In this document: positions 1 to 11,140 of the stretch, piece by piece | How positions within the stretch are numbered: the stretch's first letter is position 1 | How the letters are laid out: every line of letters starts with the position of its first letter | DNA from: a virus | Lineage: Monodnaviria; Loebvirae; Hofneiviricota; Faserviricetes; Tubulavirales | Length of the DNA stretch: 11,140 nucleotides | Direction: 5' to 3' (one strand) | IMG/VR virus record: IMGVR_UViG_2667527953_000001 | Program-made: the position numbers and the translations under genes | The notes under the pieces: model-generated | Database searches by the model: none | The model's input: the letters and a program-made list of their open reading frames with translations, nothing else | Told to the model about the DNA's origin: nothing

Positions 1-102
1 AAACAAAACGTTACGGCCACACGGAAGAGGAAGCACGATTTAAAAAATAGCTAAAGGAATGTAGAGTCCCGACAGGATTAACAACATCAGCTCAGAAAAA
101 CC

Positions 103-243
103 ATGCACGACATGATTCTGGATTTACTAATGAAATACCTGATTGCCGGTAGTCTGTTCGGCATGTTTTTGTTCAGCGTCATAACAATAGTGTTGCCAAT
201 CGTCCTGAGGGCACACAATAAAATCAACAGAAGCAACGACTGA
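103..243 (+). CDS. Small hydrophobic membrane protein (46 aa), diverged paralog of the 8919..9074 product
   Basis: ATG at 103, TGA at 241-243; not in ORF track (too short). Translation MHDMILDLLMKYLIAGSLFGMFLFSVITIVLPIVLRAHNKINRSND has one predicted TM segment. Aligns with the 8919..9074 protein (shared ILDLL.K...GS..GM..FS.IT.VLP.V...HNK) although the DNA has diverged, which argues for selection on the protein. No clear Shine-Dalgarno. Confidence 0.4.
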   Translation: MHDMILDLLMKYLIAGSLFGMFLFSVITIVLPIVLRAHNKINRSND

Positions 244-252
244 ATGCACAAC

Positions 253-280
253 AGTGCGCACAATGGCGTTATGTATAAAA
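253..280 (+). promoter_or_regulatory. dif-like Xer recombination site (arm A of composite attP)
   Basis: AGTGCGCACAA-TGGCG-TTATGTATAAA resembles E. coli dif GGTGCGCATAA-TGTATA-TTATGTTAAAT (XerC arm, central region, XerD arm). Identity with copy 2 starts abruptly at 251. Confidence 0.55.
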
Positions 281-317
281 AGGCCGCTGCGGTGGAAAGT
301 ATCGCAGCGGCCTTTTC
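277..317. terminator. Bidirectional rho-independent terminator hairpin inside attP
   Basis: AAAAA-GGCCGCTGCG-(11 nt loop)-CGCAGCGGCC-TTTT: 10-bp GC-rich stem (282-291 / 303-312) flanked by an A-run and a T-run; lies between convergent pIV (minus) and the small ORF (plus). Confidence 0.7.
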
Positions 318-318
318 A

Positions 319-348
319 ACATAACGCATGTCACATTATGCGCACTGA
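319..348 (-). promoter_or_regulatory. Inverted dif-like site (arm B of composite attP)
   Basis: Minus strand reads AGTGCGCATAA-TGTGACA-TGCGTTATGT. The XerC-like arm (336-346) is complementary to 253-263 with one mismatch, and 319-326 is complementary to 267-274, so the single strand can fold into a forked hairpin. Confidence 0.5.
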
Positions 349-396
349 CGTTGTGGTAGGTAAACTGAGATGCCGCGTCCTGATAATCCCGGTCGG

Positions 397-992
<596 letters not shown>

Positions 993-999
993 GTTATAC

Positions 1000-2440
<1,441 letters not shown>

Positions 2441-2456
2441 CGGAGTGTCCTCTGTC

Positions 2457-3671
<1,215 letters not shown>

Positions 3672-3684
3672 TTACCCCGCAAAA

Positions 3685-4044
3685 TTACTTGCCAACATTA
3701 AGCCCATTTGATTTAAATAAATCATAAACCAATCGATACACTCTATCCTTATAAAGATATATGTATGAAATAAATTGAACATGGAGGATGATATTAAAGC
3801 AGTACTGAATATTTAAAGGCAGGTAACTGAATGCAACTACAATAACATCGAGTTTATTAACATCGGAGATTTGACGAATAATAAAATTGACGGCAGATAC
3901 AAGAGCATAATATGAAGTGTAGCAAAGACCAAGATAAGAAAGGAGCTTAGCCCATGCAACAGCTTTATCACCGATAACTCCTGCAATGAAACGTAGTGAT
4001 TTTAAAACAACATCAACAAAAAAAGCACCTAAAATGGCCCACAT
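3685..4044 (-). CDS. Minor coat protein pVI-like (119 aa, hydrophobic)
   Basis: Sits between pIII and pI as in Ff; ATG at 4044 overlaps the pIII TGA (TGATG), suggesting translational coupling; hydrophobic with several predicted TM segments; size close to Ff pVI (112 aa). Confidence 0.6.
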   Translation of the reverse strand: MWAILGAFFVDVVLKSLRFIAGVIGDKAVAWAKLLSYLGLCYTSYYALVSAVNFIIRQISDVNKLDVIVVAFSYLPLNIQYCFNIILHVQFISYIYLYKDRVYRLVYDLFKSNGLNVGK

Positions 4045-5408
4045 CAGAGTTTTACCTCACGTTCAAATAATGTACGGCGAGAAATAACAAAAACGCGTAA
4101 CATGGTTATCATATAAATAGCATATTCAAGAACAGAACGAACATAATCGTCATAAGCTTTTGCAAAATGGCTTGTATCAATCTTGAAATTAATAGCGCCA
4201 ATCAACGGAAGATCAAAGCTAAATTGTAAAATAAAAGGAAGAGCAGTTCCATTATTTGTATTTACCAGTTTGTCAATATTAACTGTAAGCCAATTGTTAT
4301 TATCATGACTCTCACTTCCCTGTCCTGGCAAGTAATGCGAAAGCTCCCCTAAAGGGAAATCCCCATCAGGCAAAGAAGAAGCTATATTCTGACTAATATC
4401 TTTAATACCATTGTCCAGTGAATTTAATGCATTATTCATATCAGCCTGAGAAACAGAAAAAGCATTATTTAAATCATTCACTGACACCCATATTGTTTTT
4501 AACCAGCCCAAAATACCATCAAGCCAGCCATTGTCATCGCCGGATGAGCCACCGGATCCTGAACCTGAACTACCGCTACCGGATGAACCGCCGGAGCCCG
4601 AGCCGGAGCCACCGCTACCGGATGAACCACCGGAGCCAGAACCTGAACCACCACTGCCGGATGAGCCGCCGGAACCCGAGCCGGAGCCACCGCTACCGGA
4701 TGAACCACCGGAGCCAGAACCTGAACCACCACCGGAACTGCCGCCGCCTGGGTTACCACCACCGGAACTGCCACCACCTGAGCTACCGCCATCCTCCTTA
4801 CCATCGGAGAATGCAGGATCTACAGCAACTGGTTTCCAGTCGGCAGTACAAACTGTATCATCATCGGGATTACAAATAAGAGGATTACCGGTTGCCTCAT
4901 AAATACACCCCTGCACATTAACATAACGGGTCCCGTCATCACCTTTATAAACATCAGAAAAAGTCATACCATCAAGAACCGGACGAGAAAGACAAATCTC
5001 GTCAGTTGGCGGCTTATTATATTCAGGTGTCAAATCCCCCTCACCACCCTGAAAAGCAAGGGTGCAGGCTGTCCACTTTTGCTTGTCTGAATCCCAGACT
5101 TTATATGCTGACCACCGGGCACGGACAAAAGACCCGACAGTCGAAGGTGCATTAACAGGCGTTGAAAGTGGCACACCACAATAATGAATTATTCCGGAAC
5201 ATGCGTCATAACTGCCCGAACCACAGAAAAGATGACCGGCCGCCCTGGCTAATTTAATCGACGTCCCCGCGTCCGAATAATCTGTCCTGCAGGATGAATG
5301 GCCTGCACACTGAACAAGTGCATCCGGATTTTCTTTCTCTTCAGCGAAAGAAAACGAGGAAAAGAACAAAAACAGAAGCGGAATAATAAAGTGAATCAAA
5401 CAAAACAC
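4044..5408 (-). CDS. Minor coat / adsorption protein pIII-like (454 aa)
   Basis: N-terminal signal-like hydrophobic segment, Cys-rich N-terminal domain, about 100-aa Gly/Ser linker (GGSGSGSGGSSGSGG units) and a C-terminal domain with a hydrophobic anchor, immediately after pVIII. The 5408 start is GTG with the AGGA directly adjacent; TTG three codons downstream has better spacing, so the exact start is uncertain. Confidence 0.7.
   Translation of the reverse strand: MFCLIHFIIPLLFLFFSSFSFAEEKENPDALVQCAGHSSCRTDYSDAGTSIKLARAAGHLFCGSGSYDACSGIIHYCGVPLSTPVNAPSTVGSFVRARWSAYKVWDSDKQKWTACTLAFQGGEGDLTPEYNKPPTDEICLSRPVLDGMTFSDVYKGDDGTRYVNVQGCIYEATGNPLICNPDDDTVCTADWKPVAVDPAFSDGKEDGGSSGGGSSGGGNPGGGSSGGGSGSGSGGSSGSGGSGSGSGGSSGSGGSGSGSGGSSGSGGSGSGSGGSSGSGSSGSGSGGSSGDDNGWLDGILGWLKTIWVSVNDLNNAFSVSQADMNNALNSLDNGIKDISQNIASSLPDGDFPLGELSHYLPGQGSESHDNNNWLTVNIDKLVNTNNGTALPFILQFSFDLPLIGAINFKIDTSHFAKAYDDYVRSVLEYAIYMITMLRVFVISRRTLFEREVKL
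4496..4800 (-). repeat. Internal direct repeats encoding the Gly/Ser-rich linker of pIII
   Basis: About 78-bp repeating units (for example ccgctaccggatgaaccaccggagccagaacctgaacc at 4613 and 4691); this explains the spurious Pro/Glu-rich antisense ORFs at 4418..4902. Confidence 0.8.
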
Positions 5409-5421
5409 TCCTGGTATGATT

Positions 5422-5443
5422 AAAAAAGCGCCCCGGAGGGCGC
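5422..5443 (-). terminator. Rho-independent terminator downstream of the major coat gene
   Basis: Minus strand reads GCGCCC-TCCG-GGGCGC followed by TTTTTT, 17 nt after the pVIII stop; Ff phages have an analogous terminator after gene VIII. Confidence 0.6.
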
Positions 5444-5459
5444 TGTCGTTAAATAACTA

Positions 5460-5720
<261 letters not shown>

Positions 5721-5726
5721 TTAAAA

Positions 5727-5897
5727 TTAATTAACAGCATCACTGAACATCCGGCAGACCAGAGTGAAAATAACACCAAGACCAAAGCCAAGAAGCCAGC
5801 AGACAATCCAGACATAAAGAACGGACCAGTAAAGCTCCCCGTCCTGTACGCCAGAATTCAGTGCGGATAAAACACCGCTGAAATCAAATTCAGTCAT
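5727..5897 (-). CDS. Small hydrophobic protein (56 aa), candidate minor coat protein (pIX/pVII role)
   Basis: ATG at 5897 overlaps the end of the upstream small gene (ATGACTGA); one TM segment (WSVLYVWIVCWLLGFGLGVIFTLV); position just upstream of pVIII as in Ff. The ORF-track start at 5930 is GTG. Confidence 0.45.
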   Translation of the reverse strand: MTEFDFSGVLSALNSGVQDGELYWSVLYVWIVCWLLGFGLGVIFTLVCRMFSDAVN

Positions 5898-6030
5898 AAT
5901 AACGCTGAACAGTAATGCTTTGTGAGTCACAGGCGCGAATCAGTTTTATTCCGATGCCAAAACCTGAAGAAAATAAAATCATTGCAGGCGCAGCAAATAA
6001 AACAAAGTTCAGAAAATCAGCGTCAGACAT
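5890..6030 (-). CDS. Small hydrophobic protein (46 aa), candidate minor coat protein (pVII/pIX role)
   Basis: ATG at 6030 lies 4 nt after the TGA of the 141-aa ORF, with AAGGAAAAAGG upstream; TM segment FLNFVLFAAPAMILFSSGFGIGI. A longer form from ATG 6084 would sit inside the upstream gene and is less likely. Confidence 0.45.
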   Translation of the reverse strand: MSDADFLNFVLFAAPAMILFSSGFGIGIKLIRACDSQSITVQRYYD

Positions 6031-6034
6031 ATCA

Positions 6035-6460
6035 TCAGCCTTTTTCTTTACCTGCGGGCAGTGCACCCAGCGGCTGACCGTCAAAACGTTTCATGGAGCC
6101 GGAAATAAAACGATACCAGACACCATGACGTTCTGAGCCTGTCGCCCATGAGTTAACATCCACCGTGAGATAAACAGGTTTGCCCTGCAAATCAGGACAT
6201 GAATTAAAAAATTTAAAATCCTCCTCAGTACAGGAAAAGCGCTCATGCTCCTCACGGCGGACTTTTAATTTTCGGTCCTCATACGGATAGGCAATAACAA
6301 TGGCATATTTGGGTTTAGCCTCAGGGTTATAATGAGAACCCGTGGGTTTTAACTCCTCATCATTTATGACAGTGACGTGAATAAAATATCCCGCCATTGT
6401 CATGCCTGAGGTAAAACCCTCAGGGGAAGGAAACGGAAAACTGTCGTAAATTTGATTCAT
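6035..6460 (-). CDS. 141-aa protein in the gene-V position; possible ssDNA-binding protein, function uncertain
   Basis: ATG at 6460 with GAGGAG 8 nt upstream, directly after the replication gene. Contains LQGKPVYL, reminiscent of the QGKPYSL segment of Ff gVp, but it is much longer than typical gVp (87 aa). Confidence 0.5.
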   Translation of the reverse strand: MNQIYDSFPFPSPEGFTSGMTMAGYFIHVTVINDEELKPTGSHYNPEAKPKYAIVIAYPYEDRKLKVRREEHERFSCTEEDFKFFNSCPDLQGKPVYLTVDVNSWATGSERHGVWYRFISGSMKRFDGQPLGALPAGKEKG

Positions 6461-6490
6461 AAATCAGACTCCTCAATGTTAAAAATTCAG

Positions 6491-8638
<2,148 letters not shown>

Positions 8639-8827
8639 ATGAGCAGGAAAAGTATTGGTATAAGCAACGAGAGATATCTGAGAATAGAAAGAGCAGCCGT
8701 AGATATCACAGCCAAAACAGGAAAAGTCACAAAATGGTCGGAGATCGTGAATTATCTGATAGATGAATATTTAAACGATGCAAAACAAGATATGATTTCG
8801 AAAAATGAAATTACACAAAAAAAATAG
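8639..8827 (+). CDS. Small ribbon-helix-helix-like DNA-binding regulator (62 aa), candidate phage repressor
   Basis: ATG at 8639 with AGGAG 8 nt upstream. N-terminal KSIGISNERYLRIERAAVD...KWSEIVNYLIDEYL fits a beta-strand plus two helices as in Arc/CopG/MetJ. Divergent from the replication gene, like rstR versus rstA in CTXphi. Confidence 0.65.
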   Translation: MSRKSIGISNERYLRIERAAVDITAKTGKVTKWSEIVNYLIDEYLNDAKQDMISKNEITQKK

Positions 8828-8918
8828 TAATCACAAAACGATTTGGCGATTGCTAGAAGAGCAAAAAGTACCACCCGTGGTACAAAAGTGCAGTATTACA
8901 TGATTGCTAAAAAGCAAT

Positions 8919-9074
8919 ATGCAGACAACCAGTGACTTAATTCTTGACCTGCTGATAAAGCATTTTGTTGTTGGCAGCATCACAGGCATGACAATATTCA
9001 GCCTGATAACGCTTGTCCTACCGTTGGTGATGACCATACACAACAAACTAAGTAAGGACACTGAAATCCTTTAA
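8919..9074 (+). CDS. Small hydrophobic membrane protein (51 aa) between regulator and attP
   Basis: ATG 8919 to TAA 9072-9074, not in ORF track. MQTTSDLILDLLIKHFVVGSITGMTIFSLITLVLPLVMTIHNKLSKDTEIL has one TM segment; paralog of the 103..243 product. Confidence 0.5.
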   Translation: MQTTSDLILDLLIKHFVVGSITGMTIFSLITLVLPLVMTIHNKLSKDTEIL

Positions 9075-9079
9075 GGTTC

Positions 9080-9107
9080 AGTGCGCACAATGACGTTATG
9101 TATAAAA
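9080..9107 (+). promoter_or_regulatory. dif-like site (arm A of attP, copy 2)
   Basis: AGTGCGCACAA-TGACG-TTATGTATAAA; same as 253..280 apart from one central-region difference (TGACG versus TGGCG). Confidence 0.55.
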
Positions 9108-9144
9108 AGGCCGCTGCGGTGGAGAGTATCGCAGCGGCCTTTTC
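9104..9144. terminator. Bidirectional terminator hairpin inside attP (copy 2)
   Basis: Same hairpin as 277..317 (one loop SNP, GGAGAG versus GGAAAG). Confidence 0.7.
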
Positions 9145-9145
9145 A

Positions 9146-9175
9146 ACATAACGCGTGTCACATTATGCGCACTGA
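9146..9175 (-). promoter_or_regulatory. Inverted dif-like site (arm B of attP, copy 2)
   Basis: Counterpart of 319..348 with one SNP (ACGCGTG versus ACGCATG). Confidence 0.5.
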
Positions 9176-9226
9176 CGTTGTGGTAGGTAAACTGAGATGC
9201 CGCGTCCTGATAATCCCGGTCGGCAC

Positions 9227-11140
<1,914 letters not shown>

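Follow-up and report, generated by a model that had tools for sequence, protein, structure and literature searches.

The window analyzed here is the complete 11,140-bp contig CDQU01001424.1 of assembly GCA_000936775.1, so the sequence upstream of its position 1 is absent from the record. The contig holds tandem copies of an 8.8-kb filamentous prophage, here called phage B, of a type that integrates at E. coli dif. Left of the first copy lies sequence that matches the end of a different filamentous prophage, phage A, and the alleles at the locus are called A-type or B-type after the two phages. The features are as follows.

1..34, no strand: contig-end sequence matching nothing, in place of the GC-rich block of relatives
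35..102, + strand: conserved leader of the A-type small-ORF module, including TAG 48-50; 100% identical to phage A (locus L001, from 14001)
103..243, + strand: gene for a small single-pass membrane protein, A-type allele, 46 aa (homology to 8919..9074; codon-position bias)
252..347, no strand: putative CTX-type attP, two inverted dif-like sites plus a GC stem-loop (predicted DNA fold; arm matches)
253..279, + strand: dif-like site 1, XerC and XerD arms matching E. coli dif at 9/11 and 8/11
282..312: GC stem-loop between the dif-like sites
314..346, - strand: dif-like site 2, XerC and XerD arms matching E. coli dif at 10/11 and 9/11
348..9174, - strand: phage B copy 1, an 8827-bp unit (ORF list and repeat analysis)
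2457..3668, - strand: Zot/pI gene of copy 1 (this and the next three from ORFs and Pfam tags of identical or related genes)
4044..5408, - strand: pIII gene of copy 1, Gly/Ser-rich
5460..5720, - strand: pVIII, the major coat gene of copy 1
6491..8491, - strand: Phage_GPA-type replicase gene of copy 1, 666 aa
8639..8827, + strand: regulator gene of phage B in the RstR position, 62 aa, phrog_2503, ribbon-helix-helix-like
8919..9074, + strand: small membrane-protein gene, B-type allele, 51 aa
9079..9174, no strand: hairpin attP that closes phage B copy 1 and adjoins copy 2, which begins at 9175

Phage B is 99.3% identical to a prophage of E. coli strain 100416, where two tandem copies occupy dif beside hipBA, and relatives are found in about 100 complete E. 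coli genomes. Its Zot reaches at most ~33% identity to any deposited phage, and the window had no megablast match in the phage collection, from which YpfPhi and CUS-1Phi are absent. The 62-aa regulator was assigned to phrog_2503 (E = 1e-28), a family whose source names include RstR, repressor-like and TraY. Its AlphaFold model (pLDDT 93) has a strand-helix-helix layout; a fold search returned non-significant matches only, all of them ribbon-helix-helix proteins, and querying PDB sequences with a profile of the regulator gave no match. A direct repeat of 22 nt (GTGCAATTGTGCA...TGCAA, 86% identical) at 8517-8538 and 8569-8590, between the replicase gene and the divergent regulator gene, is a candidate pair of operator sites.

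Several further repeats and rearrangements were observed within the phage B copies. About 905 bp of the secretin gene, the equivalent of 9363..10267, are gone from copy 1 (536-970), and the 5' end of the gene is retained there as three direct 145-bp repeats. With its secretin gene largely deleted, copy 1 cannot make secretin; the deletion may be a genuine rearrangement or have arisen in assembly. A 339-bp unit located between the secretin and Zot genes occurs 4.2 times in copy 1 (1031-2443) and at least twice in copy 2 (10474-11140). Over its full length the unit shares 99.7% identity with a segment of a 363-kb plasmid of Citrobacter youngae, and its first ~70 nt match more than 5000 small ColE1-like plasmids at 80 to 93%. 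These ~70 nt correspond to the conserved region next to the ColE1 origin where the primosome assembles (PriA/n'), so the repeat may be an amplified complementary-strand origin. Finally, 39-nt repeats at 4540-4773 encode the Gly/Ser linker of pIII; B prophages that are nearly identical elsewhere have pIII proteins of 385 to 454 aa.

The attachment hairpin and the position of the junction

The original prediction described the DNA left of position 251 as only weakly similar to the right-hand copy, and alignment bore this out: within the ORF, 75 of 132 positions match (57%), and the spacer at 51..102 aligns no better than chance (34 matches, against 34.7 +/- 2.4 in shuffled sequence). Identity then jumps from ~57% to 97% at 251/252, with 93 of 96 positions identical between 252..347 and 9079..9174, followed by complete identity between 348..535 and 9175..9362 (188/188). 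A sharp break at a dif-like arm, as had been proposed, is therefore present, but the arm is only half of a complete 96-nt double-dif hairpin. The abrupt rise in identity is explained by constraint from the host recombinases, which keeps the hairpin almost the same in all of these phages; the adjoining gene on the left is a diverged allele of long standing. We conclude that 251/252 is the left edge of the conserved attachment hairpin. The real inter-element junction lies ~95 nt to the right of the apparent break, at ~346/348. Prophage borders in dif arrays are routinely mis-called.

The two dif-like sites of the hairpin have spacers of 5 and 11 nt, versus 6 in dif. The predicted single-stranded fold of 252..347 has an energy of -39.8 kcal/mol (z = -9.5 for the + strand; 0/200 shuffles as good), the - strand gives z = -11.3, and the predicted hairpin carries a 6-nt bulge at its central region. 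With inverted dif-like sites, predicted pairing and noncanonical spacers, the region has, judged from sequence, the makeup of a CTX-type attP, as published for CTXphi attP(+). Integration of the CTX type uses folded single-stranded DNA and XerC and is irreversible, in a class that includes YpfPhi and CUS-1Phi (PMC4246890). By analogy with that work, the noncanonical spacers would leave the duplex prophage unable to be excised by Xer. The two hairpins of the window differ at three positions; position 266 is G, as in hairpins of the A type and of a further element, C (see below), whereas B-type hairpins have A.

The small membrane-protein gene

The ORF at 103..243 had been predicted to encode a homolog of the right-hand small membrane protein, and comparison at the protein level with 8919..9074 confirmed the homology (22/44 residues identical, or 50%; 36/44 positives; E = 5e-17). 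The right-hand ORF specifies 51 aa from the conserved ATG, or 56 aa if begun at the TTG at 8904. Between the A and B alleles, 17, 9 and 32 differences fall at codon positions 1, 2 and 3, respectively; 27/30 synonymous sites differ versus 31/108 nonsynonymous sites (0.91 and 0.28 differences per site), and dN/dS within allele classes is 0.14 to 0.56. Because substitutions pile up at third codon positions, we conclude that 103..243 is a real gene under purifying selection. Both proteins have a single strongly hydrophobic 19-residue stretch between an acidic N terminus and a basic C terminus (maximum 19-aa hydropathy of 2.49 for the 103..243 product). No clear Shine-Dalgarno sequence precedes 103..243, and scans for promoters and terminators were uninformative, with no promoter predicted.

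The gene occupies a constant place. Regulator, small membrane ORF and attP hairpin follow one another in that order, the small ORF on the same strand as the regulator gene, and they do so likewise in the retrieved loci L001, L013 and L026-L036; in the window the stop codon of the small ORF at 103..243 lies 9 nt before the hairpin. The protein had no family match in Pfam, PHROG, NCBIfam or PADLOC, and a profile search of 1.84 billion representatives recovered only its own clusters, P0002 and P0003 (1e-25 and 1e-23). In the RefSeq records examined, the gene is left unannotated. A protein identical to the 103..243 product was present in 82 index blocks, each in a phage A context.

Because the ORF lies beside a dif-like sequence, the original prediction had offered the host as its possible source, in the form of a chromosomal homolog in the dif-proximal region. 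That position is the only point in favor of a host gene. Host sequence from both sides of the array was joined into an empty-site query and compared with 5426 complete E. coli genomes. In 5382 of these, including K-12 MG1655, dif runs straight into the hipA-side flank with no such ORF between them. The ORF itself is found in only about 16 complete genomes, the phage hairpin following each time, and it was seen exclusively inside filamentous elements or as an IS3-disrupted plasmid remnant. A host origin is thereby refuted.

Regarding function, our favored guess is that the protein might be a lysogen-expressed factor that excludes superinfecting phages, although we rate this as less likely than not. 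The guess is prompted by the co-orientation of the gene with a repressor-like gene and against the replication and assembly genes, together with the single-pass topology of the product and an allele that tracks the phage core rather than the regulator. Small, conserved and membrane-bound, the protein is a candidate for immunity or exclusion among dif phages that could be tested at little cost.

Origin of the left flank

To identify the source of the left flank, we compared it with complete genomes and viral contigs. Bases 35..347 share 99.4 to 99.5% identity with the right terminus of phage A, a dif-integrated filamentous prophage of E. coli and Shigella, with matches in 15 complete E. coli genomes and many Shigella assemblies. 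Phage A, ~7.95 kb long, encodes a replicase of the Rep_trans type along with a Zot, a pIII and a secretin of its own. The same interval matches, at 88% identity, the end of a satellite-like element of 3.66 kb, element C, which encodes a gene II/X-type replicase and a single-strand-binding protein, is present in at least four tandem copies in strain cM8a, and closes every copy with an A-type module. In element C a second double-dif hairpin was seen ~100 nt downstream of the first (L013 12398-12480; L036 593-700), giving two attachment-type structures in tandem. For the leader (35..102), identity is 88% both with element C and with remnants on plasmids. The latter were found on p2017.17.03CC_2 and six other E. 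coli plasmids of ~90-170 kb, which carry a GC-rich block and the first ~25 codons of an A/C-type small ORF, cut by IS3 (L014 4860-5125); these copies are a remnant of the cassette outside dif.

Arrays in other strains show how such ends are joined. E. coli O166:H15 JNE21-003 has two tandem copies of phage A between dif and hipA, with this end module at both the A-A junction and the A-host (hipA) junction. There, the module ends in ...cattatgcgcac, followed either by tg and the next phage or by c and the host; in the window, ...cattatgcgcac is followed by tgacgttg and then phage B, in agreement with these junctions. In L001, a 27/28 match to dif stands left of the array, at 6332..6359, and the hairpin-host junction is on the right. 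Strain E300010 carries a B prophage and then a truncated phage A ending in the A-type module, and the IMG/VR contig L031 contains a B-to-A junction. The reverse arrangement, an A-type end leading into B, was absent from all 5426 complete E. coli genomes, in none of which did any place cover 35..400.

On the strength of the identity to the ends of A and C, the junction letters, the state of base 266 and the arrays in E300010 and L031, we interpret the left flank as the terminal module of an A-lineage element. Specifically, 35..347 is probably (probability of about 0.78) the right-hand terminal module of a separate inovirus-type element at chromosomal dif, immediately upstream of the phage B copies, so that the contig samples a heterologous tandem array. 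The original prediction of a third, more divergent element upstream is borne out in substance: matches to the ends of phage A and element C do imply another element, or a remnant of one. What is visible, however, is not a diverged copy of the same phage but the terminal module of another type of replicon. The contig stops at position 1, and no gene of the upstream element is in view.

Left of the leader the resemblance to phage A ceases. In relatives that share 35..251, the 16 nt acgatttaaaaaatag are always preceded by a conserved GC-rich, non-regulator block of ~150 nt, and the regulator gene ends ~290-340 nt further upstream of acgatttaaaaaatag. This block (L001 13880-14000; L013 11880-11995; L014 4880-4990; also L035 and L036) contains an identical 26-aa Arg-rich reverse ORF (MKKIRGGGRRNASRTRPQGRGRERLP) and matched no Rfam family; a forward 65-codon ORF running through the phage A block was considered as a gene and dropped, since its frame is broken in element C. 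The window as a whole gave no Rfam match at gathering thresholds, and the module of a relative gave only spurious hairpin matches. In the window, the place of the block is taken by bases 1..34, which matched nothing in the 5426 E. coli genomes in either near or distant mode, nor in representative genome, metagenome or viral contigs or the fetched loci of relatives. Exact-pattern scans of genome, metagenome and viral contigs with left-end probes of 51, 37 and 22 nt had no match; blastn-short of 1..34 against the fetched loci and the window itself gave chance matches only (best, 18/20 to 1093..1112, E about 4); and the concatenated peptides of all open frames over these bases had no protein match at E<=10. 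Because the GC-rich block is missing over the last 34 nt and 1..34 resemble neither phage A nor element C, the upstream element appears not to be a standard phage A.

These 34 bases might instead have arisen in assembly, as a chimeric or low-quality contig end, in which case the GC-rich block of a standard phage A or of a truncated RS1-like derivative would really lie upstream. Such an origin would account for bases that are unique across all collections searched, in an assembly so fragmented that the contig number exceeds 1400 and in a contig with other odd repeats, among them the threefold 145-bp repeat and the deleted secretin gene. Against it, the remaining contig is at least 99% identical to independent genomes and free of error signs, and the sequence itself bears no mark of a join at 34/35. 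We consider an artefact unlikely.

The original prediction also read the ORF ending at TAG 48-50 as the C terminus of a diverged regulator. Fifteen codons of it are visible, in a stretch where all three forward frames are open over 1..40, and it lies 52 nt from the small ORF, compared with a regulator-to-small-ORF distance of 91 nt in phage B. The visible fragment, TKRYGHTEEEARFKK, lacks the invariant Asp (D51 of the 62-aa regulator, with a DA..D motif near the C terminus) that 35 of 37 diverse family members carry among their last 15 residues. Moreover, none of 125 regulator-family proteins retrieved by a profile search with the fragment added had a C terminus like TKRYGHTEEEARFKK. We therefore regard the regulator reading as unsupported. 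In its favor, the shared 9-mer AAAAAATAG occurs twice versus 0.15 times expected, a count reached in 2/200 shuffles, which is suggestive only.

A regulator ending at 48-50 would fit an upstream genome that is itself B-type or hybrid, having acquired an A-type small-ORF/attP cassette by exchange together with a novel regulator; phages A and C would then keep the last 16 nt as a fossil. The modularity of the locus lends this some plausibility. A single family, phrog_2503, takes in the regulators of phages A, B and C plus two more alleles; at least five alleles were seen, and they assort independently and recombine freely with the rest of the module, as in L028, which combines an A-type regulator with a B-type small ORF. 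In addition, the ORF ends in ...FKK*, resembling the Lys-rich tails of known alleles, AAAAAATAG precedes the two small ORFs by similar distances, and hybrid genomes arise from tandem CTX arrays, according to work cited in PMC7307601. However, besides the missing Asp and the 0/125 result, no protein containing the fragment peptide was found, and the small-ORF allele follows the replicase without exception in 13 tabulated loci: B-type with Phage_GPA at every locus examined, A/C-type with Rep_trans or gene-II replicases. A recombinant B genome upstream is in our judgment quite unlikely, and we retain the interpretation of the left flank as the end of a separate A-lineage element.

Array formation and relation to known dif phages

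How an A-lineage element and phage B would come to lie head to tail can be outlined by analogy with CTXphi. The terminal module at 35..347 consists of the leader, the gene for the 46-aa inner-membrane protein (A allele class) and the 96-nt attachment region with its two inverted dif-like sites. These two sites would pair in the phage single-stranded DNA to form a forked hairpin that mimics dif, and XerC would exchange one pair of strands between the hairpin and the host dif. Replication would then fix the insertion and regenerate an intact dif on one side, at which the next element could enter. Since the hairpin of each incoming single-stranded genome would recombine with whichever end of the array has the intact dif, unrelated phages that use the same host Xer system would stack head to tail. 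Successive entries would leave every unit closed by its own regulator, small membrane protein and hairpin, with the left end of the next phage directly after, which is the arrangement present here at ~346/348.

Tandem and mixed arrays at dif have been described for CTXphi/RS1, YpfPhi and UPphi (PMC4266046; PMC7307601; PMC4246890), and the present arrangement is an ordinary heterologous prophage array at dif. Current understanding is not overturned by the left flank; new here are the A-type-end-to-B junction, the unmatched 34 bases and, as a minor detail, the finding that a gene for a small membrane protein is a conserved component of the cassette. The closest parallel in organization is CTXphi/RS1 at dif1 of Vibrio cholerae, which also has (i) a hairpin attP formed by two inverted dif-like sites, (ii) integration at dif in tandem or mixed arrays of full phages and truncated satellites, and (iii) a small repressor gene divergent from the replicase and beside attP, with regulator alleles here varying as rstR does. 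In contrast to CTXphi, the host here is E. coli, the replicases (Phage_GPA, Rep_trans and gene II/X) are unrelated, the phrog_2503 regulator falls outside the classical RstR families, and toxin genes are absent. Moreover, a conserved small membrane-protein gene lies between regulator and attP; in CTXphi, this interval consists solely of the intergenic region ig-1. Mixed arrays at E. coli dif of at least three replicon types with one common attachment cassette mirror CTX/RS1/TLC in V. cholerae, and such arrays are a substrate for hybrid phage formation.

Two enterobacterial groups resemble the locus by their published descriptions. YpfPhi of Yersinia pestis and CUS-1Phi of E. coli O18:K1:H7 are likewise integrated at dif in tandem through CTX-type inverted XerC/XerD sites, and in both the regulator in the RstR position is separated from the attachment site by small ORFs that vary and have no known function (PMC4266046). 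UPphi901-like prophages of Enterobacterales also form tandem repeats at dif in E. coli, with nonidentical copies in each array and reverse-oriented accessory ORFs beside dif (PMC7307601). UPphi is IKe-like, however, and only the gene II/V module of element C resembles that description.

In Vibrio, lysogeny modules are common to unrelated dif-integrating phages (PMC12715192); there, as here, a repressor gene, a second small gene and a dif-like attP travel together between unrelated replicons. The second gene of the Vibrio cassettes encodes a soluble XafT-like regulator, whereas here it encodes a 46-51-aa membrane protein without detectable relatives outside two protein clusters. An extended and rather improbable reading would have the regulator, small membrane protein and hairpin travel as a portable cassette for lysogeny among at least three unrelated E. 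coli filamentous replicons. Under this reading, the protein may be a novel factor, matched to the phage core, that blocks entry or excludes superinfecting phages, and 1..34 would be the tail of a previously unseen allele with an ancestral compact arrangement. As a separate observation on the regulator genes, the phage B variant of E. coli E300010 has two tandem members of the family upstream of its small membrane ORF (L002 16295-16758), 53% and 93% identical to known alleles.

Follow-up and report, generated by a model that had tools for sequence, protein, structure and literature searches.

The window analysed here, a stretch of 11,140 bp, is the complete contig CDQU01001424.1 of the draft assembly GCA_000936775.1. 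Because a composite site at positions 253-346 is repeated 8,827 bp further on, at 9080-9173, we interpret the window as a tandem prophage array. The units and genes of the array are as follows:

1..335, minus strand: start of unit X, a different variant, with the centre and hairpin of the putative attP and a diverged small membrane ORF
103-243, plus strand: small hydrophobic ORF of unit X, 46 aa
336..9162, minus strand: unit Y, a prophage with Rep, pIII, Zot/pI, 339-bp repeats and an internally deleted secretin gene
3668-2457, minus strand: Zot/pI of unit Y
5408-4044, minus strand: pIII-like coat protein (Phage_Coat_A) of unit Y
8590-6491, minus strand: Rep of unit Y (GPA/RstA-type, ~670-700 aa)
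8904-9074: small hydrophobic ORF of unit Y, 56 aa
9080..9173, minus strand: second copy of the composite site (putative attP), where units Z and Y join, with the crossover at 9162/9163
9163..11140, minus strand: end of unit Z, with an intact secretin gene (10435-9227) and 339-bp repeats

Unit X is identical to the left end of the prophage L006 at 345 of 346 bases and only ~65% identical to the corresponding stretch of unit Y, the small hydrophobic ORF included (1-335 versus 8830-9162). Scans of the unit's ORFs against Pfam and PHROG returned Rep, coat, Zot and secretin only; no integrase was found among them. The best matches of the Rep protein were to fs2, VFJ and RstA of CTXphi, at ~30-31% identity. 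Searches of a phage collection gave no near or distant DNA match to the window or to the composite site, so the phage is not a deposited genome, and the literature yielded nothing specific to this phage of E. coli/ETEC. As far as these searches show, the element has not been described. Its backbone (window positions 1-4000) is matched in ~300 of 5,426 complete E. coli genomes, some of these matches perhaps being to the plasmid-like repeats, and 925 E. coli genomes carry the composite site.

The secretin gene of unit Y lacks ~900 bp of its middle (536-977 compared with 9363-10268), and the gap is occupied by three 145-bp repeats that are 99% identical. Unit Y probably lacks a working secretin and would depend on neighbouring units. 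An independent assembly (L012) has the same secretin junction in unit Y and three fewer 339-bp repeats; repeat copy numbers in the window are possibly unreliable or assembly-dependent, as it is a draft contig. The 339-bp tandem repeats lie between the Zot and secretin genes (1031-2443, 4.2 copies; 10474-11140, 2.0 copies) and are 96-100% identical. Each contains a 61-nt segment that is 100% identical to a non-coding part of a 2.7-kb E. albertii plasmid and is also found in hundreds of small, mostly mobilizable plasmids. The segment is presumably ~78% similar to a stretch of pBR322/pUC adjoining the ColE1 origin, where a PriA primosome assembly site lies. The segment could be a complementary-strand origin of the phage. 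Considered as a structured single-strand initiation site, it folds no better than shuffled sequences, so this role is only a lead.

Two further sets of repeats were seen in unit Y. Direct repeats of the form GTGCAATTGTGCA(A/C)A..TGCAA at 8517-8590, in the interval separating the Rep gene from a divergent 62-aa gene (phrog_2503), look like an operator or origin iterons. The pIII-like gene has internal 39/78-nt tandem repeats at 4540-4791, which presumably encode a Gly/Ser-rich linker, as expected from the pIII of Ff phages.

Anatomy of the composite site

The 94-base segment at 253-346 holds two inverted XerC/XerD dif-like sites that lie close together (253-279 on the plus strand and 314-346 on the minus strand) and flank a GC-rich hairpin:

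253..263, plus strand: XerC-like arm of site 1, AGTGCGCACAA
264..268, plus strand: centre of site 1, 5 nt, TGGCG (TGACG in the second copy), fully paired in the fold
269..279, plus strand: XerD-like arm of site 1, TTATGTATAAA, fold partner of 314-324
278..316: inner GC-rich hairpin, arms 278-291 and 303-316, with an 11-nt loop and flanking A and T runs
314..324, minus strand: XerD-like arm of site 2, TTATGTTGAAA, 9/11 match to the dif arm TTATGTTAAAT
325..335, minus strand: centre of site 2, 11 nt, TGTGACATGCG, with an initial TG(T) as in the dif centres TGTATA and TGCATA
336..346, minus strand: XerC-like arm of site 2, AGTGCGCATAA, 10/11 match to the dif arm GGTGCGCATAA

The matches of site 2 are to the dif of a prophage-free E. 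coli genome (L002), the host site being the comparison that a first-pass annotation of this DNA had pointed to. This empty dif reads GGTGCGCATAA TGTATA TTATGTTAAAT; its centre has 6 nt, compared with 11 in site 2 and 5 in site 1. The phage centre, which begins TGTGAC, matches TGTATA over 3 nt and TGCATA over 2 nt. In CTX-type integration, a match to the host dif centre in the bases beside the XerC cut is what stabilises the swap of strands (PMC3089051). The E. coli dif is itself polymorphic, both in the first base of the XerC arm (GGTGCGCATAA or AGTGCGCATAA; L001 17785-17806, L002 389-410) and in the centre (TGTATA or TGCATA).

The window has four occurrences of the XerC-arm motif GTGCGCAYAA, two per copy of the composite site, where 0.12 are expected. 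The two copies are identical from 252 to 535 and from 9079 to 9362 except at 266, 297 and 328, and the second copy (9080-9173) is identical to the site of a single-copy prophage, L001. A search of Rfam returned nothing at the gathering threshold.

Folding and covariation of the two sites

The first-pass annotation had described the segment as two inverted sites able to fold into a forked hairpin, and all of the pairings it proposed are present. Positions 253-263 (AGTGCGCACAA) pair with 336-346 (TTATGCGCACT) with one mismatch, read as T.G (a wobble) on the minus strand and as A.C on the plus strand; the complement of 253-263 forms the bottom strand of the folded XerC site. The pairing of 267-274 with 319-326 was likewise recovered and is widened in the minimum-energy fold to 266-274 with 319-327, while the inner hairpin of 278-291 with 303-316 is perfect, with 14 nt that are 100% complementary. 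The annotation had also left the two centres unpaired. This holds only for a 6-nt bulge (328-333) on the long-centre side, as TG at 264-265 pairs with CA at 334-335 and GCG at 266-268 pairs with CGC at 325-327. The strand therefore folds, in silico, into one dif-like duplex with a partly unpaired centre. Characterised Xer sites have centres of 6-8 bp, and the bottom-strand spacer of the fold has 5 nt; falling below this range, the spacer counts against the model of a folded site.

When 240-360 was folded as single-stranded DNA, the energy was -42.7 kcal/mol for the plus strand (z -9.6) and -43.5 for the minus strand (z -10.6), and none of 200 shuffles folded as well. In a 100-nt segment slid along the contig, the composite site gave the strongest fold of all (-40.9 compared with a mean of -11.3, sd 4.8). 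The second strongest hairpin of the packaged strand is GC-rich and lies at 6521-6620, where the 3' end of the Rep gene is (minus strand -31 kcal/mol, plus strand -24.6; z -3.1). We considered it as an alternative packaging signal and rejected it, as it is just moderately unusual and within the Rep gene.

A structural pattern search for the two-site arrangement, using a pattern that fixed much of the arms, found the same arrangement in 9 species-representative genomes and 32 viral contigs, together yielding 32 distinct sequences. The genomes include Yersinia pestis, Y. rohdei, Enterobacter, Kluyvera, Lelliottia, Phytobacter, Erwinia and Rosenbergiella. All 32 distinct homologues have the same fold, site 1 keeps its inverted register in each of them across many genera, and the centre of site 2 is 10-11 bp throughout. 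Fold energy was set aside as independent evidence for the strand in use. The minus strand folds better almost wholly because its XerC arm has the T.G wobble, at a position constrained by the search pattern, so the preference of the whole site for this strand in 31 of the 32 homologues is partly built into the pattern; the unconstrained inner part has no strand preference, the top strand folding better in 17 of the 32.

Pairing was kept in 99.6% of cells among 21 distinct homologous sites. Compensatory changes, with both sides altered, were found at 12 of 35 pairs, compared with 3.2 +/- 1.3 in shuffles (0 of 500 reached 12) and with 1-2 compensatory pairs when the partners were slid. Eight pairs with compensatory changes are in the inner hairpin. 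Outside the constraint of the pattern lie a covarying arm pair, 7-89 (C-G to T-A), and the centre pairs 12-84 and 13-83 (TG/CA to GA/TC), which are the first two bases of the centre. The independent covariation events are few, since the double changes cluster in about three lineages.

One contig with the arrangement, metagenome-assembled and binned as Candidatus Nanosynbacter (L018, 5728-5819), has a site identical to that of Y. pestis and Phytobacter. It is most likely an enterobacterial prophage contig that was mis-binned.

Lysogen junctions and the crossover point

Related prophages in complete E. coli genomes are located exactly at dif, between a yneL-like pseudogene and hipA, and the prophage locus of L001 corresponds to the position of the empty dif in L002. 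At the left end of L006, the chromosome runs into GGTGCGCATAA, followed directly by TGTGACATGCG and TTATGTTGAAAAGG, that is, the host arm, then the phage centre and the whole double site. Its right end runs from the secretin gene into AGTGCGCATAA, followed by TGCATA, TTATGTTAAAT and the chromosome, that is, the phage arm, then the host centre and XerD arm. The right ends of L007-L011 are the same. L001 has AGTGCGCATAA followed by TGTATA TTATGTTAAAT at its secretin end and the full double site at its other end, and in the array of L005 the outermost arm has the host-type G and the internal arms the phage-type A. These junctions, set against the empty dif of L002, place the crossover on the XerC side of dif, and the junction in the window agrees.

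Read from 346 to 1, the window is the same as the left end of L006 except at base 346, which is A in the window and the host-type G in L006. The difference arises because the arm was supplied in the window by the neighbouring prophage and in L006 by the host dif; in this array the XerC arm of site 2 (336-346) thus comes from the preceding prophage, unit Y. The differences between the two copies of the composite site (266, 297 and 328) all lie between the XerC arms, on the incoming-phage side of 335/336, and 336-535 is identical to 9163-9362. Together, the lysogen junctions, base 346 and the positions of the copy differences put the point of exchange at 335/336 and, in the second copy, at 9162/9163. 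Several independent lysogens have their crossovers exactly where the arm of site 2 meets its centre, and we conclude that the arms are the recombination site.

On this point our result departs from the first-pass annotation, which had the identity between the copies begin at 251 and 9078 and took this start for the junction. Identity in fact begins at 252 and 9079, and the L006 ends and the comparison with the window put the crossover at the XerC arm of the other site. Two different phages share a conserved attP module, whose edge is the break at 252.

The A-type arm on the chromosome side of L001 was considered as an exception and dismissed. The same A-type dif is found empty in 358 complete E. 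coli genomes, ATCC 8739 and E. coli C included, so the arm of L001 is the host's own allele. The L006 prophage has an HTH_3 regulator module, yet its Zot protein is identical to that of the window. Together with the match of unit X to the left end of L006, this suggests that modules are swapped at attP.

The contig is a draft assembly and repeat-rich, and the 284 bp of duplicated identity and the array itself might be put down to an assembly artefact or to ordinary homologous duplication with no site-specific event. The composite site is also found at unit junctions in the complete genomes L003 and L005 and at the prophage ends in L001 and L006, and the same junction recurs in the independent assembly L012; on this evidence we regard either explanation as scarcely credible.

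The lysogen junctions alone fit single-strand and double-strand exchange at site 2 alike. If integration were of the VGJphi type, the duplex of site 2 (314-346) alone would recombine with dif, XerC acting first, and site 1 and the hairpin would be bystanders, serving for example as a terminator; the junctions would be expected to look the same, as they involve the XerC arm of site 2 only. The VGJphi type is an established class, and IMEX of the VGJphi and TLCphi types use XerCD at dif with no integrase (PMC4246890). Such elements have one double-stranded dif-like site, with a centre of 6-8 bp in the VGJphi type, and integrate reversibly, whereas the window has two inverted, covarying sites with non-canonical centres of 11 and 5 bp. 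The 10-11 bp of the site 2 centre in all homologues contrast with the known 6-8 bp (6 in dif; PMC3089051). Site 1 is kept inverted in all 32 distinct sites, and its covariation with site 2, centre bases included, would not be expected of a bystander. Given the centre lengths, which are not those of dif, the conserved two-site arrangement and the covariation, we favour the folded strand over the duplex and consider integration of the VGJphi type unlikely.

A further reading takes the structure to be mainly a terminator, packaging signal or complementary-strand origin, with dif-like arms that have no role in integration. The site lies directly after the secretin gene, between convergent genes, it is the strongest hairpin of the packaged strand, and its inner stem of 14-17 bp leads into TTTTT (minus strand) or TTTTC (plus strand). 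In Ff phages, a packaging hairpin that is also a terminator is found at the equivalent place after the gene. The crossovers at the arm/centre boundary of site 2 refute this as the sole role, and such roles can coexist with an attP but not stand in for one; we hold the reading to be very improbable. The inner hairpin was also not flagged in a terminator and promoter scan, which gave one promoter-like match, no more than expected by chance. The scan missed the hairpin because its 11-nt loop exceeds the loop limit of 8 and the plus-strand tail has only 4 T. In addition to serving an attP, the inner hairpin is plausibly a terminator between the convergent secretin gene and small ORF, especially for the main operon, and the bidirectional action that the first-pass annotation proposed for it is likewise plausible; it is possibly a packaging signal as well.

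We also noted related sites on other replicons. L005 (8640-23140; E. coli cM8a) has at least four tandem 3.66-kb satellite-like units at dif, each with a II/X Rep, an SSB, two unknown genes and no structural genes. Each unit has two different composite sites ~90 nt apart, and the terminal hybrid site reads AGTGCGTATAA GATATA TTATGTTAAAT. As the first two bases of this hybrid centre depart from those of the dif centre TGTATA, exchange at the B-type site of L005 may not be on the XerC side. Fragments of the composite site were found at 487 plasmid places, on large plasmids of E. coli (e.g. NZ_CP078136.1 89757-91141). On the ColV plasmid L004 (80-107, 3000-3069), a half site of YpfPhi type adjoins an ISNCY transposase and is ~2.9 kb from a dif-like plasmid site that contains TGTGCGCACAA TCTATC TTATGTTAAAT. 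These plasmid part-sites may be remnants of Xer-dependent elements in plasmid dimer-resolution sites.

Proposed integration route and comparison with known systems

We conclude that 253-346 is very probably the attP of a filamentous E. coli phage that has no integrase and relies, in the manner of CTXphi, on XerCD, the system by which the host resolves chromosome dimers. The first-pass proposal of a composite attP for XerC/XerD resembling attP(+) of CTXphi is thereby upheld by CTX-type junctions at dif, compensatory changes in the stems and homology to the attP of YpfPhi/CUS-1. Anatomy, fold, location at dif, crossover point, the gene content with no integrase found, mixed tandem arrays and covariation are evident from the sequences. 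From the anatomy and from precedent, we infer use of the single strand, catalysis by XerC, resolution by replication and irreversibility. The tandem arrays of the window, L003 and L005 agree with these last three properties, and so do the non-canonical lengths of the duplex centres (11 and 5 bp).

Inoviruses package the strand that has the sense of the main operon. The XerC-to-XerD direction of the crossover site is that of the coding strand and, combined with this packaging rule, it would make the minus strand of the window, the phage coding strand, the relevant one. In phage contigs, too, the strand with the long centre is the main coding strand (e.g. 1749 versus 112 aa in L036, 1610 versus 0 in L048 and 1694 versus 101 in L053).

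The packaged (+) strand would then be the coding strand, the minus strand of the window, on which the inverted sites would pair into a duplex resembling dif, whose XerC arm would have 11 bp, whose short centre would carry a 6-nt bulge and whose XerD arm would be imperfect. The fold would be nucleated, and its two halves held together, by the inner GC hairpin. XerC and XerD would bind the folded stem, and XerC would cut the phage strand after AGTGCGCATAA (336/335) and exchange it with the top strand of the host dif, the TG(T) common to the phage and host centres stabilising the strand swap. Replication would convert the one-strand junction into an integrated prophage. The host arm and the entire double site would end up at the regulator end of the prophage, and a new working dif, made of the phage arm, the host centre and the host XerD arm, would form at the secretin end. 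Later phages could insert at this new dif and build up tandem arrays, and progeny would be made through rolling-circle replication over neighbouring copies. With centres of 11 and 5 bp, the duplex sites should be inactive, and therefore the prophage should be unable to excise.

A broader reading, which we offer tentatively and with some doubt, is that the ~92-nt attP is a portable cassette of at least three otherwise unrelated Enterobacterales replicons, swapped by rolling-circle replication across mixed arrays, with the same hairpin perhaps acting as the operon terminator and possibly as a packaging signal. The three replicons may be an inovirus with an RstA/GPA-type Rep (the window), the YpfPhi/CUS-1 lineage with its II/X Rep, and a 3.7-kb satellite-like element. 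If this reading were true, the window, in which Z, Y and X stand side by side and one of them has lost most of its secretin gene, would be an exchange caught under way, and one structure would do three jobs, as attP, terminator and packaging signal. Mixed arrays that place a secretin-defective phage beside a complete one are useful for considering hybrid-phage formation and helper dependence.

Among the closest known sites are those of YpfPhi and CUS-1Phi, which are related members of the CTXphi integration type (PMC4246890) and whose CTX-type assignment is already in the literature (PMC4246890, PMC3089051, PMC4266046). YpfPhi has an inverted pair of XerC/XerD sites and is present as 2-4 tandem copies at dif, and CUS-1 is ~99% identical to it over 7.1 kb (PMC4266046). 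The attP of YpfPhi (Yersinia pestis) and CUS-1Phi (E. coli O18:K1:H7) is 81-86% identical to the window site over ~92 nt and has the same architecture, with the inner hairpin GGCCGCTGCG and centres of 5 nt (bottom) and 10-11 nt (top). The arms differ, being AGTGCGCATAA and AGTGCGCACAA in the window and GGTGCGCATAA and GGTTCGCACAA in YpfPhi/CUS-1. Beyond the attP, the phages differ as well: the YpfPhi-like prophage L003 has a Rep of the II/X family and different structural genes, whereas the window phage has a Rep of GPA/RstA type. L003, from E. coli, is 99% identical to the prophage locus L017 of Y. pestis, and the window shares with both only the ~92-nt attP, without the genome-wide similarity of the YpfPhi/CUS-1Phi lineage. 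The window site is thus homologous to a CTX-like attP already known, but the phage backbone that carries it is another one; it belongs to this kind of attachment site and lies outside the YpfPhi/CUS-1 phage lineage.

In CTXphi itself, attP1 and attP2 form the forked hairpin of attP(+) (Val et al. 2005, as summarised in PMC3089051 and PMC4246890). Their centres have 12 and 7 nt, the long one starts with TGTG, and integration follows a single-strand mechanism that uses XerC only (PMC3089051). The window differs from CTXphi in several respects. The spacer between the sites is ~90 bp in CTXphi and a single clean terminator-like hairpin of ~34 nt here, and the bottom spacer has 7 nt in CTXphi and 5 here. 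The host of the window phage is E. coli, and the phage, known here from sequence alone, has its own secretin and no toxin genes. The likenesses extend to most of the arrangement. In both phages, the inverted sites lie between the last gene of the main operon and a divergent regulatory region, and both have unequal centres (12/7 nt in CTXphi, 11/5 in the window) of which the long one starts with TGTG. Both show a crossover on the XerC side with a new functional dif at one end, tandem arrays and no integrase, and the Rep of the window phage is distantly related to RstA (~31% identity). The mechanism is not new, being known from CTXphi and proposed for YpfPhi/CUS-1. Few elements are thought to integrate through XerCD as folded single strands, and with the window they gain a second inovirus backbone from E. 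coli, unrelated to the first; its base-precise junctions, together with natural covariation, back the folded-site model outside Vibrio.

Follow-up and report, generated by a model that had tools for sequence, protein, structure and literature searches.

Filamentous phages of the Ff group (M13/fd/f1) encode the ssDNA-binding protein gVp in the slot that follows the replication initiator and precedes the minor-coat and major coat genes. What is done by the 141-aa protein whose gene occupies this slot in an E. coli prophage is the question raised by the locus analyzed here. The window, i.e., the whole stretch of DNA that was studied (11,140 nt; IMG/VR record IMGVR_UViG_2667527953_000001), consists of an array of filamentous (inovirus) prophage whose genes lie on the minus strand, in the order Rep, 141-aa protein, 46-aa ORF, 56-aa ORF, coat protein, pIII, pVI, pI (Zot), and pIV (Table 1). 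This is the Ff order, with the 141-aa gene in the gene V (gV) slot, as a previous sequence-only reading of the locus had claimed. That reading described the protein as atypically large and proposed that it might be a fused or a novel ssDNA-binding protein, or might have a different function altogether.

Table 1. Features of the prophage locus (window coordinates) and predicted structural elements of the 141-aa protein (residue numbers)
Feature	Position	Strand	Evidence or remark
CDS of the 141-aa protein	6035..6460	-	ATG-to-stop ORF; PHROG 30648 match, E 1.2e-95
Shine-Dalgarno sequence GAGGAG	6469..6474	-	Direct sequence reading; spacing to ATG 8 nt
Replication initiator (Rep), HUH nickase, Phage_GPA	6491..8590	-	Pfam PF05840, E 9e-49; phrog_91
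46-aa hydrophobic ORF, pVII-like position	5890..6030	-	RefSeq CDS in L001; sequence reading
56-aa hydrophobic ORF, pIX-like position	5727..5897	-	RefSeq CDS in L001
Major coat protein precursor	5460..5720	-	Weak phrog_1646 and phrog_17608 matches; homologous to coat-position proteins of relatives
pIII-like adsorption protein	4044-5408	-	Pfam/PHROG scans
pVI-like protein	3685-4044	-	Pfam/PHROG scans
pI/Zot protein	2457-3668	-	Pfam/PHROG scans
pIV secretin	9227-10435	-	Pfam/PHROG scans
62-aa putative regulator, divergent	8639-8827	+	Pfam/PHROG scans
Two inverted dif-like sites around a GC hairpin	9079-9176; second copy about 252-349		Sequence, DNA fold
Predicted β1	residues 21-31		
Predicted β2	residues 52-62		
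Predicted β3	residues 67-77		
Predicted helix	residues 79-86		
Predicted β4	residues 95-101		
Predicted β5	residues about 116-125; strand assigned in the model at 116-118		

The 141-aa ORF is a real gene under purifying selection. In addition to its start, stop, and ribosome-binding site (Table 1), it exhibits a dN/dS of 0.11-0.15 among the more diverged E. coli copies (pS 0.17-0.43), the values being taken from sufficiently diverged pairs in a set of 15 IMG/VR copies. Between Rep and the 141-aa gene there is a gap of 30 nt (stop codon to ATG), and 4 nt separate the stop of the latter from the next ATG; the RefSeq homolog of the window Rep, named 'replication endonuclease', begins at an internal start equivalent to window position 8491. 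By megablast, the prophage region was found in 40 of 5,426 complete E. coli genomes, in all cases on the chromosome, and many of these genomes are from human stool or clinical isolates. In the best-matching genome, that of strain 100416 (L001), two tandem prophage copies adjoin hipA, the 141-aa product is named 'hypothetical protein' by RefSeq (WP_032179869.1), and the 46-aa and 56-aa ORFs are annotated between its gene and the coat gene; neither of these two ORFs matched a family in the family scan. Megablast and tblastn searches of deposited phages returned no match. Identity with CUS-1/YpfΦ was considered and was set aside by description: a review (PMC4266046) has nothing like the 141-aa protein, and the window Rep is of the Phage_GPA type, ~700 aa in length, with the Vibrio phages VFJ and fs2 as its nearest deposited relatives.

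The window exceeds one prophage unit and contains tandem copies offset by about 8827 bp. The pIV secretin gene of the upstream copy is intact (402 aa). In the downstream copy (400-992), the N-terminal part of pIV is joined to the C-terminal part with an internal deletion of ~300 codons, and the first 145 bp at its 5' end occur three times in tandem (536-977, 99% identical), so that one prophage copy looks export-defective. A 339-bp tandem repeat fills the pI-pIV intergenic region (1031-2443; 4.2 copies, 97% identity) and is present in at least two copies in the other unit (10474-11140). Its G+C content is about 58-60%, as against 34-50% in the structural genes; it yields long spurious ORFs on both strands, and its copy number seems to be variable between prophage copies and strains. 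Shorter repeats include a 16-bp unit, TGCACAAATGCAATTG, present 2.2 times at 8562-8596, where the 62-aa regulator gene and Rep diverge; this unit may be an operator or an origin-associated iteron. Nested 39/78-bp and 30-bp tandem repeats (4540-4791) code for the Gly/Ser-rich linker in the pIII-like protein.

The mode of integration of this phage could be read from the sequence. Canonical dif is absent, within 3 mismatches, from both the window and L001, and the dif-like half-sites were spotted by eye, with subsequent checks by folding and against an empty site. They consist of XerC-type arms, GTGCGCA(C/T)AA, and XerD-type arms, TTATGT. In single-stranded form, the segment 9079-9176 adopts a long, centrally bulged hairpin (-40.2 kcal/mol, z = -10, 0/200 shuffles) and is a CTX-type attP, like the folded attP of CTXφ. 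Besides the window, the loci covered by these observations on attP and on integration in dif were L001 12690-12790 and L038 270-320. At the right end of the L001 array, phage sequence ends after ACATTATGCGCAC and host DNA follows, and prophage-free E. coli has canonical dif, ATTTAACATAATATACATTATGCGCACC, at the same place with the same flank after it. The array sits in the E. coli dif downstream of hipA, and its junction retains the XerC-arm side of dif. Because the position of the junction is that of canonical dif in the empty site, it was concluded that the phage integrates through XerCD/dif, plausibly via its ssDNA form.

Sequence searches with the 141-aa protein against Pfam, NCBIfam, PHROGs, and the PDB identified no curated family and no Pfam family. 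The sole strong match was phrog_30648, a cluster of 'unknown function', which aligns over residues 1-141 of 141 and is also matched at 5e-26 by the distant member P0020 of lineage L004. Pfam SSB (PF00436) gave no match at E≤1 in any of the 13 members or 8 distant members, and nothing was found in the literature on this family or its accession numbers. The HMM search that the sequence-only reading had proposed thus provided no curated functional family, but did provide a full-length PHROG match and a sub-threshold match to PF17426, which is considered below. The family is tiny: a profile search recovered 9 clusters among 1.84 billion representative proteins, word-indexed searches of 5.8 billion proteins recovered 17 and 23 entries, mostly from E. 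coli, and IMG/VR contains almost only near-identical E. coli copies of the gene. Homologs down to 25% identity stay full-length (131-146 aa), and family alignments reveal invariant aromatic and Lys residues as well as a conserved C-terminal motif, R-F-D-G-x-P-L, at 125-131, followed by a variable basic tail. The overall pI of the protein is mildly acidic (6.1), with basic character in the C-terminal third only, and neither a signal peptide nor a transmembrane segment was found in its sequence.

A second E. coli lineage of the family (L036/L037; CP027437, CP076709) encodes P0012, which is 57% identical to the 141-aa protein and has 196 member sequences; its prophage resides elsewhere on the chromosome, in the vicinity of folB and a GST gene, with IS110-type and other IS elements flanking, and a secretin gene was not visible in the stretch examined. 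In a metagenomic prophage (L003, 1153-5787), Rep carries an IS21-type element (transposase and IstB) inserted in its 3' part, immediately before the gene of the family member.

Among inoviruses, ssDNA-binding proteins are known for their high divergence. PHROGs contains four mutually unrelated inovirus families named 'single strand DNA binding protein' (1199, 5738, 1410, and 1144), and the lengths of such proteins span 87-144 aa: M13 gVp has 87 aa, VFJ orf104 and the Dolos ssDNA-binding protein 104 aa each, the pre-CTX RstB-like protein 106 aa, VGJ ORF112 112 aa, and the Pf1 gene 5 protein 144 aa. Because the Pf1 protein is of this length, a size of 141 aa is not atypical; the earlier description holds against Ff only, and even there the ratio is 1.6 rather than 'nearly twice'. 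In hhalign comparisons with a 21-sequence family alignment as the query (16 sequences for VGJ ORF112 and the Pf1 gene 5 protein), the probability was 0.3 against M13 gVp as a single sequence and 0.1 against a 3-sequence gVp alignment, 0.3 and 0.2 against 3 and 29 sequences, respectively, of the fs2/VFJ/RstB-like family (phrog_5738), 0.5 against the Pf1 gene 5 protein (phrog_1144), and 0.1 against VGJ ORF112 (DUF1293/phrog_1410). The Ff gVp profiles (PF02303/phrog_1199) were not matched by the 141-aa protein in Pfam or PHROGs, and M13 gVp, as a positive control, matched phrog_1199 at 6e-31.

The nearest deposited relatives of the window Rep, at ~30% identity, are those of VFJ, fs2, Vaf1, and Shewanella phage Dolos and the 'RstA-like' protein of pre-CTX, and in the three genomes examined (VFJ, Dolos, and pre-CTX) the gene next after Rep is annotated as ssDNA-binding or RstB-like; the VFJ record describes orf104 as similar to fs2 orf104. 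These phrog_5738 proteins resemble the 141-aa protein in being encoded directly downstream of a ~700-aa Rep, and pre-CTX, like the window phage, is a dif-integrating inovirus, but they are only 104-106 aa long, belong to a separate PHROG, and remain at the low hhalign probability given above for 29 sequences. The Pf1 gene 5 protein shares a length of about 140 aa as an inovirus ssDNA-binding protein, but there is no detectable similarity, and its extra length consists of a Pro/Gln/Ala-rich C-terminal tail, whereas in the 141-aa protein the extra length is predicted to lie in barrel loops and short termini.

Structure prediction with AlphaFold 2 (AF2) used 21 homologs, including distant members at 25-47% identity recovered by exhaustive profile search. 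With 13 close homologs, the pLDDT was 38; a usable model depended on the addition of the distant members, the 13 close sequences being insufficient. The best model from 21 sequences had a mean pLDDT of 75.3 and a pTM of 0.68, with core blocks 21-30 and 51-100 at pLDDT 87-91 and low confidence in loops L12 (32-51) and L45 (102-115) and at the C-terminal end. In this model the whole chain makes one domain, in which the L12 and L45 loops are long and the terminal extensions short, and the case that the protein is predicted to be a single OB-fold domain, in the order β1-β2-β3-α-β4-β5, is moderately strong, the alignment behind it being shallow.

A Foldseek search of the PDB with this model gave 8uzt_B as the best match (E 1.2e-3, probability 1.0, target-normalized TM 0.50) and nothing at E≤1e-3. 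The top 50 PDB matches were almost all ssDNA- or RNA-binding OB-folds, and comprised human mitochondrial SSB (8uzt, 6rup, 3ull, 1s3o, 2dud), bacterial SSBs, and PriB, along with OB proteins of the trypanosome editosome and a few from ribosomes, with probabilities of 0.9-1.0, E-values of 1e-3 to 3e-2, rmsd of about 6 Å, and TM of 0.39-0.41 (query-normalized) or 0.45-0.51 (target-normalized) over 107-127 aligned columns. In BFVD, the matches were phage SSBs and unnamed proteins, among them the ssDNA-binding protein of Thermus inovirus OH3 (A0A0M5N8A0), an inovirus SSB that had the highest target-normalized TM (0.61) but is 97 aa long, with 13% identity and an E-value of only 0.019. No unrelated fold competed in these searches. 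The structural matches to SSB, mtSSB, and PriB extend to strand order, the long L12 and L45 loops, and a similar domain size. In contrast to bacterial SSBs, the 141-aa protein has neither a Gly/Pro-rich linker nor an acidic DDDIPF-type C-terminal tip, its C-terminus (...GALPAGKEKG) being basic and variable across the family, and the likeness to SSB and PriB is limited to TM values of 0.4-0.5, with no PF00436 match.

These results bear on the proposal that the protein is a fusion. Because the structural matches span most of the chain, the protein is best regarded as one domain, and, the predicted model being a single domain, the N-terminal 90 residues, which had been thought to have no obvious counterpart, would form the first half of the OB fold rather than a fused extra domain, with residues 21-86 providing β1, β2, β3, and the helix. 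The GKPxY-like segment to which the sequence-only reading had drawn attention does exist, residues 93-97 of the 141 being GKPVY and opening predicted β4, but it fails as a cue to gVp: V96 is the sole invariant position in the family, K94 being replaced by R/Q/H and P95 by E/A, and in M13 gVp the GKPY sequence is at residues 23-26 of 87, in the DNA-binding wing. Judged from the alignment and the model, the two motifs are not equivalent and the resemblance to Ff gVp is coincidental. A second signal overlaps the first, in that PF17426 ('Putative_G5P') matches residues 85-122 of the 141-aa protein at 13.5 bits (E 0.08), where the gathering cut-off is 25 bits. This Pfam family has been reported for ORF 2 of small Rep_1-encoding circular DNAs, SPHINX/BMMF group 2 (PMC10378824). 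The weak match recurs in 10 of 13 close homologs (best E 0.006) and in none of the 8 distant members; because the distant members lack it, it is probably due to chance and its recurrences are probably not independent. That a novel ~90-residue N-terminal domain is joined to a C-terminal gVp-like segment marked by GKPxY, as these two signals together might suggest, is therefore considered highly improbable, given the single predicted domain, the poor conservation of the motif, the sub-threshold and unevenly distributed Pfam match, the hhalign probabilities of 0.1-0.3 against Ff gVp, and the 45 residues that follow the motif, which are too few for a gVp fold.

The suggestion of a different function altogether found no confident structural match to an unrelated family in the PDB or BFVD. 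It can be restated in a form compatible with the model, as OB-folds are functionally diverse: an OB-like barrel might bind a protein or ligand, modulate the host, or mediate superinfection exclusion and bind no nucleic acid, or the model might be wrong. This reading is regarded as improbable. While the Foldseek E-values are marginal, the overall pI is below neutrality, and no sequence family assigns a function, the structural neighbors are overwhelmingly ssDNA/RNA binders and not other OB classes, the aromatic and Lys residues are invariant, the gene is strictly tied to a rolling-circle Rep, and features of a secreted or membrane protein (signal peptide, transmembrane segment) were not detected.

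The best explanation, to which a probability of about 0.6 is assigned, is that this E. coli inovirus, which integrates at dif, has in the 141-aa protein its own ssDNA-binding protein, a functional counterpart of Ff gVp with a larger, predicted SSB/PriB-like OB-fold and a sequence family of its own. It shares with Ff gVp the genomic slot, an OB-type β-barrel (predicted in the case of the 141-aa protein), and the presumed job, but the two differ in length (141 vs. 87 aa), have no sequence or profile similarity, and have different structural surroundings, as gVp is outside the top 50 Foldseek matches and the neighbors of the 141-aa protein are SSB/PriB-type OB-folds. The other small ORFs scanned in the window phage are hydrophobic or virion-type, apart from the 62-aa regulator, and no match to a recognized SSB family was found among the ORFs scanned there. 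Following what is known of Ff and CTXφ biology, the protein would be translated from the Rep operon and coat the displaced viral strand made by the HUH Rep, thereby blocking its return to the double-stranded RF and passing ssDNA on to pI/pIV for export. Binding would involve the conserved aromatic and basic residues F26 (β1), K49/K51 (start of β2), W105 (L45 loop), and W115/Y116 (β5), and the C-terminal RFDGxPL motif is a candidate oligomerization or cooperativity contact. As the phage has a CTX-type folded attP, the protein may also tune the amount of free, folded ssDNA available to XerCD for integration. In CTXφ, this slot is occupied by RstB, which has been described as SSB-like and as necessary for integration (PMC3545932), and by analogy a dual role of the 141-aa protein in coating and integration is conceivable.

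Several results weigh against the ssDNA-binding reading. There is no significant similarity to Ff gVp, the fs2/VFJ/RstB-like proteins, the Pf1 gene 5 protein, VGJ ORF112, or Pfam SSB; the structural matches are moderate in E-value and rmsd, with TM of 0.4-0.6; the model depends on a shallow alignment and was poor with 13 sequences; and basic character is confined to the C-terminal third of the protein. A further objection comes from lineage L004, in which a member of the family is found together with true gVp homologs.

The comparison of lineages places this observation in context. In the window and in 9/9 sampled lineages, at identities down to 25%, the family gene follows a PF05840 Rep, immediately or with a single small ORF in between; the contigs examined were those of L002/L003, L004, L005, L027, L032, L033, L035, and L036/L037. 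In L004, two genes beyond P0020, there are two tandem paralogs (144 and 111 aa, 54% identical; 5529-6280), which stand at the head of the structural module. The 111-aa paralog belongs to the Ff gVp family (phrog_1199, E 3.5e-7), and the 144-aa paralog, whose own PHROG search gave no match, is tied to gVp only via its similarity to the shorter one. The likeness between L004 and L027 (65-70% DNA identity) is restricted to Rep, the small ORF, and the family gene; the similarity stops right after this gene, and the structural modules are unrelated. It was concluded that Rep and the family gene are inherited as one replication module, and that L004 is a mosaic of two inovirus lineages, with the breakpoint at the end of this module, in which a foreign structural module brought its own gVp. 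Since L004 encodes both, the family and gVp are not strictly alternative solutions. Their co-occurrence fits redundancy after recombination, and fits equally a Rep-linked role distinct from that of gVp.

A role of the latter kind would make the protein an accessory of the Rep module rather than a gVp: an OB-fold protein that binds ssDNA or Rep to assist or regulate rolling-circle replication, in the manner of PriB or gene X, or that chaperones the folded attP hairpin for XerCD integration, in the manner of RstB, packaging-type coating being performed by something else. It draws on the restriction of what L004 and L027 have in common to the replication module, on the two Ff-type gVp homologs heading an unrelated structural module in L004, on the presence of PriB among the structural neighbors, and on the CTX-type attP and dif location of the phage together with the need for RstB in CTXφ integration. 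Such a role is the main rival to the best explanation and a serious possibility but an unlikely one, as the ORFs scanned in the window phage and in 8/9 sampled lineages included no second candidate for ssDNA binding, module shuffling leading to redundancy explains L004 equally well, and the protein has no sequence relationship to PriB or to RstB-like proteins. If true, it would bear on the partitioning between XerCD integration and export in ssDNA-integrating phages. Rather unlikely as well is the idea that the family, instead of being the gVp equivalent, constitutes a separate, Rep-coupled class of inovirus OB-fold proteins that travels with GPA-type initiators and acts on the displaced strand before packaging; it could, for example, keep the CTX-type attP hairpin folded and accessible for XerCD, thus deciding between integration and export, or load or regulate Rep. 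A separate class, if real, would explain the coexistence with classical gVp genes in L004.

Overall, the observation made in the sequence-only reading is partly confirmed and its interpretation partly supported. What gained support is the option of a novel ssDNA-binding protein in the gV slot, and it did so at the level of fold, because structure prediction and fold search, the checks originally proposed, led to a predicted single OB-fold domain whose nearest neighbors are SSB, mtSSB, PriB, and phage SSBs. That such a protein should have a family of its own will be unsurprising to the specialist, since the divergence of inovirus ssDNA-binding proteins is well known. Identification of the 141-aa protein as the probable ssDNA-binding protein of this phage gives a testable functional annotation for a product labeled 'hypothetical' in RefSeq and of 'unknown function' in PHROGs, and would add one more sequence-unrelated family to the polyphyletic set of inovirus ssDNA-binding proteins represented by PHROGs 1199, 1144, 5738, and 1410.

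Follow-up and report, generated by a model that had tools for sequence, protein, structure and literature searches.

An RstR-family regulator and a small membrane protein gene beside attP in the lysogeny cassette of a dif-integrating filamentous prophage of Escherichia coli

The window analyzed here, a stretch of 11,140 nucleotides, is Escherichia coli chromosome that carries filamentous (inovirus) prophages in tandem at dif. Locus L001 is 99.3% identical to the window and has two prophage copies, which are flanked in tandem by a canonical dif site (on the side of the ydeQ fimbrial pseudogenes) and by hipA. Such stacks of filamentous prophages at dif are a frequent feature of pathogenic E. coli, Yersinia and Vibrio. 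The phage genes lie on the minus strand, and the plus strand of the prophage unit holds only a regulator gene and a small ORF. On the minus strand, a P2 gpA-like replication endonuclease gene (rep, 6491..8491; Pfam PF05840, E = 9e-49; phrog_91) starts with GTG at 8491, as in the RefSeq coding sequence of L001, and is transcribed away from the regulator. It is followed by genes for the single-stranded DNA-binding protein (6460-6035), the small coat proteins, pIII (5408-4044), pVI and pI/Zot (3668-2457), all on the minus strand; 339-bp tandem repeats and pIV come after pI/Zot. The pIV secretin gene on the other side of the regulator region (9227..10435, minus strand; PF00263, phrog_1012) belongs to the next prophage copy.

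Between the small ORF and this pIV gene lies a CTX-type attP (9080..9173), in which two inverted dif-like sites (9080-9107 on the plus strand and 9141-9173 on the minus strand) surround a GC hairpin at 9109-9139 that is a candidate bidirectional terminator. This hairpin gave the sole Rfam match in the whole window, to a plant miRNA model and far under threshold. An inverted dif-like pair as attP, together with tandem prophages at the chromosomal dif, identifies the element as a CTX-type IMEX, and a CTXphi-style attP of the same kind was noted earlier for YpfPhi (PMC4266046). The interval 8486-9226 is the lysogeny cassette of a CTX-type, XerCD/dif-integrating E. coli filamentous prophage, an arrangement that is already known. 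The regulator is likewise of a known kind, and the gene that remains encodes an uncharacterized, narrowly distributed small membrane protein.

The regulator gene (8639..8827, plus strand) encodes 62 amino acids from an ATG, with an AGGAG ribosome-binding site 8-12 nt 5' of the start codon. The protein matches the RstR family phrog_2503 over 60 of 65 positions (E = 1.1e-28). Searches with tblastn recovered annotated RstR and RstR-like genes at E values of 4e-8 to 1e-7, and the protein is 41-45% identical to the annotated RstR of CTXphi variants, pre-CTX and the VAI1/2 phages; an unannotated ORF in the intergenic region of If1 also matches. By homology, then, the regulator is a member of the RstR-like family. 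The identical protein occurs on 251 contigs and is named TraY by one source. The original prediction had placed this gene like the CTXphi repressor, which is borne out both by its position and by its sequence homology to annotated RstR. It had also called the protein a ribbon-helix-helix (RHH) regulator. The gene exists as described, but the RHH assignment is unproven, and in the HMM check proposed for it Pfam and NCBIfam scans of the regulator gave no match. The best sequence match in the PDB was ParG (1p94), which covered helix B only at a weak E value of 0.091, and hhalign comparisons with Arc and CopG returned low probabilities. In an AF2 monomer model (pLDDT 82), residues 1-9 are extended and two helices span residues 10-27 and 33-61, and fold searches with this model yielded non-specific matches. 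An RHH fold is plausible from the model and the ParG match, and we regard the regulator as a putative repressor, probably of the ribbon-helix-helix type.

The start codons of rep (8491, minus strand) and the regulator (8639, plus strand) are separated by 147 nt. By pattern count, this interval contains an operator-like array of RTGCAM iterons with an 8-bp period, in groups of three and five copies (8517..8606). The double-unit pattern RTGCAMNNRTGCAM has four matches against 0.06 expected, all within 8517-8590, and the RTGCAM array has no other occurrence in the window. Photorhabdus and Providencia relatives with the same regulator keep the iterons, and phages with another regulator allele have other repeats in that place. 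This change of iterons with the regulator allele fits an allele-specific repressor-operator pair, as in RstR/ig-2. The divergent orientation from rep, with repeated operator-like sites in between, is also that of an RstR-like gene. From these patterns we infer that the regulator would bind the iterons, shut off rep and regulate its own gene.

The regulator is followed by a 91-nt spacer (8828..8918, plus strand) that contains a palindrome, GTACCACCCGTGGTAC, and an inverted repeat, ATTGCTAAAAAGCAAT. The palindrome (8868-8883) is terminator-like on the minus strand only, and a search of the spacer (8828-8918) for a plus-strand terminator found none. The inverted repeat (ATTGCT-AAAA-AGCAAT, 8903-8918) is missing from the other alleles of the same type as the window ORF. 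It had been predicted to enclose the start codon of the small ORF; in fact the repeat stops at 8918, directly 5' of the ATG at 8919. This ATG is the conserved start, and the ORF was listed from an in-frame TTG at 8904. The reported lack of a Shine-Dalgarno sequence is true of the window allele, in which only A-rich sequence and the inverted repeat (6-bp arms) come before the ATG, but not of others, which have GAGG, AAGGA or AAGGGGAAG ahead of this codon. Upstream regions differ entirely between small-ORF alleles, and in four loci (L013-L016) the gap between regulator and small ORF is about 63 nt and includes a Shine-Dalgarno sequence. A search for structured translation control was negative, with the 5' RNA fold of the small ORF no better than that of shuffled sequences (z = -1.2). 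The heptamer ATTGCTA, which is present twice in the spacer, was considered as an extra operator and discarded, as its frequency is within chance.

The small ORF itself (8919..9074, plus strand) encodes 51 amino acids with an acidic N-terminus and a transmembrane (TM) segment at about residues 16-38, and its TAA stop (9072-9074) lies 5 nt 5' of the dif-like site at 9080. The mean Kyte-Doolittle value is 2.1 over residues 16-34, and AlphaFold predicts one helix (pLDDT 85). These features confirm the predicted 51-residue, single-TM ORF beside attP. We found that the protein belongs to a family of three diverged types: type A (51 residues, 8919-9074 in the window), type B (46 residues, 103-243 in the window) and type C (57 residues, for example in L002). 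Amino acid identity among the types is 29-50%, yet each has one strong hydrophobic segment (Kyte-Doolittle 2.1-2.6), as expected of a small inner-membrane protein, and the I-L-D..K...G...P pattern of the motif ILDLLxK...G...P is invariant across them. Types B and C have basic C-termini. In every type, the stop codon falls 4-12 nt before attP. Thus, frame, motif and position are kept across all three types.

Nucleotide identity between the types is 46-58%, with synonymous sites saturated and indels in multiples of three. In every between-type comparison pN is lower than pS, and omega is about 0.24 for types A and C and 0.41 within type A (window allele and that of L017). Persistence of frame and motif at this level of divergence, with pN below pS, is more than chance, and this conservation marks the small ORF as a genuine gene. 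None of the 12 complete genomes examined has the type-A gene in its PGAP (RefSeq) annotation, and PGAP passes over type B too. When an A+B profile was run exhaustively against 1.84 billion representatives, it recovered the A and B clusters only, and a word-indexed search with an A+B+C profile returned nine proteins, of which all the named ones are from E. coli. There was no tblastn match in 50,697 phage records, nothing above noise in Pfam, NCBIfam, PHROGs or PADLOC, and no detectable similarity to any characterized exclusion protein. From these searches, the family appears to be confined to dif-integrating inoviruses of E. coli. We disregarded a 9.6-kb "plasmid" with a type-C copy, which looks like a replicative form that is IS-disrupted and badly assembled.

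The second copy at 103..243 (plus strand, 46 residues) is the last gene of the neighboring prophage. Upstream of it, positions 2..49 (plus strand) encode the C-terminal end (finishing in TKRYGHTEEEARFKK at the stop) of the helix-turn-helix (HTH), cI-like regulator of this left-hand prophage, and they match the C-terminus of the 162-residue HTH regulator of L029 (...KTKRYGYTEEE...). Over positions 35-300 the window is 99.6% identical to the terminal part of a different prophage family, one whose rep is RstA-like, and the 103-243 ORF is 100% identical to the ORF that precedes attP in L003, L019, L020, L078 and L111. An att junction between the two prophages follows at 253..346 (dif-like site 253-280, GC hairpin 282-312, inverted dif-like site 314-346), and positions 252-535 are 99% identical to 9079-9362. 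Because of the match to phages with an RstA-like rep and the HTH C-terminus at 2-49, we assign the 103-243 ORF to the neighboring prophage. It is indeed a diverged homolog of the type-A ORF, at 50% amino acid identity, but not a duplicate within one phage as "paralog" had implied. The argument that a paralog shows the module to be functional and evolving is thus not supported.

We compiled regulator and small-ORF combinations from E. coli genomes and IMG/VR contigs. The window regulator is found with type A, or with type C together with a TolA-domain gene; any of the three types can accompany the L003-type regulator allele; type-A variants accompany two more RHH-like alleles; and HTH (cI-like) regulators precede type B or C. 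In some phages, the two genes are kept apart by an ORF of 62 or 82 residues or by a GC-rich spacer of about 300 nt. Among 15 IMG/VR loci with the exact attP, 13 carry the small ORF and two (L035 and L099) do not. These observations do not support the proposed dedicated two-gene module: regulator and small-ORF types combine freely, the ORF can stand behind an HTH regulator instead, and genes intervene. The small gene is not the dedicated partner of the repressor; it sits closest to attP in a slot whose cargo varies and is envelope-targeted or anti-phage in related phages.

The borders of the exchangeable unit are seen in a sibling phage with an IS110-family transposase, which sits between ybiB and hcxB and is 96-98% identical to the window in its rep, structural and assembly genes. 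Its homology to the window ends at 8485 and resumes at 9227, where the pIV stop codon forms the second border of the swappable cassette. These breaks indicate that operators, regulator, small ORF and attP were exchanged as one unit, and since the sibling lacks the small gene, the structural module exists without it. In related dif phages, the slot between regulator and attP holds a range of other cargo. In L002, as in three further complete E. coli genomes, it holds a gene for a signal-peptide protein whose TolA C-terminal domain is clear-cut (PF06519, E = 2e-13, 50.5 bits). Other phages carry a 370-residue CAP12/Pycsar-type TIR protein (PF10137, E = 3e-23; PADLOC PycTIR, PDC-S35), a DpnII/MboI-like nuclease (REase; PF18742, E = 7e-59), a 140-residue multi-TM protein, a 111-residue ORF, and secreted (signal-peptide) proteins or lipoproteins. 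With TolA-domain, TIR, DpnII-like and other cargo, the slot behaves like a defense/exclusion hotspot on the lysogeny side of the genome. The link to defense genes is a suggestive positional association. Variable accessory ORFs at these positions have been remarked upon before (PMC7307601, PMC4266046).

The small-ORF type also follows the type of pIV and pIII. Type A accompanies the window-type pIV/pIII in 8/9 cases and type B the L003-type pIV/pIII in 3/3 cases, and type C is always found with an L002-type pIV and an IKe-like pIII, in three rep/regulator backgrounds; the sample is small, and the genomes are related and non-independent. Such tracking would be expected of a route-specific exclusion factor or of a morphogenesis partner. 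However, in the circular genome the small ORF adjoins attP, which in turn adjoins pIV, and the linkage could equally be plain physical.

One rival reading makes the small protein a toxin that damages membranes. It would be of the addiction/abortive kind or similar to PftP4 of Pf4, silenced by the regulator or by poor translation, and would stabilize the prophage or kill cells under some condition. Its size and single TM segment resemble those of type I toxins, Pf4 has a toxic 33-residue membrane peptide (PMC11769263), and a small ORF behind an RHH protein has the superficial look of an antitoxin-toxin pair. The window allele, with no Shine-Dalgarno sequence and a small hairpin abutting the start, would suit a poorly translated toxin, but other alleles have good Shine-Dalgarno sequences and no hairpin. 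The terminator-like hairpin on the minus strand (8883-8868) could end an antisense RNA, but neither this hairpin nor the upstream regions are conserved. The weak match of type C to Fst (E = 0.039) scores 13.8 bits against a cut-off of 26. Nor does the regulator behave as an antitoxin: one allele occurs with A, B and C, HTH regulators occur with B and C, other genes or about 300 nt may intervene, and the regulator family is widespread without the small ORF in Vibrio, Pasteurellaceae and other phages. A type II system would have a co-inherited cognate pair, and there is none; a type I system would have a conserved antisense RNA or 5' fold-back, and we detected neither (no Rfam family, z = -1.2). 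The small protein also showed no match above noise to any known toxin family in Pfam, NCBIfam, PADLOC or PHROGs. Type I toxins of the Hok, Fst and TisB class and PftP4 share with it length, single TM and a weak ribosome-binding site in some alleles, but the gene described here stands at the end of a presumed regulator operon and lacks their conserved antisense RNA or fold-back. A toxin controlled by a cognate regulator, as originally envisaged, finds no backing in co-variation, toxin family or antisense element, and a toxin of any of these kinds seems to us unlikely.

The small protein might instead act with the phage's own pIII, pVI, pI or pIV, either damping assembly in lysogens or aiding entry or extrusion. 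Its acidic N-terminus, TM segment and basic tail follow the design of inovirus coat and membrane proteins, its gene is contiguous with pIV across attP, and its type correlates better with pIV/pIII than with rep or the regulator. Against such a partnership, the small ORF is on the strand opposite to all morphogenesis genes, and it is missing both from the IS110 sibling, which is 96-98% identical in rep, pIII, pI and pIV, and from two phages whose attP and pIV are the same. Local alignments with pIII, pVI, pVIII, pI and pIV of the same phage were no better than shuffles, apart from hydrophobic noise from signal peptides, and in sequence the small protein resembles none of these membrane proteins. 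We think this role, and with it the originally suggested modulation of pI/pIV assembly, possible but improbable. A membrane factor that acts on FtsK/XerCD, favoring integration or guarding the array from excision, would account for the invariable 4-12 nt that separate the small ORF of each type from the XerC arm of attP, for the joint loss of ORF and attP in the IS110 sibling, and for a family found only in dif-integrating phages. However, two of the 15 phages with the same attP do without the ORF, unrelated genes take that place in other dif phages, and no domain points to contact with DNA or a recombinase. CTXphi-type integration is known to require only host XerCD and folded single-stranded DNA (PMC3442271). 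We consider a function in Xer recombination very unlikely. Least probable of all, and hardly credible, is that the ORF yields no protein and that what is conserved beside attP is an element of DNA or RNA. This would be in keeping with the missing PGAP annotation of type A (12/12 complete genomes) and type B and with the window allele that lacks a Shine-Dalgarno sequence. It is contradicted by a motif, hydrophobic profile and frame that persist although synonymous sites are saturated and indels come in threes, by the independent upstream contexts that bring Shine-Dalgarno sequences to the same ATG, and by an unremarkable RNA fold.

We favor, tentatively and at a little less than an even chance for the reading as a whole, a repressor-linked membrane factor that is expressed in lysogens and serves in superinfection exclusion or defense. 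For the small protein, a role in exclusion or immunity is the best-supported guess from the analysis. In a lysogen, the repressor would bind the iterons, silence rep and drive its own transcript. The transcript would continue through the spacer into the small ORF, since the spacer has no plus-strand terminator, and would end at the attP hairpin. Co-transcription of the small gene with the repressor is thus most likely; the two share a strand, no plus-strand terminator lies between them, and some alleles have short gaps that bear a Shine-Dalgarno sequence. The peptide would then enter the inner membrane; its predicted orientation (N-terminus outside, C-terminus inside) comes from applying the positive-inside rule to types B and C. 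In that position it may block or blunt superinfection, and the favored target would be the entry of related filamentous phages at the pIII/TolQRA step. The TolA-domain cargo of relatives could be a periplasmic decoy for the same entry pathway. Hypothetical proteins of inoviruses have been shown experimentally to exclude other phages (PMC6813254), and YpfPhi lysogens are partially protected from superinfection (PMC4266046).

A simple cargo model fails to explain why the small gene keeps the last place before attP even when other cargo is present. One long-shot alternative is that the small protein is a positional hallmark of this attP and not ordinary cargo: a membrane-anchored factor that acts on FtsK/XerCD, or type-specifically on the pIII/TolQRA entry complex, and so controls integration, array stability or entry. 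If this were true, phages would encode a novel class of modulator for Xer recombination or inovirus import. Returning to the exclusion reading, the interval from regulator to attP is a swappable cassette that carries anti-phage cargo in some relatives and a tiny membrane protein in many, and the hypothesis we offer is exclusion by a peptide of 46-57 residues. If correct, it would help to explain which filamentous phages co-reside in arrays and how hybrids arise.

Several features of the cassette have counterparts in known systems. With the RHH regulators ParG, CopG, Arc and TraY, the regulator shares a predicted extended N-terminus followed by two helices, a G-x-x-T/S turn motif and short iterated operators, which are operator-like here. 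With RstR/ig-2 of the CTXphi group, it shares a small gene, here for a putative repressor, that stands beside attP and divergent from the replication gene, and allele-specific repeat arrays within the divergent promoter region. The best-studied RstR alleles (El Tor and classical) are HTH proteins of about 112 residues, whereas members of the regulator family described here have about 62-70 residues and a strand-helix-helix profile. The replication protein also differs from that of CTXphi in being P2 gpA-like rather than RstA. Open reading frames next to attP in filamentous prophages stacked at dif have repeatedly been reported as "unknown". In YpfPhi, YPO2273 occupies the same position as the regulator and is described as an RstR homolog (PMC4266046). 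YPO2271/2272 of YpfPhi, orf1/orf1a of CUS-1 and h3-h5 of UPphi are alike in place and orientation to the genes of the slot, being reverse-strand ORFs that lie between the regulator and the dif-derived site, and L002 has three ORFs in the slot, as described for UPphi901. These attL-adjacent ORFs vary between phages and have no assigned function (PMC4266046, PMC7307601), and the literature on YPO2271/2272 gives none. Functional parallels are inner-membrane exclusion proteins of the Pf4 PfsE and HK97 gp15 type. Although the small protein lacks sequence similarity to them and has a different genomic position, and although the target of PfsE (PilC of the type IV pilus) is irrelevant here, it has in common with them that it is a tiny single-TM protein encoded by a resident prophage, and these proteins act by blocking a membrane step of the incoming phage.

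In related prophages, the interval between the regulator gene and attP carries additional genes. Two dif-associated inovirus contigs each have an ORF in this slot downstream of the regulator: a 370-aa CAP12/Pycsar-type TIR-domain protein in one (L031) and a 264-aa DpnII/MboI-like nuclease in the other (L067). Analysis of these two ORFs with PADLOC returned matches to PDC-S35, PycTIR and Aga-REase. The presence of a TIR protein and a nuclease at this position suggests that the slot is a defence hotspot in filamentous prophages. A third filamentous prophage (L002 10372-10737, NZ_CP157093.1) encodes, between the regulator and the small membrane-protein ORF, a 121-aa signal-peptide protein with a genuine TolA C-terminal domain (PF06519, 50.5 bits). 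This protein could act in the periplasm as a decoy for the interaction between pIII-N1 and TolA, and we found no published description of such a protein in the literature.

The non-coding part of the slot also varies. A long, imperfect hairpin that is GC-rich and C/T-rich (CCGCACCGC...GCGGTGCGG) is conserved in many relatives between the regulator or cargo gene and the small ORF, as in the TolA-domain prophage (L002 10770-10870), L003 (11880-11990) and three further related loci (L028, L029 and L099). This hairpin, possibly an origin, a hotspot of recombination or a signal for packaging, is absent from the 91-nt spacer of the window. The spacer contains a palindrome (GTACCACCCGTGGTAC, 8868-8883) that is followed by a T-run on the minus strand only and is not conserved in other alleles. 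Transcription continuing out of pIV and attP could be halted by the palindrome before it enters the regulator gene in antisense.

Phage If1, which does not integrate, has a 67-aa regulator homolog (L006 1474-1677, 41% identity) in its "major intergenic region" (U02303.1); this homolog is unannotated and adjoins ORFs resembling transposase remnants. A circular 9613-bp "plasmid" from strain JNE25-005 (L121, NZ_AP045060.1) carries an HTH regulator and a type-C small ORF (91.7% identity) together with fragmented phage genes and an IS3 element; this record is probably an extrachromosomal replicative form in a poor assembly. A sibling phage integrated at ybiB/hcxB (L025, NZ_CM128606.1 3159233-3177324) is 96-98% identical to the window from rep through pIV; of window 8486-9226, the regulator, the small ORF and attP are all missing from it. 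An IS110-family transposase lies immediately upstream of its rep gene, and its opposite end carries a DUF2726 gene. Siblings of this type were found in several genomes, with up to nine matching places in a single genome.

The pI-pIV interval of the window contains 339-bp tandem repeats at 1031-2443 (approximately 4.2 copies) and 10474-11140 (at least 2 copies). Each unit begins with ~70 nt that match more than 5000 plasmids, most of them small and ColE1-like, at 80-93% identity. This segment is the ColE1/pBR322 primosome-assembly (pas/ssi) region, so the array is a candidate for a multiplied minus-strand origin. In the IS110 sibling there is a single 57-nt copy.

The left-hand pIV copy (336-992) has an internal deletion and three 145-bp direct repeats of its own 5' region, which reflect either a true rearrangement or a sequence-assembly artefact within the array; the copy at 9227-10435 is intact. 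Within pIII, 39-bp tandem repeats (4540-4773) encode a Gly/Ser-rich linker (GGSSGSGGSGSGS units), a feature of the same kind as the variable linker reported for UPphi g3p.
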